Positions 1 to 64,000 of a DNA stretch of 64,000 bases are shown here, piece after piece. Every line of letters starts with the position of its first letter. Within the stretch, counting starts at the first letter, position 1. Below the pieces are notes generated by a model. It saw only the letters and a list, made by a program, of their open reading frames with translations, was not told where the DNA came from and made no database searches. A program made the translations under genes and the position numbers. Where the stretch lies: positions 15,169-79,168 of the forward strand of contig JAULTD010000003.1 of assembly GCA_038801785.1 (NCBI GenBank), given 5' to 3'. Source of the DNA: Candidatus Methanomethylicaceae archaeon GD_Cm_T35_P0_bin.15 (GTDB taxonomy: Archaea; Thermoproteota; Methanomethylicia; Methanomethylicales; Methanomethylicaceae).

Positions 1-1024
1 GCTCGTAGACTATAACAGGGCAGGGATGGCGCTCCTGGAGATAGTGACTGAGCCCGATCTCTCATCCCCGAAGGAGGCGCGCCTCTTCCTCCAGAAGCTG
101 CGATCCATAATGGAGCACATCGGCGCCTTCGACGGCGGGCTGGAGGGGGCCATGCGGTGCGACGCAAACATCTCGATAAGAGGGGGAGCGAGGGTCGAGA
201 TCAAGAACATCTCCTCCTTCAAGGAGGTGGAGAGGGCGCTCAACTTTGAGATCTCGAGGCAGAGGAACCTCCGCCGGGGAGGGGGGTCCGTGGCGATGGA
301 GACGCGCCACTGGGACGAGATCAGGAGGGTCACCATATCCCTCAGGGAGAAGGAGGAGGAGCACGATTACAGGTACTTCCCCGAGCCGGACATCGTGCCG
401 ATCGCTGTCAGCGACGAACTCCTGGAGAGGGTGAGGGGGGAGATGCCCGAGTTGCCGGATGCGAGGGCCGAGAGGTTCACCAGGGAGTACGGCATACCCA
501 AGTACGACTCGCTGGTGCTCACCGCGGAGAAGGGGGTGGCCGATTTCTTCGAGAGGAGTGCGAGGGCGTACGGCGATGCCAAGACGGTCAGCAACTGGAT
601 GATGGGGGACCTGCTCGGGGTCCTCCATGAGAAGGACCTCGAGTTGCAGGAGGCAAAGGTGACGCCCGAGAGCTTCGTGGAGATGCTCGAGCTGGTGAGG
701 TCGGGGGAGATCAGCGGGAAGATAGGGAAGATCATCCTGCCCGAGCTCGTGGTCAGCGGCAAGCCCCCCAGGCAGATCATCGAGGAGAGGGGGATGAAGA
801 GGATCACGGACAGGGACCTCCTGTCCACGATCGTCGAGGAAGTCTTCGGCGAGAACGGGAAGGCGGTCCGGGATGCCATCAAGGACGAGAGGGCGGAGAA
901 CTTCCTGATCGGCCAGGTGATGAGGAAGACCGGGGGGAAGGCGGACCCCCAGCTCGTCAACGAGACGGTAAGGGAGAGGGTGAGGGCTCTCAGGGCGGCG
1001 GGGGCGGGCGACCGGAGCCAGTAG
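1..1024 (+). CDS. gatB: Asp/Glu-tRNA amidotransferase subunit B (5'-truncated by window edge)
   Basis: LVDYNRAGMALLEIVTEPD, MRCDANISI, RVEIKN, HDYRYFPEPD motifs; C-terminal YqeY-like domain (GQVMRKTGGKADP). Confidence 0.96.
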   Translation, partial: LVDYNRAGMALLEIVTEPDLSSPKEARLFLQKLRSIMEHIGAFDGGLEGAMRCDANISIRGGARVEIKNISSFKEVERALNFEISRQRNLRRGGGSVAMETRHWDEIRRVTISLREKEEEHDYRYFPEPDIVPIAVSDELLERVRGEMPELPDARAERFTREYGIPKYDSLVLTAEKGVADFFERSARAYGDAKTVSNWMMGDLLGVLHEKDLELQEAKVTPESFVEMLELVRSGEISGKIGKIILPELVVSGKPPRQIIEERGMKRITDRDLLSTIVEEVFGENGKAVRDAIKDERAENFLIGQVMRKTGGKADPQLVNETVRERVRALRAAGAGDRSQ

Positions 1025-1170
1025 AGAGAAGAACAGAGGGGGCCCGCGCCCCGCACACCCTTACGCCCTCGCGTTCCCCATGACTAGCACTCGTGCGCAT
1101 AGCACGGCTATCGGGGCGAGTTTGAAAAAACAAAAAAAGAAGGGGTTTCCCGCGAGTTGTGTAGGCCCGA

Positions 1171-1809
1171 TTACGGTGCAGGCATTGAAGACGCCGGAGC
1201 GGAAGGTTGACCCGGCTGTATTTTTATCTGGAAGAAGGCGATTGCGAGCAAAAGTACGGCGATCCAGATGATGAGGAAGCCGATGAGGATTATTGTCAGG
1301 AACGCGCCGACCAGCAGCACCAGTGCTGCCGTTGAGAAGAGGCCTACGCCTGTTTTAGCTGAGAAGGCGTTCAACGACCGTCTGGCAAAGAAGGACGCGA
1401 TAATAATGGTGACCCAGATGATCCCGAATACTAAAATCAGCTCACCCAAGAGGGGCAAGACGTCGCCTGCGGTTATGCTAGAGGTGTCCGGCATCATAGT
1501 GGGGAGGGTTGTCCAGTCGCCGTTCCAGCCCGGATAGATCTTGTACAGGAGGCTTGTTACCGTTGTCAGGACCGAGATGACGGCCGCTACGGCCGCGGCC
1601 ACCGTGCCGATGATGCCCACAACTGTCCCGTAGAGGAAATTGTTGAATATCCCCCTCTCCCCGTAGATGTTCGCAAAACCGTGAAGGGCGATTAGGACCA
1701 GTATAAAGCCTACAAGCGCAAGGATTCCCACATACTGCACGGGTATGAGCCCTATGAAAAGCAGTATTGCGCCTAAACCGCCTAAGGTCCTGGTTGATTC
1801 AGGAGTCAT
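1171..1809 (-). CDS. DUF996-like multi-pass membrane protein
   Basis: GGLGAILL...GILALVGFILVLIAL...IFNNFLYG and FSTAALVLLVGAFLTIILIG pattern; ATG at 1809 preceded by GGAGG. Confidence 0.7.
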   Translation of the reverse strand: MTPESTRTLGGLGAILLFIGLIPVQYVGILALVGFILVLIALHGFANIYGERGIFNNFLYGTVVGIIGTVAAAVAAVISVLTTVTSLLYKIYPGWNGDWTTLPTMMPDTSSITAGDVLPLLGELILVFGIIWVTIIIASFFARRSLNAFSAKTGVGLFSTAALVLLVGAFLTIILIGFLIIWIAVLLLAIAFFQIKIQPGQPSAPASSMPAP

Positions 1810-1986
1810 TACATTCCTCCACCTGTCTATCCCTTTCTTGGGATAAAAACTTTTTTCAGAAATATTCTTTGTCATTAATATATTAATGGACGGATATATG
1901 TCTCAAGACGGTTAGATAAAAACGGGGTCAGCCGGCATTCTGCCGGGGGCTGGAGGGGCGCGGTACCCCGGGATAGCCGGGCACGT

Positions 1987-2634
1987 TCACCGCCCAGTGC
2001 AGCGCTCCTTCCCGATAGAGAGGCCGGCCTCGAATGCCCGCAGGTTCTGCTCGAGCGCCCTCGGGATGTTCTCCCTGATCGACTCCCGGAGTGCCCCGAC
2101 GGGGAAGGGCAGGGCGCCAGTCCCTGCCAGGACCCCCAGCACTACGATGTTCGCGGCTATCGGGATGCCGGCCTCCTCCGCCACCTTCGCGGCGTCCAGG
2201 GCGATTACGGTTCCCGAGACGCTGCCGATCAGCCGGATAATCTCCTCGACGCTGGGGTACGAGGCCTTCCCTGTGCTCACCTCCACCGGGTAGACCGGCT
2301 TTGTGTTGAGGATCGAGATGCCGCCCGGCCTCAGGAACTTTGCGACCGCCCTGAGGGCCTCCATCGGCTCGAAGGCGGCCACGACGTCGGCCCTGTGATC
2401 CTCCACGATGCTGGCGTGGACGTCCCTGCCGACCCTCACGTGGCTGACTACCGGCCCTCCCCTCTGTGATATGCCGTAGACGTCGGATACCCTCGCGTTT
2501 AGGCCGGCCCTGACCGCTGCCGCCCCCAGGATCTGCGCGGCGCGGACGTTCCCCTGCCCGCCGACGCCGGCTATCACGATGTTGATGTCGGCGGCTGCCC
2601 TTGAAGCCCCAGTGCCATTACCAGCACCAGTCAT
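1987..2634 (-). CDS. iorB: Indolepyruvate:ferredoxin oxidoreductase beta subunit
   Basis: IVIAGVGGQG, GISQRGGPVVSHVRVG, FEPMEALR, ANIVVLG; directly downstream of iorA. Confidence 0.9.
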   Translation of the reverse strand: MTGAGNGTGASRAAADINIVIAGVGGQGNVRAAQILGAAAVRAGLNARVSDVYGISQRGGPVVSHVRVGRDVHASIVEDHRADVVAAFEPMEALRAVAKFLRPGGISILNTKPVYPVEVSTGKASYPSVEEIIRLIGSVSGTVIALDAAKVAEEAGIPIAANIVVLGVLAGTGALPFPVGALRESIRENIPRALEQNLRAFEAGLSIGKERCTGR

Positions 2635-2639
2635 CGCGG

Positions 2640-4580
2640 TCAGCCCCCTCCGCTCTTCCGGGGCGAGCCCGAGGTTATGGCGCCCTGCGGGCAGACCCAG
2701 GCGCAGACGCCGCACCCGGTGCAGCCCAGCGGGTCTATGTAGGAGCGCTTCCTCCCCTTGTCAAAGCCGATCGCAGGGCAGCCGAACGCGGCGACGCAGG
2801 TCCTGCAGCCTATGCACTTCTCGCCGACGGCGTATGCTGCCGCCTTTGCGCCCCTCCCCCTGTCAAGGCGGAGGCGCTCCTGGGTGCAGAGCCTCCTGAA
2901 GATGACTACCGCAGGCCCATCGAATTTTATGGCGTCCTCCATGGCCCGGACGCTGCCATCCATGTCGTACGGATCGACGATCCTGACGAACTCGATCCCG
3001 CAGGCCCTGCAGATCTCCTCGATCGTGACCTTCTTCGTCGGCTTTAAGGTCGCGGTCTCACCGCAGCCGGGATGGGGCTGGTACCCGGTCATCGCCGTGA
3101 CCTCGTTGTCCATCACCATAACCTTGATGTTTGCCTTGTTGAAGGTGGCGTTTATGAGCGCGGGTATGCCGGCGTGGTAGAAGGTCGAGTCGCCGATCGT
3201 AGCTATGACGGGTTCCTTAACGCCGGTCTGGGCTATGCCGTTCGCGATCCCTATGCTGCCTCCCATGCAGAAGACGTCCTGCATGAACCGGAGCGGCGGG
3301 TACATCCCGAGCGTGTAGCAGCCGATGTCGCCCATCGCGATATGCCTGGCGTTGGCGGTGGTCCGTATGGCCTTCTTGGCGGCATAATATGCGGCCCGGT
3401 GCGGGCAGCCGGCGCACATCGTGAGCGTCCTCGGCGTCAGCAGCTTCGAGGCAGCATCCAGGATCGCCTGCTTCTCGGGCGGGACGGCCTCGGGCTGCAG
3501 GTTCAGGAGTGAGGAGAGACCGCGGTCGACGCCGGCATAGGTCAGCTCGCCCGTCCCGGGGAGGTGGGAGGTCAGCTTGCCGCAGATCTGCCTGCCTTCG
3601 GCGAGGGGGATCAGGTTCCGCTCGATGAACGGCTCACCCTCCTCGACCACCGCCACCCTGTCGAAGCCTTCCATGAACTTTCTGACGGTCTGAACGGGGA
3701 ACGGGTACGTCAGGCCGAGCTTGAGGAGCCCAACCTTCCCCCTCAGGTTCCTCCTCTGCAGGAAGTCGAGGGTGTAGTTGGCCCCGACCGAGGCGGTTAT
3801 GATCCCGATCCTGTCAGAACCGGGGGTGCCGGCGCCGGCGTCGGCCGCCTCGCTTGTGAAGAGCCCCATCTTGGCGGCGGCGCCCTCCACCTTTTCCAGC
3901 TTGCTGTGCAGGATAGCGTGCATCTGGGGTATGACCTTCGGCCCCACTATCCCCTCCTTCATGACAAAGTCGGTGTAGTAATCGTCGTGGAACTTCGGCT
4001 CGGTCTTGAGCCTGCGGACCTCCCCGAGCACGACGTCGCCCCTCGAGTGGCAGAGCCGGGTCACCGGACGCAGGATCACAGGGAGGCGGACCTCCTCAGA
4101 GAGGTCGAAGGCGCGGCAGAGATAATCTTTCGCCTCCTGCGTGTTGGACGGCTCCAGCACCGGGACCTCGGCGAACTGGGCCATGTACCGGTTGTCCTGC
4201 TCGTTTGAGGAGCTGTGCCCCGACGGGTCGTCGGCCGAGACCACCACGAGCCCGGCGTTGAAGCCGTGGTACGCCGAGTGTATCAGCGGGTCTGTTATCC
4301 AGTTGACGCCGACGTGCTTCATCGAGGCCATGCTCCGCTTCCCGCAGAGGGCGCCGCCTATCGCCACCTCGAATGCGACCATCTCGTTCGTGGACCACTG
4401 GACATGCATCCCTATCCCGTCGGCCACCCGGGCGAGCGTCTCGGTGATCTCTGAGGACGGCGTTCCGGGGTATGCGGCGGCTATCTCTACGTTCGACTCG
4501 ACGGCGCCCCTGGCTATCGCTTCGTTGCCGAGGAGTAGGACACGCTCGCCGGGCCTGCCTTTTGTGATGATATCGGGCAT
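2640..4580 (-). CDS. iorA: Indolepyruvate:ferredoxin oxidoreductase alpha subunit
   Basis: LLGNEAIARG, YPGTPSSE, MKHVGVN, CAGCPH, GDIGC, TPP motif IGDSTFYHAG, C-terminal 2x[4Fe-4S] ferredoxin motifs. Confidence 0.95.
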   Translation of the reverse strand: MPDIITKGRPGERVLLLGNEAIARGAVESNVEIAAAYPGTPSSEITETLARVADGIGMHVQWSTNEMVAFEVAIGGALCGKRSMASMKHVGVNWITDPLIHSAYHGFNAGLVVVSADDPSGHSSSNEQDNRYMAQFAEVPVLEPSNTQEAKDYLCRAFDLSEEVRLPVILRPVTRLCHSRGDVVLGEVRRLKTEPKFHDDYYTDFVMKEGIVGPKVIPQMHAILHSKLEKVEGAAAKMGLFTSEAADAGAGTPGSDRIGIITASVGANYTLDFLQRRNLRGKVGLLKLGLTYPFPVQTVRKFMEGFDRVAVVEEGEPFIERNLIPLAEGRQICGKLTSHLPGTGELTYAGVDRGLSSLLNLQPEAVPPEKQAILDAASKLLTPRTLTMCAGCPHRAAYYAAKKAIRTTANARHIAMGDIGCYTLGMYPPLRFMQDVFCMGGSIGIANGIAQTGVKEPVIATIGDSTFYHAGIPALINATFNKANIKVMVMDNEVTAMTGYQPHPGCGETATLKPTKKVTIEEICRACGIEFVRIVDPYDMDGSVRAMEDAIKFDGPAVVIFRRLCTQERLRLDRGRGAKAAAYAVGEKCIGCRTCVAAFGCPAIGFDKGRKRSYIDPLGCTGCGVCAWVCPQGAITSGSPRKSGGG

Positions 4581-5361
4581 GGAAGCACCACCGGGGCCGT
4601 AATGATGTACCGTAATACAAACATATTCGCTATTAAAACTTGTTGGGGGTTCTGCATAGTCCCAGGATGAACATTGGGGAGTATACGGGAGGACAGGGAT
4701 TCATCCCATCCGCAGAACAGGCCTCCGGCCCGCCCAGATGCGGAAGATCTTGGAGAAATCGTCATAGACCTTCTTTCTGCGCGCTATGAATAGAACCGCC
4801 ACATGGTTTTTGCGCCGATGTATCTCGTGGATGGCGCGGTAATCGCCGATCCTAACTCCAGAAGCCAGAATGCTTTAGGGGCTTGCCGGCTTCCGGGTCG
4901 TCCCTCAGCTCCTCCAGCCGCGCTATTACCCCCATCCTTTACCGGGCCCTCGGCGTCCTTCGATGCCTTAGCGGTCTCAGGGTGCAGGAGAACGGTGAAG
5001 GTCGCTCCATTCCAAGGGGGACGGCGTTCGGGGCGGAGTTTTGCGTCCTCACTCCGTTTCGCCAGCATCCTGAAGAGCCTGCGGGCCCTCTCTCGCTCCT
5101 CATGCATAGTTGGTCCGTACGGCGCCGCTTCGGCTCTTGAACTTACCCTGGGCGACTTTCTTTCTTCCCCCTTCCATCCATATTACCACACTCAGGCGTT
5201 CCTTCAGCTTCATGGAAAGATGATCGCCGAAGTTAAGCGGGCTGCCCTGAAGGGTGAGGACCTCCTGCCGGCAGAGTTAATCACCGCATTAGCCAAAGGG
5301 ATCTCCTGTTGTGGTCAATATGCCGCCTTGATGGAAAATACTTTAAAAACGGTATCCATAC

Positions 5362-6045
5362 ATGATCAGTATGGCCGCACGCATTATCGCCAAGGGGGCG
5401 GAGAGAGGGTGGCTCCTGGAGCCCGAGGCAAAGGAATTGTGTAAGACTTACAGCCTCCCAGTAGGAGAGTTCAGGGTAGCGACTAGCCCAGAGGAAGCCA
5501 GGGCAGCGGGGGAGGAGATGGGATATCCCCTCGCCATGAAGATCGTCTCGCCGGACATACTTCACAAGTCCGACGTCGGCGGCGTAATACTCGGGATCGG
5601 CGACGCGGCAGGGGCAGAGGAAGCGTTCAGGAAGATGAAGGAAGTAGCGGGGAGGACGGGCAGCAGGTTCGAGGGCGCACTCGTCGAGAGGATGGCGCCC
5701 AAGGGGACGGAGACGATAATAGGCGCGAAGAGGGACCCGCAGTTCGGCCCGGTGGTCATGTTCGGCCTCGGGGGCATATTCGTCGAGGTCTTCAAGGACG
5801 TCTCGTTCAGGGTCGCGCCGATCACTAGAAGGGAGGCCCTCGAGATGATCACGGAGCTGAGGGCGTACCCCCTCCTCAAAGGGATAAGGGGCAGGAAGCC
5901 GGGTGATGTGGAGGCGGTGGCCGACGCGCTGCTGAAGGTATCGTCGATGGTCACCGGGCTCTGCGAGATAAGGGAGGTCGACCTCAACCCCACGATAGTC
6001 TACGAGAAGGGGTGCAGGATAGTCGACGCGAGGGTCATCCTCTAG
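5362..6045 (+). CDS. ADP-forming acetate/acyl-CoA ligase beta subunit (ATP-grasp)
   Basis: KIVSPDILHKSDVGGV, RDPQFGPVVMFGLGGIFVE, DLNP, VDAR motifs. Confidence 0.92.
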   Translation: MISMAARIIAKGAERGWLLEPEAKELCKTYSLPVGEFRVATSPEEARAAGEEMGYPLAMKIVSPDILHKSDVGGVILGIGDAAGAEEAFRKMKEVAGRTGSRFEGALVERMAPKGTETIIGAKRDPQFGPVVMFGLGGIFVEVFKDVSFRVAPITRREALEMITELRAYPLLKGIRGRKPGDVEAVADALLKVSSMVTGLCEIREVDLNPTIVYEKGCRIVDARVIL

Positions 6046-6051
6046 GGGCTG

Positions 6052-7017
6052 GTGATGGCCATGCAGGCGGGGGGGCAGGGGCTCGACGTCCTCGCGGTCG
6101 GCAATATAAACGTGGACCTCTCTTTCTTCGTGGATGCTGTCCCCGGCCCTGACTCCGAGGCAGAGGCGGATGACTTTGCGATCTTCCAGGGAGGGTCGGC
6201 GGCGAACTTCTCCGTAGGTGCAGCCAGGCTGGGGCTGAGGAGCGGGATCCTCGCCTGCGTCGGGAACGACCCGCTGGGGAAGGAGGCGATCAGGGCGCTC
6301 TCGGACGAGGGAGTCTCCGTCGATTACATCCGGATAGACAGGAGGAGGACGGGGACGGTATGCGTCATAGTGGAGAAGGGCGGGGGGAGGCGTTTTCTGG
6401 CGTACAGGGGGGCGAACGAGGCCCTCGGCGACGCGGTCAGGGGCGGCCTCCCGGGGTCGAGGATACTCCAGCTCTGCAACGTCAGCAGGGAGGTCCTCGG
6501 GGAGGCAAGGCGGAGGGGGGAGGGGAGGACAGTCTCGTTCGACCCCGGAGGGGGGGCGATGAGGCTTAGGCCGGAGGACGTGGAGGGGGTCGACATACTC
6601 CTGCTGAACGAGGTCGAGTGCATGGAGCTGACCGGGATGGACTATAGGAGGGGGGCGCAGATCCTCTCGTCCTACGCCGGGACGGTCGTGGTGAAGCTCG
6701 GCCCCAGAGGGGCGCTCATGAGGGAGGGCGGGAAGGAGTACCATCATCCGGCCCTCGTGGCGGAGGCTGTCGATACCACCGGCGCAGGCGACGCCTTCAA
6801 CGCAGGGTTTATCGCTGCCCTGGCAGGGGGGATGAGCAGGAGGGAGGGGCTCACCTGGGGGTCTGTGGCGGCGGCCCTGAAGATCCGCAGCAGGGGGGCC
6901 AGGAACGGGCTGCCGACGAGGGAAGAGCTCTGCAGGTTTCTTGACGGGATGGGGCGGGGCGGGACGAAACGGGGCGTTAGGGCGGCAGACGGCCCGGTTG
7001 GAAGGGGCGGGGCATAA
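6052..7017 (+). CDS. PfkB/ribokinase-family carbohydrate kinase
   Basis: GGSAAN, VGNDPLG, NEVE, VKLGPRGA, DTTGAGDAF motifs. Confidence 0.92.
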   Translation: MMAMQAGGQGLDVLAVGNINVDLSFFVDAVPGPDSEAEADDFAIFQGGSAANFSVGAARLGLRSGILACVGNDPLGKEAIRALSDEGVSVDYIRIDRRRTGTVCVIVEKGGGRRFLAYRGANEALGDAVRGGLPGSRILQLCNVSREVLGEARRRGEGRTVSFDPGGGAMRLRPEDVEGVDILLLNEVECMELTGMDYRRGAQILSSYAGTVVVKLGPRGALMREGGKEYHHPALVAEAVDTTGAGDAFNAGFIAALAGGMSRREGLTWGSVAAALKIRSRGARNGLPTREELCRFLDGMGRGGTKRGVRAADGPVGRGGA

Positions 7018-7131
7018 ACAGAGAAAGACGAGATCAGAGTATAGACTAGATATGGAATATAAAATTAAAATGGAGATAAAATAAATTAAAATAAAATTAA
7101 AAATTAAAAATTAAAAAAAAAGAAAAAGGGG

Positions 7132-8028
7132 TTATTTCGCTATCTTCCTGTAGACCAGGATGACAGCGATTATGGCAATGATTATGCCGATGAAGGCCAG
7201 CGCGTAGAATGCCGGAAGCATGGCCAGCGTCGAGTTCACTGCAGCGACGCTCGCCTGGAGCTGTGTGGCGGTGTTCTGGATGGCGGTCACTTGGGTTTGC
7301 AGGTTGGATACTGCGGTCAGCCTCGCGTTGAGGTCGACTATGGTGGTGTTGGCAGTGTTGAGGTTGGCGGTGAGCGTGTCGACCTTGGAGGTAAGGTTCG
7401 CTACCAGCGCCTGGAGCTCGTTGACCTTGTCCTCAAGGTCCACGAGTGTGATCGTGCCCACGTTGGTAGTCGTGGAGGCAACGTTCACGCTCCTCGTCTC
7501 GTCCACGTAGCCTGTCTTTGACACCGTCAGGGTGTAGCTACCCGTGGCGGCAACAGAGACAGCGAACGAGCCGTCGGCCGCTGAGGTTCCAGTCGAGGTT
7601 CCGACCTTCACCGTCGCGCCGGAGATCGCTGCGCCAGAGGCGTCGACAACCTTACCGGTCACTGCGTACTGGTACTGGACTGTCACAGATACCTGATCGG
7701 ATGCACCGCTTGAGAACGCCTTTATCGTGTAGGAACCGAGAGACCACGTGGACGTCGGGTTCGACGGCAGCTGTACAGTCTTGGTGAACGTCCCGTCAGC
7801 TGCTGCTGTGACGTAGTCGATGTCAACCATCTGGGCGTTCGGGTTGAACACCTGGATGGTGACGTCGGCGCCCACCGGGGCTGTCCCCGAGACGACTATA
7901 GCGTCGCCGGGGGCGTATGAAGTCCTGTCGGTAGTAACGTCTACAGTAGCGGCCAAGCTAACCGGAGCTAGGCAAAGCACAGCAACGAGGCTCAGGAAAA
8001 AGGTAAGGGAGAGGGTATTAGATCGCAT
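7132..8028 (-). CDS. Exported beta-rich protein with coiled-coil stalk and C-terminal TM anchor (SlaB-like S-layer anchor candidate)
   Basis: Signal peptide, Ig/carboxypeptidase-regulatory-like beta domains, heptad segment LEDKVNELQALVANL..., terminal TM helix followed by RKIAK; follows the large S-layer-like gene. Confidence 0.7.
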   Translation of the reverse strand: MRSNTLSLTFFLSLVAVLCLAPVSLAATVDVTTDRTSYAPGDAIVVSGTAPVGADVTIQVFNPNAQMVDIDYVTAAADGTFTKTVQLPSNPTSTWSLGSYTIKAFSSGASDQVSVTVQYQYAVTGKVVDASGAAISGATVKVGTSTGTSAADGSFAVSVAATGSYTLTVSKTGYVDETRSVNVASTTTNVGTITLVDLEDKVNELQALVANLTSKVDTLTANLNTANTTIVDLNARLTAVSNLQTQVTAIQNTATQLQASVAAVNSTLAMLPAFYALAFIGIIIAIIAVILVYRKIAK

Positions 8029-8040
8029 CGTATCTCACCC

Positions 8041-11000
8041 TCACGCAACGGTCAGCGACTGGCTTACTTTGTCAGAGTATGGTGTCGGCTCGGAGATGCT
8101 CTTTATTACAAGCACTTCGACCGTGTAGGCACCAGCTGCGGTCGGCATCCAGCTCACAGCAGGGCTCATGGTCTGGCCTGCGGCCAGGGTCCCTGTCACC
8201 CAGCTGATCGAGATGGTTACGCCGTTGGCGTCGATCACCTTGAAGATCGCGGTGAACGACTTGCTGGCAGAGTCTTCGTTCTTAAGGGTCGCCTGGAGCA
8301 TCAGTGTAGTGCCGGTCGTGGCGCTGACTGGTTGTCCCGTCGACGGGTCCAGGAACTGCATGTCGCTCGCTGGAACCGGCCTCTCGACGGTCACGCCTAC
8401 GGTAGCCGTACCTGTGAAGTCCTTGGTCTTGCCAGTCGTCCCATAATCGGCAGGATAGGCATCAGTGTACTTGGCAGTCAGGGTATCACCGTTCTTGGCG
8501 TATACCTTGCCAGTTGTCAGAGTGCTGGAGATCTGGAATTGTATCGTGAAGACGCCTGTGTTGATGCCTGTCTCAGTGGCTACAAAGGTCTGGCCGATCG
8601 GGTCACTGGTCGAAGTAATGGCTACGTTAACGTGTTCGATCGCGCTGGGGTTGCTGTTGGCATCAGAGTCGGTGATGGTTACAGTCACGATCTCGCTCGT
8701 CAGGTATGCGGTCTTGCCGAAGGTCACAACACCATCTACGCTGACGATCTGTCCGGTGACGGTTGCATAGGCAGTAGCGCCGCTGGCATCAGCTGCATCC
8801 TGGTAGTAGACCTGGAAGGCCTTGCCGATCAGGGTACCAGCCGTGCCCCAAGTCTTTGAGCCAGTGAAAGTTGAGCTGCTAGCGTTGGTCTCCGTCAGAG
8901 TGATGACCTCGTCAGCGGTGCCGGACATCCTGATGGTCACTGTGGTAGTCTGTACCGTGTTGATGTCAGTGTTGAGGTCGGCATCTACCACCGTTATCTT
9001 CATGGTAGCGCCCGGACCGTATGATGTCTTATCGATGGAGAGGGTACCCGTGTTGCTCGGCATGCTTACCGTAGCGGTGTAGCTCTGCTTTGCACCATAG
9101 CCACCGGTACCAGTCGAGAAGGACGGGGTTGTATCATTGTACCTTATGGTTATGGTACTGCCCGGCTCCATGTTGAATGTGGATGTTCCTACGCTATTTG
9201 TCGCTGTGAAGATGCCGGTGTCGGCTCCTGTCTCGGTCAGTGCCCACGTGCCAGTCTGTGCTGTGCCAGAGGCATCTGTGTACGAGTAGTCTACATCGAT
9301 GGATTGGGGAGATTTGGAGTTGAAGTTCATGTCGGGGTCGGTTACGGTTATCTTGAAGGCTTGGCCTGGGGTTACCGACGACGTGTTAACGGAGATAGCG
9401 GCATTGGTGAGTGAGAAGTAGACGGTCTGGGAGATGTTGGCAGCAGTGGCTGGATCGGTGTATAGGACCTTGAGCCACCCGCCGATGTACTCTGCGCCAG
9501 TGTTCTTTGCAATAACATAGCTCCCGGTGAAGGTGCCCGTATTCGCACCAGTCTCAGTCAGAGTCACATTTTGTGAGGCTATTACTGAGCCGCTGTAGTT
9601 GTATACGAGGAAGTAGGCGTAGGAGTTCTGGATAGTTGCCGCATTAGTATTTGCCTCGCTGTCGGTCACAGTCACATATGCAGTGACAGCGCCGTCCCTC
9701 GGAGTCGGGTAGCTGGTTCTGTCCAGAGTGAAGGTGGCAGCCGCGACGCCTATCGTGAACGAGGCGCTTGAGGTTGCAGCATTGGTTGTGTCATTCCACG
9801 AGATGACTACAACATCGTCGTTAGCTAAAGCTGTGCCGTTCTTGGTTACCTTCGAGAGGTCCAAAGTGGCGGTGTATACGCCAGTGTTGGTACCGGTCTC
9901 TATAAAGGTAATAGTCTGCGCAGACGAAGCATTAGCCAACACACCGTTGACCTTTACCGTAAGTTGACCGATTGGGATTGAGTTTAGGGTGAACGGAACC
10001 GCATTAATGTATCCAACGGTCGTAGAGCCTTGGAAGAAGTTAATGATTGCAGTATCGTCGTTGAGAGCAGGGGCGGTCACGGTCATTGTGACGCTAGCGC
10101 CAGCCCTGTACATGCTCTTGTCGGTTGCGATTGCAGCAGCCGGCGAGGTGTCGAGTGTAGAAGTTGCAGATGCTTTGACTGTATTACCGTAGTAGTAAGT
10201 TACGGTAACAGTTACATCACCGCTTGCTACCTCGATCTTGCCGGTTCCGTTGGTGGGTGTTCCGATGACTACGGGTACAGCGTAGGTGAACTGACCAGAG
10301 TTGGCTGAGGTCTCATCGAACTGCGTAGTAAAGGTCTCAGTATCACCATCCGAAGTTACGACAGTCACGTTAGTACCTGCAAATGAAAGATCCTCGGCGT
10401 CATAAGACTTCTGGTTCGCGTTAGGATCGTTTATGGTTATTGCAAGGTTGCCAGAGGTCGTGAAAGTCGAGGGGACGTCCATTGATACGGCTGAGCTTGC
10501 GAGGGTTATGTAAGTGAAGGGATTGGCGGACTCGTTCAGATAGGTCACCTTCACGGGACCTGTGGTACCGCTAAGATTCGTAGTGTAGTTACTGAAAACA
10601 TCCTGAGTCCAGTAGGAGGTAGTATACCTAAATATACCCGTACTTGGACCAGTTTCAGTGAAAGTCGTGAACGTTGTATTCGCAGTTCCACCAGAGACTG
10701 GAGTCAAGCTGACGCCCAAGGTCACGCTCTCGGCGACATATGGGTTCGTGTTCCAATCCCAATCCTTGATGTTAATTTGGATATAGCCGTTCAACGGGTA
10801 AGAAGTAGTCCTGTCGAACGTTATGTCACTCGAGGTAGCTTCATATGTGCCAGATACGAAGGACTTGGAGATTGTGCCTGAGGGAGACTCGTCGGCATAG
10901 CTTACAGTAACAGTTCCTGTGCCGAAGCCAAGTGCATTAGTGATATTTGCGGCGAATACACCGGCAGAGCCCGTAAATGTAAGCGGTACTGCAGCAGATC

Positions 11001-11217
11001 CGCCTGTCCAACTGACAGTCACTGAAGGAGTGGCCGTACTAGCTAGATCAGCATCGGTAAGGGTGACTTTCATTACCGCGCCAGGATATAAGTATGGCGA
11101 AGAGAGTTCGAGTGTACCGACGGTCGCAGACTGCACTGGAACGACGCATGCAAACACTGAAAGCACCATGGTTGCCATTAAAAAGGTACTTAATACCTTC
11201 TTCATTTCTATTTTCAC
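8041..11217 (-). CDS. Large Thr/Ser-rich exported glycoprotein, probable S-layer protein (SlaA-like)
   Basis: Signal peptide, 7 repeats of a TETGxNTGxF-like motif, many N-x-S/T sequons, no C-terminal TM, lower GC than flanking genes. Confidence 0.75.
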   Translation of the reverse strand: MKIEMKKVLSTFLMATMVLSVFACVVPVQSATVGTLELSSPYLYPGAVMKVTLTDADLASTATPSVTVSWTGGSAAVPLTFTGSAGVFAANITNALGFGTGTVTVSYADESPSGTISKSFVSGTYEATSSDITFDRTTSYPLNGYIQINIKDWDWNTNPYVAESVTLGVSLTPVSGGTANTTFTTFTETGPSTGIFRYTTSYWTQDVFSNYTTNLSGTTGPVKVTYLNESANPFTYITLASSAVSMDVPSTFTTSGNLAITINDPNANQKSYDAEDLSFAGTNVTVVTSDGDTETFTTQFDETSANSGQFTYAVPVVIGTPTNGTGKIEVASGDVTVTVTYYYGNTVKASATSTLDTSPAAAIATDKSMYRAGASVTMTVTAPALNDDTAIINFFQGSTTVGYINAVPFTLNSIPIGQLTVKVNGVLANASSAQTITFIETGTNTGVYTATLDLSKVTKNGTALANDDVVVISWNDTTNAATSSASFTIGVAAATFTLDRTSYPTPRDGAVTAYVTVTDSEANTNAATIQNSYAYFLVYNYSGSVIASQNVTLTETGANTGTFTGSYVIAKNTGAEYIGGWLKVLYTDPATAANISQTVYFSLTNAAISVNTSSVTPGQAFKITVTDPDMNFNSKSPQSIDVDYSYTDASGTAQTGTWALTETGADTGIFTATNSVGTSTFNMEPGSTITIRYNDTTPSFSTGTGGYGAKQSYTATVSMPSNTGTLSIDKTSYGPGATMKITVVDADLNTDINTVQTTTVTIRMSGTADEVITLTETNASSSTFTGSKTWGTAGTLIGKAFQVYYQDAADASGATAYATVTGQIVSVDGVVTFGKTAYLTSEIVTVTITDSDANSNPSAIEHVNVAITSTSDPIGQTFVATETGINTGVFTIQFQISSTLTTGKVYAKNGDTLTAKYTDAYPADYGTTGKTKDFTGTATVGVTVERPVPASDMQFLDPSTGQPVSATTGTTLMLQATLKNEDSASKSFTAIFKVIDANGVTISISWVTGTLAAGQTMSPAVSWMPTAAGAYTVEVLVIKSISEPTPYSDKVSQSLTVA

Positions 11218-11261
11218 CTTATGACCTATTGGGTAGGCCCAAGCGATTGTAGCGCCATGTC

Positions 11262-11270
11262 TTTATAAAT
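11262..11270 (-). promoter_or_regulatory. Putative TATA box of the S-layer operon
   Basis: ATTTATAAA on the minus strand about 45 nt upstream of the start codon. Confidence 0.45.
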
Positions 11271-11444
11271 AGGTTCGCTATACTGATGTTTTATTTTGTT
11301 GTCATTTGAAATTAGAAGATAGAAAACGATGTACCGATGCAAACGTATATACACAAGCGGCATCCCGTCGGGGCACCGCGGCGACGGCGGGGAAAGTCGC
11401 AGCATGAGGTTGTCGATAGTCTTAAGACTTTTCAGCAAGCATAG

Positions 11445-12011
11445 ATGCCAGCGAAGGCGGTCCAGATGAGGAGAAAGTTCCTGGCTGCGAGGCACGATCT
11501 GGCCCAGAGGGTGAACGAGAGCTCGAAGAGCAGCGGGAGGACGGTCTTCAGCATCGTCAACGAGGCGCTCTCTGCCTTCCTCGAGGCCGAGGAGAGCGGC
11601 AGGAGCCTCTCTTCGGTGATGGACGAGCAGAAGATGATCCACTCCGCCAAGAACTCGGGCATGATCCTCGTGCCGGAGACCTGCTGGGAGAGGCTCCTCG
11701 AATCTTCGCACGACTGCCAGGCAGTGTATGAGGGGTGGAGGGCGTCAGGGGCGGTCTTCGGCAGGTACCTGAGGGTCAGCGGGCTCTCTGAGGACCCGCG
11801 GAAGGTCGAGGCCGCACTCAGGACGGTGGCGGGCGGGATCCCTGACATCACAATCCAGAGGGACAGGCTCCTCTTCATATCCCCTAGGCTCGGCGAGAGG
11901 CAGACCGAGGCGGTAGCCGCCTTCCTTGAGGGCGTGCTTGCCGGCCTCGACCTGGGAGTGACGGGGAAGGAAGTCTCGAAGGGAATCGTTGTCATAGGGT
12001 TGAAGAGATGA
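11445..12011 (+). CDS. Hypothetical protein with ribbon-helix-helix-like N-terminus (paralog of next gene)
   Basis: RKFLAARHDLAQRV...GRTVFSIVNEAL beta-alpha-alpha pattern; aligns by eye with 12013..12603. Confidence 0.6.
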   Translation: MPAKAVQMRRKFLAARHDLAQRVNESSKSSGRTVFSIVNEALSAFLEAEESGRSLSSVMDEQKMIHSAKNSGMILVPETCWERLLESSHDCQAVYEGWRASGAVFGRYLRVSGLSEDPRKVEAALRTVAGGIPDITIQRDRLLFISPRLGERQTEAVAAFLEGVLAGLDLGVTGKEVSKGIVVIGLKR

Positions 12012-12012
12012 T

Positions 12013-12603
12013 ATGAGGAGAAGTGAGGGAGAGCGGTTGCCCGAGAAGGTGGAGAAGAAGCTGGTCGTCGTCAGGTCTGACATACTCGGGCAGATCACGG
12101 AGATCGCAAGGAGGGAGAACAAGACCCTCTTCGCCCTCGTCAACGAGATACTGCAGAACGCCCTGGCCGCGAACGAGACTGGGGTGACCGTGGGCGAGCT
12201 GGCAGACTTTTACCGGTGCCTCAAGATCGCCAAGGACTCGGGATCGCTGATAGTCCCCTCGGACCTCTTCATCAGCCTCATGGACAGGTGCGACTACAAC
12301 GACAACCTGAAGAAGGAGTGGTACTCGGCAGGGCAGTGGTACGGCAAGTACCTCTCTGCAAAGTTCGGGGAGCCCATAAAGGTGCTGCCCGGCCTCTTAC
12401 CCAAGATACTCTGGCACCTCTCCGAGGTCCTGATCGAGGTCAGGGACGGTACGGTGGCGGTGAGCATCATCGGCCCCAACTCCAACCCGAAGCTCCTCGA
12501 GCTGACGGGCAGGTATATCGAGGGGCTGATGCACGCCCTGGGGGCGAAGACCCTCAAGGACGAGACCATCAGAGGGGTAGAGAGCTTCGTGTTCCAGCTC
12601 TAG
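12013..12603 (+). CDS. Hypothetical protein with ribbon-helix-helix-like N-terminus
   Basis: KKLVVVRSDILGQITEIARRENKTLFALVNEIL; shares AKxSG..IVP and W..SG..YGKYL motifs with upstream paralog. Confidence 0.65.
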   Translation: MRRSEGERLPEKVEKKLVVVRSDILGQITEIARRENKTLFALVNEILQNALAANETGVTVGELADFYRCLKIAKDSGSLIVPSDLFISLMDRCDYNDNLKKEWYSAGQWYGKYLSAKFGEPIKVLPGLLPKILWHLSEVLIEVRDGTVAVSIIGPNSNPKLLELTGRYIEGLMHALGAKTLKDETIRGVESFVFQL

Positions 12604-12663
12604 GCCGGCACCCGGGTGTCTCGGGGCGGCATACGGGCGGGGAAAAGGTGGAAGGGGTGACGC

Positions 12664-13461
12664 TTATCCGGTATCGCTCTCCCGGAGTTCGCCGCCTGCA
12701 GGCACTATCAGCCTCACGCGATTGTGGCTGATGCTCTCCACCTCGACGCCGTAGACGCTCTCTATGTTCTCCTCCGTGACAACCTCCCCAGCGCTCCCGA
12801 AGGAGACGATCCGCCCGCCGCTCATCAGCGCGATAGTGTCGGCGAAGAGGAGGGCGTGGTTGGGGTCGTGGAGGCTCATGACCACCCCGATCCCCTTCTC
12901 CGCGGAGATCCTCCTGACCATCTTGAGGACGGCCAGCTGGTTCCTAAAGTCGAGGTGGGCTGTCGGCTCGTCCAGGAGGAGGACCTTCGGCTCCTGCACC
13001 AGCGCCCGGGCTATCAGTGCGAGCTGGCGTTCGCCGCCGCTTATCTGCGTGTAGGGCCGGTCCCTGAAGGCGCTCAGGCCGACTACCCCCAGCGCGTTCT
13101 CCGCCAGGGCATAGTCCGAGCCCGAGGGCTGCTGGAAGATGCCGAGGTGCGACGTCCGCCCCATCACCACCACATCGAAGACGGTGTAGGGGAAGGGCGG
13201 ATCGTGGGACTGCGGGACGTAGCCGACGAGCCGGGCCAGATCCGCCCTCCCGGCGGTGGAGACGTCGATGCCGTCTATGCGGATCTTCCCGGCCTTGACC
13301 GGCAGGAGGGCGTTTATGCACTTGAGGAGGGTGGTCTTGCCCGAACCGTTGGGGCCCAAGAGGGCGACGACCTCGCCCCTCTCGACCTCCAGGCTCACGT
13401 CCTTGAGGCAGAAGTCTAGCCCGTACGAGAAGGAGAGGCCGCTGACCTGTATCACCGCCAT
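12664..13461 (-). CDS. Iron-siderophore/cobalamin ABC transporter ATPase (FepC/BtuD family)
   Basis: Walker A GPNGSGKT, signature ISGGERQ, Walker B LLLDEPT, H-loop LHDPN; start MAVIQV at 13461. Confidence 0.93.
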   Translation of the reverse strand: MAVIQVSGLSFSYGLDFCLKDVSLEVERGEVVALLGPNGSGKTTLLKCINALLPVKAGKIRIDGIDVSTAGRADLARLVGYVPQSHDPPFPYTVFDVVVMGRTSHLGIFQQPSGSDYALAENALGVVGLSAFRDRPYTQISGGERQLALIARALVQEPKVLLLDEPTAHLDFRNQLAVLKMVRRISAEKGIGVVMSLHDPNHALLFADTIALMSGGRIVSFGSAGEVVTEENIESVYGVEVESISHNRVRLIVPAGGELRESDTG

Positions 13462-14474
13462 ACGAACCCACCCTTCCTCTTCAGCAGGTACATGAAGAAC
13501 GGGGCGCCGCAGATAGTCGTGAGGATCCCCACGGGTATCTCTGCCGTGGTGAGCGATCTCGCGAGGTCGTCCGCCAGCAGGAGGAAGACGGCTCCGAGGC
13601 TCGCCGAGAGCGGGATCACGACCCGGTTGTCCGGCGTCCCGGTGAGCATCCGGATCATGTGGGGGACGACCAGGCCGACCCAGCCGATTATCCCGGCCAC
13701 AGAGACGAACGCCGAGGCCATCAGTGTGGACGCTATAAGGATTATGAAGCGATCCCGCTCGACGTTCACGCCCAGCGACTTGGCCTCCTCGTCCCCCATG
13801 GAGAGGACGTTGAGCCTCCACCTCATGAGGAAGACCACCAGGAAGCCGACCAGTATGAGGGGCACGGTCTGCATTACTTCGCCCCACCCGGTCGATGCCA
13901 GGCTGCCCATCAGCCAGTAGACGACGTTGGCCAGCCGGTACTGGTCGGTGTAGAATTTTATGACCGAGAGGGCAGCGGTGAAGAGCGCGGTGACTATGAC
14001 CCCTGCCAGTATGAGCGATATCGTGGGGGTCTCGCCCTTCGTCCTCGCGGCGGAGAAGGAGATGAAGAATGCAAGGAAGCCGAAGGAGAATGCCAGGAGC
14101 TGGACGAGCCCGGGGATGCCCGGCAGGAAGGCGATGGCGAGAGCCGCGCCGAACCCAGCCCCCGCTGATACGCCCAGCAGGTAAGAGTCGACCAAGGGGT
14201 TCCTGAAGAGCCCCTGGAGCGATGCGCCCGACATCGAGAGGGCTATCCCACCCGCAACAGCGAGGATGATCCGCGGGAGGCGGATGTCGAAGAGAACCTG
14301 CTCGTAGACGGCGGGCCAAGAGTTGTGCGGGAGCGGGAACATCTTGCAGGCGAGGATGCTGAGCACGGTGTCGGGGGGGAGCGGGTAGGCGCCGACCATC
14401 AGGGAGGCGACTATGACAGGCAGCGGGACCAGCAGCAGGAGTGCCGCCTTTCCCTTCACGCCGAGTATCCTCAT
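13452..14474 (-). CDS. FecCD/BtuC-family ABC permease
   Basis: IRLPR, QGLFRNPL, GVSAGAG, WLMGSL, GWVGLVVPH, EIPVG motifs. Confidence 0.94.
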   Translation of the reverse strand: MRILGVKGKAALLLLVPLPVIVASLMVGAYPLPPDTVLSILACKMFPLPHNSWPAVYEQVLFDIRLPRIILAVAGGIALSMSGASLQGLFRNPLVDSYLLGVSAGAGFGAALAIAFLPGIPGLVQLLAFSFGFLAFFISFSAARTKGETPTISLILAGVIVTALFTAALSVIKFYTDQYRLANVVYWLMGSLASTGWGEVMQTVPLILVGFLVVFLMRWRLNVLSMGDEEAKSLGVNVERDRFIILIASTLMASAFVSVAGIIGWVGLVVPHMIRMLTGTPDNRVVIPLSASLGAVFLLLADDLARSLTTAEIPVGILTTICGAPFFMYLLKRKGGFVWR

Positions 14475-14564
14475 CGCATTACACCCGCTGTTACTGTTGT
14501 CACCATCATTGTCGCAGCCACATCATATGCACCGGCACAGGGTCAGCCTCAGCACCGATCAGCA

Positions 14565-15614
14565 TCAGCGCCGGTAGAAGCGGTCCAGCAGGGCGCTGGC
14601 CTCCGAGCCCCAGTCGAGGTCGCTGAAGCGGGACGGCTGGATGATCTCCGCCAGCTGCATCTCGCCGATCACCATCCTCGGCCCCCAGTCTAGGTACGCG
14701 CCCGGGTCCTTGTAGCCTATGAGCAGCTTGAAGACGCTGCCGCTCCTGACAGCGTCCAGCTCGTCCCACAGCGCCCCCGTGAGGTTGAGCTTCGAGAGGG
14801 CCTCCGAGTCCCTGCTGACGACCACTATGATGTCGGGGTTCCACGCGAGTATCCGCTCGAACGCCACCTGGTAAGACTGCTGGCCGGGGGAGTCCCTGAG
14901 GGCCAAGTTGATGCCGCCCACGTCCTCCACGGCCTTCCCCCAGACGCTGTTGGCGTATACGTATATCTTACCCTCGCTCCAGACGTCGAGGGAGCAGATC
15001 AGGACGCGGGGCTTCTCCGAGTCCGGGATCGACGAGGCCCTTGAGAGGACCGCAGAGTGCCTGCTCTCGAGATAGTCCGCCAGCTCTTCTGCCCTCGCCT
15101 CCGTCCCGAGGGCGCCCCCGATAATCCTAATGGCCCGGAGCTGGTCAGCCATGCTCTGCGAGGAGATCGCCACCACGCTGATGTTGAGGCGTTCCAGGCT
15201 CGCCACCAGGTCCTGGGAGGAGCCATAGCCGTAATCAGTTATCACCAGATCAGGCTTCAGCGCGACGAGCGTCTCGATGTTTATGCCCCTGAAGAGGTCG
15301 CCGACCACGGTCTGGCTCCTGACGCTTTCTGGAACGAAGACCGAGTCCCTGGTGTACTTGTCTATGCCGACGATCCTCTCGCCACAGTCAAGGACGCAGG
15401 CGATCTCGGTCCAGTAGGACCCGATGACAACCACCCGCTGCACGGGCGCCGGGACCTGGACGACCCTGCCCGCCATGTCGATGACTGTGCCCTCCCCGGT
15501 CCCGGGGGCGGGCGGGGACATCACTCCTGAGAGGAAGCAGGCGCCTGCAGCTATGGCTGCGATGGCGATGATTATGATGACCGCATAAACGTTACCAAAG
15601 GCTCTCCTGTTCAA
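14565..15614 (-). CDS. Fe/B12-type ABC substrate-binding protein with N-terminal membrane anchor
   Basis: DMAGRVV..P..VQRVV, NIETLVALKPDLV, FERILAWNPDIIV. Confidence 0.9.
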   Translation of the reverse strand: MNRRAFGNVYAVIIIIAIAAIAAGACFLSGVMSPPAPGTGEGTVIDMAGRVVQVPAPVQRVVVIGSYWTEIACVLDCGERIVGIDKYTRDSVFVPESVRSQTVVGDLFRGINIETLVALKPDLVITDYGYGSSQDLVASLERLNISVVAISSQSMADQLRAIRIIGGALGTEARAEELADYLESRHSAVLSRASSIPDSEKPRVLICSLDVWSEGKIYVYANSVWGKAVEDVGGINLALRDSPGQQSYQVAFERILAWNPDIIVVVSRDSEALSKLNLTGALWDELDAVRSGSVFKLLIGYKDPGAYLDWGPRMVIGEMQLAEIIQPSRFSDLDWGSEASALLDRFYRR

Positions 15615-15806
15615 GGACGTATCCGACCCTCAAACCCATTGAGCGCTCTTTTTTTTAAATGCTTCGTTTCATATGAAACGACTCCCGGAGCGGGCATGGA
15701 GGGCATTTCGCGTCTCGGGAGCGCTGCGCCGTTCGGGGATGTTTGCGGGGGAAGGCGGGATGGGAGAGTCCGGGCGATCCTGCCGGGCAGAAAAGCCCGC
15801 CGGCCC

Positions 15807-17198
15807 TCATGCCGACTCGACGAGAACCTTGCCAGAGCAGATCAGCTCGCGGGTCTCCTCCGCGCTCCCCGACTCGGCGTATATCCTGACCACATCCTCC
15901 GTCCCGGACTTGCGGAAGAGGAGCCAGGACCCGTCCGAGAATTCCAGTTTGAGGCCGTCGGTCCTGTTCACTCGCGCGACCCTTCTCCCCGCGACCCAGC
16001 CCCCCACCTTCTCGCCGACCCTGTTTATGACGTCGGGCCGGATCACGCCGCGGAGGTCGAGCCGCTCCGAGACGGGGTGCCCGTACCTGCGGTAGATCTC
16101 GTCCATCAGGGAGTCGAGGGTCTTGCCGGCGGAAGCCGCGCTCTCGATCGCGAGGAGGGCGGAGGCCATGCCATCCTTCTCCGGGATGTGGCCGGCGAAG
16201 CTTATACCGCCGCTCTCCTCCCCGCCTATCACCACCCTCCCCTCCCTCAGCAAGGCGCCTATGTACTTGAAGCCGACCGGGACCTCGACGATGTCCCTCC
16301 CGTGGGATCTGGCGACGGAGTCGACGAGGCCGGAGGTCGCCACAGTCCTGGCCGCGTCGCCCATCATCCCCTTCTCGTCCATCAGGTGGAGGTAGATCAT
16401 GGGGAGGAGCTGGTTGGCCATCAGGAATTCGCCCTGCCGCGTCACCACTGCCAGGCGGTCGCCGTCGCCGTCGAGCGCCACGCCGGCGTCCAGCCCCCTG
16501 CTGACGACCGCTTCCCTCAGGCCAGAGAGGGCAGACGGTGTCGGGTCGGGGAGGGCGCCCCCGAAGTCGGGGTCAACGGTTCCCCTTATAGGGAGCACCT
16601 CCGCACCCGCCCTCCGCAGGAGGGCATCGATGACGCCGGCCGTCGCGCCGTGCATGGGGTCGACGGCCACCCTCAGGTTCAAGTCGGCCGAGAGGAGCCC
16701 CCCCACGTGGTCTGCGTATGCCGGCAGAGGGTCAAGCTCGGCGATCCCGCCCGATCGCCGGAGCTCCGCGTACCGGCTGCCATCCGGCCCCTTCTCGGGT
16801 ATGAGGCGCTCGATGGCCTCGGTGATATCGACGGTGGCCGGCCCGCCGTAGAAGGGGATGAACTTGATGCCGTTGTAGACCGCAGGGTTGTGCGAGGCGG
16901 TAATCATGATGGATCCAGAGAGGGAGAACCTGACGGCCGCGAAGGCGGCTACGGGGGTGGGCACCGGCCGGGACGGCATAAAAGACTGGATCCCCCTCCC
17001 CGCAAGGACCTCCGCGCACGCCTCCGCGAAGCCCCTCGATCCGGACCTCCCGTCGTAGCCGATGAAGACCCCCTTCCCGGGAGGCTTTGTGCCGAGGATA
17101 TAGTCGGCTATGGCCCGCGCCACCCTCCTCACGTTGCCGGTTGTAAAGTCGGCGTCGACTCTGGAACGCCAGCCGTCTGTCCCGAACTTGATGGTCAT
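15807..17198 (-). CDS. Phosphoglucomutase/phosphomannomutase
   Basis: FGTDGWR, ITASHNP, DGDGDR, GGEESG, RKSGTE motifs. Confidence 0.94.
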   Translation of the reverse strand: MTIKFGTDGWRSRVDADFTTGNVRRVARAIADYILGTKPPGKGVFIGYDGRSGSRGFAEACAEVLAGRGIQSFMPSRPVPTPVAAFAAVRFSLSGSIMITASHNPAVYNGIKFIPFYGGPATVDITEAIERLIPEKGPDGSRYAELRRSGGIAELDPLPAYADHVGGLLSADLNLRVAVDPMHGATAGVIDALLRRAGAEVLPIRGTVDPDFGGALPDPTPSALSGLREAVVSRGLDAGVALDGDGDRLAVVTRQGEFLMANQLLPMIYLHLMDEKGMMGDAARTVATSGLVDSVARSHGRDIVEVPVGFKYIGALLREGRVVIGGEESGGISFAGHIPEKDGMASALLAIESAASAGKTLDSLMDEIYRRYGHPVSERLDLRGVIRPDVINRVGEKVGGWVAGRRVARVNRTDGLKLEFSDGSWLLFRKSGTEDVVRIYAESGSAEETRELICSGKVLVESA

Positions 17199-17263
17199 CG
17201 CGGTGCCTCCGGGTCAGCAGGTTTATACCAGTACCAGCATCGATACAGATGGCGGGGGACGGA

Positions 17264-17710
17264 TCACCGCACTATGATGGTCGTGCAGGGGGCGTTTATC
17301 GCCACGGAGATCCCCACGCTGCCGAGGAGAAGGCTCCTCTTCGCACCGCAGTCCCTCGAACCCAAGATGACGCAGTCATAGTGTCCGTTGACGGCCTCCT
17401 TCAGTATCTCGTTGGCGGGGGACCCGCTGTCGGCCTCCGCGACCCTGAGGATGCGCCTCACGGTCAGGCCGTACGCCTTGCACCTCGACTCTGACGCCTC
17501 GAGGACGGACTCCCCGTAGCGCCTGATCTCGTCCATGGCCATCCTGCGGACCTCCTCCAGGACTGACTGGGAGCCGCAGAAGACGGGCGGGATCGCCACG
17601 TACATGAGGGTGAGCCTGGATCCCTCCCTCATGGAGTACTCCACGGCCATGTCGAGGGCCTTCATCGAGAGGGGCGACCCGTCCACCGGCACCAGTATGG
17701 TCTTGAACAG
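17264..17710 (-). CDS. Universal stress protein (UspA family), probable CTG start
   Basis: (M)FKTILVPVDGS ... DCVILGSR...LLGSV...APCTTIIVR. Confidence 0.88.
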   Translation of the reverse strand: MFKTILVPVDGSPLSMKALDMAVEYSMREGSRLTLMYVAIPPVFCGSQSVLEEVRRMAMDEIRRYGESVLEASESRCKAYGLTVRRILRVAEADSGSPANEILKEAVNGHYDCVILGSRDCGAKRSLLLGSVGISVAINAPCTTIIVR

Positions 17711-18736
17711 TCACGGCCACCTCCCTATCCCGAGGGTCTCGTCCGTGATGCGCATCGACTCTGCGGGGTCCTCTGCCAGGCCGGCAACCGCCCTTATGGC
17801 GTCCACGTTCTCGGGGACGACGATGGATTCCTGGTGGACGGCCTGGGTGAGGTAGACCTCGTTCCCGAACGACTTTACGGAAGCGCCCAGGACCACGAGC
17901 TCGGGCAGGTCGTACCTCTTCCTGCCGGTGTCCCTCGCGTACTCGACGATCTCTGAGGTGGACGTGATGCCCTCCCCAGGATCTATGACCTTGATCCGCC
18001 GGTAGGCCGAGAGGGCGCCGATCACGTCCTTCTCCGTCGCATTCTTCTTGAGCTCCAGGTTCAGGGTGTGGACGTGCATGAGTGTCGTCGGAACCGCGAA
18101 AGCGGTAGTCGTGATATCTATATGTGGGAGGACCTTCTGCAGGTCGGGCCCGTGGTGCGACGGGATGCTCACAGGATCGGGCGCGATGCTGTTGATGGGG
18201 CCCTTCTTGTCCTCCGAGGGGTCAGCGCCCCGCCTGATGAGCACCACCCGGGCCTTCCTTATGCCGAAGGCGCTGTCCAGCGCGTAGAGCGAGCGGCAGA
18301 GGCCGGTGGTGTTGCACGAGACGACCCTCACAGACTGCTTCCCGAGCGCGTCCTTGTAGTTGCACGTCGCGTTGAAGGAGAGGCCGGTGAGGTCGTGCTT
18401 CTCCCCCCCTTGGAAGATCGACCTGATCTTGCGTGAGTCGTAGAGGGGTTTGTACGTCGCGCCGACCTTACCCGGCGTGCAGTCGACCACCACATCCGCC
18501 TCCCCGAGGAGGTCGTCGAGGGTCCCGGCAACCTTCATGCCGGCGCCGTCGAAGAGCTTCAGCCTGTCGGCCGCGGAGGCGTAGACCTTGATGCCCATCC
18601 TCGAGGCCAGTTCTGCCTCGTAATTAGGCTTGGTCTTGGTGACGCCGACCAAGGTCATGTCGTCCTGCTTGAGGACGGCGTCGGCAACCCTCTTGCCTAT
18701 CGTTCCATACCCATTTACTGCGACTCTAACTTTCAT
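17711..18736 (-). CDS. gap: Glyceraldehyde-3-phosphate dehydrogenase, archaeal type II
   Basis: VNGYGTIGKRVADAV, VVSCNTTGL, SHHGPD, VHQESIVVPENVDAIRA. Confidence 0.97.
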   Translation of the reverse strand: MKVRVAVNGYGTIGKRVADAVLKQDDMTLVGVTKTKPNYEAELASRMGIKVYASAADRLKLFDGAGMKVAGTLDDLLGEADVVVDCTPGKVGATYKPLYDSRKIRSIFQGGEKHDLTGLSFNATCNYKDALGKQSVRVVSCNTTGLCRSLYALDSAFGIRKARVVLIRRGADPSEDKKGPINSIAPDPVSIPSHHGPDLQKVLPHIDITTTAFAVPTTLMHVHTLNLELKKNATEKDVIGALSAYRRIKVIDPGEGITSTSEIVEYARDTGRKRYDLPELVVLGASVKSFGNEVYLTQAVHQESIVVPENVDAIRAVAGLAEDPAESMRITDETLGIGRWP

Positions 18737-18741
18737 GGTGG

Positions 18742-20040
18742 TTACCTACTGATTGTTTTAAACTTCTGGGCAGATATAATTAAAGCTTCCAACGCGGGCA
18801 GCTTCTCGCCGGAGAGGAAGGTTATGAACGCACCACCGCCCGTGCTGAAGTACCCGACCTTCTGATCGATCTTGAGCCTCTCCGAGATGGCCCTCAGATG
18901 GCCGCCGCCGAGGAGGGTCTTCGCCCTTGTCCCGACGAGCGATCGGAGCAGGTCCTCCGAGCCCTTGGCGAACCTGGGATCCTCTATGTAGCCGGCCGGG
19001 CCCCGCATTATCACGGTCCTGGCTCGGCGGATCTCCTCGATGTAGAGCCGGGTCGTCTCCGGGCCTATGTCATAGACCGGCGTGTCGTCGGCTATGCCGT
19101 TGAGCGGGATCTCAGCCCTCTGGCCATTCCTCAGGATCGCGATGTCGACCGGCAGCATTATGTTCGCTCCGTACTTCCTGAGCAGGGCCTCCGCGCGGGG
19201 CAGCATGGCCTGCAGCCCTTTCCCTTCAAGGACTTTCTCCGTGGACCGGCCCAAGCGCTTCCCGTCAGCCAGGAGGAAGAGGTGGGAGATTATGCCCGTG
19301 AGCATCACCTTGTCTGCAATCCCCTTGGGGAGGAGGGTCTCCATGAGCTGGACCGAGTCGGGGACCTTGCCCCCTCCAAGGACGAATACTGTGGGCTTGG
19401 AGGAGGAGTGGAAGACGCTGTCGAGGAAGTCGACCTCGTACTGGAGGAGGCGCCCGCCAGCAGAGGGCATGACGGAAGGGAAGCCGACGAGCGACGGGTG
19501 GGACCTGTGCGCCGTGGCGAATGCGTCGTTCACGTATATGGAGAAGAGCGGGGAGAGGTACCTGACGAGGAAGGTCTTGGCCTGCGCCTCCGGCACCTTC
19601 TCCATGTTCTCCTCCGAGTAGAAGCGGACGTTCTCGAGGAGGATCACCTCTCCAGGCTTCATGGCGGAGATGGAAGAGCGCGCGCACGGGCCGAATATGT
19701 CCTGGACGTAGTTGACATTGGCCCCGACATAGTCGGAGAGGAGGGGGGCGTGGGCCTCCAGGGTGGTAAAGTCGCTGTCCCCGGGTCTCCCCTGATGCGC
19801 CAAGATGGCGACGGACGCGCCCTTGTCGATCAGCTCCCTGACTGTCGCCGCGTGGCTCTTTATCCTCGTATCGTCAAGGATCCTGTTGGTCTTCGGATCG
19901 ATCGGCGAGTTGATGTCGACCCGGAGGAGGACCCGCTTGTTCTCAAAATCGAAGTCGTCCATGGTGTAGAAGGGGGGGCGTGCAGCTGTGCTGATGTCGG
20001 TATCGGTATCGGGACTGGGGTTGGGATTAGTGCTATTCAT
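18742..20040 (-). CDS. pgk: Phosphoglycerate kinase
   Basis: RVDINSP, AHQGRPG, LLENVRF, NDAFATAHR, GGGK, DIGPET, STGGGA. Confidence 0.97.
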   Translation of the reverse strand: MNSTNPNPSPDTDTDISTAARPPFYTMDDFDFENKRVLLRVDINSPIDPKTNRILDDTRIKSHAATVRELIDKGASVAILAHQGRPGDSDFTTLEAHAPLLSDYVGANVNYVQDIFGPCARSSISAMKPGEVILLENVRFYSEENMEKVPEAQAKTFLVRYLSPLFSIYVNDAFATAHRSHPSLVGFPSVMPSAGGRLLQYEVDFLDSVFHSSSKPTVFVLGGGKVPDSVQLMETLLPKGIADKVMLTGIISHLFLLADGKRLGRSTEKVLEGKGLQAMLPRAEALLRKYGANIMLPVDIAILRNGQRAEIPLNGIADDTPVYDIGPETTRLYIEEIRRARTVIMRGPAGYIEDPRFAKGSEDLLRSLVGTRAKTLLGGGHLRAISERLKIDQKVGYFSTGGGAFITFLSGEKLPALEALIISAQKFKTISR

Positions 20041-20833
20041 GGTTAGAATCCTCGCTGACGAGTGTAAAACCGGGGCAGCTTAAAATTTTACCGCTTTCCG
20101 GGACATGGCTGAGTGCCCTAGGATCGTTGAGGAACGCGAAGCTTGAGGGGCAGCAGAGGAAGTCGGAGTATATGTCCTTCGAGACAGGGTACCCGGCGCT
20201 GGAGAGGCGGGGCTCAGGGGCCCCGCCGTACCTCGGGTTGCGCACCAGCCTCCGCCCCTTCAAGACGTAGTAGGCGGCTCCCCTCCTCTCGAGGTACTCC
20301 TCGTAAAGGGAGGAGAAGGCGTCGGAGACAAGGTTCGCCATGACAAGGGGGGACTCGCCCACGTTGACCGTGACATGGCCATAGTTCGGGGGGATCAGGA
20401 CGGCGTCGCCGGCCCTCGCGTCCACCACCGTGAACTCCTGCGGCGGGCTTCCCTTCTGCAGCAGGTAGTATGCATTCCCGTGCAGGACCTGGTATATCTC
20501 GGGGTAGGACAGGCCGTCGACCGCCACGGGGTGGTAGTGTCCGAGTGTCTTGTTCAGCTCCTCCCCCAGGGGGGCCGCGGACATGACGGTGATGTCGAAC
20601 CTAACCTTCCTCGATCTGAAGACGGCCTTGTGCTCCTCCTTTGCGGCGTCCCGGAACATGTTGTAGAGGATCGTATCACCGGGCATGCTGTCCGCCACCG
20701 CCGGGTCCAGGAGGGCGCCGTTGAGGTCCCTCAGCCGCCTCGACTGGTACTCCAGGGGCTTCCCGTTGAGGGAGAGGCGCAGGTCCTCAGACAGCTCCAT
20801 CTCCCCGAACGATGTTCTCAGCTTCAGCTTCAA
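20033..20833 (-). CDS. Cupin-type glucose-6-phosphate isomerase family protein
   Basis: KTLGHYH, YPEIY, IPPNYGHVTVN cupin metal motifs; first gene of the pgk-gap cluster. Confidence 0.85.
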   Translation of the reverse strand: MKLKLRTSFGEMELSEDLRLSLNGKPLEYQSRRLRDLNGALLDPAVADSMPGDTILYNMFRDAAKEEHKAVFRSRKVRFDITVMSAAPLGEELNKTLGHYHPVAVDGLSYPEIYQVLHGNAYYLLQKGSPPQEFTVVDARAGDAVLIPPNYGHVTVNVGESPLVMANLVSDAFSSLYEEYLERRGAAYYVLKGRRLVRNPRYGGAPEPRLSSAGYPVSKDIYSDFLCCPSSFAFLNDPRALSHVPESGKILSCPGFTLVSEDSNHE

Positions 20834-20995
20834 AATACATTCCCATGTAAATATCGCACCTGTAAAATATAACGTTAGCCGGGTCGCCCCGCTATCCGTT
20901 TACCGGGCGGTGCATGCGGCCCCGTGCGGGGCAATAGCCAAGGTGAAAAAACTTGGCAGGAAAAATAGCGTATCGGAACCGTCAGGTACAATAGC

Positions 20996-21256
20996 CTACT
21001 GGACTACTTCAGCCGTAGCGAAACGGTTTGAGACCTTGGTAACCCTTACCTTGACGTGATCGCCAGCTTTCGTGTTCGGTACGAAGACCACAAAGCCCTC
21101 GATCCGGGCTATGCCTTCTCCGCGCCTGCTGATCTCCTTGATATCGACTTCGTACTCCTTGCCTTCCTCTACCGGCTTGGGGCCGAAGTTTGCTGGGCCT
21201 CTGCGGGGGCCGCCGCCTCCGCCGAATTTGCGCTGATTGTCGCGGTAGTATCCCAT
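20996..21256 (-). CDS. Single-TRAM-domain RNA-binding (cold-shock-like) protein
   Basis: KPVEEGKEYEV.I...SRRGEGIARIEGFVVFVP...GD.VKV; Arg/Gly-rich N-terminus. Confidence 0.92.
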   Translation of the reverse strand: MGYYRDNQRKFGGGGGPRRGPANFGPKPVEEGKEYEVDIKEISRRGEGIARIEGFVVFVPNTKAGDHVKVRVTKVSNRFATAEVVQ

Positions 21257-21520
21257 TTCTTTCCCTCCTTTCCTTTCCTTCCCTTTCCTTTTCCTTTCCC
21301 TTGCTCAGAGCAACCGCAGAAGAGCTGATCAGGGGCCAGCTCCTTCGCTGGTGCTTAATCGTACTCTGCTTTAGACCTACTTATTAATCTTCGCTTTTTA
21401 CAATTCACATATCTCTTTAACCTTATTCATTTTCATTAACAGTATGGAGGGGCGGGAAGCGTGCCGGGACCATCGGGTTGCGATGACCGCCGCCCGCATG
21501 CTGCCCCACGGCGGAGCGGA

Positions 21521-23302
21521 TCAGACCCTCCTCAGCTGCTTCCGGTATATCTCGATGAACTCTTCGACGGTGGTGGCATCCTCAGGCTTCTTGTCCGTCC
21601 TCCAGTTCCCCGTGAAGCGCGGGAACCTGACCGCCAGCCCCGCCTCCTCCCTGATGGCGCCGAACCCGCAGGTGTGGATCGGCGAGAGGGTGATCTCGGC
21701 CCCCAGGATCTCGAGGACCTTGGAGGGGACGAGCCAGATATCGGGAACTATCTTCGAGTCCACCCTGGCGTGCCTGTGGTGGATGATGTCCTTCTCGAAG
21801 ATCTTGTTCATGTTCCTGAGGTCCTCATCGGTGAAGCCCGTGCTGCATTTGCAGGCCGTCCGGAAGACATCCTCCCCCTCGTCGTACGCCGCCAGAAGGA
21901 GGGTGCCGATGTTCCCGGCCCTCCTGCCCAGGCCCATGAAGGCACCCACCGCCACGAGATCCACCGTGTCGTGCATCTCGCTCTTGTATTCCCGTTTGTA
22001 CTTTATCCAGAGCCACCCCCTCGCCCCGGCCTTGTAGACAGAGCTCTTTCCGAGCGACTTGGCGATGATGCCCTCGCAGCCGTTCGATATGGCGTCCTCG
22101 AAGAAGGCCTCGAGCTCTTTGGTATTATCTACGACCCTCTGCTCCACGAGGCGCAGGTGGTGGTTCTCCTTCACCACTCCCCTCAGGGACTCCCTCCGCT
22201 CCGGGTAGGGCTTCCCCGTAAGGTCCTCCCCGATGAACATGGCGTCGAAGAGCCTCAGGGAGACAGGGTAGCGCGACATCATCTCCTCCACCCCGTGCTT
22301 CCGCCTCCGGTGCATGAGCTCCTGGAAGGGGAGGAGGTCCCCGCTGTCTGGGTTGACCGCGACTATCTCGCCCTCGACCACGTACTGCTCGGCCGCTATC
22401 CCCTCGGAGGCCAACCGTACTATATCGGGGAAGTGGCTGGAGATCTCCTCGAGGCTCCTCGAGAAGAGGCGGATGCTCCCGTCCGCCAGGCGGTGGATCT
22501 GCACCCGCTCCCCGTCGTATTTGTACTCGGCGGCGCACCTCCCGCCCATCTTTTCCAGGATCTCCTCGGGGGAAGGGAGGCGTTCGGCGAGCATGGGCTT
22601 TATCGGCCTGCCCGGGCTCGGCCTGAACCCGGCGATCGCCCCGAGCCCGCCCGTCGCCAGTGCCTTGGCTATCGCGCCAAGGTCGCTGCTCACATTGTAT
22701 GCCCGCTCTATAGCCGTGCGCGCGTCCTTCGATCCGCCGAAGGCCGCGGCCAGTGCATCGAGGATGGTCATGTCCGCCACGCCGAGCCTCAGCGTCCCGG
22801 AGACGGTCTTCACGATATAGAGCGCCTCCCGCGGCGCGGCCTCCCTGAGGAGGTCGGAGAGGAGGCGGATCTTCGTCTCCTGCGAGCCGGGGCCCTGGGC
22901 CCTAGCGATCTTCTCCAGAGTGGCGTAGACATAGTCGACCGTGATGCGGTCCGCCTTCCTTCCGGTCCCGGAGAAGTAGTCGAGGAAGACCTGCCTCCGA
23001 CCGTCGGGGAGGAGCTCGTAGACTGCCTTCCCGAGGTCGCCCGTCTCCCTGTAGAGGGCGCTTATCCTAGAGGGGGGCGCGGCGGTCGCGTGCGCTATGG
23101 CCTTCATTATGAGCTTGTCCGCCACTCCCAGCTCGAGTGGGACGAACTCTGGGTAAAGCCGCCCCATGGTGAGGTAGACGATCTTGTCGATTATCTCGGG
23201 GGGGCACTTCTTGAGGAACTCGACGAGGATCGCTGTGATCTCGAGCCGTTTCGTCGTCCTGCTTATCGCATCGTATACCTCGACGATCTCGCCATAGTCC
23301 AA
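21521..23302 (-). CDS. lig: ATP-dependent DNA ligase
   Basis: EYKYDGER motif I, EGEIV, CEGIIAK, WIKYKREY, RFPRF; TTG start at 23302. Confidence 0.97.
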   Translation of the reverse strand: MDYGEIVEVYDAISRTTKRLEITAILVEFLKKCPPEIIDKIVYLTMGRLYPEFVPLELGVADKLIMKAIAHATAAPPSRISALYRETGDLGKAVYELLPDGRRQVFLDYFSGTGRKADRITVDYVYATLEKIARAQGPGSQETKIRLLSDLLREAAPREALYIVKTVSGTLRLGVADMTILDALAAAFGGSKDARTAIERAYNVSSDLGAIAKALATGGLGAIAGFRPSPGRPIKPMLAERLPSPEEILEKMGGRCAAEYKYDGERVQIHRLADGSIRLFSRSLEEISSHFPDIVRLASEGIAAEQYVVEGEIVAVNPDSGDLLPFQELMHRRRKHGVEEMMSRYPVSLRLFDAMFIGEDLTGKPYPERRESLRGVVKENHHLRLVEQRVVDNTKELEAFFEDAISNGCEGIIAKSLGKSSVYKAGARGWLWIKYKREYKSEMHDTVDLVAVGAFMGLGRRAGNIGTLLLAAYDEGEDVFRTACKCSTGFTDEDLRNMNKIFEKDIIHHRHARVDSKIVPDIWLVPSKVLEILGAEITLSPIHTCGFGAIREEAGLAVRFPRFTGNWRTDKKPEDATTVEEFIEIYRKQLRRV

Positions 23303-23464
23303 TCTCCCACGCCTCCCCATACAGCATATATCGCCTATCGCTTCATGTCGCGGTAGCGGAGCATGGCGCCGCAGAGCAGCGCTACCGGACTATATCTCGC
23401 TCATCTTTAATTAATGCGTTGAGCCTCTTATAGAGGTAAGCCGGATTACCGGCGGCGAGCGGAG

Positions 23465-24142
23465 GTGCCATTGTTGCGAGCGGTGGTGTTCGATCTCGAC
23501 GGCGTGATCACGAGGTTCAACCTCGAGAGGGAGAAGATCAAGGCGGAGTTCATAGAGTACTTCAGGGAGAGGGGCTTGGTCGACCCGTCGCTGACGCCCA
23601 GCACACCCTACTCGCTGATCAAGGATGCGGTCGCTGCATACTTCTCGGGGATCGGCAGGGGGGCGGAGGTGGAGGCCATGCTGAGGGACGCAGACAGGAT
23701 AATAGTCGAGCACGAGATCAGGGCAGCCTCGGACGCACCGCTGCTGCCGGGCGTAAAGGGCGCCCTCACAGCGCTCAAAGCGATGGGGCTCAGACTGGCA
23801 ATCTTCACTTACAACAACAGCCAGGCGGCAGGGATGATCCTGAGGAGGCATGGGCTCGATGGCATCTTTGACGTCGTGGTCTCGAGGGACATGGTCAGCA
23901 GACCGAAGCCGAACCCGATCCACCTTGAGGCGGTCCTGGCCCGGCTTGGGGTCCAGAAGGGGGAGACGCTGGTCGTGGGCGACAGTGAGATGGATATCGA
24001 GTCGGCGAGGAAGGCAGGGGTGAGGGTGGCCGCCGTCGCCACTGGGCTGAGGAGCCGCAAGGAGCTGGCGGCTCACGGACCGGACTTTTTGATAGGAGAC
24101 CTCTCCGAGCTGCCGGCATTAGTCAGGAGTCTGGATCCATGA
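23465..24142 (+). CDS. HAD-superfamily phosphatase (phosphoglycolate phosphatase-like)
   Basis: FDLDG motif I, KPNP, VGDSEMDI. Confidence 0.9.
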   Translation: MPLLRAVVFDLDGVITRFNLEREKIKAEFIEYFRERGLVDPSLTPSTPYSLIKDAVAAYFSGIGRGAEVEAMLRDADRIIVEHEIRAASDAPLLPGVKGALTALKAMGLRLAIFTYNNSQAAGMILRRHGLDGIFDVVVSRDMVSRPKPNPIHLEAVLARLGVQKGETLVVGDSEMDIESARKAGVRVAAVATGLRSRKELAAHGPDFLIGDLSELPALVRSLDP

Positions 24143-24239
24143 CGGGCGGGCGGAAGGAGAGGAAGAGGGAAGGGGAAAGGAGAAAGGAGGGGGGAAGGGG
24201 GAAGGAGAAGAGTAAAAGAGGCGGAGGGATAACGGCCAG

Positions 24240-24929
24240 CTAAGCCTTTGCCCTCTTCTCAAGCATCCTCTCCAACGTCCACCTTATGGAACTTCTCAGC
24301 TCCCGTACCCTGCTGTCGTCGCTGACGTTCCTCACTACTATCGCCCTGAGGATCTCGCCGTCTGTCTCGAGCTCATAGTCCACTACAGACGACGGGTCCT
24401 TGCTGCCGGCGTCGACCGCCATCTCGTCCTTCCTCCGCATCTCGCCGATCACCCGGTCGATGAAGAATGACTGGAAGGGCGGGGTCTTGACGCTCAGGCC
24501 GAGGTCTTCCCTCGGGACGATCCGGACGTACGAGTCGCCTACGTACAGGGTTCCCAAGTCATCGCCAGTCTTGGCTTTGATCGAGAACGGCTGACCCTGG
24601 CCTCCTTCCCGGGCTGGGACCGGCGCAGGCGCAGGCGCAGGCGCAGGCGCAGGGGCGGACACAGGAGCAGCCGGAGGAGCCCGCGCCGGGGGCGGCGGAG
24701 GGGCAGCAGACAGGACGTCTATCCTCTCTGCACTGTACTCCTGCCTTGGAGCCTCCCTCTCATAGAGTGAGCTCGCGGACCTGAAACTTACCTTGGCAAG
24801 CGCCTCGTTTACGAGCTTGAGCGTGAGCTTCATGAGGCCCAGCTCCCTCTCCGCGTCGGCGATGCGCACCTCCAGGTCCCTCTTCAGCTCTGCGAGGTTC
24901 TTGGTATCGTCATCGGCCAATAATCTCAC
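24240..24929 (-). CDS. Hypothetical protein (N-terminal coiled coil, Pro/Ala linker, globular C-domain)
   Basis: Long ORF with genome-typical codon use; TPPFQSFF..RV and RWTLERM segments. Confidence 0.7.
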   Translation of the reverse strand: MRLLADDDTKNLAELKRDLEVRIADAERELGLMKLTLKLVNEALAKVSFRSASSLYEREAPRQEYSAERIDVLSAAPPPPPARAPPAAPVSAPAPAPAPAPAPVPAREGGQGQPFSIKAKTGDDLGTLYVGDSYVRIVPREDLGLSVKTPPFQSFFIDRVIGEMRRKDEMAVDAGSKDPSSVVDYELETDGEILRAIVVRNVSDDSRVRELRSSIRWTLERMLEKRAKA

Positions 24930-25026
24930 CTAACCGTACTTTGAGGAAGGCGGCATAAAAACTATACTGAGTTTGTCCGGGCGGCTCCTAGGGAGGCGGC
25001 TCCGGAGGGCCTCCCCTGCGCCGTCG

Positions 25027-25569
25027 TCAGTCCGGCGCCACGGGGAACTCTCCGCCCAGGTAGCGGGTAGTCCCGGCATGCAGCAGGGGGGACGAGGAGC
25101 GCCAGACGCCGTCGAAGCCCCTGGCGGAGGCGTGCACGACATCGCCGAGGATGATAGAGTGATCGCCTACCCCGATCAGCCGGTTGAGCCTGCACTCTAT
25201 GGAGCCGATGGCCTCGCCTATGACAGGGGCCTTCACCTTTGCTGCAGGCACGTAGCGGAAGAGGCGGGACTTGTCGAAGGCTGCGCCGGACCTTGAGCCT
25301 GCAAGCCTCACCTTTGGTAGCAGCGGCAGGTCAGGGATGTTCACGGTGAACTCTCCCGACCTCTCTATCAGCGTGTGCGTGAATCGGCCGGGGGAGATGG
25401 CCACGGCGAGGATCGGGGGATTCACGGAAACCGGGGTGTGCCAGGCGGCGACCATCACGTTAGGAAGGCCGTCCTCCCGGAGGGAGACTATCAGCGCAGG
25501 TATCCTCGGGGAGAGGAGCCTGTGATACAGGCCGGTCAGAGTCCCAGGACAGGATTCGGGTTCGGGCAT
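25027..25569 (-). CDS. Flavin reductase-like FMN-binding protein
   Basis: PNVM.AAW..PVS.NPP, EFTVNIP, IECRL, GDHSIILG. Confidence 0.88.
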   Translation of the reverse strand: MPEPESCPGTLTGLYHRLLSPRIPALIVSLREDGLPNVMVAAWHTPVSVNPPILAVAISPGRFTHTLIERSGEFTVNIPDLPLLPKVRLAGSRSGAAFDKSRLFRYVPAAKVKAPVIGEAIGSIECRLNRLIGVGDHSIILGDVVHASARGFDGVWRSSSPLLHAGTTRYLGGEFPVAPD

Positions 25570-25615
25570 AAGACAATTATCTGGGGGAGAGATAGAAAAG
25601 TTTGATGGGATTGAA

Positions 25616-26161
25616 ATGGAACTGTTCGAGGCCATCAGTGGGAGGAGGAGCGTCAGGGCGTTCACGGGGGAGCCTCTGAGGGAGGGGGACCTCGAGAGGA
25701 TTCTGAAGGCCGGGACATCGGCGCCCTCAGCAGGGAACCTGCAGCCCTGGGAGTTTGTAGTTGCGGAGGGCAGGGAGACCAAGGCAGATCTCGCGAGGGC
25801 TGCGCTAGGCCAGGCCTGGATGGAGGAGGCGGCGGTCATCATCACCGTCTGCGCCTGCCAGGGGGCCTCGGCGGCGAGGTACGGGAGGAGGGGGGCTGAG
25901 CTCTACTGTATTCAAGACACTGCCGCCGCAGTCCAGAATATGCTGCTCGCGTCCACGGCCCTCGGGTACGGGGCTTGCTGGGTAGGGGCTTTCGACGAGG
26001 AGGGTGTGAGGGGGGTGCTGGGCATCCCCGCCCAGGTCAGGCCGGTGGCTATGCTGCCGGTGGGGGTGCCGCTGGAATATCCGGCGGAGACGCCCCGGAA
26101 GGGTCTCGCCTCCCTGACCTACTTCGAACGGTACGGAGAGAGAAGGCGGCCAGGGCGGTGA
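25616..26161 (+). CDS. Nitroreductase family protein
   Basis: RRSVRAF, APSAGNLQPWEF, QNMLL...LGYGACWVGAF. Confidence 0.93.
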   Translation: MELFEAISGRRSVRAFTGEPLREGDLERILKAGTSAPSAGNLQPWEFVVAEGRETKADLARAALGQAWMEEAAVIITVCACQGASAARYGRRGAELYCIQDTAAAVQNMLLASTALGYGACWVGAFDEEGVRGVLGIPAQVRPVAMLPVGVPLEYPAETPRKGLASLTYFERYGERRRPGR

Positions 26162-27296
26162 TGGTGAGGATGAGGGCGAGCAGGGCCGCGGTCAGGTAAC
26201 CCCCTGGAACCTGGATCGGCTGGGCGGAGGTCAGTATCATCGAGTGATCCTCTATCCAGAGCACGTCTGACCCGATGATGTCCTCCCTCGAGCTTATGCT
26301 GCTCCCGATATAGTCCGCCGTTCGGGCATCGAGGTAGCAGGCGGTGTCCCAAGCGGCCAGTGCAGATCCGGTTATGTGTTGCTCGACATTGGTGCTCCTC
26401 AGGTGCCCCCGGTCATAAGAGAAACCCTTGAAGAACGTGAGGTCGACCGGGACCCACTCTCCGGCTCCCCCGCCCTTTGCGGGCAGGTATACCATGGCCC
26501 ATCCGTGCCACCCGACGTTCTGGAGGTTGAAGGAGAGGTTCTCATCGGTCTCCCGGACCTCACCCGGCAGGTATATGGGCCCCACCGAGACGTAGGCGGG
26601 TATCCCAAGGACCCTGCAGAAGAGGACGAAGAGGCCTGCCTGGTCGTCGCAGTCGCCCTCCCTGCTGGAGAACGTCTCGGCGATCGTCCGGGGGCTCGAT
26701 CCCTCGGCGTAGGTCATGTTGTCCTCGAACCATCTCAGGAGCCTAGAGATTACAGCGAGGACGTTCTCCTCACCGCCCTTTATCCCCCGCGCGGTCTCGA
26801 TGATCTCTGGCGAGTTCGCGATCTGCGTAATGTCCCAGGATCCCACGAGCGGGTACTGTTCGACCAGCTCTGCCGGCACCTCCGAGATGGTGCCGACGCT
26901 GTCCGGTCCCAGAAGTGGGGCAGCCCTCCGGATCTCGAGCGTGAAGAGGAGCTCCAGCGTCGCGTTCTCCCGCGGGAGGAGGGGCGTGTCGCTCAGGACT
27001 GCTATCATGGGATTCCCGTCCCCGTCGCTTGAAGGTTCCCACCGGGCAGGCTCGCCGTTCAGCCTGACGGACTCTAGGACGGCTGTCTGGAGGCTGTTGT
27101 TGACGAAGATGTTCTGGTTCAGGAGATGGTAGTAAGGGCTCGAGGGTTCCCCGGGGAGGAGAGCCCCGTTCCCGTTGACGAGCGTTATGTTGAGGCTGTA
27201 GCTATATACCGACGCCCCGGCGGGGGCTGGGCTGGCCAGCAGCAGGGGCAGGAGGATGAGGGGGAGTAGCGGCATCACGAACACACCCCTCACCAT
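26049..27296 (-). CDS. Exported transglutaminase-like cysteine protease, C-terminally membrane anchored
   Basis: GDCDDQA (Cys), HGW (His), WVPVD (Asp) triad pattern; signal peptide; C-terminal TM. Confidence 0.8.
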   Translation of the reverse strand: MVRGVFVMPLLPLILLPLLLASPAPAGASVYSYSLNITLVNGNGALLPGEPSSPYYHLLNQNIFVNNSLQTAVLESVRLNGEPARWEPSSDGDGNPMIAVLSDTPLLPRENATLELLFTLEIRRAAPLLGPDSVGTISEVPAELVEQYPLVGSWDITQIANSPEIIETARGIKGGEENVLAVISRLLRWFEDNMTYAEGSSPRTIAETFSSREGDCDDQAGLFVLFCRVLGIPAYVSVGPIYLPGEVRETDENLSFNLQNVGWHGWAMVYLPAKGGGAGEWVPVDLTFFKGFSYDRGHLRSTNVEQHITGSALAAWDTACYLDARTADYIGSSISSREDIIGSDVLWIEDHSMILTSAQPIQVPGGYLTAALLALILTITALAAFSLRTVRSRSGRRDPSGASPPDIPAAPPPAA

Positions 27297-27617
27297 ACCA
27301 CAGCACCTCCGATAAATGTTCCACCTGCTGCCCAGTAGGATGCCGGCGGCCCATACCTGACTGTATAGTCTTCGGCTGACAGGTTTTTATATCCTCCTTA
27401 TCCAGGCTGGTCGCGATGCCTGCGGCCATCAGGACGGCGGGGCGGTACCGGAGTGGATAGCCGGGCTCGGCGTGCGCGTGCGGAGGATCGGGAGCGTGTA
27501 CGGAGAGCGCCGGAGGGAGCACAGACAGGGCCGTCATCCGGCCGTGAACAACTGGATCGTTCAGAACCAAAAGGATATTAACATTCTGGGGGCAAGGGAG
27601 TATCAGACTTTTGAGGG

Positions 27618-27854
27618 ATGAGCATGAGTTTCTCGGCCTATGTGTTGGGAGTAAGCCAGATAGGGAGGGAGAGGGAAGTCTTGAAGAACTGCCTGGCTGT
27701 TAAAGACGTTGTGGAAGGGACGGTGGTCTTTGGCGAGTATGACATCGTCGTAAAGGTCATGACCGATGACGTTAAAGAGCTCAGCAAGAGGGTCGAGGAG
27801 ATCAGGCGGATCGACGGGCTGCTGAGGACCACAACCCTCATCTCCATGCAGTGA
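27618..27854 (+). CDS. Stand-alone Lrp/AsnC ligand-binding (RAM) domain protein
   Basis: AYVL...GRE.EV...VFGEYDIVVKV...IRRIDG..RTTTLI. Confidence 0.85.
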   Translation: MSMSFSAYVLGVSQIGREREVLKNCLAVKDVVEGTVVFGEYDIVVKVMTDDVKELSKRVEEIRRIDGLLRTTTLISMQ

Positions 27855-27908
27855 GGGGGGCCTTGCCGCCGGTCTCCTGGGGCTTATTTCCGCAGGCGCA
27901 GGGGCTGC

Positions 27909-29240
27909 TCAGCAGGGAACCCTGAGGGTATCGCAGACGATCTTGTAAATCGACTCGGTGGCATTGAAGTTTGAGGCATACCTCTGTGCCCTCAGAACGG
28001 CGGACGTGCAGACCGTAGAGTCCATGACCTTCCTTACCCCTGAGAGGAGAGCCTCCCTGGAGAGGTCGGCCTGCTGGATCGAGACGCCGAGCGACATCGC
28101 CTCCACGGACTGCGCTATACCCTGGTGCTCAGAGTGAGCGGGGGTGGGGATGATGACCATCGGCTTACCGTAGTAGATCGCCTCGGCGACGGTGTTGTGG
28201 CCGCCGCGCGTTATGAGGAGGTCGCATGCCTTGAGGTACTTGTACCGGTCATCCACCCAGTTGTAGACCTTGAGCCGCCTGCGGGACATGAGGCAGTTCA
28301 TGGCGTCGCCGACGTCGATGCTGGTGCTGGTGCTGGTGCTGGTGCTGGCGTTGTTAGCTCTAGCGGTAACATAGCTGCCGTCACCGTCACTATCGCCGCC
28401 GTTGCTGCTGCAGAGGCCGTCGATGCTGCTGTTAGCATAGGGGAGGCCGGATATCCCTTTGGAGAGGACTATGTTGTAGGAGTCGGGGAACTCTCTGAAG
28501 ATCTGGGTCAGGCGCTCCACGACGAGGCGCTTCTCGGCGGGCGTTCCGCTTATCGCGGCGAATATCATCGGCCTGTCGTCCAGCCCCAGCTCCTTCCTGA
28601 TCTCCTCCTTCGCCGGGAGCTCGGAGGGGTACCTGGGGATTATAGGTCCGACGAGCCTGAGCTTCTCGAGGTACTGGTAGGACGGGACGACGTTCTCCTT
28701 TGCGATCGTGTACGGGGGAGGGAAGTCGGGGATGATTATGACCTTGCTCAGCTTCCAGAGCCCGCCGAGGACCTCCAGGCCCAGCCGCTCCACGTGCGAC
28801 TTGATGCTCTTCTTTATCTCGCGGTCGATGGGCCTCGAATGGGGTATCATGATCCTGAGCTGGTGGAGCATGAGGACGGGGATGATCCGCCTCATCCTGG
28901 CGGCGAGGATTGTGGAGAGCCGGCTGTCCGAGATGACGAGGTCAGGCTTGAACTGCTCTATCAGGTCGAGCTCAGCCCCGACCTGGAGGAGGAACTTGTA
29001 GATGTTCGGGGGGCCGATCGAGAGGGTCCGCTTGAGGTCGAACGTCCCGTCGCCCTTCTCGTAGACCTTGATCGGGGGGACCTCCCCCACGCGGAAGCCC
29101 GCCCTCCTTATGAACTGGGCGGCCTCCCCGTACGTCGAGAAGTAAGTGCTGTGCCCCCTCCTGCGGAAGGTCTTGGCTACTGGGATGCACCTTCCAGCAT
29201 GCCCCAGAGCTATCCCGCAGGGAGCGAAGTAGATCCTCAT
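27909..29240 (-). CDS. GT-B glycosyltransferase (MurG/GT28-like)
   Basis: GIALGHAGR, PDLVISD, DLLITRGGHNTVAEA, H.EHQ; contains a low-complexity insertion. Confidence 0.85.
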   Translation of the reverse strand: MRIYFAPCGIALGHAGRCIPVAKTFRRRGHSTYFSTYGEAAQFIRRAGFRVGEVPPIKVYEKGDGTFDLKRTLSIGPPNIYKFLLQVGAELDLIEQFKPDLVISDSRLSTILAARMRRIIPVLMLHQLRIMIPHSRPIDREIKKSIKSHVERLGLEVLGGLWKLSKVIIIPDFPPPYTIAKENVVPSYQYLEKLRLVGPIIPRYPSELPAKEEIRKELGLDDRPMIFAAISGTPAEKRLVVERLTQIFREFPDSYNIVLSKGISGLPYANSSIDGLCSSNGGDSDGDGSYVTARANNASTSTSTSTSIDVGDAMNCLMSRRRLKVYNWVDDRYKYLKACDLLITRGGHNTVAEAIYYGKPMVIIPTPAHSEHQGIAQSVEAMSLGVSIQQADLSREALLSGVRKVMDSTVCTSAVLRAQRYASNFNATESIYKIVCDTLRVPC

Positions 29241-29258
29241 CCGCAGCGTCTCCAAGTT

Positions 29259-29879
29259 TCAGACTAAAGGGACGACCTTCCCCTTCGGGCGCTCCTCTGC
29301 AAAGACCTCGGCGCAGAAGGAGTAGATCTTCGTGCCCCTTGTGAGCCATGCGTCCGGCGGCAGCCCTGCCTTCATACAGCACTGCGAGAGGAAGGTCTCC
29401 TCGTCCCAGCCGTACTCCGTCGCGACCTGTGGCAGCAGTAGACCGGTGTAGTACCCCTGCTCGATTATGAGGCCGTCCCTCCCGACCCTGATCAGGCGCG
29501 GGCAGTCCTTCTGCTCCTTCGGCTCCAAGAGGGCGGGCGGCGTCAGGATGCTCACCTCGAAGACCACATCGTTGAGTTCGCCTGCGTCCAGCGGCGGGAA
29601 GCGGGGGTCGTTGACTGCAGCGCTGATGGCAGAGTCGATAGTCGCCTCGATGAGGGGGAGGCGCGGGAGTGGATAGCCGATGCAGCCCCTCAGGGACTTT
29701 GCTCCGTCGCGGACCTTCTCAATCGTGACGAAGACGCCGGACTTCTCGCCGAGCCGCTTGAACTCGGTCGCGGGGGGAGGGATCTCCTTGGATTCCTCGA
29801 TATACTTCGTGACCGCCTCCCGCGCGAGCTTGACGAGAAAGGTGCCTTCCTCGATCGTGTAGATAGGCAATACCATCAC
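29259..29879 (-). CDS. AMMECR1-domain protein
   Basis: GVFVT, LRGCIG, DPRFPP, EVSILT, GLLLPQV, KAGL. Confidence 0.93.
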   Translation of the reverse strand: MMVLPIYTIEEGTFLVKLAREAVTKYIEESKEIPPPATEFKRLGEKSGVFVTIEKVRDGAKSLRGCIGYPLPRLPLIEATIDSAISAAVNDPRFPPLDAGELNDVVFEVSILTPPALLEPKEQKDCPRLIRVGRDGLIIEQGYYTGLLLPQVATEYGWDEETFLSQCCMKAGLPPDAWLTRGTKIYSFCAEVFAEERPKGKVVPLV

Positions 29880-29889
29880 CTGCTACCGT

Positions 29890-30330
29890 TCACTCATTCA
29901 GAACCTTCAGGGTCTCGCTGATCCTTCTCCAGTGGCTACCGCGCCAATAAATCTTTCCACAAGTGCGGCACACCCACACTGGCTGGACGTCGGGCACGCT
30001 GCCGCATGGGAGGGAGCCCTTCTCGGCCTCGGCGAGGGGCGTGTTGCAGGCGGGGCACCTTGACCCCGCTGGCCCCTCCCCCCCGAGGAGGCCCGAGATC
30101 TCGGTCAGCTCGCCGGGGATGTCCAGGGACCGTATCAGGAAGGAGGGGACGCCGAGGGCAGCAGCGCGCCTGAAAAGGGGGGCGTCCCGCGTCAGGAGGA
30201 CCCTGCCCTCCCTCCTGGACTTCTCGATCAGATCGCTGTCCTCCAGCCCGGGCTCGTACGCGGCGTCATACCCGATTATGCGGAGCCACCTGGCGAGCTT
30301 TCCGAGCATTGCGTCTACCAAGAAGCGCAA
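29890..30330 (-). CDS. Mut7-C RNase-like (PIN + Zn-ribbon) protein
   Basis: FLVDAMLGKLARWLR..GYD, LLTRD, RCPACN, C..CGKIYW.GSH. Confidence 0.92.
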   Translation of the reverse strand: MRFLVDAMLGKLARWLRIIGYDAAYEPGLEDSDLIEKSRREGRVLLTRDAPLFRRAAALGVPSFLIRSLDIPGELTEISGLLGGEGPAGSRCPACNTPLAEAEKGSLPCGSVPDVQPVWVCRTCGKIYWRGSHWRRISETLKVLNE

Positions 30331-31134
30331 TCATTGTTCCCCTGGGAAGCTCCCCACTATGTAGTTGAGTATCTCGCTGGGTGAGATTACCCCCGAGATC
30401 CTGCACGAGTCGGTGGTGATCAGCCCGGGGAGGCGCTCCTTCATTATCCTGCGCGATGCCTCGCCAAGGGGCGCCGATTCGTCCACGAGAGGCACCTCCC
30501 GCCTCATGCTCGCCGAGATCGAGAGCTGCCGTATCCTCGCCTTCTGATGCTTCTCGGGGTTGTACTTCTGGAAGTCGATGAGGGCGTTGAGCACCTCCCT
30601 CTCATCCGTGACGCCGAGGAGCCGCCCATCCTCGTTGATCACGGGTATGATCGGTATGCCGCTGTCGAGGATCATCTTCCGGGCATGGATGATCCGGTCG
30701 TGCGGCCTCAGCTGGGGGAAGCCCCGCCTGACGAGCGATGAGATGCTGACCGTCGAGTCCTCGACGAACTTCAGCATCTCCCTCTGATAGACCAGGCCCA
30801 GGAATGTGTCACCGTAGAACATCGGGAGGGCGGGGGCGTCCAGCTCAAGGAGGAGCTTGGCAGCCCTGCGTACGGGCGTATCGGTGGCGAGCTGGGCAGG
30901 GAACTCTCTCACAAACCCCGATATGTAGAGGGATTCGGGGGCCACAGTCCTCAGCCTCTGGGTACCTATCCTGAAGAGGACATCGCTGAAGGAGAGGGTG
31001 CCGAGGGGCTTCTCCCCGTCGACCACGCAGATGCTCTCCAGACCCCTGCTGTTGAGTACGTCAATCGCGTCGACGAGCGGGCGGTTTTTGCTCAGCATCG
31101 GTACGTCTTTTAGCACCACGTCGGTTAACTTCAT
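30331..31134 (-). CDS. CBS-domain protein (two CBS pairs)
   Basis: Repeated CBS patterns (IPIIPVINEDGRLLGV); part of a CBS gene cluster. Confidence 0.85.
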   Translation of the reverse strand: MKLTDVVLKDVPMLSKNRPLVDAIDVLNSRGLESICVVDGEKPLGTLSFSDVLFRIGTQRLRTVAPESLYISGFVREFPAQLATDTPVRRAAKLLLELDAPALPMFYGDTFLGLVYQREMLKFVEDSTVSISSLVRRGFPQLRPHDRIIHARKMILDSGIPIIPVINEDGRLLGVTDEREVLNALIDFQKYNPEKHQKARIRQLSISASMRREVPLVDESAPLGEASRRIMKERLPGLITTDSCRISGVISPSEILNYIVGSFPGEQ

Positions 31135-31988
31135 CTTTTTTTACCCCTCCCCTTGGCCAGGGCGTTCACAAAATCAATCTTCCTGATCAGACCTACCAGA
31201 TCCCCCTTGCTATTCACCACAGGCATGCCTCCGATATCGTTCTCAATGAGCTTCCCGGCTGCCAGCCCTGCGTCGGCTGACTCGTCTATAAGGATGGGGT
31301 CGTGGGTCATCACGTCCCCCACAGTAGGGACGAGGTATATCCGTGTGGGGAAGAACACCTCGCCCTCGTTCTTGCTCACCTTGACGAACGGGTCGTTCTT
31401 CCCCCTCCCCCTGTAGGACCTGACGAGTGAGAGGTCTGTCTCGGTGATGACGCCGATCGGCTTCCCGGACTCGACTATGATCACGATGTCCGAGGATTTC
31501 TCGTCCATGACGTCCATCGCGTGGAATATTGTTTGCGAAGGCTGCAGCACAGGCACTTTGTCGAGGCCGATCGCGAGATCCCTGACAGAGTACCTCCCCC
31601 CCATGTTCTCTGCGAAGTATCTGGTGAGGTCGGTCTTTGTCACTATGCCGGTCAGCTCGGAGTTGTAGACAGGGAGCCCGCTTACCCCCTCCTCGACCAT
31701 CTTTCTGGCGGCGTCCTCGATCGGGTCGGTCTCCCTTGCTGTTGAGATCGGACACCTCATGACCTCCGCAACCGTGATAGAGTCGAGGTCCCTCCGCCGC
31801 ATCTTGTAGTTCTTGAACGCCCTCATGATGTCCTTCTTCGTGATCATCCCTATGGGGCGGTCCCCGTCCATCACGATAAGCCGGCTTATCTTTTCCCTGA
31901 GCATCATGTTCCTCGCGCGGGCGATGGACTCGTCCCTCCCCAGAACGACCACGGGCGTTTGCATAATGTCCCTCAATACAACAGACAT
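31131..31988 (-). CDS. CBS-domain protein (two CBS pairs)
   Basis: ISRLIV..G..PIGMIT.KD, SGLPV..GIVTKTD, GGMPVV..G.LVG. Confidence 0.9.
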   Translation of the reverse strand: MSVVLRDIMQTPVVVLGRDESIARARNMMLREKISRLIVMDGDRPIGMITKKDIMRAFKNYKMRRRDLDSITVAEVMRCPISTARETDPIEDAARKMVEEGVSGLPVYNSELTGIVTKTDLTRYFAENMGGRYSVRDLAIGLDKVPVLQPSQTIFHAMDVMDEKSSDIVIIVESGKPIGVITETDLSLVRSYRGRGKNDPFVKVSKNEGEVFFPTRIYLVPTVGDVMTHDPILIDESADAGLAAGKLIENDIGGMPVVNSKGDLVGLIRKIDFVNALAKGRGKKR

Positions 31989-32244
31989 TTAGTCAACCTC
32001 CCAATTGGGGCTGGAAGAGCAGCCTGGCGCGCGGTCCTCCTGCGTGGGCGCTCCCCGGGAAGAGCCTTGGTCCTGCTCTGGCGGATGTTCCCTCCGGCTG
32101 GCGCTGGGCGCATCTGGGGACCGGGATCGGAGGAGAGGCCGGGACAGAGGCCCATGGAGGCGTCGCGGTTCGATGGCTTTCCACGACTGCCGCATGCGCA
32201 GACGCAGATGCATATGACACTGGGCGTATTCTCCCGATCAAGAT

Positions 32245-32799
32245 TTAGACGCCTGACTCCAGCCTACACTCCTCGCATATGAACTGCCCGTTGACCTCTT
32301 TGAGGGAGTCCGACCACTGATCGCAGCTGTCGCAGAAGCCGGCCAGCAGTTCCCCCTTCCTCGACGGCAGGAGCCGGTTCCGGGTGGCTTCGGTGAGCAC
32401 CTCCACCAGTTCCGGAGTGGCAGAGAGGATATCCCTCGATGTAATTATCCCGGCCATCTCGCCCTTGTCCACCACGACCAGCCGCCTCACCCTCAGCTTG
32501 GCCATCTTCCTCGTGGCTTCCATGACATCCGCCTTCGAGTCGATGACTGAAAGAGGGTAGCTCATTATGTTCTTCGCGAGGGTTGTTCCCGGGTTGAGGC
32601 CCTTGGAGAGGACCCTCTCGACAAGATCCCGCTCGGTTATTATTCCGACCGGGTGCGAGTCCCTGACGACGATCACGGACCCGACGCCGTTGCTGCTCAT
32701 GGCGGTGGCAACATCTCTGGCGCTGGAGTTCTCGGACAGGGTAACGAGGTTTTTGGTCATGACATCGCCGACAAGAACCCTAGCGCGTATGCCGACCAT
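32245..32799 (-). CDS. CBS-pair protein with C-terminal Zn ribbon
   Basis: GIITERD, VRRLVVV..GIITSRD; CDSC...CEEC tail. Confidence 0.9.
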   Translation of the reverse strand: MVGIRARVLVGDVMTKNLVTLSENSSARDVATAMSSNGVGSVIVVRDSHPVGIITERDLVERVLSKGLNPGTTLAKNIMSYPLSVIDSKADVMEATRKMAKLRVRRLVVVDKGEMAGIITSRDILSATPELVEVLTEATRNRLLPSRKGELLAGFCDSCDQWSDSLKEVNGQFICEECRLESGV

Positions 32800-33023
32800 T
32801 TGCAGCCCCATTAACACTATCATGCAGGGGATATATATATTGAATCACGCGGTTCTGCGACGTTGGCGGTCGGCCTGGTGCGCACGCCGGGCATACTGAT
32901 ACAGCATGCGGTTTCGGCCGGCCTGCAGCCCTGCGCCAAGAATCGGGGACAGGTCCGTGCTGCCTACAGGCAGGCAATCCCCGGGCCGAGCCGCATAGCC
33001 AGCCGGGGAGTACACGGAACCGG

Positions 33024-34964
33024 CTACGCCACCGAGCACCCTCCCGGAGGCACGACAGACCCGATCTCGCCGTCAGGGATCGCCCGGATTATCCTCCTCT
33101 CGAGGTCGGAGGGTGCACGGCCCGCGGCCGCCTCCCTCACCTTCTCGGCCAAGTCTGCGCCCTTCAGCGCCCCGGGCGTCAGTACGGCGTAGGACGGGGT
33201 TGAGCCCTTCACGAACTCCTCGCCACCTACGATTATGCCGAACGCGCCTTCTGAGAACCTCACCCCGAGGAGGAGGGAGAGGGGGATGTTCCGGACATAG
33301 TTCCTCGTCCCGTAGATCATGAATGCGCCCTTCCCGAGGTACTCGCCCGAGGGCGGGGTCTTGGTCACCTGCTCCGAGCCGACCCAGTAGCCGTCCGAGA
33401 CGCCCAAACCCGCCCTCCAGGCCCGCGAGTATGCCACCGCGAACGCCACCGCATCGGCCTTCACCCTATCGGGTATGTCCCTCCCCTCAGACTTTACTAT
33501 GACGACCGAGCCGCCAGGGAGGTCCGAGTGGGCGAAGACGTCCTTCGGGCCCATGTGCTTCTTTACCAGGATCTCGTTCTGGGTGGCGTCCTTTCCCCCC
33601 AAGATGAGGAAGCCTGATGAGAGGGTCCACCTGAAGCGCTCGTACCATGCCCTCTTCATCGCCTTGACCGTCACGTCCGGCGCCACCTTGATCAGGCCCT
33701 CCCTCAGTTCACGCATCTTCGCCTCGGTCTCTGCCATCGCGGCCCTCAGGCCCTCCAGCTTCTTTGCTGCCTCTTTCGACCTGGCGAAGCGTTCCTCTGC
33801 GTTCCTGGTGGCGGACTGTCTAAAGTCGATCTCCAGCTTCTGGCCGCCCAGAGAGACGGTCATGGTCCCCTTCGAGTGATCCAGCGACTCCACGCCGAGC
33901 CCCCTCACCGAGGATTCTATGCCCGCCCAGCCCTCCCCCGCCTTCCTCGCCGAGAGGACCCTCTCGATCGCGGGCTGGAGGGTGCCGAGGTTGGCCAGGA
34001 TCAGCTTCCCCGCAGCGCTGTACCGGGCCTTCTCCTCCTCGAGCTCGCCGGCGTGTGCGGCCTGCCTTGACAGGATCGCCTGCAGATCCTCAAGCTTCTG
34101 TTCGATGGGCGACCGTTTCCCCGACTCTGCCCCCTCTGCCCGGACGGCGGAGAAGTACTCATCCACGGCGTCGTTGAAGGTCTCGAAGCGCTTCGCCTCC
34201 CTCTGGCGGAAGGCTACCGGCAGGACTGTGGAGTACCTGCCGTCCTCCAGCACGATGTTGGGCTGGAAGCGGCCGTCCCTGACCTCCTCCACGAGGGCGC
34301 GGGCGCTAGCCAGGAAGGAGTTCAGCTCCTCCTGGCTCACCTCCGAGGGGGAGCCGGGGTTGAGGGAGGCCCGCAGAAGCGCCTCTTCCACTACCTCGGC
34401 GGGGGCGTTCAGCGCCCTGGTCAGGGACCTGACGAGGCTTACCTTGGACCTTATCGCCCCGGCCTCGAGCGGCATGAAGAGGTCCTGCCCCCGCTGAGGC
34501 GGGGGGGAGTACCGGTAGCCGACCTTTACCGTCCGATCCTTCATCGAGAGCGTGAGAAGCGTGTACCTGATCGTCCCGTCTGGGCCGGTCACGACGATGT
34601 TGCCGCTGCCGAACAGTTCAAAGTAGATCCTCAGGCGCTCTCCGCCGCGGGAGGCGTCCATGTGGAGGATCCTGTCGAAGTCGACCTGGCCCACCCCTTC
34701 CACCTTTGCTGACGAGAGCAGCCTCCTGAGGGCGAGCGCCTTCGCCGTGGGGGCAGCCGGGATGCGGTATTTCACGCGTGTAAGGTTCAGCCGCCTCCCC
34801 GGCTCTACTATAAGGTTGGCCTGGCCGGATTTTGCGTGGAACCTGAAGAGGAAGCTGCCGCCATCCAGCTGGTAGACGTTCTCAATGCGAGCACTTATAA
34901 GCACGGATTCCAGTTCTTTAACGAGAGCCAAGAGGTCTAGAGATGTCAGGCCAAGCTTCACCAC
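33024..34964 (-). CDS. Ribosome quality-control factor Rqc2/NEMF (RqcH) family
   Basis: NFACT-N with FDRI and ELF..GNIV, coiled coil, WYERFRW, GGKDATQNE, PSGEYLGKGAFMIYG. Confidence 0.92.
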   Translation of the reverse strand: MVKLGLTSLDLLALVKELESVLISARIENVYQLDGGSFLFRFHAKSGQANLIVEPGRRLNLTRVKYRIPAAPTAKALALRRLLSSAKVEGVGQVDFDRILHMDASRGGERLRIYFELFGSGNIVVTGPDGTIRYTLLTLSMKDRTVKVGYRYSPPPQRGQDLFMPLEAGAIRSKVSLVRSLTRALNAPAEVVEEALLRASLNPGSPSEVSQEELNSFLASARALVEEVRDGRFQPNIVLEDGRYSTVLPVAFRQREAKRFETFNDAVDEYFSAVRAEGAESGKRSPIEQKLEDLQAILSRQAAHAGELEEEKARYSAAGKLILANLGTLQPAIERVLSARKAGEGWAGIESSVRGLGVESLDHSKGTMTVSLGGQKLEIDFRQSATRNAEERFARSKEAAKKLEGLRAAMAETEAKMRELREGLIKVAPDVTVKAMKRAWYERFRWTLSSGFLILGGKDATQNEILVKKHMGPKDVFAHSDLPGGSVVIVKSEGRDIPDRVKADAVAFAVAYSRAWRAGLGVSDGYWVGSEQVTKTPPSGEYLGKGAFMIYGTRNYVRNIPLSLLLGVRFSEGAFGIIVGGEEFVKGSTPSYAVLTPGALKGADLAEKVREAAAGRAPSDLERRIIRAIPDGEIGSVVPPGGCSVA

Positions 34965-35257
34965 AACCGCCTCCCAAGGCGCCTGTCAGATATCGCATGA
35001 TGTACTATACTAGGGTGGCATTTGCATTTATAGGCGGCGTACTGGCGGGTGCGCTCAATATCAGAGGGGATCTGGGGCTGCTCATGGGGGTAGCGATCTT
35101 CCTGCTCACCTACCTGATCTTCAGGTATATCCGGTACTTCAGCGAGGGGAGCCCTGACAAGAAGAAGCTATACATGACCGGCATCTTCTCCTTCTTCCTA
35201 CTCTTCCTGGCGATGTGGATCCTCTCGATCAACCTGTTCTACCCGGTGATGCCTTAG
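34943..35257 (+). CDS. Small 3-TM membrane protein, EMC6-like (start uncertain, possibly ATG near 34998)
   Basis: YYTR...GVLAGALN..G..G, TM2, TG.FSFFL.F...W....N pattern. Confidence 0.6.
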   Translation: MSGQASPQPPPKAPVRYRMMYYTRVAFAFIGGVLAGALNIRGDLGLLMGVAIFLLTYLIFRYIRYFSEGSPDKKKLYMTGIFSFFLLFLAMWILSINLFYPVMP

Positions 35258-35729
35258 GCTTCTTCCTGGGCATGACCTCGTACCCTGACTCTTCAAGATC
35301 GGGACCGGATCCCGATGCGGCCGGAGCGGCTTTCGGTTTGGCCTGATCCTCCTTGGGGTAGTCAGGATAGCTCTCCTTCAGCTCGGATAACGCCTTCGCC
35401 GCGATCTCCCATGCGATGAGGAAGCCCCGCTCATAGTCGTCGACGGTTGCCCGGTAGGCCTCCTGCTTGAACTTCTCGGAGAGCTGCGCGATCTCCTTCG
35501 GCTCGCCGTTCAGGTAGAGCTTGACGAAGAGGGAGCTGCCGTCGCGCTCCTTCGAGGCGATGTAGATCCCTCGGAGGGCATCGAAGAAGCCCCGGCCGGC
35601 CTCGCCCATCGGTGAGAGCTTGGTCTTTACCGGCCCCAGATCCTGCTCGGCCCTCGCCAGGCTCCTGAAATACACAAAGCGGACTATCTGCGACGCCTCG
35701 GGCGAGAGCTTGTGGAGCGCGTCGTACAT
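35229..35729 (-). CDS. Hypothetical protein
   Basis: Genome-typical codon usage; DDYERGF..AW segment; fills the gap between convergent and divergent neighbours. Confidence 0.6.
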   Translation of the reverse strand: MYDALHKLSPEASQIVRFVYFRSLARAEQDLGPVKTKLSPMGEAGRGFFDALRGIYIASKERDGSSLFVKLYLNGEPKEIAQLSEKFKQEAYRATVDDYERGFLIAWEIAAKALSELKESYPDYPKEDQAKPKAAPAASGSGPDLEESGYEVMPRKKPKASPGRTG

Positions 35730-35793
35730 CGACAAGGGAACCACACCCCTTATTTGGACCAACCGTCTTATCAAATCTCCGATGTGGTAGAGG

Positions 35794-36681
35794 GTGAAGG
35801 CCAGAGAGGTCGCGGAAGCCATCAGGACCCTCGAGACGAGCCTCCCGGGCGACGTCGAGGATGCGCTGGAGAGGTGCCTCAGGGCAGAGGAGGGGAACTC
35901 GAGGAGGGTGATGGAGGCGATCCTAGAGAACGTCAGGTATGCCAGGGAGAAGGGGATACCGATCTGCCAGGACACGGGGACGCTGGTCTTCTTCGCCAAG
36001 TGCAGTGCGCGGGCGGCCGAGGCCATCAGGGAGGGCGTCGAGATCGCGACGGTGGAGGTCCCGCTCAGGGCAAATACCGTCGACCCCTTCACTAGGGAGA
36101 ACGACGGGAGGAACCTCGGTAGGGGCAATCCGATCATCCATCTCGAGTGGGAGGGGGAAAAGAGGAGGTGCGGTGGGGGAGGTGGGGGCGGGAGCAGTGT
36201 GGAGGAGGGTGGCGGTGACGCTCCGACGGTCATCTCGATCCTGGCGAAGGGCGCCGGCTCTGAGAACGTGAGCAGGTCGTTCATGCTCGACCCGGACCGC
36301 GGGATCGAGGGGGTGAGGGAGGGCGTCATAGATACGGTGAGGGTTGCCGGCGCGAAGCCCTGCCCCCCGATAGTCATCGGAGTGGGCGTCGGGGGCTCTC
36401 TGGAGTGGTCGGCTTACCTCTCGAAGAAGGCGCTGCTCAGGCCGCTGGGCAGGAGGGCGGAGGACCCGACCGTGGCCAGACTGGAAGAGGACCTGCTCAG
36501 CAGGATCAACGCCCTCGGGATCGGACCGATGGGGTTCGGCGGGAAGACGACCGCGCTGGGGGTCAGTGTCGAGTGGGCGTACTGCCACACGGCAAGCCTG
36601 CCGGTCTCGGTGAGCATCCAGTGCTGGGCCCTGAGGAGGGTGACGGCGGAGTGGGGCAGGGACGGTTTCCACATAAGGTGA
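35794..36681 (+). CDS. Class I fumarate hydratase / tartrate dehydratase alpha subunit
   Basis: PICQDTG, KGAGSEN, PCPP..IGVGVGG, IGPMGFGGKTT, HTASLPV, QCWA. Confidence 0.93.
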   Translation: MKAREVAEAIRTLETSLPGDVEDALERCLRAEEGNSRRVMEAILENVRYAREKGIPICQDTGTLVFFAKCSARAAEAIREGVEIATVEVPLRANTVDPFTRENDGRNLGRGNPIIHLEWEGEKRRCGGGGGGGSSVEEGGGDAPTVISILAKGAGSENVSRSFMLDPDRGIEGVREGVIDTVRVAGAKPCPPIVIGVGVGGSLEWSAYLSKKALLRPLGRRAEDPTVARLEEDLLSRINALGIGPMGFGGKTTALGVSVEWAYCHTASLPVSVSIQCWALRRVTAEWGRDGFHIR

Positions 36682-36693
36682 GGTGACACGCCA

Positions 36694-37251
36694 ATGACCG
36701 GGACGACAACCAGCGGAGGCACGAGGACGCTGAAGCTGAGGACCCCCCTCAGAGATGCGGCCAGCCTGAGGGTGGGCGATGTGGTCTACCTCTCGGGCGA
36801 GGTCTATACGATGAGGGATCAGGCACACCTCAGGGCTGTGCGCCTCATCAAGGGAGGGGGGGAGCTCCCGTTCGATCTGACGGGCGCCGTAGTCTACCAC
36901 TGCGGCCCCCTGGTGAAGGGGGGGAGGGTGATCTCCGCCGGGCCGACCACCAGCATGAGGATGGAGAGGAGCGAGCCTGATCTGATACGCCTCACCGGCC
37001 TGTCGGGCATCGTGGGTAAGGGCGGGATGGGAAAGTCGACCTTGGAGGCGCTTGCAGAATGCGGCGCGGCGTACATGGAGTACCCCGGAGGGGTGGGGGC
37101 CCTCGCCGCCCGGTCGATGGGGAAAGTCAGGGATGTCTTCTGGACAGACCTCGGCGACCCCGAGGCGGTGTGGGTGATACCCGTGGAGGACTTTGGTCCC
37201 TGCTTCGTCACGATGGACTCTCACGGCGGCATGCTCAAGAGGGATTTTTAG
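36694..37251 (+). CDS. Class I fumarate hydratase / tartrate dehydratase beta subunit
   Basis: GDVVYLSG...RDQAH, YHCGP, GPTTSMRM, GKGG, TMDSHG. Confidence 0.93.
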   Translation: MTGTTTSGGTRTLKLRTPLRDAASLRVGDVVYLSGEVYTMRDQAHLRAVRLIKGGGELPFDLTGAVVYHCGPLVKGGRVISAGPTTSMRMERSEPDLIRLTGLSGIVGKGGMGKSTLEALAECGAAYMEYPGGVGALAARSMGKVRDVFWTDLGDPEAVWVIPVEDFGPCFVTMDSHGGMLKRDF

Positions 37252-37293
37252 AAGGCTAGAGCTTAAGAAAGAGAAGAAGGGGGCGTTGGCTGC

Positions 37294-39798
37294 TCACGGG
37301 CAGGCTTTCTTCTTGTTGGCCCAGGTAGACCGGATGAGGTCGACAAAGCGCTTCGTCGCCTCTTCGGGGTTTGCAGACTTGGTTATGGCCCCGCCCACTA
37401 TAAGGATGCCCGCGCCGGCGTTCACCATCTGCGGGACCACTTCCAGCTTGATCCCGCCTGCGACGGCTACGGGGATCTTGACTGCGTGGGTCACCTGCTC
37501 CACGAGGGCTATCTTCTGCTCGACGCTCCGCTCCCTCGTCTGGGCGCTTATCCCCACGTGGAAGCAGACATAGTCGACCCCCAGCTTCTCGACCTCGACT
37601 GCCCTCGTGATGGGGTCTTTGAGGTTCATCAGGTCGACCTCGACCTTGATGCCGTACTTCCGCCCGGCGCCCACCGCCTCCTCGATCGTATAGTTGTCGG
37701 TCGCGCCCATCACCGTGACGATGTCGGCCCCGGCCTCGACCGCCAGCTCGGTCTCCAGGCAGCCGGTATCGAAGGTCTTGAGGTCCGCGACGAGTATGGC
37801 GTTCGGGCAGACCCTGCGGAGCTCCTTCACGACCCTGAGGCCCTCGGACTTTATGAGGGGGGTCCCCGCCTCGATTATGTCTGCGCCGCCCTTGTATGCG
37901 CGTTCGGCAATCGGAAGGGCGTCCTTCAGGTACCGCTCGTCGATGGCTACCTGAAGCTTCGGACCGTCGTAGAGAGGTTTGAGGCCCAACTGTGACACCT
38001 TTTTGTCTGTCGGGATTCCGTTGTAATCCCAACCTCTGACAGCGTAATACTCATTTAATAACCTATCCATATCCACAGTCTGGCCCTTCGCAGGCCCCCC
38101 GGGGAGGGGCGTCTCGAGGAACCGCTTCGGGAGGTAGTCGTCCTTCCTGCTGAACCCCTCCCTCGCATTGAAGAGGCGCTCGATGTTGTAGATCCTCTCT
38201 CCCGCCCTGTAGAACTCTTCCTGATCGAAGTAAAAGCCCGTCGCGCTCGTCAGCAGCCTGGCGTAAAAGTCGGGCTCGAAGGCAAGGGTCTTGAAGAGGG
38301 CGAGGGTGGTATACTTGCACATCACCAGGGAGTCCATCATCGCGAAGACGTCCTGCATCACCTTGGTCAGCGCAGCCTTGCTGTCGTAGGCGCCCGGGTT
38401 GAGGTAGCGCGGGACGCTCAGCACCTCCGGGGCGATCATATAGGCCCTGAGGTGGCACCCTCCCCTGTTGGAGGTGGCGTACGAGAGGGCCTGGCCCTTC
38501 ACCCCGCGGGGGTCGTAGGCCGGCAGCTCGAGGCCCTTTACGTGCATCCCGAGGTCCTCGCACTTGAGGATCTGGGAGGCGCCCTTCACCCCCTCGGCAA
38601 GTACGTTCCCTATGCCCTCTCTCATGGCGGTCTTCCTGATCAGTTCGAGTTCTGCCTGGGCGTTGCCGAACTTTGCGCCCGCCGCGTCCTCGGGCCTGAC
38701 GACATTCTTCTCGACGCACTCCATCAGGAACCCCACCGCCTGGCCCATCGAGATCGTGTCGACGCCGAGACGGTCGCAGAGGTCGTTGGCCACGGCTATC
38801 GCGTTCAGGTCGAGCACTCCGCAGTTAGGCCCAAGAGACCAGACGCTTTCGTACTCGGGGCCCTCGGTCTCGATGACCTCCCCCGACGGGAGCCTGGCCT
38901 CAGTCACCCTGCCGCACATGATGGGGCAGGCGAAGCATCCCTTCTTCCCCTTGAGGATCGTCTTGCTTATGCGCTCGCCGCAGACCATCTCCGCCTCGTC
39001 CAAGACGGCGGCAGAGTAGTTCTTCACGGGGAAGACGCCCGCCTTGTTTATCAGGTGCACTAGGACGGCGGTGCCGTACCTGCCCAGGCCGTCCCCCGTG
39101 ATGGGGTGCCCCTTGATGACCTGAAGGCTCCGCTTCACCTCCTTCATGAAGGCGTACCGGTTGGCCAGCGGGATCTCACCCCTCCCCCTGACGACGATCG
39201 CCTTCAGTTTCTTCGACCCCATGACCGCGCCTAGACCGCCCCTGGCTGCAGTCCGGTGCTTCTCGTTGAATATGCCGGCAATCTTGACGAGCCTCTCGCC
39301 TGCCGGGCCGATGCAGGAGACCCTCGCGAGGGGGTCGCCGACTATCCTCTTGAGACGATCCTCGGTCTCGAAGACGTCCAGGCCCCAGAGCGGGGATGCA
39401 TCGTGCAGCTCAGCCTTCCCGTTGATTATCGATAGGTAGACAGGGGAGTCGCTTGCGCCCTCGAAGATTATCCCGTCGAAACCTGCCCTCTTCAGCTCGG
39501 TGCCGAAGTGGCCTCCGCTGTTCGAGTCCAGAATCGTCCCCGTGGCGGGGGATTTTGCTGAGACGGAGAACCTGCCGGAGGTCGGGGCGGCGGTGCCTGT
39601 CAGCGGCCCTGTCATGAAGATGAGCTTGTTGCGGGGCCCCAGAGGGTCCACGCCTGCCGGCAGGTCGTCGTAGAGGAGCTTGGCAGCATAGCCTCTCCCC
39701 CCGATGAAGTTTGCAGCGGTCTCCCAGTCAATCTCCTCGACGGAGAGTTCCCTGGACGACAGATCGACTCGCAGTATCCTGTTCACGTATCCGCCCAC
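37294..39798 (-). CDS. Tungsten aldehyde:ferredoxin oxidoreductase fused to a C-terminal 3-hexulose-6-phosphate synthase-like domain
   Basis: AOR motifs IGGRG, GPLTG, KSPATG, IGPAGE, RGGLGAVMGSKKLKA, CFACPIMCG, GPEYE, DPRG, RGGCH; then in frame LQVAID, EAGTPLIKSEG, VADLKTFD, VAGGI, IVGGAIT (HPS/KGPDC family). Confidence 0.92.
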   Translation of the reverse strand: MGGYVNRILRVDLSSRELSVEEIDWETAANFIGGRGYAAKLLYDDLPAGVDPLGPRNKLIFMTGPLTGTAAPTSGRFSVSAKSPATGTILDSNSGGHFGTELKRAGFDGIIFEGASDSPVYLSIINGKAELHDASPLWGLDVFETEDRLKRIVGDPLARVSCIGPAGERLVKIAGIFNEKHRTAARGGLGAVMGSKKLKAIVVRGRGEIPLANRYAFMKEVKRSLQVIKGHPITGDGLGRYGTAVLVHLINKAGVFPVKNYSAAVLDEAEMVCGERISKTILKGKKGCFACPIMCGRVTEARLPSGEVIETEGPEYESVWSLGPNCGVLDLNAIAVANDLCDRLGVDTISMGQAVGFLMECVEKNVVRPEDAAGAKFGNAQAELELIRKTAMREGIGNVLAEGVKGASQILKCEDLGMHVKGLELPAYDPRGVKGQALSYATSNRGGCHLRAYMIAPEVLSVPRYLNPGAYDSKAALTKVMQDVFAMMDSLVMCKYTTLALFKTLAFEPDFYARLLTSATGFYFDQEEFYRAGERIYNIERLFNAREGFSRKDDYLPKRFLETPLPGGPAKGQTVDMDRLLNEYYAVRGWDYNGIPTDKKVSQLGLKPLYDGPKLQVAIDERYLKDALPIAERAYKGGADIIEAGTPLIKSEGLRVVKELRRVCPNAILVADLKTFDTGCLETELAVEAGADIVTVMGATDNYTIEEAVGAGRKYGIKVEVDLMNLKDPITRAVEVEKLGVDYVCFHVGISAQTRERSVEQKIALVEQVTHAVKIPVAVAGGIKLEVVPQMVNAGAGILIVGGAITKSANPEEATKRFVDLIRSTWANKKKACP

Positions 39799-39871
39799 AG
39801 CCAGTCCCCCAGAATTGGGAATAGGTAACGCCAGTACATACTTATATCTTTCCCGCAACTGATCTAAGACC

Positions 39872-40150
39872 ATGGAAGTCAAGGTGGAGTTCTTCGCGTA
39901 CCTCAGGGAGAAGATGGGGACGGCCAGCAAGGTCGTCTCCTTCAGCGGCGGCACCGTCAGGGACCTCGTATACGACGTCGGCGGCGGGCCGGGCGGGACG
40001 CTCAGCGAGCAGGTGATGGCCGGGGGGTGTCTGAGGGAGATGGTGAAGGTCCTCGTTAACGGGAGGGATGTGAGGGGGCTGGACGGCCTAGACACCGAAC
40101 TCCACGACGGGGATGTCGTCTCGTTCTTTCCGCCGGTGGCGGGCGGATGA
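39872..40150 (+). CDS. MoaD/ThiS/SAMP ubiquitin-like sulfur carrier
   Basis: VEFFAYLRE, VLVNG, DGDVVSFFPPVAGG C-terminal diglycine; divergent from the AOR gene. Confidence 0.93.
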   Translation: MEVKVEFFAYLREKMGTASKVVSFSGGTVRDLVYDVGGGPGGTLSEQVMAGGCLREMVKVLVNGRDVRGLDGLDTELHDGDVVSFFPPVAGG

Positions 40151-40195
40151 GGGCCGGACGGTGGCACTGCCGCATCGGAAGGGGTCGTCCGACCC

Positions 40196-40251
40196 TAAAT
40201 GATGATTTTTCGGGGCTGAAGCGAGGCGGATTGACCGGCTGGCGCAGAGCA
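40196..40251 (+). ncRNA. Candidate box C/D guide sRNA
   Basis: Perfect C box ATGATGA (40199-40205), 10-nt spacer, D' CTGA, C'-like GGATTGA, 10-nt spacer, D-like CAGA; intergenic. Confidence 0.45.
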
Positions 40252-40315
40252 AGACAGGTCAGAACGGAGCGTAGGAGAAAAAGGAAGAGGTATAACAGAT
40301 ACCCCTCTCCCGGGC

Positions 40316-40630
40316 TTACTTCGTCTCCGGTTTTCCAGACAGGTGTATCTCGATGGTAGAGACGTTCCTTGGCGGCTCTCCCAGGACCTCCGTGCCGATA
40401 GAGACCGTCTTTGCGACGGTACTCCCGCTGAGGAACCTCTTGGAGACCACCTCGGCTACGTCTACTGCCCGGGAGATAGCTCGTCCGCGTGCTTTGATGG
40501 TAATCTCGCCGCTCTCCGCCAGTTGCATCAGCGCAGCCATTGCATAGCTCATGATGGGCTTCTTGCCGATCAAAATCACGTCCCTGGGAACCGAGGATTT
40601 CTCTTGTGTTTCCTGCACATCTTCAGCCAC
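40316..40630 (-). CDS. albA: DNA/RNA-binding protein Alba
   Basis: ILIGKKPIMSY, IKARGRAISRAVDVAE, IGTE, NVSTIEI. Confidence 0.96.
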   Translation of the reverse strand: MAEDVQETQEKSSVPRDVILIGKKPIMSYAMAALMQLAESGEITIKARGRAISRAVDVAEVVSKRFLSGSTVAKTVSIGTEVLGEPPRNVSTIEIHLSGKPETK

Positions 40631-40734
40631 GATGGTTTCACCTCCGAAAGCAAAGATTCATTATCCCATTCAGGATACAACTACTTAAGCCTTTAGCGAA
40701 GGCCGAGGGATGATCTCTGGGCAAGAGACTGGTC

Positions 40735-41298
40735 GTGGAGAGCTACAACTCGACCTCTCCACTCTATGACGAACGCTACCTCGATGAGCAGAAGCTCAAG
40801 ATCGGCTTCATGCTGGGCAGGGTCAGGCTCCCCGGAGGGGGAGTAGTACTGGATGCAGGATGCGGCACCGGGGCCCTGATAGAGAGCCTGGGCAGCGGGC
40901 TCTTCATTGGCGTAGACCCCTCGCCCGGCATGATCAGGCGTGCACGGGAGAGGGCGGAGAGGTGGGAGCGGGGAGGTTTGAAGGAGGGGGAGGGGGGAGG
41001 CGCGGAGAGGGGGGGCAGGGAGGCGGAGCTCATTGTGGCGGATTTGGAGGCGCTCCCGATCAGGGGATCATCCTGCGACGCTGTCTTCTCGGTGACAGTC
41101 CTCCAGCTCCTCGACGACCCTGCCAAGGGGATCTCGGAGCTGCAGAGGGTGCTGAAGGATGGGGGGGCGGCGGCCATAAGCGTGCTCCGAAAGGCAGGCT
41201 TTGCCGGGAGGCTCGGCGATCTCGCGCCAGCCATCAGGGGCGAGGTCTATGATTCGGAGACCATGAAGGACGTGTTCCTGATAGGGCGGAAGGCGTAG
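40735..41298 (+). CDS. Class I SAM-dependent methyltransferase
   Basis: VLDAGCGTG, GVDPS..MI, AD.EALP, RVLK.GG. Confidence 0.9.
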   Translation: MESYNSTSPLYDERYLDEQKLKIGFMLGRVRLPGGGVVLDAGCGTGALIESLGSGLFIGVDPSPGMIRRARERAERWERGGLKEGEGGGAERGGREAELIVADLEALPIRGSSCDAVFSVTVLQLLDDPAKGISELQRVLKDGGAAAISVLRKAGFAGRLGDLAPAIRGEVYDSETMKDVFLIGRKA

Positions 41299-41495
41299 CG
41301 CCCCGGCAGGTATCTGCAGACGTCGGCAGTCCGGAAGGGGGCATGGTTGGAGGGGCGCGGTGGAACGGTAGGCGCCGCCGGCAAGCCATGCGCCAGCATA
41401 AACGGAGGAGGGTTTAGCAGACCGCTGAGGGGGATGACCTCCTTGCAGAACCTTTATAATAAAGCGCGTCCGACATAAAGAGAGATGGTGTTATT

Positions 41496-41729
41496 ATGCG
41501 AAGTGAACCGATCAGGCTGCTTAACAAGTCGCTGCGCAACCAGATCCTTGTAAAGCTGAAGGACGGGCACGAGTACATCGGCAACCTAGAGAAGTACGAC
41601 AATACCATGAACCTAATCCTTACCGACGCGGTCGAGGCGATGGACGATGGCGGCAGCGCTGTCGCGAAGTACGGCAAGATACTAGTAAGGGGAAACAACA
41701 TACTCTACATCAAGGCCGTCGGTCCCTGA
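41496..41729 (+). CDS. Sm-like (Lsm/SmAP) RNA-binding protein
   Basis: Sm1 G.L..YD..MNLIL, Sm2 ILVRGNNI; upstream of mat as for crenarchaeal SmAP2. Confidence 0.95.
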   Translation: MRSEPIRLLNKSLRNQILVKLKDGHEYIGNLEKYDNTMNLILTDAVEAMDDGGSAVAKYGKILVRGNNILYIKAVGP

Positions 41730-41879
41730 GCCGGAGCGGCTTGATTCGAAGTCAGCGGTGGGAGCCCCGGGCTGGCAGCTGGTTATTATCCAGAGTTATA
41801 AAAAACTGCCAAAATTAATATTAAATACTTGCCTAGGAAGGTATAGCTGTTTTTACGGAGGTTTACGGAGGAGACTGCT

Positions 41880-43097
41880 TTGGTTTCGAGGAACGTCATG
41901 GTGGAGAGCCTGCGGCAGCAACCGATAGAGGAGCACAGTGTAGAGTTCGTCGAGAGGAAGGGGCTCGGCCACCCTGACTATATCGCGGACAGCGTGGCCG
42001 AGGAGCTGAGCATCCTGCTCTGCAAGGAATATACGGAGAGGTTCGGCGCTGTCCTCCACCACAATGTGGACAAGGTCCTCCTGGTGGGCGGACAGTCCTG
42101 CCCGGCATTCGGGAGCGGGGACATCATCTCCCCCATCTACATAATCATGTCCGGCAGGGCAACGACCGAGGTCGATGCCGGCGGGAAGAGGACGTACCTG
42201 CCGGTGGGGAGGCTGGCGGTAAAGGCCGCAAAGGAATGGATAGGCAGGAACCTCAGGTTCCTGGACCCCGAGAAGCACGTGATCGTTGACCATAAGATAG
42301 GGAAAGGATCCGCCGACCTGGTCTGCATATACGACACCAAGATGGGCAGGCCGTGCTCCAACGATACGTCTTTCGGAGTCGGCTACGCGCCGTTCGACAC
42401 CCTCGAGAACATTGTCTTTGATGCCGAGAGGTTCCTGAACTCCCCCGCCATGCGGAAGAAGATACCCGAGCTCGGGGAGGACATAAAGGTCATGGGCCTC
42501 AGACACGGGAGGGAGATAGAGCTTACAGTCGCTGCAGCCATGATCTCGGGACTAATCCCGGATCTGGACCACTATATCTCGGTCAAGGAACAGGTCAAGG
42601 CAGAGCTCGAGGACTTTGTCTCCAAGAAGACGGAGATGCCGGTAGAGATCTGCATAAACCACGCGGACTATCCGGAGAGGGGCGTCGTCTACCTGACGGT
42701 GACAGGCACCTCTGCAGAGATGGGCGACGACGGCGAGACAGGGAGGGGCAACAGGGGCAACGGGCTCATCACCCCGCAGAGGCCGATGTCCTTGGAGGCG
42801 ACAGCGGGCAAGAACCCGGTCAGCCACGTCGGCAAGATTTACAACGTCCTAGCGAGGAACATCGCGGATAAGGTGGCAGGACTGGGGGGAGTGGGCGAGG
42901 CATACGTCAAGATTGTGAGTCAGATCGGCAGACCGATCGACTTCCCCCATATGGCCAACGTCCAGCTCCTGTTGACGGACGGGACCGCCCTGACGTCCAA
43001 CCTCAGCCAAGAGGTAAACCAGATAGTGGACGCTGAGTTCGACTCGATCGAGAAGGTCACCGAGGCGATAATAAACAGGAAGGTCACCCTCTTCTGA
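41880..43097 (+). CDS. mat: Archaeal S-adenosylmethionine synthetase
   Basis: [56 protein letters not shown]. Confidence 0.97.
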
Positions 43098-45042
43098 GGG
43101 CCATCTTCCTGTCACGCCGGTACTCCTCTAGGAGGTCCCTGACCTGCTTTACCCTCGCCTCTGGGGTCTTCTGGAGGGCTTCTTTGGCCTCGTCCAGGGC
43201 GCGATCCAGGTCCGCGCGCCTGATCAGGACCAGGCCCCCAACAGCCTCGATCCTCATCTTCAGTGAGGACGTCTGCAAGACAGGGATCCCCTGCCCCTCG
43301 ACCTTGGCCCTGGCGTCGGGGGGAGGTGCGCTCTCCACTATGACGGCCGATATCTTGTAGAGCCTGAGATCGTCAGGGATCTCGTCCGCCCCGGGGAGCC
43401 TGTTGACCATGATCACGCGTTCGTCCCTGCTTGCGGCATCCCTGACTGCCTCAGCGGTCAGGCTCCTGGAGGGCCTCAGCACGGCGTAGAGGCCGGCCGC
43501 CATGCCTGCCACCACAGAACGCAGCCGTGCGTTCTCTCCGCCGAGTATCTCGGCCTCGGCCTTCAGGCTCGCGACCTCGCCCAAGAGCGACTTTATCCTG
43601 CGGTCGAGCTCGTAGAGGTCGCGGTCCTTCGACCGGCGGGGACGCCCGGCAATCCGCGAGAGGCGCGCCTTCAGCTCCAGCTCCTCGATCCGGTCCTTCA
43701 GGGCGGCTACCTCGGAGGCGAGCCTGTCCCTCTCCAGCCGGAGATCCTCTACCTTGGCCTCCAGAACCCTGACCCTTCCGGCGCCCGCGCCTGCCCTCTT
43801 CTTGAGAGGGCGGGGTTCGACGGGAGGGGGCCTGATCTGGGCGATGGCGTCCCTGATGCTCATCCCCTTCATGACCAGGGCCTTGACGCTGTCCAGATCG
43901 GCCGTTACCCCCTCCGACGCTACGTGCGAGGCGGCCTGCTCCAGCTTGTTCCGGTAGAAGGAGTAGGCCTTGACTGCGGCCGCGAGCGAGTCCCTCTGGT
44001 GGGTATCCGAGGCCTTCACGCCCTGCTCTGCCGCCACCCTCTCCGTCATCTCCATCTTCTCCGAGGTCTTCAGGGACCGATCTGGGCGGAAGAGGATGGC
44101 GCTGTGCGAGGCGGCTAGCTTTGATATGAGCGCGGGAGGAGGAGTCACATCTGTTGCGATGACCAGCGCATGTCCGTATTCCGAGACGGTGCGGCTTATC
44201 TGGCCCCTCGTCAGCCCCCTCCCGCTCGAGAGGTGGAGGACCTTCCCGCTTAGGTCCAGGATGGCCACGCCGGTCGTGGTGCCGGGATCGATGCCCACTA
44301 TGAGGTGGCGCTTGGGTCGGGCCTCCTCAGAAGACCCTATCCTCACGTACCTGAAGGATCTGGTGAAGACGGGGGTGATCTTGATATTGATGCTCGAGGT
44401 CCTGATGGGACGTACGACGCCGAAGAGGCGATCGCGGGGGGCGTAGACCGTGAAGGAAGAGCCCTCGATCCCGTGGGACCCCCTCCTGAGGGAGAGGTCA
44501 TAGTCGATGCCCCTCGACCTGAGCGAGTACTCGATCTTCTTCGTCAGGTTCAGAACAGACCCCTGGATGCTCCGCCGGTACCTCCCCTCGCTCATCCCCC
44601 CTGTACCGAACTTCCTCCTCTTCGAGATGGTAATGCGGGTCTCCGGGTCGAAGACCCTCACAGAAAAGCCGTACCCCTTCATGGCGGCCAGCGCTGCGAC
44701 CTCCGCGGATCTTAGGGGGGCGAGCTTCTCGCCGCGTGTAACGCCGAGGCTCTTGCCGATCACGGAGAGGGGGACGAAGCCCTCCGAGGGTGAGCCTGTC
44801 ACCTGGATAAGATCCGCGCCCGAGAGGGTGATCAGCCTCCGTATCGAGGCCTCGGGGCCGATCTCGTATATGTTGTCGACCGCTATGGCGTCGGCCTTGT
44901 AGGCGCGTGCAATCTCCGAGAGGGTTTCCAGCGATGCCGCTTCGCTGCGCAGGAGGATGCCGGAGCTGCTAATGATCACTACTGCAAAACCAGCATAGGA
45001 TGCAAGTTTGTCGATCCCAAGGATTGTTTTATAGACTGTCAT
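43084..45042 (-). CDS. DUF460-family protein (RNase H-like domains + coiled coil)
   Basis: GTGGMS..RY.R, IVGIDPGTTTG, IATDV.P.P, HQRDSLAAA, long coiled coil. Confidence 0.88.
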   Translation of the reverse strand: MTVYKTILGIDKLASYAGFAVVIISSSGILLRSEAASLETLSEIARAYKADAIAVDNIYEIGPEASIRRLITLSGADLIQVTGSPSEGFVPLSVIGKSLGVTRGEKLAPLRSAEVAALAAMKGYGFSVRVFDPETRITISKRRKFGTGGMSEGRYRRSIQGSVLNLTKKIEYSLRSRGIDYDLSLRRGSHGIEGSSFTVYAPRDRLFGVVRPIRTSSINIKITPVFTRSFRYVRIGSSEEARPKRHLIVGIDPGTTTGVAILDLSGKVLHLSSGRGLTRGQISRTVSEYGHALVIATDVTPPPALISKLAASHSAILFRPDRSLKTSEKMEMTERVAAEQGVKASDTHQRDSLAAAVKAYSFYRNKLEQAASHVASEGVTADLDSVKALVMKGMSIRDAIAQIRPPPVEPRPLKKRAGAGAGRVRVLEAKVEDLRLERDRLASEVAALKDRIEELELKARLSRIAGRPRRSKDRDLYELDRRIKSLLGEVASLKAEAEILGGENARLRSVVAGMAAGLYAVLRPSRSLTAEAVRDAASRDERVIMVNRLPGADEIPDDLRLYKISAVIVESAPPPDARAKVEGQGIPVLQTSSLKMRIEAVGGLVLIRRADLDRALDEAKEALQKTPEARVKQVRDLLEEYRRDRKMALRRG

Positions 45043-45225
45043 GGAGGACCAGCTAAAGGTTTATATATTACAATTGCGATACAGGTAGGAACTTAAACTT
45101 ATTCACTTATAAAATTATCTTTTTTAACGCTTTAAACGGAGATCGAAATGCGCGTTAAAAATAAAAACGAAAGGTTTAAATTTAAAAGTTGTGTTTTGTT
45201 TATTTAATAAGTGAAGGGGTAGAGT

Positions 45226-45534
45226 TTGATGACACAGGAATCGGTAGTTACTGACAAGGGGAGCTCCATCACAGTACGGGGCGATGATATCCCCAAGATA
45301 GCCATGGCGCTGTCCTCACCTACAAGAATACAGATCCTCAACTTCATAAAAGATAAGGAAGTCGACATGCAGCAGGTAGCCGAGCTTATAAATCAGAGTA
45401 AGGCGAATGCGAGCGCCCAGATGAGGATACTCGAAGAGGCGGGTCTGGTAAAGACCTCCTACAAGCCCGGCGTGAGGGGTGTCAAAAAGGTCTGTAGCAC
45501 CAACGTTAGAGAGGTAACTCTAGTCTTGGACTGA
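45226..45534 (+). CDS. ArsR-family winged-HTH regulator
   Basis: ALSSPTRIQIL, S.ANAS.Q..ILE.AGLV, G.KK.C. Confidence 0.88.
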   Translation: MMTQESVVTDKGSSITVRGDDIPKIAMALSSPTRIQILNFIKDKEVDMQQVAELINQSKANASAQMRILEEAGLVKTSYKPGVRGVKKVCSTNVREVTLVLD

Positions 45535-45771
45535 GATGCAGGCCGCCTCTAGCGGTTAAAGGTCTTAGGATAACCTCTTTTTTTTATTTATTTATTTACT
45601 GTATTATCAGTGTTCTGTCCGGTCGGCCCCCGCCATCGCCATTCTCCGGCCCTTCTGATGGCTTTCCACCCTGTCCTGCCCTGACCCGACCCGGTCCGCC
45701 CTGCTCTGCTCTGCTCTGCGCTGCTCGCCTCGCCGCTCCTCTCCTCTGCCCTGCGATCCGCCTGGTCCGCC

Positions 45772-47394
45772 TCATACGCCCCGGGGGGCTACCTGCCGCG
45801 CCTTCTTGACGCAGGCCTCCACGAACCCCAGATAGGGGGGAGACGGGCGCCCAGGCCTGGACTTGAACTCTGGGTGGGCCTGGCTTGCCAGAAAGAACGG
45901 GTGAGAAGGCAGCTCGAGGAACTCGATCCTCTTCCCGTCTGCGGACCTGCCGCTCAGGACGAGCCCCCCCGCCTCCAGGCTCTCCCAGTAGTCGGGGTTG
46001 ACCTCGTACCTGTGGCGGTGCCGCTCGTAAGCCTCTGCCGATCCGTAGAGCCTGCTGACGAGCGATCCTTCCTTGAGGGAGATCCTGTAAGAGCCGAGCC
46101 GCATCGTCCCGCCGTAGGCATCGACGGCCTTCTGCTCGGGGAGGAGGTCGATCACGGGGTGGGGCGCCGCGGGGTCGATCTCTGTGCTGTTGGCCCCCCT
46201 AAGCCCCAGAACATTCCGGGCGAACTCGATAGTGGCGAGCTGGAAGCCGAAGCATATGCCGAGGAAGGGTATGCCCTTCTCCCTGGCATAGTTGATCGCC
46301 ATGATCTTGCCCTCCGTGCCCCTCGCCCCGAAGCCGGGCAGGACCATTATCCCGTGGTAGCGGTCGAGGGCGCTCAGCTCCGCGGGACTGTCCTCGAACT
46401 TTGTCGTCTCGATCCACTCGGTGCGGACCTTGACGCCGACCCGTCCGCTGCAGTGGTGGAGGGCCTCGTTGATGCTCACGTACGAGTCGGCGAGCTTGGT
46501 GTACTTCCCGCACATGGCGATCTTGATCTCCCCGACGGTCCTCTGGAAGGAATCGGTGATGGCGATCCATGAGCTCCACTCGGGGCTCCCGTTGGAGAGG
46601 GCCATCCGCCTAACGATGTAATCGCCCATCCCCTGCTGGTCGAGTATGAGGGGGACCTGGTAGATGTTTTCGGCGTTGTAGGACGTAAAGACCGCATCGT
46701 AGGGGATGCTGCCGAAGAGGGAGATCTTCTTCTTGACGTCGGGTTCCAGGGGGACCTTGCTCCTCGCCACTACGATGTCTGGCTGGACCCCTATTCTGCG
46801 CAGCTCCTGGACGCTGTGCTGGCAGGGCTTGCTCTTCTGTTCGTTCGTAGCGTCGAGTACGGGCACCAGAGCGACATGCGCGAAGAGGGTGTTCTCGAAG
46901 CCTTCCTCGAGGCGCATCTGCCTCACCGCTTCCAGGAATGGCTGCCCTTCAATGTCCCCTACCGTGCCTCCGATCTCCACCAGGGTCACGTCCGCCCCCG
47001 ATGCCTTGCCGGCGGCCCTTATCCGCGCTTTTATCTCATCGGTCACGTGAGGGATTATCTGGACGCACCTGCCGAGATACTCGCCCCTCCGCTCCTTCTC
47101 TATGACCGCCGCGTAGACCTGCCCGGTCGTGATGTTGTTGAACTTGGGGATGTTGATATCGAGGAACCTCTCGTAGTGCCCCAGATCGAGGTCGGTCTCG
47201 CCTCCGTCCTCGGTGACAAAGACCTCGCCGTGCATGTAGGGGTTCATAGTCCCGGCATCGACATTGACGTAGGGATCGATCTTAACCGCCGAGACGCGGT
47301 ACCCCCTCGCTTGGAGCATCTTGCCTATCGAGGAGGCGAGGATCCCCTTGCCGACGCTGCTCAGGACGCCGCCTGTGATGAATATGAACTTCAT
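45772..47394 (-). CDS. pyrG: CTP synthase
   Basis: FITGGVLSSVGKG, KIDPY.NVDAGTM, DLDLGHYERF, GICFGFQ, ERHRHRYE, HPEF. Confidence 0.98.
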   Translation of the reverse strand: MKFIFITGGVLSSVGKGILASSIGKMLQARGYRVSAVKIDPYVNVDAGTMNPYMHGEVFVTEDGGETDLDLGHYERFLDINIPKFNNITTGQVYAAVIEKERRGEYLGRCVQIIPHVTDEIKARIRAAGKASGADVTLVEIGGTVGDIEGQPFLEAVRQMRLEEGFENTLFAHVALVPVLDATNEQKSKPCQHSVQELRRIGVQPDIVVARSKVPLEPDVKKKISLFGSIPYDAVFTSYNAENIYQVPLILDQQGMGDYIVRRMALSNGSPEWSSWIAITDSFQRTVGEIKIAMCGKYTKLADSYVSINEALHHCSGRVGVKVRTEWIETTKFEDSPAELSALDRYHGIMVLPGFGARGTEGKIMAINYAREKGIPFLGICFGFQLATIEFARNVLGLRGANSTEIDPAAPHPVIDLLPEQKAVDAYGGTMRLGSYRISLKEGSLVSRLYGSAEAYERHRHRYEVNPDYWESLEAGGLVLSGRSADGKRIEFLELPSHPFFLASQAHPEFKSRPGRPSPPYLGFVEACVKKARQVAPRGV

Positions 47395-47443
47395 ATGGCT
47401 CGCCGGTTATGCCGTTACCTATCCAACAAAAGGGGATAAAAAG

Positions 47444-48172
47444 TTATCCGCGGGGCGCGTCAGGCCCTTTCGGCCCGCTCTGGAGGGGACGCTTCTCCGC
47501 CACAGTGTAGCTCCTGATCGTCCAGGTGCCGCAGTTCCGGCTCCATGCAGTCTCGGCAGAGGTCACGACTATACGCTTCCTGAAGAGGGGTGAGTCGCAG
47601 ACGAATGTCTCGTACTCGCCGCCCTCGCCGGATATGTTGACGCCGTATCTCTCACGTATTCGGAGGAGCGAGAGGAGGGCACCGTCGTCGAGCCTCCTGC
47701 CGAGCCAGCCCCTGTCCAGCCCCTCGGCAGAGACAGAGGTGAAGTAGACCTCCATCCCTTCCCGGATAATCTCCCGCAGTAGGCTCTCCTCCCCCTCCCC
47801 CCAGAGAGGGGAGAGCGCCTCGAGCCCGAGGCTTGAGCAGACGCGGTCTATCCTCTCCCTCTGGTACCTGCTGGCGATCGCACCCGTCCCTATGCCCTCG
47901 ATCCTCCACCTCTCCTGTATGGGCGAGAGGGCTTCCCTCAGCTCTCCGACTTCCTCCTCCTTCTCCCCGGAGACTGAGACCGCCTCGTGCGGTATGCCCA
48001 TGCATGCGGCCTGAACCCCGACCAGGCTCACGTTGGGCAGGTGGAACATCCACGAGTCGCATCCGGCGGGCACAACCGAGACCAGGAGGGCCACCTCGTG
48101 GCCCGCCCTCTTCAGCCTGAGGAGGGCCAGGTTGCTGTCCTTGCCGCCGGAGCAGAGCATGGCAACCCTCAC
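47444..48172 (-). CDS. Diphthine--ammonia ligase (Dph6) family PP-loop ATPase
   Basis: SGGKDS, SWMFH, GAIAS.YQ, PLW, GEGGEYETFV. Confidence 0.92.
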   Translation of the reverse strand: MRVAMLCSGGKDSNLALLRLKRAGHEVALLVSVVPAGCDSWMFHLPNVSLVGVQAACMGIPHEAVSVSGEKEEEVGELREALSPIQERWRIEGIGTGAIASRYQRERIDRVCSSLGLEALSPLWGEGEESLLREIIREGMEVYFTSVSAEGLDRGWLGRRLDDGALLSLLRIRERYGVNISGEGGEYETFVCDSPLFRKRIVVTSAETAWSRNCGTWTIRSYTVAEKRPLQSGPKGPDAPRG

Positions 48173-48189
48173 CAGGATCACCTCGATCT

Positions 48190-48879
48190 TCAGGCGAGCA
48201 GTGCGGCCAAGAGGCCGGTCAGGAATATGCCGTCGAAAGTGCCTGCGCCGCCGATGCTGACGTTGGGCGCCCCGAGACTTTTTATCGAGCCTATGTGGAA
48301 GAGGTCGGCCCCGATCAGCGTCCCGAGGGTGCCGCCCACATATGCGACGACGGGGGCGTAGCTTCCGCCCACTAAGATGGCGACGATCGCGGCTATGATG
48401 GGGGGGACGAACATGGGCGTCACGATGCCCAGTCCCTTGACTGGCCTCGCAACAAAGTAGATGAGGATCGAGACTATGGGCACCGCGAGCGCGGACGGGA
48501 GGAGCGTTTCAGGGTTCATGAGCAGCAGGTAGAGGGAGAGGATCAGCGGCAGCACCGCCCCCCCGACGTTTATGGAGACGACCCCCTCGGCGGGTCTATT
48601 CTCCACGGATTGGACGGGGTAGGGGATCCCAAAGTAGTAAGCGTACTTGATGGAGACTACCGGCTGGGTGGTCCGGTACCTCAGGACCGGTAGGTTGATC
48701 ATGCTGCCCAGTAGGCTGAGGGCAAGGAAGCCGAAGAACGTGAGGAGGCTGAGCCCGAAACGGCTGAGGGTCCGCCCGATCAGGCCGAGTATGAGGAGCG
48801 GCGCGGTAATGAACATGAGGACGAGGAAGAGGACGAGGATCGCGCCGATGACCGGGGGGAAGAATATCCTGCCGCTCAT
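48190..48879 (-). CDS. DUF1614-family membrane protein
   Basis: LLGS.INLP, INVGGA..P, GTLGTLIGADL, SIGGAGTFDGIF. Confidence 0.9.
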   Translation of the reverse strand: MSGRIFFPPVIGAILVLFLVLMFITAPLLILGLIGRTLSRFGLSLLTFFGFLALSLLGSMINLPVLRYRTTQPVVSIKYAYYFGIPYPVQSVENRPAEGVVSINVGGAVLPLILSLYLLLMNPETLLPSALAVPIVSILIYFVARPVKGLGIVTPMFVPPIIAAIVAILVGGSYAPVVAYVGGTLGTLIGADLFHIGSIKSLGAPNVSIGGAGTFDGIFLTGLLAALLA

Positions 48880-48958
48880 AACGAGTACCTTAAAAGAACC
48901 GTGCGGAGTTAGGATATAACTGTTTGGATGTGGTCCGCAATCTTCAGGGGGCGGAGAG

Positions 48959-49852
48959 ATGGAGAGAGATACAGCAGGCGGGAGGGTTGGGGATGAGAGA
49001 GAGGAGGAGGGGGCACCGAAGGCAGAGGGGGGAGATGAGGGTGATCTCGAGAGGGTGCTGGTCACCCTCACGCCTTCGGAAGCGAAGCGCCTCATAGCAA
49101 AGGCTGTAGCCGCGATGAAGCCGGTCAGGAAGGCATTGAGGGAGGGGATCGTGGTGGTCTGCCTAGGCACCACGAATGCTTTCGTTGCCGAGGAGCTGAC
49201 AGGCGACGACCTGGGGAGGGGGAAGGGGAGGTTTGCCATTGGAATAGTAACACCGCGGGGGACGTGCGTCTCCAAGGCGGAGGGGAGGCTCAGGGAGCTC
49301 GTGATTGAGAGGGGCAGGGCAACTGGTCTGGGACTGAAGGATGTCCTTGGCAGGCTCGGCCCTTCGGATGTCTTCATAAAGGGTGCAAATGCGGTGGACC
49401 CTTGGGGGAACGCCGGCGTCTATCTCGGTTCTGAGACAGGGGGGACGGTGGGGCTAAGCATAGGGACCGTCCTGGCCAGGGGGGTCAGGGTGATCGTCCC
49501 CGTGAGCCTCGAGAAGCTGGTGCCCCTGCCAGCAACGGACCTCGTCCAGACCATGGGCAACATGAGGTTCAGGAGGTCGATGGGGATGCCTGTAGGCATG
49601 ATGCCGCTCCCGGGGGAGGTCGTGACGGAGGTCGAGGCTGTGGGGATCCTCTTCGGCTGCTGCTGCATCCCGGCGGGCGGCGGAGGGGTGAGCGGGGCCG
49701 AAGGCGCAAGGTGCTACGTTCTCGAGGGGAGCGCTGAGGAGACGGAGGCGGCGTGGGAGGGGATAGCTGCGCTGAAAGGCGAGCCGCCGGTCGAGTCAGA
49801 GGCCGAAGAGTGCGGCAGGTGTACGGCAAAGTGTCCGGGGAGGCGGCGGTGA
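48959..49852 (+). CDS. Hypothetical enzyme-like protein with C-terminal CxxCxxxC
   Basis: LTPSEAKRLIAKA, GTTN, KGANAVD, GGTVG, PVSLEK, TEVEA, GGV.GAEG; N-terminus low complexity so the true start may be later. Confidence 0.75.
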   Translation: MERDTAGGRVGDEREEEGAPKAEGGDEGDLERVLVTLTPSEAKRLIAKAVAAMKPVRKALREGIVVVCLGTTNAFVAEELTGDDLGRGKGRFAIGIVTPRGTCVSKAEGRLRELVIERGRATGLGLKDVLGRLGPSDVFIKGANAVDPWGNAGVYLGSETGGTVGLSIGTVLARGVRVIVPVSLEKLVPLPATDLVQTMGNMRFRRSMGMPVGMMPLPGEVVTEVEAVGILFGCCCIPAGGGGVSGAEGARCYVLEGSAEETEAAWEGIAALKGEPPVESEAEECGRCTAKCPGRRR

Positions 49853-49916
49853 GGACATGACGGAGGCGGGGAGTCGGCGGCTGGGCTTGCGCCGGTAGGG
49901 CGTGTGGTCTCGGGGA

Positions 49917-50906
49917 TTAGGAGGTATGGATCAAGTCCCCGCAGCAGATCCTTCGCCTGCCGCCCTCGGCGCCGGTTTCCAAGATCAGGAAGCCGTCTTC
50001 GTCTATATCGAGGGCCCGGCCGGTGAACTCACCCTCGGGTGACCTGACCCTCACACTCCTCCCTATGGTGCACGACATGGCCCTCCAGGAGTCGAGGACG
50101 CCCCGGAAGCCCTCGGACGCAGCTCGCAGGTAGAGCTCCTCGGAGGTTTTGAGTATCCGGCAGAGGAGGGCTGCCCTGTCGACGCGCCTCCCGAGGAGGT
50201 CTGCCAGCGAGGCCGCCACCTCGCCTACGCCCCCCGGCAGGTCCCGGACGGGGTTGTTGGCGTTCAGCCCTATGCCGACTATGACGTGGTTGACCCTGTC
50301 AGGCTCTGCCGAGGTCTCGAGCAGGATGCCGCAGATCTTCCTCTCGTTGACGAGGACATCGTTGGGCCACCTGAGGCAGGGCCTGACCCCGAGGCCCGAG
50401 ACGGCCTCGGCGACCGAGACGCCGAAGAGGAGCGTCAGCTTGTGGATCTCCCGCATGGAGATGGCCGGCCCCGGCCTGAGGAGGAGGCTGAACCAGAGGC
50501 CGCCGACCGGGGCAAACCAGCGGCGGTCAGACCTTCCCCTGCCCGAACTCTGCTCGAGCGCGATCACCAGAGTCCCCTCCGGCGAGCCTGACTCGGCCTC
50601 CTTCCTGACGCACTCCTGCGTCGAGGTTACAGACCGGAAGGTCAGCACCCTCCTCCCGAAGACGGCCTCGCCCCCGTCCGGCCTCTGTGCGTGGAGCCGG
50701 GCCCTCACCTCGAGGGGGAGAAGGCTGTCGAACCTCGGTACGAGGCGGTATCCTCTCCTGGGGATAGACTCGATCGAGTAGCCCGAGGCCCTCAGCCTGT
50801 TCACCTGTTTGAAGATGGCGGTCCTGGAGACCCCTGTCCTCTCGGCGATCTTCTCGCCCGAGACGACTGCGCCGCTAACGAGGAGGTCTTCGAGCGTGGT
50901 CGGCAA
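49917..50906 (-). CDS. birA: Bifunctional biotin--protein ligase with N-terminal HTH
   Basis: SGE.IA...GVSRTAI.K HTH, STQ, QSSGRGR..R.W, WPND, KICGIL.E, GIGLN. Confidence 0.94.
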   Translation of the reverse strand: MPTTLEDLLVSGAVVSGEKIAERTGVSRTAIFKQVNRLRASGYSIESIPRRGYRLVPRFDSLLPLEVRARLHAQRPDGGEAVFGRRVLTFRSVTSTQECVRKEAESGSPEGTLVIALEQSSGRGRSDRRWFAPVGGLWFSLLLRPGPAISMREIHKLTLLFGVSVAEAVSGLGVRPCLRWPNDVLVNERKICGILLETSAEPDRVNHVIVGIGLNANNPVRDLPGGVGEVAASLADLLGRRVDRAALLCRILKTSEELYLRAASEGFRGVLDSWRAMSCTIGRSVRVRSPEGEFTGRALDIDEDGFLILETGAEGGRRRICCGDLIHTS

Positions 50907-51009
50907 GAAGCATCACGTTATTGGAATAAAAGGAAGGGATCGAGATAGCGGGATGAGGGGCGCCCGCATATCCCGCGGCACCCGCCCTTCCCGCCAGCCG
51001 GGCAGCAGA

Positions 51010-52209
51010 TCAGATGACGCCCTCCTTAGCCAGCTCATCTATCTCGGACTGCGTATAGCCCAGCGCAGTGTAGACTTCCACATTGTGCTGGCCCAGCAGC
51101 GGAGCTGACTTGAAGGTCTTTATAGGGCTCTCTGAGAACTTGATGGGGCACCCGGCTATCTTGACCTTGCCGTACTGCGGCTGGTCGATCTCGACGATCA
51201 TCTCCCTCGCTTTCACGTGGACGTCCTCTATCGCTTCTGCCACGTTGTAGACTGGCCCGGACGGTACATCATACTTTACGAGGAGGTTTGCTACGTCCCA
51301 GCGGCTCTTATCCTTGGTGTACTCCTCGATCAGCGCTTTCAGCGCCGGCTCGTTCTCGCACCTCTTGGGGTTGGTAGCGAACCTTGGGTCTGCCAGCCAC
51401 TCGGGCTTTCCTATCGCCTCACAGAAGCGCTTGAATATGCCGTCGTTCCCGGCCGCGATCACGACGTACCCGTCCTTGGCCTTGAATATGTCGAACGGGG
51501 TTATCGTCGGGTGCTTGCTACCGATCCTTGTCGGGATCTTGCCGCCCACGGTGTAGCGTGCTATGGCATTCTCCAGGACGGCGAGCATCGAGTCGACCTG
51601 TGCGACGTCAACCGACTGGCCCTTGCCAGTGATATCGCGGTACCTCAGGGCGGCCAGTATGCCTATCGCCAGAAACATGCCCGAGACAATATCACCGATG
51701 GAAGATCCTGCCCTTGCAGGCGGCTTGTCCGGCCATCCGTTCATGTCCATGAAGCCGCCCATGGCTTGACCTATGATGTCGTAACTGGGCCACCTGCTGT
51801 ACGGCCCATACTGGCCGAAGCCTGAGCCCGAGGCGAAGATCAGCCGCGGGTTCACCTTCTTGAGTTCGCTGTAGCCCAGCCCCCACTCCTCGAGCGTTCC
51901 GGGCTTGAAGTTCTCTATCAGTACGTCGCTCTTCTCGACGAGCTTCTTGAGAATCTCCTTGCCCTTAGGGCTCTTCAGGTTGAGGGTAATACCCTTGTTG
52001 TTCCGGTGGATACTCACAAAATATGCGCTCTTCTCTGGGCCCTGGACCCCGGGGAAGAAAGGCCCCCACTCACGGTTCATGTCGCCGTACTTCGGCCTCT
52101 CCACCTTGATTACCTCAGCACCCAGGTCTGCCAGAAGCATTGCGGCATATGGTCCGAACAGAGCTCCGGTCAAGCTCAATACGCGTATGCCTTCAAGAGG
52201 TCTCTCCAA
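51010..52209 (-). CDS. Family III CoA-transferase (CaiB/BaiF/Frc)
   Basis: PLEGIRVL, LADLGAEVIKVE, DVLIENF.PG, SGFGQ.GP, catalytic GD, APLLGQH; TTG start with GGAGG. Confidence 0.94.
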   Translation of the reverse strand: MERPLEGIRVLSLTGALFGPYAAMLLADLGAEVIKVERPKYGDMNREWGPFFPGVQGPEKSAYFVSIHRNNKGITLNLKSPKGKEILKKLVEKSDVLIENFKPGTLEEWGLGYSELKKVNPRLIFASGSGFGQYGPYSRWPSYDIIGQAMGGFMDMNGWPDKPPARAGSSIGDIVSGMFLAIGILAALRYRDITGKGQSVDVAQVDSMLAVLENAIARYTVGGKIPTRIGSKHPTITPFDIFKAKDGYVVIAAGNDGIFKRFCEAIGKPEWLADPRFATNPKRCENEPALKALIEEYTKDKSRWDVANLLVKYDVPSGPVYNVAEAIEDVHVKAREMIVEIDQPQYGKVKIAGCPIKFSESPIKTFKSAPLLGQHNVEVYTALGYTQSEIDELAKEGVI

Positions 52210-52421
52210 GATGCAATCCTCCTTTGCTATGCGGGAGGGACGAACCTCATAATAACTATTGCGGCGGAGGGGCAAAAGGTGTAAGAAAAAAGGGGGAGCC
52301 TGAAAAAGTGGTAGAAAAAAGACGCGAAAATAGGATAGAAGAGAACGGAAGAGATCAGAAGAGGAGAGAATAAAAGAGAAGAACGGAATGGGGAAAAAAT
52401 AAAGAAAATAAGATGGGGGGT

Positions 52422-53993
52422 TTAAGCCGGGATGTTCCCGTGCCTCTTCGGAGCCCTTGGCTGGGTCTCGCTCTTGCGAGAGAGAGCCTCCAGGGCCTTC
52501 ACGAGCATCGGCCGCGTCTCCTTCGGCAGGAAGACTGCGTCGACGTATCCCCTCATCGATGCGACGTACGGGTTGGCGAATTTGTTGCGGTAGTCGGCGA
52601 CGAGCTTGTTGGATATCTCCTTGACCTCTTCGGGGGTCTTTGCCTTCATCAGCTCGTTCTTGTGGATAATCTCGACCGCGCCCTCGGGCCCCATGACGGC
52701 GATCTCTGCCGTCGGCCAGGCGAAGACGAGGTCGGCCCTCAGGTGCCTGCTGCACATGGCGATGTAGCCTCCCCCGTAGGACTTGCGCATTATGATAGAG
52801 ATCTTTGGGACGGTTGCTTCAGAGTATGCATAGATGACCTTGGCGCCGTGCCTGATTACGCCGCCGTGCTCCTGCTTCGTGCCGGGCAGGTAGCCGGGGA
52901 CGTCCACGAAGGTTATCAGCGGGATGTTGAACGCATCGCATGTCCTGACGAACCTGGCGATCTTGTCGGAGGAGTCGATGTCGAGGCAGCCGGCGTATAC
53001 CATGGGCTGGTTGGCGATGACTCCTACCGAGCGGCCGCTGAGCCTCGCAAAGCCTACGACTGCGTTGGGTGCGAACTGCGCCTGGACCTCGTAGAACGAG
53101 CCCTTGTCGAAGACGTGGTTGATGACGTCGTGGACGTCGTAAGGCTTCTTCGGATCGGCAGGTACAACCTCGTTGAGCTCCTCGTCCATCCTGTCCGGCG
53201 GGTCTGCGCACTCTAGGATCGGCGCGTCGTCGATGTTGTTGGACGGCAGGTAGCCCAGCAGGTTCCTGATCTGCTTCAGGCACTCCTCGTCGTTATCGAC
53301 CGCGAAGTGAGCTACCCCGCTGAGCTTGGCGTGCGCGTCAGCGCCGCCGAGCGCCTCGAAGGTCACATCCTCGCCGATCGCTGCCTTGACGACTTTCGGG
53401 CCGGTGATGAACATGTAGCTCGTCTTCCGGACCATGAAGATGAAGTCTGCGAGCGCGGGCGAGTAAACGGCCCCTCCTGCGCAGGGGCCCATTATGGCGA
53501 TTATCTGCGGGATGACCCCCGACGCCATGACGTTCCTGTAAAAGATCTCGCCGTACCCTGCCAGAGAGTCTATTCCCTCCTGGATCCTGGCTCCACCGGA
53601 GTCGTTCAGTCCTATGCAGGGCGCGCCAGCCTTCATTGCCATGTCCTGGATCTTGGTGATCTTGCTGGCGTGCATGTTGCTCAGCGACCCTCCGACGAAG
53701 GTAAAGTCCTGGGAGTAGACGAAGACTGTTCTGCCGTTTATCGTGCCGTACCCCGTGACGACGGCGTCGCCGAGGACGCGCTTGGTGTCCATCCCGAAGT
53801 CATAGCAGCGGTGGACGACGAACTGGTCGACCTCTACGAAGCTGCCGGGGTCGAGGAGCTTCTCGATCCTCTCCCTTGCGGTCAACTTCCCTCCCTTGTG
53901 CTGCTTCTCTATGGCCTCAGTACCGCCTCCGAGCTTCGCCTTCTCCTTGAGATCGGTCAGTTCCTTGAATTTATCGGTCAATGATATGCTCAT
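52422..53993 (-). CDS. Acyl-CoA carboxylase carboxyltransferase subunit (PccB/MmdA-like)
   Basis: [54 protein letters not shown]. Confidence 0.96.
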
Positions 53994-54008
53994 CCATAAC
54001 ACCTCGTC

Positions 54009-54425
54009 TCACTCTATCACCATGAGGGGGTCGCCGACGTTGACGAACTTGCCGGGCTGGACCCTGATCTCTTTTACCTTTCCTGCCTTGTTGCACTTTA
54101 TTGGGTTCTCCATCTTCATTGTCTCGAGCGTCATTACGACATCGCCAGCCTTGACGGCATCGCCCACCTTCACCTTGACGGTCATGACGGTGCCCGGCAT
54201 CGCCGCGTTGATCGCCCCCGAGCAGGCCGCGCCGCCGCCAGCGCCTCCCGCGCCGGCACCTGCCCCCGGAGCTACCTGAAGGGCGGGCGAGAGGAGATCC
54301 GCGATGCTTATCTTGAAGTTCTCGTCGTTCACCTTGACGTCGTAGAGGCCGTAGGCATTCTCAGTCATGTCCACGCTGTACTGGACGTTCCCAAGGCTCA
54401 GTTTGAATTTGTTGGTCCTTGTCAT
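54009..54425 (-). CDS. Biotin carboxyl carrier protein
   Basis: A.MPG.V, ETMKMEN biotinyl-lysine motif, GDPL. Confidence 0.95.
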   Translation of the reverse strand: MTRTNKFKLSLGNVQYSVDMTENAYGLYDVKVNDENFKISIADLLSPALQVAPGAGAGAGGAGGGAACSGAINAAMPGTVMTVKVKVGDAVKAGDVVMTLETMKMENPIKCNKAGKVKEIRVQPGKFVNVGDPLMVIE

Positions 54426-54436
54426 CTCTTCGCACC

Positions 54437-56032
54437 TTACCTAGCTGATCTTGTCCTACCTGAGACGACCCAGCCGCTTCCCACCGGCTGCTGCTGCGGC
54501 TTGCTGTTTATGTAAGCGGATATGGCCGCTGCGATGGCTACGGTCTTCTTGTCCGTGACAGGCGACCCAGCCTGGGCGGCAGAGGTCTCTGCCTTGGGCT
54601 GGATCCTGCTCAGGACGTTCGCCTTGCTCTTCTTCAGCTTTTCATCCGCCTCGTACTGGGCCTTCACCTTCTCGATGATGCCCCGGTCGTTGATGAACTC
54701 GGTCGAGAGGTTGCCGTTGACGAACTCCTCGTCGTTCATGACCACCTTGTGGAAGGGGATGACGGTCTGGATCCCCTCGATCACGAACTCGTCGAGCGCC
54801 CTCTTCATCCGGCCGGTGCACTCCACGCGATCCCTTCCCCAAGTGAGGAGCTTGACCGCGAGAGAGTCGTAGAACGGGGGTATGCTGTAGCCGGCATATA
54901 TGCCGCTGTCCACCCTGACGCCCGGTCCGCCTGGTTCGATATAGTTCGTTATCAGGCCGATGGACGGGACGAAGTTGTTGAGCGGGTCCTCGGCATTTAT
55001 GCGGCACTCTATGGCGTGGCCGTTTATCTTGACGTCCTCCTGCTTGTACGAGAGCGGCTCGCCCGAGGAGACCTTGTACTGCTCCTTGACGATGTCTATC
55101 CCGGTCACGAGCTCTGTGACAGGGTGCTCGACCTGGAGCCTGCTGTTCACCTCGAGGAAGTAGAACGCCTTCTCCTTGTCGGAGTACAGGAATTCGACCG
55201 TCCCGGCGTTGACATAGCCGGCGACCTTGGCGACCTTGACCGCGGTCTCCCCCATCCTCCTCCTGAGGTCCGGGTCCCGATACATGACGGGGGACGGCGC
55301 CTCCTCGATGAGCTTCTGGTGCCTCCTCTGGATCGAGCACTCCCTCTCGCCCAAGTAGATTACGTTACCCTTCTTGTCGGCGAGGATCTGGATCTCGATG
55401 TGCCTGGGCCTCTCGACATACTTCTCGATGTAGACCTCTGCCCTCGAGAAGGCCGACGCGGCGAGCCTCTGTGCCTTCTTGATGGCGTCCAGGAGCTCAT
55501 CCTTCGAGTTGCAGACCTGCATACCGATGCCGCCGCCGCCGCCCGCGGGCTTTACCATTACAGGGTATCCCGCTTCCTCGGCAACCGCCAGCGCGTCCTT
55601 ATCGTCCTGTACGGCGTCGAGCGCGCCCGGCACGATGGGTATGCCTGCCTTCTTCATGGTCCTCCGGGCACCGAGCTTGTCCCCCAGCAGTTCCTGGGCG
55701 GTGGCCGGGGGGCCTATGAACTCGATACCTGCCTCATCGCACATCCTAACGAATTTTGCGTTCTGGGCAAGGAAGCCGTACCCAGGGTGTATCCCTTCGG
55801 CACCGGTCTTCTTTGCTACCTCGATTATTTTGTCCATCTTGAGATAGCTTTGAGCTGCGGGCCCTGGACCGATAAGGTGAGCCTCATCGGCATAGTAGAC
55901 GAACTTTGCGTTCGCATCAGCCTCGGAGTAGACGGCAACTGTCTTTATGCCCATCTCCTTGCAAGCCCGGATGGCTCTCAGGGCTATCTCCCCTCTGTTG
56001 GCGACAAGTATTTTCTTGAGCACGTTTCTCAC
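54437..56032 (-). CDS. accC: Biotin carboxylase subunit of acyl-CoA carboxylase
   Basis: ANRGEIA, HPGYGFL, GGGG.GM, RECSIQRRHQK, EVNSRLQVEHPVTE, RINAED, GVRVDSG. Confidence 0.95.
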   Translation of the reverse strand: MRNVLKKILVANRGEIALRAIRACKEMGIKTVAVYSEADANAKFVYYADEAHLIGPGPAAQSYLKMDKIIEVAKKTGAEGIHPGYGFLAQNAKFVRMCDEAGIEFIGPPATAQELLGDKLGARRTMKKAGIPIVPGALDAVQDDKDALAVAEEAGYPVMVKPAGGGGGIGMQVCNSKDELLDAIKKAQRLAASAFSRAEVYIEKYVERPRHIEIQILADKKGNVIYLGERECSIQRRHQKLIEEAPSPVMYRDPDLRRRMGETAVKVAKVAGYVNAGTVEFLYSDKEKAFYFLEVNSRLQVEHPVTELVTGIDIVKEQYKVSSGEPLSYKQEDVKINGHAIECRINAEDPLNNFVPSIGLITNYIEPGGPGVRVDSGIYAGYSIPPFYDSLAVKLLTWGRDRVECTGRMKRALDEFVIEGIQTVIPFHKVVMNDEEFVNGNLSTEFINDRGIIEKVKAQYEADEKLKKSKANVLSRIQPKAETSAAQAGSPVTDKKTVAIAAAISAYINSKPQQQPVGSGWVVSGRTRSAR

Positions 56033-56204
56033 CCTGATGTGTGCGGTAATGCGATAGCCACTTATATATTTTAGTCATTCACCGATTGCGAAAGTTCCGC
56101 GCAGCTGGACGACGGGGCAGGCCGTCTCCTCGGACTCCCCCATCATGACCGGGCGGCGTCAGGCATGCCGGTGCAGGACCGCCGGGTAACGGGGCAGGAA
56201 AACA

Positions 56205-56270
56205 GGCGTCAGTTCGCCCATCAAATCTCTCACAGCCTTGGCTCAAGAGACCATCGTCACTTCATCCGCC
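56205..56270 (-). ncRNA. Box C/D guide sRNA, both guides complementary to the 23S rRNA peptidyl-transferase region
   Basis: GGCG/CGCC terminal stem; C-like ATGAAGT; guide ACGATGGTCTC + D' TTGA; GCC-AA-GGC spacer; C'-like GTGAGAG; guide TTTGATGGGCGAA + D box CTGA; TTTTTAAG TATA about 21 nt upstream. Confidence 0.7.
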
Positions 56271-56378
56271 GATCAATAGTCAAATAGGAGACTTAAAAAC
56301 CCATTGAGTGACCGATCGGCGGTAGCAAAGGCAGCAACGGCGGCAGGCCGAAACCTTCTGCTGCATGATTGCACAGAC

Positions 56379-57053
56379 TCAGAGGCCGAGCGCGTCCACC
56401 AGGTCCCGGAGGCCCTCGCCGGTCCTGGTGCTCGTCACTACCACCTTGGCGTCGGGGTTGGCCTCGTGGGCGTCCCTGACCAGCTTGTCCACGTCCACGC
56501 CCATGGGGCCAGCCATGTCCTTCTTGTTTATCACGGCCACCTGCGCCGCCCTGAAGATGTCCTGCTTCTTCACGATCATGTACTCCCCCTCTGTGACGCT
56601 GACGACGACGATCCTCTTGTGGGAGCCGAGGGGGAACTCGGCCGGGCAGATGAGGTTCCCCACGTTCTCTATGAGGATGAGGTTCACCTTCTCCCGCATG
56701 AGCTTCTTTGATGCTTTCCTGATGAGGGGTGCGTCTAGGTGGCACTCCCTCCCGGTATTTACCTGTATGGAGGGGACGCCGTGGCGGCTCACCCTCTCGG
56801 CGTCGATCGCAGTCGCGGTATCGCCCGCGATGACGCCGACCCTGTACCTCGCCTTCAGGATCTCGACGAGTCCCTCTATGATGGAGGTCTTGCCGGAGCC
56901 GATCGAGCCCATGATGTCGATTACCTTTATCCCGTAGCGATCGAATATCTTCCTGTTAAGCTCGGCGACGCGCTCGTTCGCCTTTATAAAGTCTTCCTCG
57001 AGCTCGATGTCGAGGACCTCGTCCTCGTCGGCCTTCAGTACCTGGGGCTTCAA
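56379..57053 (-). CDS. hypB: Hydrogenase nickel-incorporation GTPase HypB (start uncertain)
   Basis: GSIGSGKT, DAERV, NTG.ECHLDA, ENVGNLICPA.F.LG, SVTEG, INK.D. Confidence 0.93.
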   Translation of the reverse strand: MKPQVLKADEDEVLDIELEEDFIKANERVAELNRKIFDRYGIKVIDIMGSIGSGKTSIIEGLVEILKARYRVGVIAGDTATAIDAERVSRHGVPSIQVNTGRECHLDAPLIRKASKKLMREKVNLILIENVGNLICPAEFPLGSHKRIVVVSVTEGEYMIVKKQDIFRAAQVAVINKKDMAGPMGVDVDKLVRDAHEANPDAKVVVTSTRTGEGLRDLVDALGL

Positions 57054-57125
57054 GGTTTGCACCACTAGAAATTCGGCAGACATCTTTATAACGACTGTGC
57101 CAGATTTCACTACGAGGACAACCTT

Positions 57126-57287
57126 ATGAGTTCCGGCAGGAGCGGGATTCTGGTCTGCCCAGGCTGCGGGAGCAGGTTCAGCCTGACGTACTCGCGGGCG
57201 TTCGCCTGCTCGGGCTGCCGGCAGGCGACCTTCGGCAGCTGCGGTCTGGCAAAGTGCCCGAGGTGCGGGAAAGAGTTCAGGCCCTAG
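57126..57287 (+). CDS. 53-aa Cys-rich (CPxCG...CxxC...C...CPxCG) microprotein, absent from the ORF track
   Basis: Manual translation MSSGRSGILVCPGCGSRFSLTYSRAFACSGCRQATFGSCGLAKCPRCGKEFRP; TTTATAA about 35 nt upstream. Confidence 0.8.
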   Translation: MSSGRSGILVCPGCGSRFSLTYSRAFACSGCRQATFGSCGLAKCPRCGKEFRP

Positions 57288-57407
57288 GCCGCTGACGGGC
57301 CGGCGCCGGAACCAGCGTATGCGAACGCGGGTTTACAAGGGCGCGGGGCAGGCAGACCGCGCACGCCTTTCGCGGGTCCAGCCCGGCCCCCGTTGATCGC
57401 TGCGCCC

Positions 57408-57677
57408 TCAGGCGCCAGCAGGACCGGCCCCCGGACCCGAACGGCCGCCGATCCGGAGGAGGATGAAGCCGATTGCTGTCAGGATCACCATCAAGATGAG
57501 CAGCAGGGCCATGAGGGACGGGTCTCCGAATCCCACAAAGACGGGGATCGGGCCGATGAAGATGACTATGCCGCCGGATGCGGAGGGCGGACCGCTGGCG
57601 ATCCCTGTTACGAGGAGCACTATGCCGGAGAGGATCAGTGCCAGCGCCGCCTTTTCCGTTGTGCGCAACCAGGTCAC
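57408..57677 (-). CDS. DUF131-family small membrane protein
   Basis: GGIVIFIGPIPVFVG motif between TM helices. Confidence 0.8.
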   Translation of the reverse strand: MTWLRTTEKAALALILSGIVLLVTGIASGPPSASGGIVIFIGPIPVFVGFGDPSLMALLLILMVILTAIGFILLRIGGRSGPGAGPAGA

Positions 57678-57907
57678 CCCGCGAATGCGAACAGCAGGAT
57701 GATGAAGAGGGCGGTCCCGACTATTATCAGCGTCCGGACGATCTTCTTGCTCGTGCCGAAGACGATCGGGATCGGGCCTATCATGATTATGCCTCCCCCT
57801 TCCACCTCCGACGGCCTGCGCCCGAGTATGAGAAGCATCATGCCTGCAATTATAAGAGAGGCACCCAGAAGCACGAGGGCAGGGGTCAGCGACGGGATCA
57901 GGGGCAT
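57674..57907 (-). CDS. DUF131-family small membrane protein
   Basis: GGGIIMIGPIPIVFGT motif. Confidence 0.85.
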   Translation of the reverse strand: MPLIPSLTPALVLLGASLIIAGMMLLILGRRPSEVEGGGIIMIGPIPIVFGTSKKIVRTLIIVGTALFIILLFAFAG

Positions 57908-57945
57908 GTGTTTAGATAGACCCGCGGGATTTAAAAATCCGGCGA

Positions 57946-58398
57946 TTAGAGCCTGGTCCCGACGTTCTCCTTGATCTCCTTGAGGACGATGGCGGTCTCC
58001 GTGCTCGAGACGCCCTCAACAGCACCGATCGAGTCGATCACCTTGGCGAGGGACTCTTTATCGCTCACGTCCACCCGCAGGATGAGGTAGAACGGCCCGG
58101 TGACGTCGTACGCCTCGGTTATCTCGTCCAGTTCCCTCACTACGCTGAGCACGTCAGCGTACTTCCTGGGGTCTGCTTTCACGAGTATGAAGGCCGAGAG
58201 GTTCTTCCCGATCTTGGCGGGGGCGACCACTGCCCTGAAGGCCTTAATGATGCCCAGCTGCTGGAGGCGCTTAACCCTCAGGAAGACCGTTGCCTCGCTG
58301 ACTCCTGCCTCCTTGGCGATCTTTGAGAATGGCATCCGTGCGTTCTGCTGCAGGTTGTTAACGATAATTCTGTCGAGATCGTCGATTTCCGCCGACAT
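57946..58398 (-). CDS. Lrp/AsnC family transcriptional regulator
   Basis: DDLDR.I...LQ.NAR..FSKIA...GVSEATV..RV.RL HTH; VTG.F RAM domain. Confidence 0.95.
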   Translation of the reverse strand: MSAEIDDLDRIIVNNLQQNARMPFSKIAKEAGVSEATVFLRVKRLQQLGIIKAFRAVVAPAKIGKNLSAFILVKADPRKYADVLSVVRELDEITEAYDVTGPFYLILRVDVSDKESLAKVIDSIGAVEGVSSTETAIVLKEIKENVGTRL

Positions 58399-58502
58399 CA
58401 GTATTTCCTCTAATTTTTCCTTATGGTGTATATTAAAGTAATTAAGGTTTTCTGTATAGGTTATCGTAAAATCTAATTAAAGCTAAACGAAATGGCGGGC
58501 AG

Positions 58503-59264
58503 CTATCGGTATTCGAACCTCAGGGCGTGCATTATCAGGCACTGCTCGGCGGGGATCAGCGCCTCCTCGATAGTGTGGCCCTCACCGAAAGTGACGGGCG
58601 CGCCCCTAACGATGGCGATTGGCACAGACTCAGAGGTCTCGCCCATCACCAGCCGCGCGGCAGATGCCAGGTCGTCGGCCACGGCCGAGCGCTTCACCTT
58701 CATCGGCCGACCGTAGAGGTCAGGCCTGCCCCGCAGGTCCTCGACCGGGGCGAAGCCCGAGACGCCTATGGCCACGGCGCTGCTCCCCATCCTCAGCGGA
58801 AGCGTCCGGCTGTCTGTCACCAGGACGGCGGCATCGATACCCCTCCCCCTGAAGGCCTCCCGGAGGGCCTCGGCGGACTTTTGGGGGTCCCTCGGCCAGA
58901 GGGCGGCGTACCCGACCGGCGCGTTAGAGTTGTCGGCGCCCCCGTTGGCGATCAAGATCCCCCTCTTGAGGGTGAGGAGGGCGTGCCTTACCCCGCCGAG
59001 GATCGCGTCGGACTCCCGGACGACGACCTCCGCAAATGCGGGCTCGAGGTCGAATTTCCCGGCGAGAAGGACCGCCTTCTCCGACGGCTTGACCTCAGAG
59101 AGCCGGACCAGGCGCCCCTCCGATGCCCCTATCGCCTTTGCCGAGAAGACCACTATATCCCCGCCCCTGAGGGGGGTCCCTGCCAGGTTGGAGCGGTCGA
59201 TCGCGAGGGAGACGAGGTCGTCCCCGGGCTTGACAGTTGGAACTTTCACGCCGTAGACCTGCAA
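58503..59264 (-). CDS. cofE: Coenzyme F420-0:gamma-glutamyl ligase (CofE family)
   Basis: P.VKPGDDL, EGR.V.L, ANGGAD.SN, P.DP..SA, TDSR..P.R.G, DL.GR, AD.LASAA..VMGE..E..P. Confidence 0.85.
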   Translation of the reverse strand: MQVYGVKVPTVKPGDDLVSLAIDRSNLAGTPLRGGDIVVFSAKAIGASEGRLVRLSEVKPSEKAVLLAGKFDLEPAFAEVVVRESDAILGGVRHALLTLKRGILIANGGADNSNAPVGYAALWPRDPQKSAEALREAFRGRGIDAAVLVTDSRTLPLRMGSSAVAIGVSGFAPVEDLRGRPDLYGRPMKVKRSAVADDLASAARLVMGETSESVPIAIVRGAPVTFGEGHTIEEALIPAEQCLIMHALRFEYR

Positions 59265-59310
59265 GCGGCAGACCCCACAAGCAGTCCATGCGGCCGGCAT
59301 CTATAAAACC

Positions 59311-59345
59311 TTTTATAATAAGCCCCACCATCCTTCCAGCGGTGA
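59311..59345 (+). promoter_or_regulatory. TATA box and Shine-Dalgarno of purA
   Basis: TTTTATAA at 59311-59318; GGTGA at 59341-59345, 5 nt before ATG 59351. Confidence 0.6.
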
Positions 59346-59350
59346 GATTG

Positions 59351-60394
59351 ATGCCAGTTACGGTTCTAGTTGGCGGCTTCTTCGGAGACGAGGGGAAAAA
59401 CAGCGCGCGCTAGCGGCTGTTCCCCAGAGGCAAGATAGCCGCCTACCTCGGGTTTAAGGACAACTACAAGTTGGCAGTGAGGACTGGATCGATCAACGCA
59501 GGCCATACGCTGGTCCACGGCGGGAAGGAGATCAAACTGCGGATCGTCCCCTGCGCATTTGTCAGCGAGGGCACGAGGCTCCTAGTCGGAGCGGGCGCCC
59601 TCTACAGCAGGGAGCAGTTCTTCAGGGAGGTGGAGCTGACAGGCACCCGGGGAAGGATATTCGTCGATGCCGGGAGCGGGGTGATCACCCCGGAGCACAT
59701 CCAGAAGGAGAGGAGCGACGAGTTCCTGATGAAGAAGGTCGGGTCGACTGGTTCAGGGGTGGGCACCGCGTCGGTCGAGAGGGTGCTCCGTGTACTAAAG
59801 CTGGCAAAGGACTTTGAGGACCTCGCGCCGTACTCGACAGATGTGCTGAGGGAGGTCCATGACTGTCTTAAGGTGGGAGGGAACGTCCTCTTGGAGGGGA
59901 CGCAGGGGTTCTACCTCTCACTCTACCACGGAGGCTACCCGTTCGTAACGAGCAGGGATGTCTCGGCGTCGGCGGTCTGCAGTGAGGTGGGTGTCGGGCC
60001 CAAGGACGTGGACGAGGTCGTGGTGGTCTTCAAGTCGTACGTCACCAGGGTCGGCGGCGGGCCCCTGGAGGGCGAACTCCCGGAGGACGAGGCCGTGAGG
60101 AGGGGGTGGATGGAGATCGCCACCGTAACCGGGAGGAAGAGGAGGGCGGCGCCCTTCAACTATGCGCTAGCGGAGAGGGCGCTCAGGGCGAACTCCGGGA
60201 CCCAGATAGCCCTCACGAAGCTGGATGCGGTCTTCCCCGCATGCAGGGGGGCGACCTCGTACGAGAGGCTGCCGGACGCGGCAAAGGGCTTCGTGAAGGA
60301 GATCGAGGACAACCTGGGCACCCCAGTCACGATAATCGGGACTGGACCGGGGACTACTGAGATCGTCGACCGCAGGGAGGGGGGGCGGGTCTAG
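59351..60394 (+). CDS. purA: Adenylosuccinate synthetase (short archaeal type); predicted join(59351..59397,59428..60394), 337 aa after intron removal
   Basis: MPVTVLVGGFFGDEGK|GKIAAYL...NAGHT...GSTGSGVG...EGTQG..LSL..G.YPFVTS...VTRVGGGP...TVTGR.RR...TKLD...GTGP; the ORF track (59471 start) misses the P-loop because of an in-frame TAG inside the insertion. Confidence 0.93.
59398..59427 (+). other. Predicted 30-nt bulge-helix-bulge/loop type intron in the purA mRNA
   Basis: GGGG(59392-95)/CCCC(59422-25) 4-bp helix flanked by 3-nt AAA and AGA; inner stem AACAGC/GCTGTT; cutting AA^A and AG^A yields GAG GGG AAA GGC AAG = EGKGK. Confidence 0.85.
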
Positions 60395-60483
60395 GGCTGG
60401 ATTAGTTTTTTTCGCCCTCCCCCTTCTCTTTCCCTGTCCTCGCCCCGACTTCCTCTTCCCTCACCCTTATCCTTGCCCTTCCC

Positions 60484-60531
60484 TTCATTTCATTTCAGTT
60501 CATTTCAGTTCATTTCATTTCATTTCATTTC
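60484..60531 (+). repeat. Pentanucleotide microsatellite (TTTCA/GTTCA) x~9 between convergent genes
   Basis: ttcatttcatttcagttcatttcagttcatttcatttcatttcatttc. Confidence 0.85.
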
Positions 60532-60992
60532 TTCTCGCTCTTCTCGCCTACATCCTCGCCCATCGAGCCTGCCTTCTTTTTGGCTGTCCGGGCGGTGCCG
60601 ATCCCGCCGGAAACAGGGTGTTTCTCCCTACGCAGGCGCATGATCAGACGGGCCAGTGCCGAATCGGCACAGAGGAGGGCCCCGAGCGTCCCTTCGAGGT
60701 CGCCCTTACCAAACAGCTCCCTTGCGCCGAGGAGGTGTTCGGTCACATGGCAGAGCGCCCGCTCAGGCCCGGTCCCCCTCGCGGGCGGAGGCCGGGCCGC
60801 CAGGCCGTATGTCAGCCTGAGGAGGACGATCGCGTACTGGACCTCCAGTCTGCAGAGAAGGACCGTCTTGTAGAGCTGCATACCCGCCCCCGAGGAGAGC
60901 AGGTCGGACGCAGAGCCGACAGATCGCAGCGCCTTTGCGAGCGCATCGTCTAGGGCTGGCATGGGGTCGGCGGGAGCCGGGCTGGCGGTCAA
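60525..60992 (-). CDS. Hypothetical helical protein downstream of glmS
   Basis: ORF starts 13 nt after the glmS stop with GAGG upstream; no recognised motif. Confidence 0.5.
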   Translation of the reverse strand: MTASPAPADPMPALDDALAKALRSVGSASDLLSSGAGMQLYKTVLLCRLEVQYAIVLLRLTYGLAARPPPARGTGPERALCHVTEHLLGARELFGKGDLEGTLGALLCADSALARLIMRLRREKHPVSGGIGTARTAKKKAGSMGEDVGEKSEKK

Positions 60993-61005
60993 GAGGATCG
61001 CCGCC

Positions 61006-62826
61006 TCAGAGGACTGTTACGGACTTTGCCAAGTTCCGCGGCTTGTCGGGGTCCAGTCCCCTGAAGGTCGCGACGTAGTAGGCAAAGAGCTGGAGGGGGA
61101 CGGTGCAGACTATCGGCGTTATGAACTCGGGCACTTCGGGGACCTCAAAGTAATCGTCGGATATAGTCTGGAGCTCCTCATCCCCTTCCGTGATTATCGA
61201 GAAGATCTCGGCGCCCCTTGCCTTCATCTCCATCATGTTGCCGATCACCCTGCTCCGGGCAGAGTCCTTTGGGGCGGCGAAGACGCAGAGGAACCCCGGT
61301 TCTACGAGGGAGATCGGACCATGCTTCGACTCGCCCGCGGGGTAGCCCTCCGCGTGTATGTAGCTGATCTCCTTGAGCTTGAGGGCACCCTCCAGCGCGG
61401 TGGCAACGTTGAGGCCCCTTGCGAGGAAGAAGGCGTCCCTCTTGAGGGAGTGCTTCAGGGCGATCTCCTCTATCTTCTTGGAGCCGCGGAGTATCCTCTC
61501 TACCAGGTCCGGGACCCCGGCGAGCTGCTCCCTCTTCAGGGAGTACGCCTCCTCGGAGAGTATCCCCCTCCTCAGCCCGGTCCTCAGCATCAGCATCTCG
61601 AGGGCGACCAGCTGCGTCAGGAGCGTCTTCGTGGCCGCGACCCCTATCTCGGGACCGCTCTGGGTGCAGATATAGGTGCTGGAGAGGGTCGTTATCGAGC
61701 TCCCGAGCGTATTGGTAATCCCGACGATGGTGGCACCCTGGCTCCTCGCGTATTTCAGGGCGTTCAGCGTATCGGCGGTCTCGCCAGACTGTGAGACGCC
61801 TACCACAGTGCTTCCCTTGAGGTTGTTGACGGCGTCCTGAAACTCGGAGGAGATGACGGCCCTGACGTTCATGCCGAGGAGCTTTGAGAAGAGGTACGAG
61901 GCGGTAAGGCAGGCGTGATATGACGTGCCAGACCCGGTCAGGTACACCTCCCCCTTCATAAGCTCGGAGGCCCTGTCCAGGAAGTGGGGGGAGATCTTGA
62001 GCGTCTCCCGGATAGCGGCAGGCTGCTCGAACATCTCCTTGAGCATGAAGTGGGGATAGCCGCCCTTCTCGGACATCTTCGAATCCCAGGTGATCTCGAC
62101 GTAGCTGGGGTCCTTGGGCCGGCCCCAGATATCCTCGAGGGTAACCCCGCCCCTCGTCAGGACGGCGACCTCGTCGTCCTGCATCACGAGCACCCTCCTG
62201 GTGAACGGGAGGAGGGCGGTCGTATCCGAGGCGCAGTAGGTGCCGCTGCAGTTGCAGTTGCCGCTGCCGCTGCCGCTGATGCCGATGACGAGGGGGCTCT
62301 CCTTCTTCACGCAGATTATCTTGTCGGGCTCGGAACTGGAGATGACGGCCAGTGCGAAGGAGCCCTTGAGGGATTGGACTGCACGGACGGTGGCCTCCTT
62401 AAGGCGGAGACCGGATTTGATCCCGTCCTCGATCAGGTGGGAGATCACCTCGGTGTCGGTGTTGGAGAGGAACCTGTGCCCCCGCTTCAAGAGGTCCTCC
62501 TTCAGCGGGATAAAATTTTCAAGGACGCCGTTGTGAGCCACGGCGATGGTTTTAGAACAATCGAGGTGAGGGTGGGCGTTCTCCCTACAGGGAGCTCCGT
62601 GAGTCGCCCACCTCGTGTGGCCTACCCCTATATCCCCCGAAAGTCTAGAGAGATCTAGACTGTTAATAAATTCGGCGATCTTCCCTTTATCCTTTTCCAA
62701 TCGTATGCCATTGTTCTGGATTACAGCCACTCCGACCGAGTCATAGCCGCGGTACTCTAGCCTCTTTAGGCCTTCAAGGATTGCGACGGTAGCCCCGTCA
62801 CAGAGGCAGCCAAAGATACCGCACAC
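61006..62826 (-). CDS. glmS: Glutamine--fructose-6-phosphate transaminase
   Basis: (M)CGIFG, LEYRGYDS, GHTRWATHG, HNG, SQSGETADT, GPEIGVAATKT, EGALKLKEISY, KPRNLAKSVTV. Confidence 0.97.
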   Translation of the reverse strand: MCGIFGCLCDGATVAILEGLKRLEYRGYDSVGVAVIQNNGIRLEKDKGKIAEFINSLDLSRLSGDIGVGHTRWATHGAPCRENAHPHLDCSKTIAVAHNGVLENFIPLKEDLLKRGHRFLSNTDTEVISHLIEDGIKSGLRLKEATVRAVQSLKGSFALAVISSSEPDKIICVKKESPLVIGISGSGSGNCNCSGTYCASDTTALLPFTRRVLVMQDDEVAVLTRGGVTLEDIWGRPKDPSYVEITWDSKMSEKGGYPHFMLKEMFEQPAAIRETLKISPHFLDRASELMKGEVYLTGSGTSYHACLTASYLFSKLLGMNVRAVISSEFQDAVNNLKGSTVVGVSQSGETADTLNALKYARSQGATIVGITNTLGSSITTLSSTYICTQSGPEIGVAATKTLLTQLVALEMLMLRTGLRRGILSEEAYSLKREQLAGVPDLVERILRGSKKIEEIALKHSLKRDAFFLARGLNVATALEGALKLKEISYIHAEGYPAGESKHGPISLVEPGFLCVFAAPKDSARSRVIGNMMEMKARGAEIFSIITEGDEELQTISDDYFEVPEVPEFITPIVCTVPLQLFAYYVATFRGLDPDKPRNLAKSVTVL

Positions 62827-62913
62827 CGGAGACACCAGACTGTATATTAAATGCCTAATTAAAAAAATGTATCTGAGTCTGACGCCGTCCCTCTTAATCG
62901 GAAGGCACCGGGA

Positions 62914-64000
62914 TCAGTGCCCGCACTTATTGAGGGCGCGGTTGATCTCATCCCTGAGCATCCCGAAGATGACCTTTCCGTCCACCTTCCCCCGGTAGGC
63001 CTCCATGAGATCGCCCATCAACGGTTTTATCGCCCGCTCCCCTTCCCTGAGCACGAGTTCCATGTTCCTGCCCACCACCTCGGCCACCTTCTCCTGCAGG
63101 ACCGAGGAGTCGACCGCCCCGAGGGAGAGGGCGCCAAATGCGTCGTCGACGCTCTTCCCCCTGTTGGAGGCCAGCCACCGGAGCACCTCGGGGACGGCTT
63201 CCTTGCCAGCACCTCCCCGGAAGACCCTCCTGAGTACCTCACCGATCAGTTCCTCATCCAGCGACTCCACATCGACCCCCTCCCTCCTGAGCATCTTGAA
63301 GGTGTACTCGTACGTCGCGGCGACGGAGGGGGCGGGCAGGCCGTCATCCCTGACGAGCCTCTCGAAAGCAGAGGCGTACGGCGACTCGGCGATCAGCGAG
63401 GCGAGATCCCTGCTCAGGCCATACTCCTTCGAGTAGCGGTCGGCCTTGGCGTCGAGAAGTTCGGGAAGGTTGCTGGATACCTCCCTGAGGAGGGCGCTGT
63501 CTACCACAATAGATGGGACGTCGGTCTCGGGGTACATCCTGGCCGAGCCCGGCATCGGCCTCATAAACCGAGTTGTGCCGTCAGGGTTGGCCGCCCTCAC
63601 CTCGGACGGGACCCCCCGCAGCGCCTCGTAGGCTCTCTCGACCGCGGCGGTGACGGCCCTCTCCGCCTTCTCAGCCGCCGCGGCGACGAAGATAATACAG
63701 TCCCCCGCGTCTGCTTCGAGCCTCTCCCTCATCCTCCGCACGTCCTCGCCGGTTATGCCGTAAGCAGGGAGTTCGTCGGTATGGAATATCCCGCCAACCC
63801 CGCCAGCGGCCTTCGCCCGGTCCGAGAGCTCTGTGCCGAACCTCCTACCCGGCTGGAGCTCGGTCCCGAGTATGCCGGAGAAGCCGGGTAGGACGGCGGC
63901 CATGACCCTGCCTCCGGACTCCACTGCCTTCCTGACGACCTTGCTGCCGGCGGGCGCGATATCGGTAATGTCCTGCGGCGGCCCCGCCTGCCGGACCTTT
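62914..64000 (-). CDS. gatE: Glu-tRNA(Gln) amidotransferase subunit E (5'-truncated by window edge)
   Basis: GRRFGTEL, GIFHTDELPAYGI, GVPSEVR, RPMPGSARMYPETD. Confidence 0.95.
   Translation of the reverse strand, partial: KVRQAGPPQDITDIAPAGSKVVRKAVESGGRVMAAVLPGFSGILGTELQPGRRFGTELSDRAKAAGGVGGIFHTDELPAYGITGEDVRRMRERLEADAGDCIIFVAAAAEKAERAVTAAVERAYEALRGVPSEVRAANPDGTTRFMRPMPGSARMYPETDVPSIVVDSALLREVSSNLPELLDAKADRYSKEYGLSRDLASLIAESPYASAFERLVRDDGLPAPSVAATYEYTFKMLRREGVDVESLDEELIGEVLRRVFRGGAGKEAVPEVLRWLASNRGKSVDDAFGALSLGAVDSSVLQEKVAEVVGRNMELVLREGERAIKPLMGDLMEAYRGKVDGKVIFGMLRDEINRALNKCGH

Follow-up and report, generated by a model that had tools for sequence, protein, structure and literature searches.

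In many archaea the oxidative pentose-phosphate pathway is missing, and pentoses are made by running the ribulose-monophosphate (RuMP) pathway in reverse, whereby one formaldehyde is released for every pentose formed. How this formaldehyde is disposed of in cells without the H4MPT carrier and Fae is a question to which we know of no settled answer. It is raised directly by a gene in a 64,000-nucleotide stretch of the genome of Candidatus Methanomethylicaceae archaeon GD_Cm_T35_P0_bin.15 (hereafter the window), which encodes, on one chain, a complete enzyme of the aldehyde:ferredoxin oxidoreductase (AOR) family and, immediately after it, an equally complete barrel of hexulose-6-phosphate synthase (HPS).

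The AOR-HPS gene occupies 37294..39798 (minus strand) as one uninterrupted reading frame, which codes for 834 aa and ends in a stop codon. Its GTG start at 39798 agrees with the lengths of relatives of like architecture, which mostly measure 811-842 aa. Read by eye, the 73-bp divergent intergenic region upstream (39799..39871) shows two candidate signals, a TATA-like box at 39850-39838 ('AAGATATAAGTAT') and, at 39810-39805, a G-rich stretch that resembles a ribosome-binding site (GGGGGA). Two other starts were rejected, namely a GTG at 40167, because that longer ORF runs over the divergent neighbour, and an ATG at 39873, because it lies upstream of the TATA-like box. The neighbour itself (39872..40150, plus strand) encodes a ThiS/MoaD-family sulfur carrier (Pfam PF02597, E 1.8e-16) whose product ends in GG and which probably serves tungsten-cofactor maturation. 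A MoaD-family gene is also divergent to the fusion in six other loci (L011-L015 and L017), and in one (L019) it lies directly downstream.

Next, the domain order was determined. Pfam placed AFOR_N at aa 7-205 (39184..39780, minus strand; PF02730, E 1.6e-83, 279.8 bits, profile positions 2-198 of 199) and AFOR_C domains 2 and 3 at aa 221-606 (37981..39138, minus strand; PF01314, E 1.2e-139, 466.2 bits, profile positions 3-385 of 385), and both AOR-family domains are matched over their full length. They are followed by an HPS-type (beta/alpha)8 barrel at aa 613-834 (37297..37962, minus strand), which was recognised by the Pfam OMPdecase/HUMPS family over aa 613-818 (E 1.3e-33), by TIGR03128 and by HPS chains in the PDB. 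The alignment with the P. furiosus AOR (1aor) reaches the last 1aor residue at query aa 610 and the HPS alignment begins at aa 613-614; therefore, only about three residues lie between the two enzymes. At this junction, KPLYDG (aa 607-612; 37963..37980, minus strand), the AOR C-terminus abuts the first barrel strand, and the junction length is constant over 87 aligned rows, a few of which differ by one residue. An AlphaFold2 model over both modules reached a pLDDT of 94.7 and a pTM of 0.92, and this confidence score suggests that the AOR and HPS modules sit in a confidently fixed arrangement. A prediction of the two halves as a complex of separate chains, run without controls, scored 0.04 where the mark is 0.32, and it speaks neither for nor against docking. 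Together, these data bear out an earlier note on this DNA, which had read an uninterrupted ORF of about 830 aa, a complete AOR continuing through a short linker (LGLKPLYDGP, aa 604-613) into a complete HPS barrel, and a divergent MoaD-like gene; the motifs that it listed (EAGTPLIKSEG, VADLKTFD, VAGGI, IVGGAIT and HVGIS) are all present in the translation.

We consider it probable that AOR-HPS works in the reverse RuMP route and that the formaldehyde set free there is oxidised to formate, with ferredoxin taking up the electrons. A separate PHI would convert fructose-6-phosphate to hexulose-6-phosphate, the C-terminal HPS barrel would cleave the latter to ribulose-5-phosphate and formaldehyde, and the N-terminal tungstopterin/[4Fe-4S] AOR module would oxidise formaldehyde to formate, passing two electrons to ferredoxin. 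The oxidation would thereby remove a toxic product and pull forward an otherwise unfavourable cleavage. On balance, pentoses would be made in an 'oxidative' synthesis linked to ferredoxin, in which formate and not CO2 is given off, and this formate might be used by PurP-type formate-dependent purine enzymes of the source genome, in which two tandem PurP-family genes are present. By analogy, the oxidation by the AOR half is proposed to play the role that Fae plays in the Fae-Hps enzymes. What the AOR half oxidises, which way the flux runs, any direct hand-over between the active sites and the fate of the formate are all points that we infer.

We then examined the AOR half. The CxxCxxxC motif C288, C291 and C295 (38914..38937, minus strand) and the fourth cysteine C494 (38317-38319, minus strand) are the four predicted [4Fe-4S] ligands and align with 1aor cysteines C288, C291, C295 and C494, while E317 and H449 align with 1aor E313 and H448; all six residues are invariant in 71 fused proteins. 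We presume for these cysteines, Glu317 and His449 the ligand and catalytic roles that we associate with the 1aor structure. Among the solved relatives, the AOR structures 9mqx (583.6 bits) and 1aor (579.6 bits) score higher than FOR (1b25, 371.2 bits). By this comparison the AOR half has more in common with broad-specificity AOR than with FOR, and its sequence carries no sign of a formaldehyde preference. The affinity of FOR for formaldehyde is poor. The source genome also encodes four further, unfused AOR paralogs, which could oxidise formaldehyde as well. A six-residue insert, FKTLAF (aa 502-507; 38278..38295, minus strand), is found only in the fused AOR clade and corresponds to a gap in 9mqx and 1aor. 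The spacing from C494 to G521 is 27 residues in 82 of 82 fused rows versus 21 in 65 of 70 unfused ones.

A further question is how widely this architecture is distributed. AOR-HPS occurs in 91 clusters among the 120 protein clusters listed, and lineages with the fusion include Methanomethylicia, Nezhaarchaeales, Bathyarchaeia, Asgard, Hadarchaeia, DPANN and Thermoplasmata. A contig search by full-length alignment yielded at least 13 fused loci, and 67 of the 80 among the matches listed were unfused AORs. Two Chloroflexota loci (L063 and L077) that seemed to match up to query residue 688 were rejected as ordinary AOR ORFs of 626-629 aa. In a FastTree phylogeny (82 fused and 70 unfused rows), the fused AOR halves lay on one side of a branch with support 100, and an IQ-TREE mixture model, applied to a subset of these rows (29 fused, 40 unfused), gave this branch an SH-aLRT of 100. 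Judging from the tree and the shared six-residue insert, the AOR halves of the fused proteins form one clade with one origin. On two contigs, pathway genes lie close to the fusion: on a Hadarchaeia contig the order is RuBisCO large subunit, fusion and a double-SIS protein (best model PHI), and on one from Hodarchaeota MoaD and another HPS-like gene come after the fusion, the opposite strand carrying PFK and a double-SIS gene that resembles PHI.

The relationship with Fae-HPS was examined in three class samples (62 + 81 + 81 = 224 genomes, relatives among them not being independent samples). AOR-HPS was found in 66 of the 224 genomes and Fae-HPS alongside it in none of these 66; the numbers of other genomes with Fae-HPS were 8, 10 and about 35 in the three samples. 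Some Fae-family gene was present in 10 of the 66 fusion genomes, and two genomes (G161 and G197) combine the fusion with Fae-domain ORFs of roughly 500 aa. These observations bear on an alternative, namely that the two activities are independent, with HPS working in the RuMP route, AOR acting as a general oxidoreductase, and the fusion serving co-expression, stability or assembly with no hand-over. We regard this as unlikely. A single-origin clade keeps the pairing in at least seven archaeal lineages, with a near linker-free junction and an insert of its own, and in the 224 genomes it never occurs together with Fae-HPS, the other fusion that deals with formaldehyde. The kept pairing, the fixed junction, the insert and the exclusion are together hard to explain without a functional link, even though the closest solved relatives are broad-specificity AORs, the AOR-typical MoaD neighbour has been kept, and genomes with the fusion commonly encode unfused AOR paralogs as well.

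We also asked which other pathway genes accompany the fusion in the source genome. The fusion is the only HPS found there, the other OMPdecase-family match fitting PyrF models best, and PHI is encoded by a separate gene on another contig (G000:C7:345944-346486; 183 bits vs cut-off 160). A Transketolase_N gene is present; Fae, Mch, transaldolase, ribulose-phosphate epimerase and Fdh-alpha were not found in this genome, and because it is scored 74.9% complete, these absences are provisional. Among the 32 genomes of the window's family, 27 carry an ortholog of the fusion, 29 a PHI above cut-off, one a transaldolase and none Fae. Two of them (G029 and G036), each a single contig and 97% complete, have the fusion and PHI without Fae and without transaldolase. 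Three others (G022, G023 and G026) have a stand-alone HPS only and no Fae. Taken with the genomes elsewhere that combine it with a Fae gene, the fusion is thus neither necessary nor exclusive.

The earlier note had regarded the fusion as a third solution to the formaldehyde problem that would suit an organism without the H4MPT route. The first part of this proposal is favoured by the architecture, the seemingly intact active sites, the sole HPS, the PHI, the lack of any Fae or Mch among the genes found here and the count of zero Fae-HPS among the 66 fusion genomes. The second part fits the source genome but is not strict, since in family f9 the fusion and a stand-alone Fae occur together in 8 of 10 genomes and since three relatives get by on an HPS of its own, with neither the fusion nor Fae.

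The same gene inventory weighs on the direction of flux. The HPS equilibrium favours condensation, and AOR-family enzymes are able to reduce acids; the opposite direction is therefore chemically possible, in which the AOR half would reduce formate with low-potential ferredoxin and HPS would fix the formaldehyde on ribulose-5-phosphate, so that formate is assimilated into sugar phosphates. Acid reduction by AOR is mentioned in the abstract of PMC10816221. A fusion would keep free formaldehyde minimal in this case too, and low-potential ferredoxin would be available in a hydrogen-using methanogen. However, a forward RuMP cycle needs regeneration of ribulose-5-phosphate, and neither transaldolase nor ribulose-phosphate epimerase was found in the genome, transaldolase being present in only one of the 32 family genomes; nor was an Fdh-alpha found there as a source of formate. 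No other pentose route was found, and therefore the cell needs the cleavage direction. Furthermore, AOR-HPS takes the place of Fae-HPS, an enzyme whose role in methanogens is interpreted in PMC9723798 as cleavage. Overall, we consider the formate-assimilating direction quite unlikely.

The proposed cleavage also depends on the barrel being an HPS. The five best NCBIfam models for the C-terminal part all contain HPS, while the KGPDC models reached only 105 and 96 bits; TIGR03128 (RuMP_HxlA) matched over model positions 1-203 of 205 with 198.5 bits vs a cut-off of 200, and HPS structures in the PDB matched with E-values of 4.8e-59 (9lj9_B) and 3.5e-38 (3ajx_A). The DxKxxD motif of the OMPDC suprafamily (D672, K674 and D677; 37768..37785, minus strand), which was aligned to HPS and KGPDC structures, is invariant in the 71 fused proteins, as are D620, E643, D722, H747 and A780-G781-G782. 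E643, D672, K674, D677, D722, H747, I750 and A778 align with the corresponding residues of solved HPSs, and in the structure alignment Asp722, Ile750 and Ala778 are of the HPS type at three positions that we take, from work of the Gerlt laboratory, to discriminate HPS from KGPDC. The exception is the site that solved HPSs read as H-x-G-x-D, which is HVGIS here (His747-Val-Gly-Ile-Ser751; 37546..37560, minus strand), as the earlier note had pointed out; the Asp four residues past the catalytic His, present in three solved HPSs and in KGPDC, is replaced by Ser751. At this position, 35 of 87 rows have Ser and 51 have Asp. Every one of the 35 fused proteins closest to this one, which are of the Methanomethylicaceae and Nezhaarchaeales type, has Ser, and the other 50 fused proteins keep Asp; Ser751 is therefore a clade-wide conserved variant and not a lone lesion. 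Judged by these residues, both halves look catalytically intact.

It is improbable, in our judgement, that the barrel is some other lyase or decarboxylase of the OMPDC suprafamily, acting on another sugar phosphate and releasing a different aldehyde for the AOR half to oxidise. The TIGR03128 score slightly below cut-off, the Asp-to-Ser change at aa 751 and the existence of divergent AOR-barrel fusions, in which barrel identity falls to 36-43%, would be compatible with such an enzyme; against it stand the leading NCBIfam and PDB matches and the HPS-type residues at the discriminating positions, as well as a genome that has PHI without any other HPS. Finally, an assembly or annotation artefact, in which a sequencing error joined two adjacent genes, has practically no probability left, being refuted by gap-free contigs from four other runs (four studies) that span 37962-37995 (X3 record 4; X4 record 11; X5 records 18 and 19; X6 record 27), by the like architecture of the 91 clusters and by open frames of at least 795 aa in 25 genomes of the family to which the source genome belongs, with neither a stop nor a frameshift seen at the junction, across which relatives are likewise open. 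Run X3 comes from the same study as a possible source sample. Among the sequencing runs on record, none from RNA was found to contain this DNA; run X4 is labelled RNA-Seq but is probably DNA.

A full-text search of openly accessible papers found no description of an AOR-HPS fusion, and automatic annotation names these proteins after one half or the other; the fusion is widely conserved and apparently undescribed. We also put forward, as a tentative suggestion that we would not yet favour, that AOR-HPS lies at the centre of an 'oxidative pentose' route that has gone unrecognised in anaerobic archaea, needs no carrier, is linked to ferredoxin and joins direct passage of formaldehyde, an ancient single origin and a supply of ribose and formate. 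Its reaction may be fructose-6-phosphate to ribulose-5-phosphate, formate and two reduced ferredoxins, and formaldehyde may be handed directly between two rigidly docked active sites, with the six-residue insert beside the Fe-S cluster perhaps forming the hand-over path or the domain interface. The route, present in TACK, Asgard, DPANN, Hadarchaeia and Thermoplasmata lineages, may be ancient and have arisen once, and it may provide ribose and formate for PurP/PurT-type purine enzymes in cells without an H4MPT or folate C1 pool.

The fusion offers a concrete, testable answer on formaldehyde for the Methanomethylicia, which are methyl-reducing methanogens, and for many Asgard, Bathyarchaeia, Hadarchaeia and DPANN archaea. 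If the proposed function is true, metabolic reconstructions of these groups would have to be revised: pentose synthesis would yield reduced ferredoxin and formate, and a defined physiological substrate could be assigned to one clade of the AOR family, which is poorly understood. C1 engineering would also gain a compact two-step module, comprising aldol cleavage and aldehyde oxidation, or the reverse.

How does AOR-HPS compare with known systems? Its AOR half resembles the P. furiosus AOR, with fusion aa 3-610 aligned to 1aor 3-605 and the Fe-S cysteines, Glu and His in common. However, the chains of the solved W-AORs (1aor, 9mqx, 9g7j and 8c0z) end where the barrel of the fusion starts, and they lack the insert after the fourth cysteine. 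FOR (1b25) belongs to the same family, has the same cofactors and is able to oxidise formaldehyde, but it is unfused and a more distant relative than AOR. The MoaD-family neighbour is shared with Thermococcales AORs, an aor-MoaD adjacency being described for T. kodakarensis in an excerpt of PMC11323500. A related proposal exists for Brockarchaeota, in which formaldehyde is turned into formate by a tungsten AFOR that operates next to HPS and PHI (PMC8065059); in the excerpted text of that source, the genes are separate, the direction is fixation or detoxification, and a fusion is not mentioned.

The earlier note had named Fae-Hps and Hps-Phi as the described HPS fusions. Both are known, but a third exists, the HPS-RraA-like fusion (NF005442, named bifunctional hexulose-6-phosphate synthase/ribonuclease regulator), which gave the best NCBIfam match to the barrel (238 bits vs cut-off 593), through its HPS half only. 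Outside the AOR fusions, the barrel comes closest to HPS-RraA-like proteins, which measure about 460 aa and share 46-53% identity with it, and second HPS frames of 432-455 aa suggest that such proteins co-occur with AOR-HPS in families f7 and f9; their partner is a C-terminal RraA-like domain, unlike the N-terminal AOR of the fusion. Hps-Phi (Thermococcales and others; NF041755, PDB 9lj9) shares the HPS barrel and the pathway, and its chain 9lj9_B is the best solved match to the barrel, while NF041755 itself matched over positions 4-214 only (196 bits vs cut-off 500). In Hps-Phi, HPS is joined to the preceding enzyme and formaldehyde is left free, whereas in AOR-HPS it is joined to the candidate formaldehyde consumer and PHI is separate. 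Fae-Hps (NF009833) is similar in concept, its HPS barrel also being fused to a formaldehyde-disposing partner of the reverse RuMP route, and it holds the same genomic place as AOR-HPS without co-occurring with it in the 224 genomes; its model matched the HPS half only (positions 168-379, 163 bits vs cut-off 274). The partner in Fae-Hps is an N-terminal H4MPT-dependent hydro-lyase that keeps the carbon as methylene-H4MPT. AOR-HPS, unlike Fae-Hps, carries a 606-aa tungsten-type oxidoreductase, which is proposed to work without a C1 carrier, releasing formate and reducing ferredoxin.

The fusion gene joining an aldehyde:ferredoxin oxidoreductase (AOR) to a hexulose-6-phosphate synthase (HPS) barrel (window 37294-39798, minus strand) reads through 834 codons to its stop as a single open frame. 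Pfam places AFOR_N at residues 7-205, AFOR_C at residues 221-606, and an OMPdecase/HUMPS barrel at residues 613-818 of its product. The top NCBIfam matches of the C-terminal part were all HPS-containing models, with NF005442 reaching 238 bits; over the barrel, TIGR03128 scored 198.5 bits (cut-off 200), NF041755 196 bits, and NF009833 163 bits, while the KGPDC models scored only 105 and 96 bits. Residues 3-610 aligned end to end with residues 3-605 of the P. furiosus AOR (1aor; 579.6 bits), and the alignments of the barrel with the HPS structures 9lj9, 3ajx, and 3f4w began at residues 613-614, indicating that the barrel starts about three residues past the natural AOR C-terminus. The earlier note's claim of a complete AOR and a complete HPS barrel in one ORF was thus borne out by the frame, both collections of domain models, and the structure alignments. 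No PDB chain in the comparison with solved structures spanned both modules. The start codon is likely the GTG at 39798, which gives a protein length in agreement with the relatives and has a TATA-like box and a G-rich site (seen by eye) upstream. Longer alternative starts, which either overlap the divergent ThiS/MoaD gene or sit upstream of the TATA-like box, were rejected.

This architecture recurs. A search with residues 560-834 against a collection of 5.8 billion proteins gave a list of 120 clusters, and 91 of these matches listed carried both AFOR and OMPdecase domains, mostly in proteins of 803-860 aa. The named sources among the listed clusters were Methanomethylicaceae, Nezhaarchaeales, Thermoprotei, Promethearchaeota, Hodarchaeales, Heimdallarchaeota, and Thermoplasmata; a one-genome-per-species scan yielded at least 13 fused loci and added Bathyarchaeia (Hecatellales), Hadarchaeia, and Nanohalarchaeota. 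The AOR-HPS fusion is therefore a family and no accident. The junction length was constant across 87 long aligned rows, apart from a few with a one-residue difference and eight forms of 988-1014 aa. In an alignment of 71 fused proteins (803-842 aa), the four Fe-S cysteines, E317 and H449 (E313 and H448 of 1aor), the HPS residues D620, E643, D672, K674, D677, D722, and H747, and the AGG phosphate loop were invariant in all 71.

The fused AOR halves fell on one side of a branch with a support of 100 (FastTree; 82 fused and 70 unfused rows, the latter being the nearest unfused AORs among the matches listed and the four paralogs of the window's genome), and the same split received an SH-aLRT value of 100 in IQ-TREE under a site-mixture model (29 of the 82 fused and 40 of the 70 unfused rows). 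Independent of the trees, a six-residue insert past the fourth cysteine was present in all 82 fused rows and missing from 65 of the 70 unfused rows as well as from the PDB AORs; in the window it reads FKTLAF (residues 502-507; 38278-38295, minus strand), directly after the fourth Fe-S cysteine region, and it is a candidate part of the domain interface or substrate path. From the one-sided branch and the insert shared by all fused rows, we conclude that a single fusion event probably gave rise to a separate AOR subfamily, as judged against the best unfused matches listed and in a tree with no known root.

Several variants were also observed. The long forms (P0037, P0039-P0043, P0045, and P0052; also the 998-aa frame of a Nanohalarchaeota locus, L020:425-3421) have a further, half-length HPS-like barrel (about 170 aa) inserted between the AOR and the full barrel; this insert retains the DxKxxD motif, the third Asp is lost from the full barrel in 8/8 long forms, and the half barrel may replace, within one chain, the second subunit of the usual dimer. 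Another, divergent type of AOR-barrel fusion, of 823-830 aa (L095:241-2733 in G015, a genome of the same taxonomic order; also G151, G163, G169, and G175; Pfam domain check in G015), has a barrel just 36-43% identical to the window's. A 437-aa HPS is encoded as well in the genomes with this type, and the divergent barrel may thus act on a different substrate. The fusion gene is split, in one genome of the class sample built around Hodarchaeota (L096; G110:C1:1041500-1051500), into a 704-aa ORF (AOR plus the first ~65 barrel residues) and a 182-aa ORF (the remainder), separated by ~6.2 kb with an unknown 604-aa ORF, eIF2-gamma, and a P-type ATPase. In an uncultured archaeon (L021:4692-7156), the fusion was read as two overlapping ORFs of 161 and 681 aa, a sign of a frameshift or of misassembly close to the N-terminus.

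The window's genome (1.49 Mb, 8 contigs, scored 74.9% complete) encodes McrA and has relatives that bear the name Methanomethylicaceae; a weak second MCR_alpha match outside the window (G000:C2:151620-151994; 69.6 bits, 562-aa frame) may be a divergent Mcr-like paralog of the canonical McrA on contig 6. As to the phi, fae, and other hps genes that the earlier note wished to see checked, a stand-alone PHI, which converts fructose-6-phosphate to hexulose-6-phosphate, was present above its cut-off, and the fusion was the only HPS-like gene in this assembly, the sole other OMPdecase match being fitted best by PyrF models. Fae, Mch, transaldolase, ribulose-phosphate epimerase (self-hit only), and Fdh-alpha were not found in this 74.9% complete genome, which does encode a Transketolase_N gene and four unfused AOR paralogs. 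Across the 32 genomes of the family, 27 carried a fusion ortholog (25 open frames of at least 795 aa and two cut by contig ends), three had a stand-alone HPS only, and two incomplete ones had neither. PHI occurred in 29/32 (17/17 of high quality), transaldolase in 1/32, and Fae in 0/32, and the closed genomes G029 and G036 showed the full pattern of fusion and PHI without Fae or transaldolase. With PHI and a fused HPS but neither Fae nor a complete non-oxidative pentose pathway, these methanogens would evidently obtain pentoses by the reverse ribulose-monophosphate (RuMP) route, and the formaldehyde released would thus lack an H4MPT sink.

Three class-level samples (62, 81, and 81 genomes) were searched with the barrel and with a Fae model. 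Among the 62 Methanomethylicia genomes, 41 had the fusion and eight others Fae-HPS, and the fusion coexisted with a stand-alone Fae in 8/10 genomes of one family, f9. The class of the Hodarchaeota genome (81 sampled) had the fusion in 12, plus two apparently split, and Fae in 11 (10 of them Fae-HPS), with no overlap. In that of the Hecatellales genome (81 sampled), the fusion occurred in 13, plus one shorter frame, and Fae in 39 (~35 of them Fae-HPS); the only two overlapping genomes had Fae-family matches in ~500-aa ORFs of another kind. Fae was likewise not found in five further named fusion genomes. Across the three samples, 0/66 fusion genomes also had Fae-HPS, and 10/66 had a Fae-family gene of some kind; the link drawn in the earlier note to a missing H4MPT route is thus a loose one. 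The alternation of fusion and Fae-HPS is a consistent pattern, to which we attach no statistic because the relatives are non-independent and many genomes incomplete.

In two distant lineages, the genes beside the fusion favour a function in sugar-phosphate metabolism. A Hadarchaeia contig (L075:7-4434) carries a RuBisCO large subunit, the fusion, and a double-SIS protein (best model PHI); a Hodarchaeota contig (L019:135-6853) carries a GFO/IDH oxidoreductase, the fusion, MoaD, and a second HPS-like gene of the Fae-Hps type without Fae, with a PHI-like double-SIS gene and a phosphofructokinase on the opposite strand. In the window, class-I fumarase alpha and beta genes (35794-37251, plus strand) converge on the fusion gene, an arrangement kept only in Methanomethylicia loci (L006-L009, L012, L014, and L015). 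Elsewhere in the window, a 104-aa predicted membrane protein (34943-35257, plus strand) has a match to EMC6 in Pfam (E 3.7e-7); this family is known chiefly as part of the ER membrane complex of eukaryotes.

The reading that we consider the best, and moderately probable, is that PHI would make hexulose-6-phosphate, the barrel would split it into ribulose-5-phosphate and formaldehyde, and the AOR module would oxidise the formaldehyde to formate with reduction of ferredoxin, so that oxidation would drag cleavage forward and hold formaldehyde low. PurP enzymes consume formate and ATP, and a tandem pair of PurP-family genes in this genome (G000:C7:178328-179916; 245 and 240 bits to PF06973) could be an outlet for the formate. 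Two uncoupled activities on one chain are an unlikely alternative. An AlphaFold2 model from the 71-row alignment gave a pLDDT of 94.7 and a pTM of 0.92 for this chain of 606 + 222 residues, which we read as a fixed mutual arrangement of the predicted modules, in agreement with the near-linker-free junction; channelling of formaldehyde between the two sites is a hypothesis. Slightly less likely still is the reverse, formate-assimilating direction, which would employ the same two modules.

That the barrel acts on another substrate seems improbable. The earlier note had doubted its activity from the motif HVGIS, and the window does read Ser751 four residues past the catalytic His, a position occupied by Asp in KGPDC and in the three solved HPSs. 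This is no lone lesion: all 35 closest fused rows (the query, P0003-P0038 of the Methanomethylicaceae and Nezhaarchaeales type, and P0044) have Ser, 51 rows have Asp, and one has a gap. Asp-to-Ser is a substitution fixed clade-wide and the fused protein is often the sole HPS in this clade, which makes an inactive barrel unlikely. At the positions that we take to separate HPS from KGPDC (E112, R139, and T169 of KGPDC), the structure alignment gave the HPS-type residues Asp722, Ile750, and Ala778. An artefactual fusion can practically be dismissed, as the junction is spanned gap-free by contigs of four other sequencing runs, drawn from four studies (one run sharing a study with a possible source sample). 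Overall, the proposed architecture is confirmed and its formaldehyde-oxidising interpretation supported in part.

We found no description of an AOR-HPS fusion in the main texts of a full-text corpus without most subscription-journal papers, and database annotations of the fused proteins reflect one module or the other ('aldehyde ferredoxin oxidoreductase' or '3-hexulose-6-phosphate synthase'). The divergent MoaD gene beside the window's fusion, kept in six related loci, resembles the pairing of aor with MoaD described in T. kodakarensis (PMC11323500), which fits a real tungsten enzyme. Elsewhere, an unfused AFOR is proposed to oxidise formaldehyde beside RuMP enzymes in Brockarchaeota (PMC8065059), a figure legend presents the reverse RuMP pathway as having supplied the Asgard ancestor with reducing power (PMC10307638), and the archaeal HPS fusions named in the papers covered are Fae-Hps and Hps-Phi (PMC11291895, PMC6946796, PMC9723798). 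Beside these two, AOR is a new, third predicted partner for HPS, in what appears from sequence to be a distinct AOR subfamily of single origin.

Follow-up and report, generated by a model that had tools for sequence, protein, structure and literature searches.

The purA gene of this archaeon, a member of the Methanomethylicia, occupies positions 59351–60394 of the window (the whole 64,000 nt stretch of DNA that was analyzed), and all features described below are located on the + strand. From the ATG at 59351, the frame translates as MPVTVLVGGFFGDEGK-NSAR-stop (TAG, 59411–59413)-RLFPR-GKIAAYL..., and it is open thereafter until the TAG at 60392–60394. The in-frame TAG belongs to 30 extra nt that lie within the codons for the P-loop motif GDEGKGK. 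The purA frame matches Pfam Adenylsucc_synt (2.6e-60), and in the alignment with the solved chain 2d7u_A there is a single clean gap of 10 residues in the chain, precisely between GDEGK and G. Deletion of 59398–59427 yields GGG AAA GGC AAG, by which GDEGKGK is restored. Upstream of the gene, a TATA-like A/T box (TTTTATAA, 59311–59318), which is a putative promoter element, is found 33–40 nt before the ATG, and a Shine-Dalgarno-like GGTGA (59341–59345) ends 5 nt before the start codon. In the purA loci of relatives that were compared, the start is likewise preceded by GGTGA, and a TTTATA-type box is found at a similar distance. A first-pass annotation of this DNA had described the start codon, the two upstream elements, the 30 nt insert with its TAG, the otherwise intact gene, and the four codons regenerated by removal of the insert, and the sequence agrees with it in all these points.

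The insert is a candidate intron that splits the gene into two exons. Exon 1 (59351–59397) encodes residues Met1 to Gly15 and ends with two bases of the codon for Lys16, the intron comprises 59398–59427, with bounds set by the bulge rule described below, and exon 2 (59428–60394) extends from the third base of the Lys16 codon to the stop codon. Gene callers instead report an open reading frame of 307 aa that starts with a TTG (59471–60394) and lacks the P-loop, and the public collection holds an identical 307 aa protein (P0002). Public records give such purA genes in truncated form or in the wrong frame, with the P-loop missing, as had been anticipated for automated annotation. A second, intact purA gene, which had been named as the case that would speak against an intron, was not found in this genome (the assembly is 74.9% complete), where the interrupted gene is the only copy found, and two single-contig genomes (G014 and G007) also have one purA each.

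Predicted RNA fold at the insert

According to PMC2738675, the archaeal splicing endonuclease EndA cuts after the second nucleotide of a bulge. The first-pass annotation had proposed a fold with a GGGG/CCCC helix and an inner hairpin, in the form of a relaxed bulge-helix-loop, and this fold was recovered as the minimum free energy (MFE) fold of 59365–59450 (−38.7 kcal/mol, z −2.4, 5 of 200 shuffles being as good). The same core was kept in a 201 nt context, the whole fold of which was unremarkable (z −0.65), and the fold statistics for the purA insert are modest. The central helix H is formed by the GGGG in exon 1 (59392–59395) and the CCCC in the intron (59422–59425), and this pairing is present in the MFE fold as well as in the RNAalifold prediction. 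This 4 bp helix is followed directly 3′ of its first strand by the 3 nt 5′ bulge AAA (59396–59398, predicted cut after 59397), as is typical for bulge-helix-bulge (BHB) type motifs, and then by the inner hairpin h′ (59399–59421), which has the in-frame TAG in its loop region. The MFE calculation adds the pair A59396–U59421, by which the 5′ bulge slides by one A in this particular sequence. The 3′ site AGA (59426–59428, predicted cut after 59427) is found in a single strand of 7 nt.

A canonical hBHBh′ motif has a 3′ bulge of 3 nt that is closed by a directly adjoining outer helix. The purA motif is not a canonical BHB, because the AGA in the 7 nt single strand has no adjacent pairing and because the only outer pairing further away is unsupported. 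This distal exon-exon helix has its 5′ strand at 59372–59382 and its 3′ strand at 59432–59443 (59372–59381 with 59433–59443 in the MFE fold). The first-pass annotation had noted it, and its presence in the MFE fold stands, but there was zero covariation across 22 sequences and the helix is broken in the AT-rich genus. Its function is therefore doubtful, and it was rejected as a part of the motif. Directly 5′ of the central helix, the MFE fold has a small hairpin, UCG-GAGA-CGA (59382–59391), of which RNAalifold retains two pairs and in which the only changes lead to G-U. This hairpin may stand in for the outer helix by stacking on the central helix. Taken together, the fold has a central helix, one true bulge, and an inner helix, the second site being located in a loop, and this is the composition of the relaxed bulge-helix-loop (BHL or HBh′) class.

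Distribution and conservation of the insert

An insert at the same site of purA was found as 22 distinct sequences that represent all 10 genera of the family. It is present in 21 of the 23 family genomes for which the N-terminal region was read, and absent from the other two. The insert lengths are 30 nt (nine sequences), 28 nt (eight), 22 nt (two), and 18 nt (three). Twelve of the 22 inserts contain an in-frame stop codon and ten shift the frame, so none of them leaves the frame open. A class-wide tally was built from the purA match table alone: in the own family (f1), 23 of 26 genomes with purA matches are interrupted, two are uninterrupted, and one is unclear; in a second family (f6), all 10 genomes with matches are interrupted; and in the other seven families, all 19 are uninterrupted, with no unclear cases in f6 or in the latter group. 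The inserts of f6, read directly in three genomes, have lengths of 16–17 nt, a helix of AGGG/CCCU, and a splice point one base upstream. Two precise intron-less alleles, which equal the predicted spliced product, are nested within the intron-bearing clade, and the purA tree (33 rows; L055 was omitted because it was too short) requires three changes, a number that fits a single gain and two losses.

If each 3 nt element is cut behind its second nucleotide, G-D-E-G-K-G-K is restored in all 22 family sequences as well as in the three f6 sequences read, and the resulting product corresponds to the intron-less alleles as well as to the solved homologue. The central helix pairs at all four positions in 22 of 22 sequences, with CCCC as the 3′ strand in 20 of them and CCCU in two. 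The 5′ bulge is AAA throughout (22/22), and the 3′ site is always A-N-A (AGA in 17 sequences, AAA in three, ATA and ACA in one each). In the inner hairpin, all five pairs next to the bulge change on both sides. The observed covariation score was reached by none of 500 shuffles, the fraction of paired positions was 92% compared with 50–69% in slid controls, and RNAalifold independently predicted the same core. An alignment of purA genes from relatives had been suggested as a check of the first-pass reading, and it revealed what that reading implies, namely a conserved insert, intron-less alleles, and inner-hairpin pairs that change on both sides.

The insert might instead stay in the mRNA, with the ribosome either hopping over it or shifting frame and reading through the stop codon. 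Every insert indeed holds a stop codon or shifts the frame, and the position of the stop codon, within a stable hairpin immediately behind a take-off point, is reminiscent of phage T4 gene 60, where matched take-off and landing codons flank the skipped stretch. However, the lengths of 16, 17, 18, 22, 28, and 30 nt fit no single recoding event. Matched take-off and landing codons are also missing, because the AAA preceding the insert recurs as its last triplet in just three of the 22 sequences, whereas this triplet is AGA, ATA, or ACA in the other 19. The feature that is conserved is the geometry of an endonuclease substrate, a 4 bp helix with 3 nt elements, which renders translational recoding highly unlikely. 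Decoding of the TAG as pyrrolysine was considered and rejected, because PylS was not found (best score 17.4 bits versus a cut-off of 178, in the 74.9% complete assembly).

The conservation extends to silent sites of exon 1. Each of the codons GAG, GGG, and AAA is invariant in all 22 intron-bearing purA sequences, and their counts in 15 intron-less purA sequences are 6, 3, and 3, respectively. Together, the covariation and the silent-site constraint point to selection acting on the RNA structure. They stand against the view that purA is a decaying pseudogene, or has tolerated an insertion, while AMP synthesis is supplied otherwise. This view can cite the in-frame stop codon in a core motif and the assembly, which is just 74.9% complete; but the same interruption is present in 33 of the 55 class genomes with a purA match, the frame is otherwise unbroken, the protein outside of the insert is 56–78% identical, and the gene is the sole copy in the two single-contig genomes mentioned above. 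A decayed purA has thus next to no probability.

RNA and protein data

RNA data were available for a relative, L037, which has a purA intron of 28 nt. Eight runs are listed for it, four of which are on record as RNA, and the runs X1 to X4 were examined as contigs; X1 to X3 are RNA and X4 is probably DNA. No contig joining the exons across the intron was found in X1 to X4, at the level of contigs rather than raw reads. In the RNA runs X2 and X3, the contigs are confined to the upstream gene. A single contig of X1 spans L037 positions 1452–2070, and in it the last letters of the intron are contiguous with exon 2; its first 25 letters are 16S rRNA, so that the contig is a chimera formed at a CCCC microhomology. 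Because this contig carries intron letters joined to exon 2, the X1 library contains unspliced RNA or DNA. The intron is also contained in X4, the probable DNA run. Among 19 of at least 120 protein hits, none was the product of a spliced message, and all proteins with an intact P-loop were consistent with an origin from intron-less lineages.

These data bear on the possibility that EndA cuts the purA transcript without rejoining of the halves, so that the site would serve in processing or decay and the protein would start downstream, lacking the P-loop. The lack of a contig with joined exons in the L037 RNA runs (contigs only) and the open 307 aa frame from the TTG at 59471, which gene callers find, agree with unligated halves. 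Adenylosuccinate synthetase, however, needs the P-loop for GTP binding. The start codon, the GGTGA, and the full peptide V-G-G-F-F-G-D-E-G-K are kept in every intron-bearing genome that was read (V-G-G-F-F/Y-G-D-E-G-K when the variant residue is included), and exon 1 is constrained at its silent sites. In all cases, cutting by the bulge rule gives back the exact P-loop, and the intron-less alleles have the very sequence that ligation would produce. A possible parallel is the transcript of HVO_1309 in Haloferax; as noted in a review, the paper that first reported its cleavage did not demonstrate ligation (PMC10485636). On balance, we regard cleavage without ligation as very unlikely for purA.

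Splicing machinery

The intron reading presupposes enzymes that cut and join RNA, and the first-pass annotation had assumed a heteromeric EndA that accepts relaxed motifs. The catalytic (alpha) subunit of EndA is present in this genome. Among solved chains, 3p1z_B and 3ajv_B match it best (E 3e-45), and K-P-R of the subunit is aligned to their K44 and R46. A lysine of this crenarchaeal loop is required to cut bulge-helix-loop introns, as shown in PMC3241643. A second EndA paralog, which is beta-like and lacks the catalytic His, was found in all four relatives that were searched, whereas a beta subunit was not found in the present assembly, which is 74.9% complete. RtcB is present as a 974 aa open frame (PF01139 at 1.8e-149). 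The alpha subunit with its loop and RtcB are present in this genome, and the beta-like paralog is known from the relatives. In addition, Aragorn predicted introns in 21 of 35 tRNA genes; five of these introns, with more than 400 nt, are doubtful.

Removal of the insert from the RNA by an agent other than EndA and RtcB, for example a self-cleaving RNA or a nuclease as yet unknown, has in its favor that no canonical closed bulge is formed at the 3′ site. Yet, with 16–30 nt the inserts are far below the size of group I or group II introns, and Rfam gave no hit at gathering score anywhere in the window, nor at E up to 1 in 59250–59550. The geometry is that of an EndA substrate, and the EndA of this lineage has the loop for which cleavage of bulge-helix-loop motifs was shown (PMC3241643). 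Another agent is therefore extremely improbable.

A genome-wide scan and a second candidate intron, in aIF5B

A scan for further cases, as had been suggested in the first-pass annotation, was performed on the whole genome for motifs whose removal rescues a reading frame. Candidates were subjected to a constrained-energy test, chosen because the MFE fold slides the purA bulge, and were ranked by energy per base. The purA site was the second of 29 rows. The first rank was taken by a 33 nt insert in the gene for aIF5B, located outside of the window (G000:C7:393045–393077). This insert has the full canonical motif of outer helix, bulge, helix, bulge, and inner helix. The outer helix comprises 6 bp, and at each of its positions 22–23 of 23 sequences pair. 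The aIF5B insert was found in 25 of the 29 loci of relatives that were read, in four families, and exhibits heavy covariation. It interrupts the GTP-site codons just before the switch-I threonine.

Three of the 29 rows are registers of the purA site and two are registers of the aIF5B site. The remaining 24 rows look like chance: either the peptide of exon 1 has a coding score that is negative or near zero, or the supposed intron contains a natural start, an example being C8:124990–125055. Class A of the scan, in which two long frames are bridged, consists of ordinary gene junctions.

Proposed mechanism and relation to known systems

Judged from the sequence and its conservation, the purA transcript very probably has an EndA-type intron that is cut out, with the exons rejoined before the enzyme is made. 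purA would be transcribed with a 30 nt intron of the archaeal bulge-helix-bulge type (59398–59427) in its P-loop codons. In the pre-mRNA, the GGGG of exon 1 would pair with the CCCC of the intron; on the 5′ strand, this helix would be followed by the AAA bulge and then the covarying inner hairpin, and on the 3′ strand by the AGA in a single-stranded joint, which would make the motif a relaxed bulge-helix-loop (HBh′). An alpha-beta EndA, with a catalytic subunit that carries the crenarchaeal loop for relaxed motifs, would cut after 59397 and 59427, and RtcB would join the exons to GGG AAA GGC AAG, so that an adenylosuccinate synthetase of 337 residues could be made. Unspliced RNA would yield only a peptide of 20 residues. 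Cutting by EndA, joining by RtcB, and what becomes of the excised intron are all predicted steps.

Among the closest known systems is the cbf5 intron of Desulfurococcales and Sulfolobales, which has several shared features: a cut that separates the second bulge residue from the third (PMC2738675), hosts with an alpha-beta endonuclease (PMC2738675, PMC10485636), as proposed here for the purA lineage, a single gain after which individual lineages lost the intron precisely, and a gene that is miscalled by gene callers. The purA intron differs from it in gene, lineage, and site, as it lies in codons of the catalytic P-loop, 47 nt into the gene, and its splicing is predicted from sequence. The present genome has no cbf5 intron; its own cbf5 matches TIGR00425 over 6–321 and has no stop codon. 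HVO_1309 of Haloferax volcanii likewise has an mRNA with a BHB motif that is processed by the tRNA splicing endonuclease (PMC10485636), but it involves a euryarchaeon, a homodimeric enzyme, and an unrelated gene. The non-canonical tRNA introns of Thermoproteota belong to the same BHL (HBh′) class and need the same loop lysine of the alpha subunit (PMC3241643). In contrast to these, the host RNA of the purA intron is a messenger, and because its exons encode protein, the motif must be built from codons, and this constraint shows at silent sites. Within the same lineage, the aIF5B intron resembles the purA intron in size class, in the logic of stop codon or frame shift, and in its location in GTP-site codons, whereas it has a canonical motif and is spread more widely, over four families.

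In eukaryotes, the XBP1 and HAC1 mRNAs contain a short intron that is removed independently of the spliceosome, by a protein endonuclease and joining of the tRNA-ligase type, and this splicing changes the protein and is regulated by stress. The logic of cutting and joining is the same as that proposed for purA, with a different endonuclease and a different RNA motif. Splicing of these mRNAs involving IRE1 and RtcB is mentioned in two sources (PMC8718801, PMC13149111).

According to a review of 2023, cbf5 and HVO_1309 are the only two archaeal mRNAs on record as substrates of the tRNA splicing endonuclease, and further ones are to be expected (PMC10485636). The first-pass annotation knew of no such intron in purA, and our literature search also found no paper on a purA intron or on an aIF5B intron. 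The two would be further predicted cases, in central genes for purine synthesis and translation initiation and in a different lineage. Both introns are conserved to family-to-class depth, and their history would have included both gains and precise losses, as well as a splice point displaced by one base. If both are spliced as predicted, EndA and RtcB would serve AMP synthesis and the production of an initiation factor, beyond their role for tRNA.

RtcB ligation consumes GTP, and for this reason splicing could be a GTP-gated checkpoint. In this extended form, which we consider improbable, purA and aIF5B would belong to an old set of obligatory EndA/RtcB introns in GTP-site codons, and GTP-consuming AMP synthesis and translation initiation would proceed only when GTP and the tRNA splicing machinery are available. 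That both introns lie in GTP-binding motifs may also reflect chance or a preference for such insertion sites.

At the level of annotation, the truncated or wrongly framed purA calls without a P-loop have the consequence that metabolic reconstructions of these methanogens may score purA as defective. An intron-bearing relative has already been isolated, so that the predicted splicing is testable at the bench.

Interruption of the purA reading frame

In the window, purA starts at ATG 59351 on the forward strand, downstream of an A/T box (59311-59318, +) and a GGTGA motif (59341-59345, +). The frame reads M-P-V-T-V-L-V-G-G-F-F-G-D-E-G-K, followed by 10 extra codons with an in-frame TAG (59411-59413, +), and then continues as G-K-I-A-A-Y-L and stays open until the TAG at 60392-60394. 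The frame encodes adenylosuccinate synthetase (Pfam PF00709, 2.6e-60), and the sole irregularity in the alignment with the solved chain 2d7u_A is a 10-residue gap in that chain, located exactly between GDEGK and G. Translation and alignment agree with the first-pass annotation, which had described 30 extra nt with an in-frame TAG inside the GDEGKGK motif of an otherwise intact gene. A second intact purA, which would have spoken against this reading, was looked for as well: a profile search of the assembly (1.49 Mb, 8 contigs, 74.9% complete) yielded no other PF00709 match.

The expectation that automated annotation would miscall such genes was also borne out. The gene callers start purA at TTG 59471 (+), resulting in a 307-residue protein without the P-loop that is identical to the public record P0002. 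Ten public records from genomes whose intron is 22 or 28 nt long (P0003, P0004, P0014-P0016, P0029-P0031, P0034, and P0035) have wrong-frame starts, contain exon 1 and intron sequence translated as ...A-A-S-S-E-T-R-G-K-A..., and retain the name adenylosuccinate synthetase.

The neighborhood of purA (57946-59300 and 61006-62835) is ordinary in gene content. An Lrp/AsnC regulator (57946-58398), an F420-0:gamma-glutamyl ligase (58503-59300), a 155-residue frame for which the Pfam search gave no match (60525-60992), and a GlmS-type amidotransferase (61006-62835) are all encoded on the reverse strand. About 90 nt 3' of the purA stop lies a tandem TTCAT pentanucleotide repeat (60484-60531; 9.6 copies, 90% matches), just after which there are two copies of TCTTCTCGC (60530-60547).

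Fold and predicted spliced product

The minimum free energy (MFE) fold of 59365-59450 (-38.7 kcal/mol, z -2.4) is the one drawn in the first-pass annotation. On the forward strand, a central helix (59392-59395 with 59422-59425) is followed 3' by a 3-nt A bulge and an inner hairpin (59399-59421); the 3' AGA is part of a single strand of 7 nt, a small hairpin (UCG-GAGA-CGA) adjoins the central helix, and a distal helix joins the exons (59372-59381 with 59433-59443). The core of the fold is kept in a 201-nt context, the fold of which is not unusual as a whole.

The splicing endonuclease EndA is described in PMC2738675 as cutting between residues 2 and 3 of each bulge. Applied here, this rule places cuts after 59397 and after 59427, removing 59398-59427 and leaving GGG AAA GGC AAG, that is, the G-K-G-K product claimed initially. 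It restores G-D-E-G-K-G-K in all 22 distinct intron-bearing sequences of the family and in the three sequences read from a second family of the class Methanomethylicia (f6), and the predicted spliced product is the same as the intron-less alleles. We consider it very probable that the purA insert is a real, conserved, relaxed bulge-helix-bulge (BHB)-type intron, most likely removed by EndA and the ligase RtcB, and it has a canonical companion in aIF5B.

In the main texts of openly accessible papers, nothing was found on purA with a bulge-helix-bulge or on archaeal adenylosuccinate synthetase combined with an intron and a splicing endonuclease, in line with the initial statement that no purA intron was known. 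In the same literature, the matches listed included none on an aIF5B bulge-helix-bulge intron, and those listed for Verstraetearchaeota and intron were unrelated by title. The known cases counted in a 2023 review are cbf5 and HVO_1309 (PMC10485636); cbf5 of the window's genome has no interruption.

Distribution and conservation of the insert

The nearest named purA loci belong to Candidatus Methanomethylicus, Candidatus Methanosuratincola, and other Methanomethylicia. The search covered 40 relatives in addition to the window's own genome, and 30 loci were read. The insert is present at the identical site in 21 of the 23 family genomes in which the N-terminal region could be read (that of the window included), representing all 10 genera, and is absent from genomes G001 and G002; G005 had no purA match, and G012 only a C-terminal piece. 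The 22 distinct intron-bearing sequences, from the family genomes read and the named loci, have inserts of 30 nt (9), 28 nt (8), 22 nt (2), or 18 nt (3), with an in-frame stop in 12, a frame shift in 10, and an open frame in none. The insert is conserved and not translatable.

A match table for all 62 genomes of the class gave a purA match in 55. In the own family (f1), 23 of 26 are interrupted, two are not, and one is unclear; in f6, all 10 are interrupted; in the other seven families, none of the 19 is, with no unclear cases. The f6 inserts read (L109/G039, L110/G033, and L111/G035) are 16-17 nt long and all frame-shifting, with an AGGG/CCCU helix and the bulges AAA and A-A/G-A. Their splice point lies one base upstream of the f1 site, splitting the Lys codon after its first base (A/AA).

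What the insert conserves is its structure. Across the 22 aligned sequences, whose relatedness makes the counts descriptive rather than independent tests, the central helix is always paired (three pairs invariant, one varying only to G-U), the 5' bulge is always AAA and the 3' element always A-N-A, and the inner helix has both-side changes at 5 of 5 pairs. Overall pairing is 92% vs. 50-69% in slid controls, and the observed covariation score and percentage paired were reached by none of 500 shuffles. A separate RNAalifold run recovered the central and inner helices as well as the 3-nt bulge. Exon 1 is constrained at silent sites: all 22 intron-bearing sequences use GAG, GGG, and AAA, whereas the intron-less ones have them in 6/15, 3/15, and 3/15. 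Intron-less alleles (G001, G002) and paired stem changes are what the first-pass annotation had proposed to look for in close relatives. Its outer exon pairing fared less well: the helix is present in the MFE fold, but lacks covariation, and the AT-rich genus has it disrupted. Such pairing may simply follow from the Gly-Gly and Ala-Ala codons.

Four runs (X1-X4) of a relative with a 28-nt intron (L037), three of RNA and one probably of DNA, were compared with its locus, all as contigs, and none of these contigs joins across the intron. A single RNA-library contig covers purA (X1, L037 1452-2070); it begins 7 letters before exon 2, where 25 nt of 16S rRNA are fused to purA at a CCCC common to both, right where the central helix of the intron has its 3' strand. 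The chimera probably arose by template switching or during assembly. The X1 library contains unspliced RNA or DNA.

Evolution of the intron

A maximum-likelihood tree was built from 33 purA proteins (f6 not included; L055 omitted as too short); in it, f1 forms a single clade (support 100/99) with both intron-less alleles nested inside, one with starred support. Three changes are required, consistent with one intron gain and two precise losses. The f6 intron may reflect either shared ancestry with that of f1 or a second gain.

A companion intron in aIF5B

The genome-wide motif scan of interrupted genes proposed earlier was carried out with a 4-bp helix, 3-nt bulges, an inner stem, coding-frame rescue, and a constrained energy <=2.5 kcal/mol from the MFE; lengths of 16-120 nt were scanned, and 16-70 nt entered the final ranking. 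Among the 29 rows of the final list, aIF5B was first and purA second. The aIF5B gene (IF-2 type GTPase), outside the window, carries a 33-nt intron with an in-frame TGA (G000:C7:393045-393077, reverse strand; L076 2046-2078) flanked by the codons for ...R-E-V-G-A-M and T-Q-H-I-G-A. Inserts of 22-33 nt occupy the same site in 25 of the 29 readable loci of relatives (30 loci), spanning four families, and are absent in four. The 23 distinct sequences contain a stop (14) or a frame shift (9). A 6-bp outer helix is paired in 22-23 of the 23 at each position and the central helix in 22-23 of the 23, the inner helix has many pair types, and covariation across the insert is heavy. The insert is a canonical motif and shows that messengers of this lineage retain introns of this type.

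The introns have been lost in a mosaic pattern: both are absent from G002 and only that of purA from G001; the aIF5B intron is missing from G004 and G012, with the purA intron kept in G004. The helix-building silent sites of G001 have drifted, reading GAA GGC instead of GAG GGG.

Splicing machinery

The window's genome encodes the EndA catalytic subunit, with 3p1z_B and 3ajv_B as its best solved relatives (E 3e-45). Its K-P-R aligns to K44 and R46 of both chains, which PMC3241643 describes as the conserved basic residues of the crenarchaea-specific loop, the lysine being required for cutting of bulge-helix-loop introns; from chain length and numbering, we infer that 3p1z is the structure reported there. 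A second EndA paralog without the catalytic His was found in all four relatives searched, and not in the window's 74.9%-complete assembly. Aragorn predicts introns in 21 of 35 tRNA genes, five of these introns being longer than 400 nt and doubtful. RtcB is also encoded, as one open frame of 974 residues (G000:C7:431568-434270, reverse strand). Its Pfam match falls into two pieces (positions 1-53 and 48-426) about 1.3 kb apart, an interruption whose size and layout are as expected of an intein.
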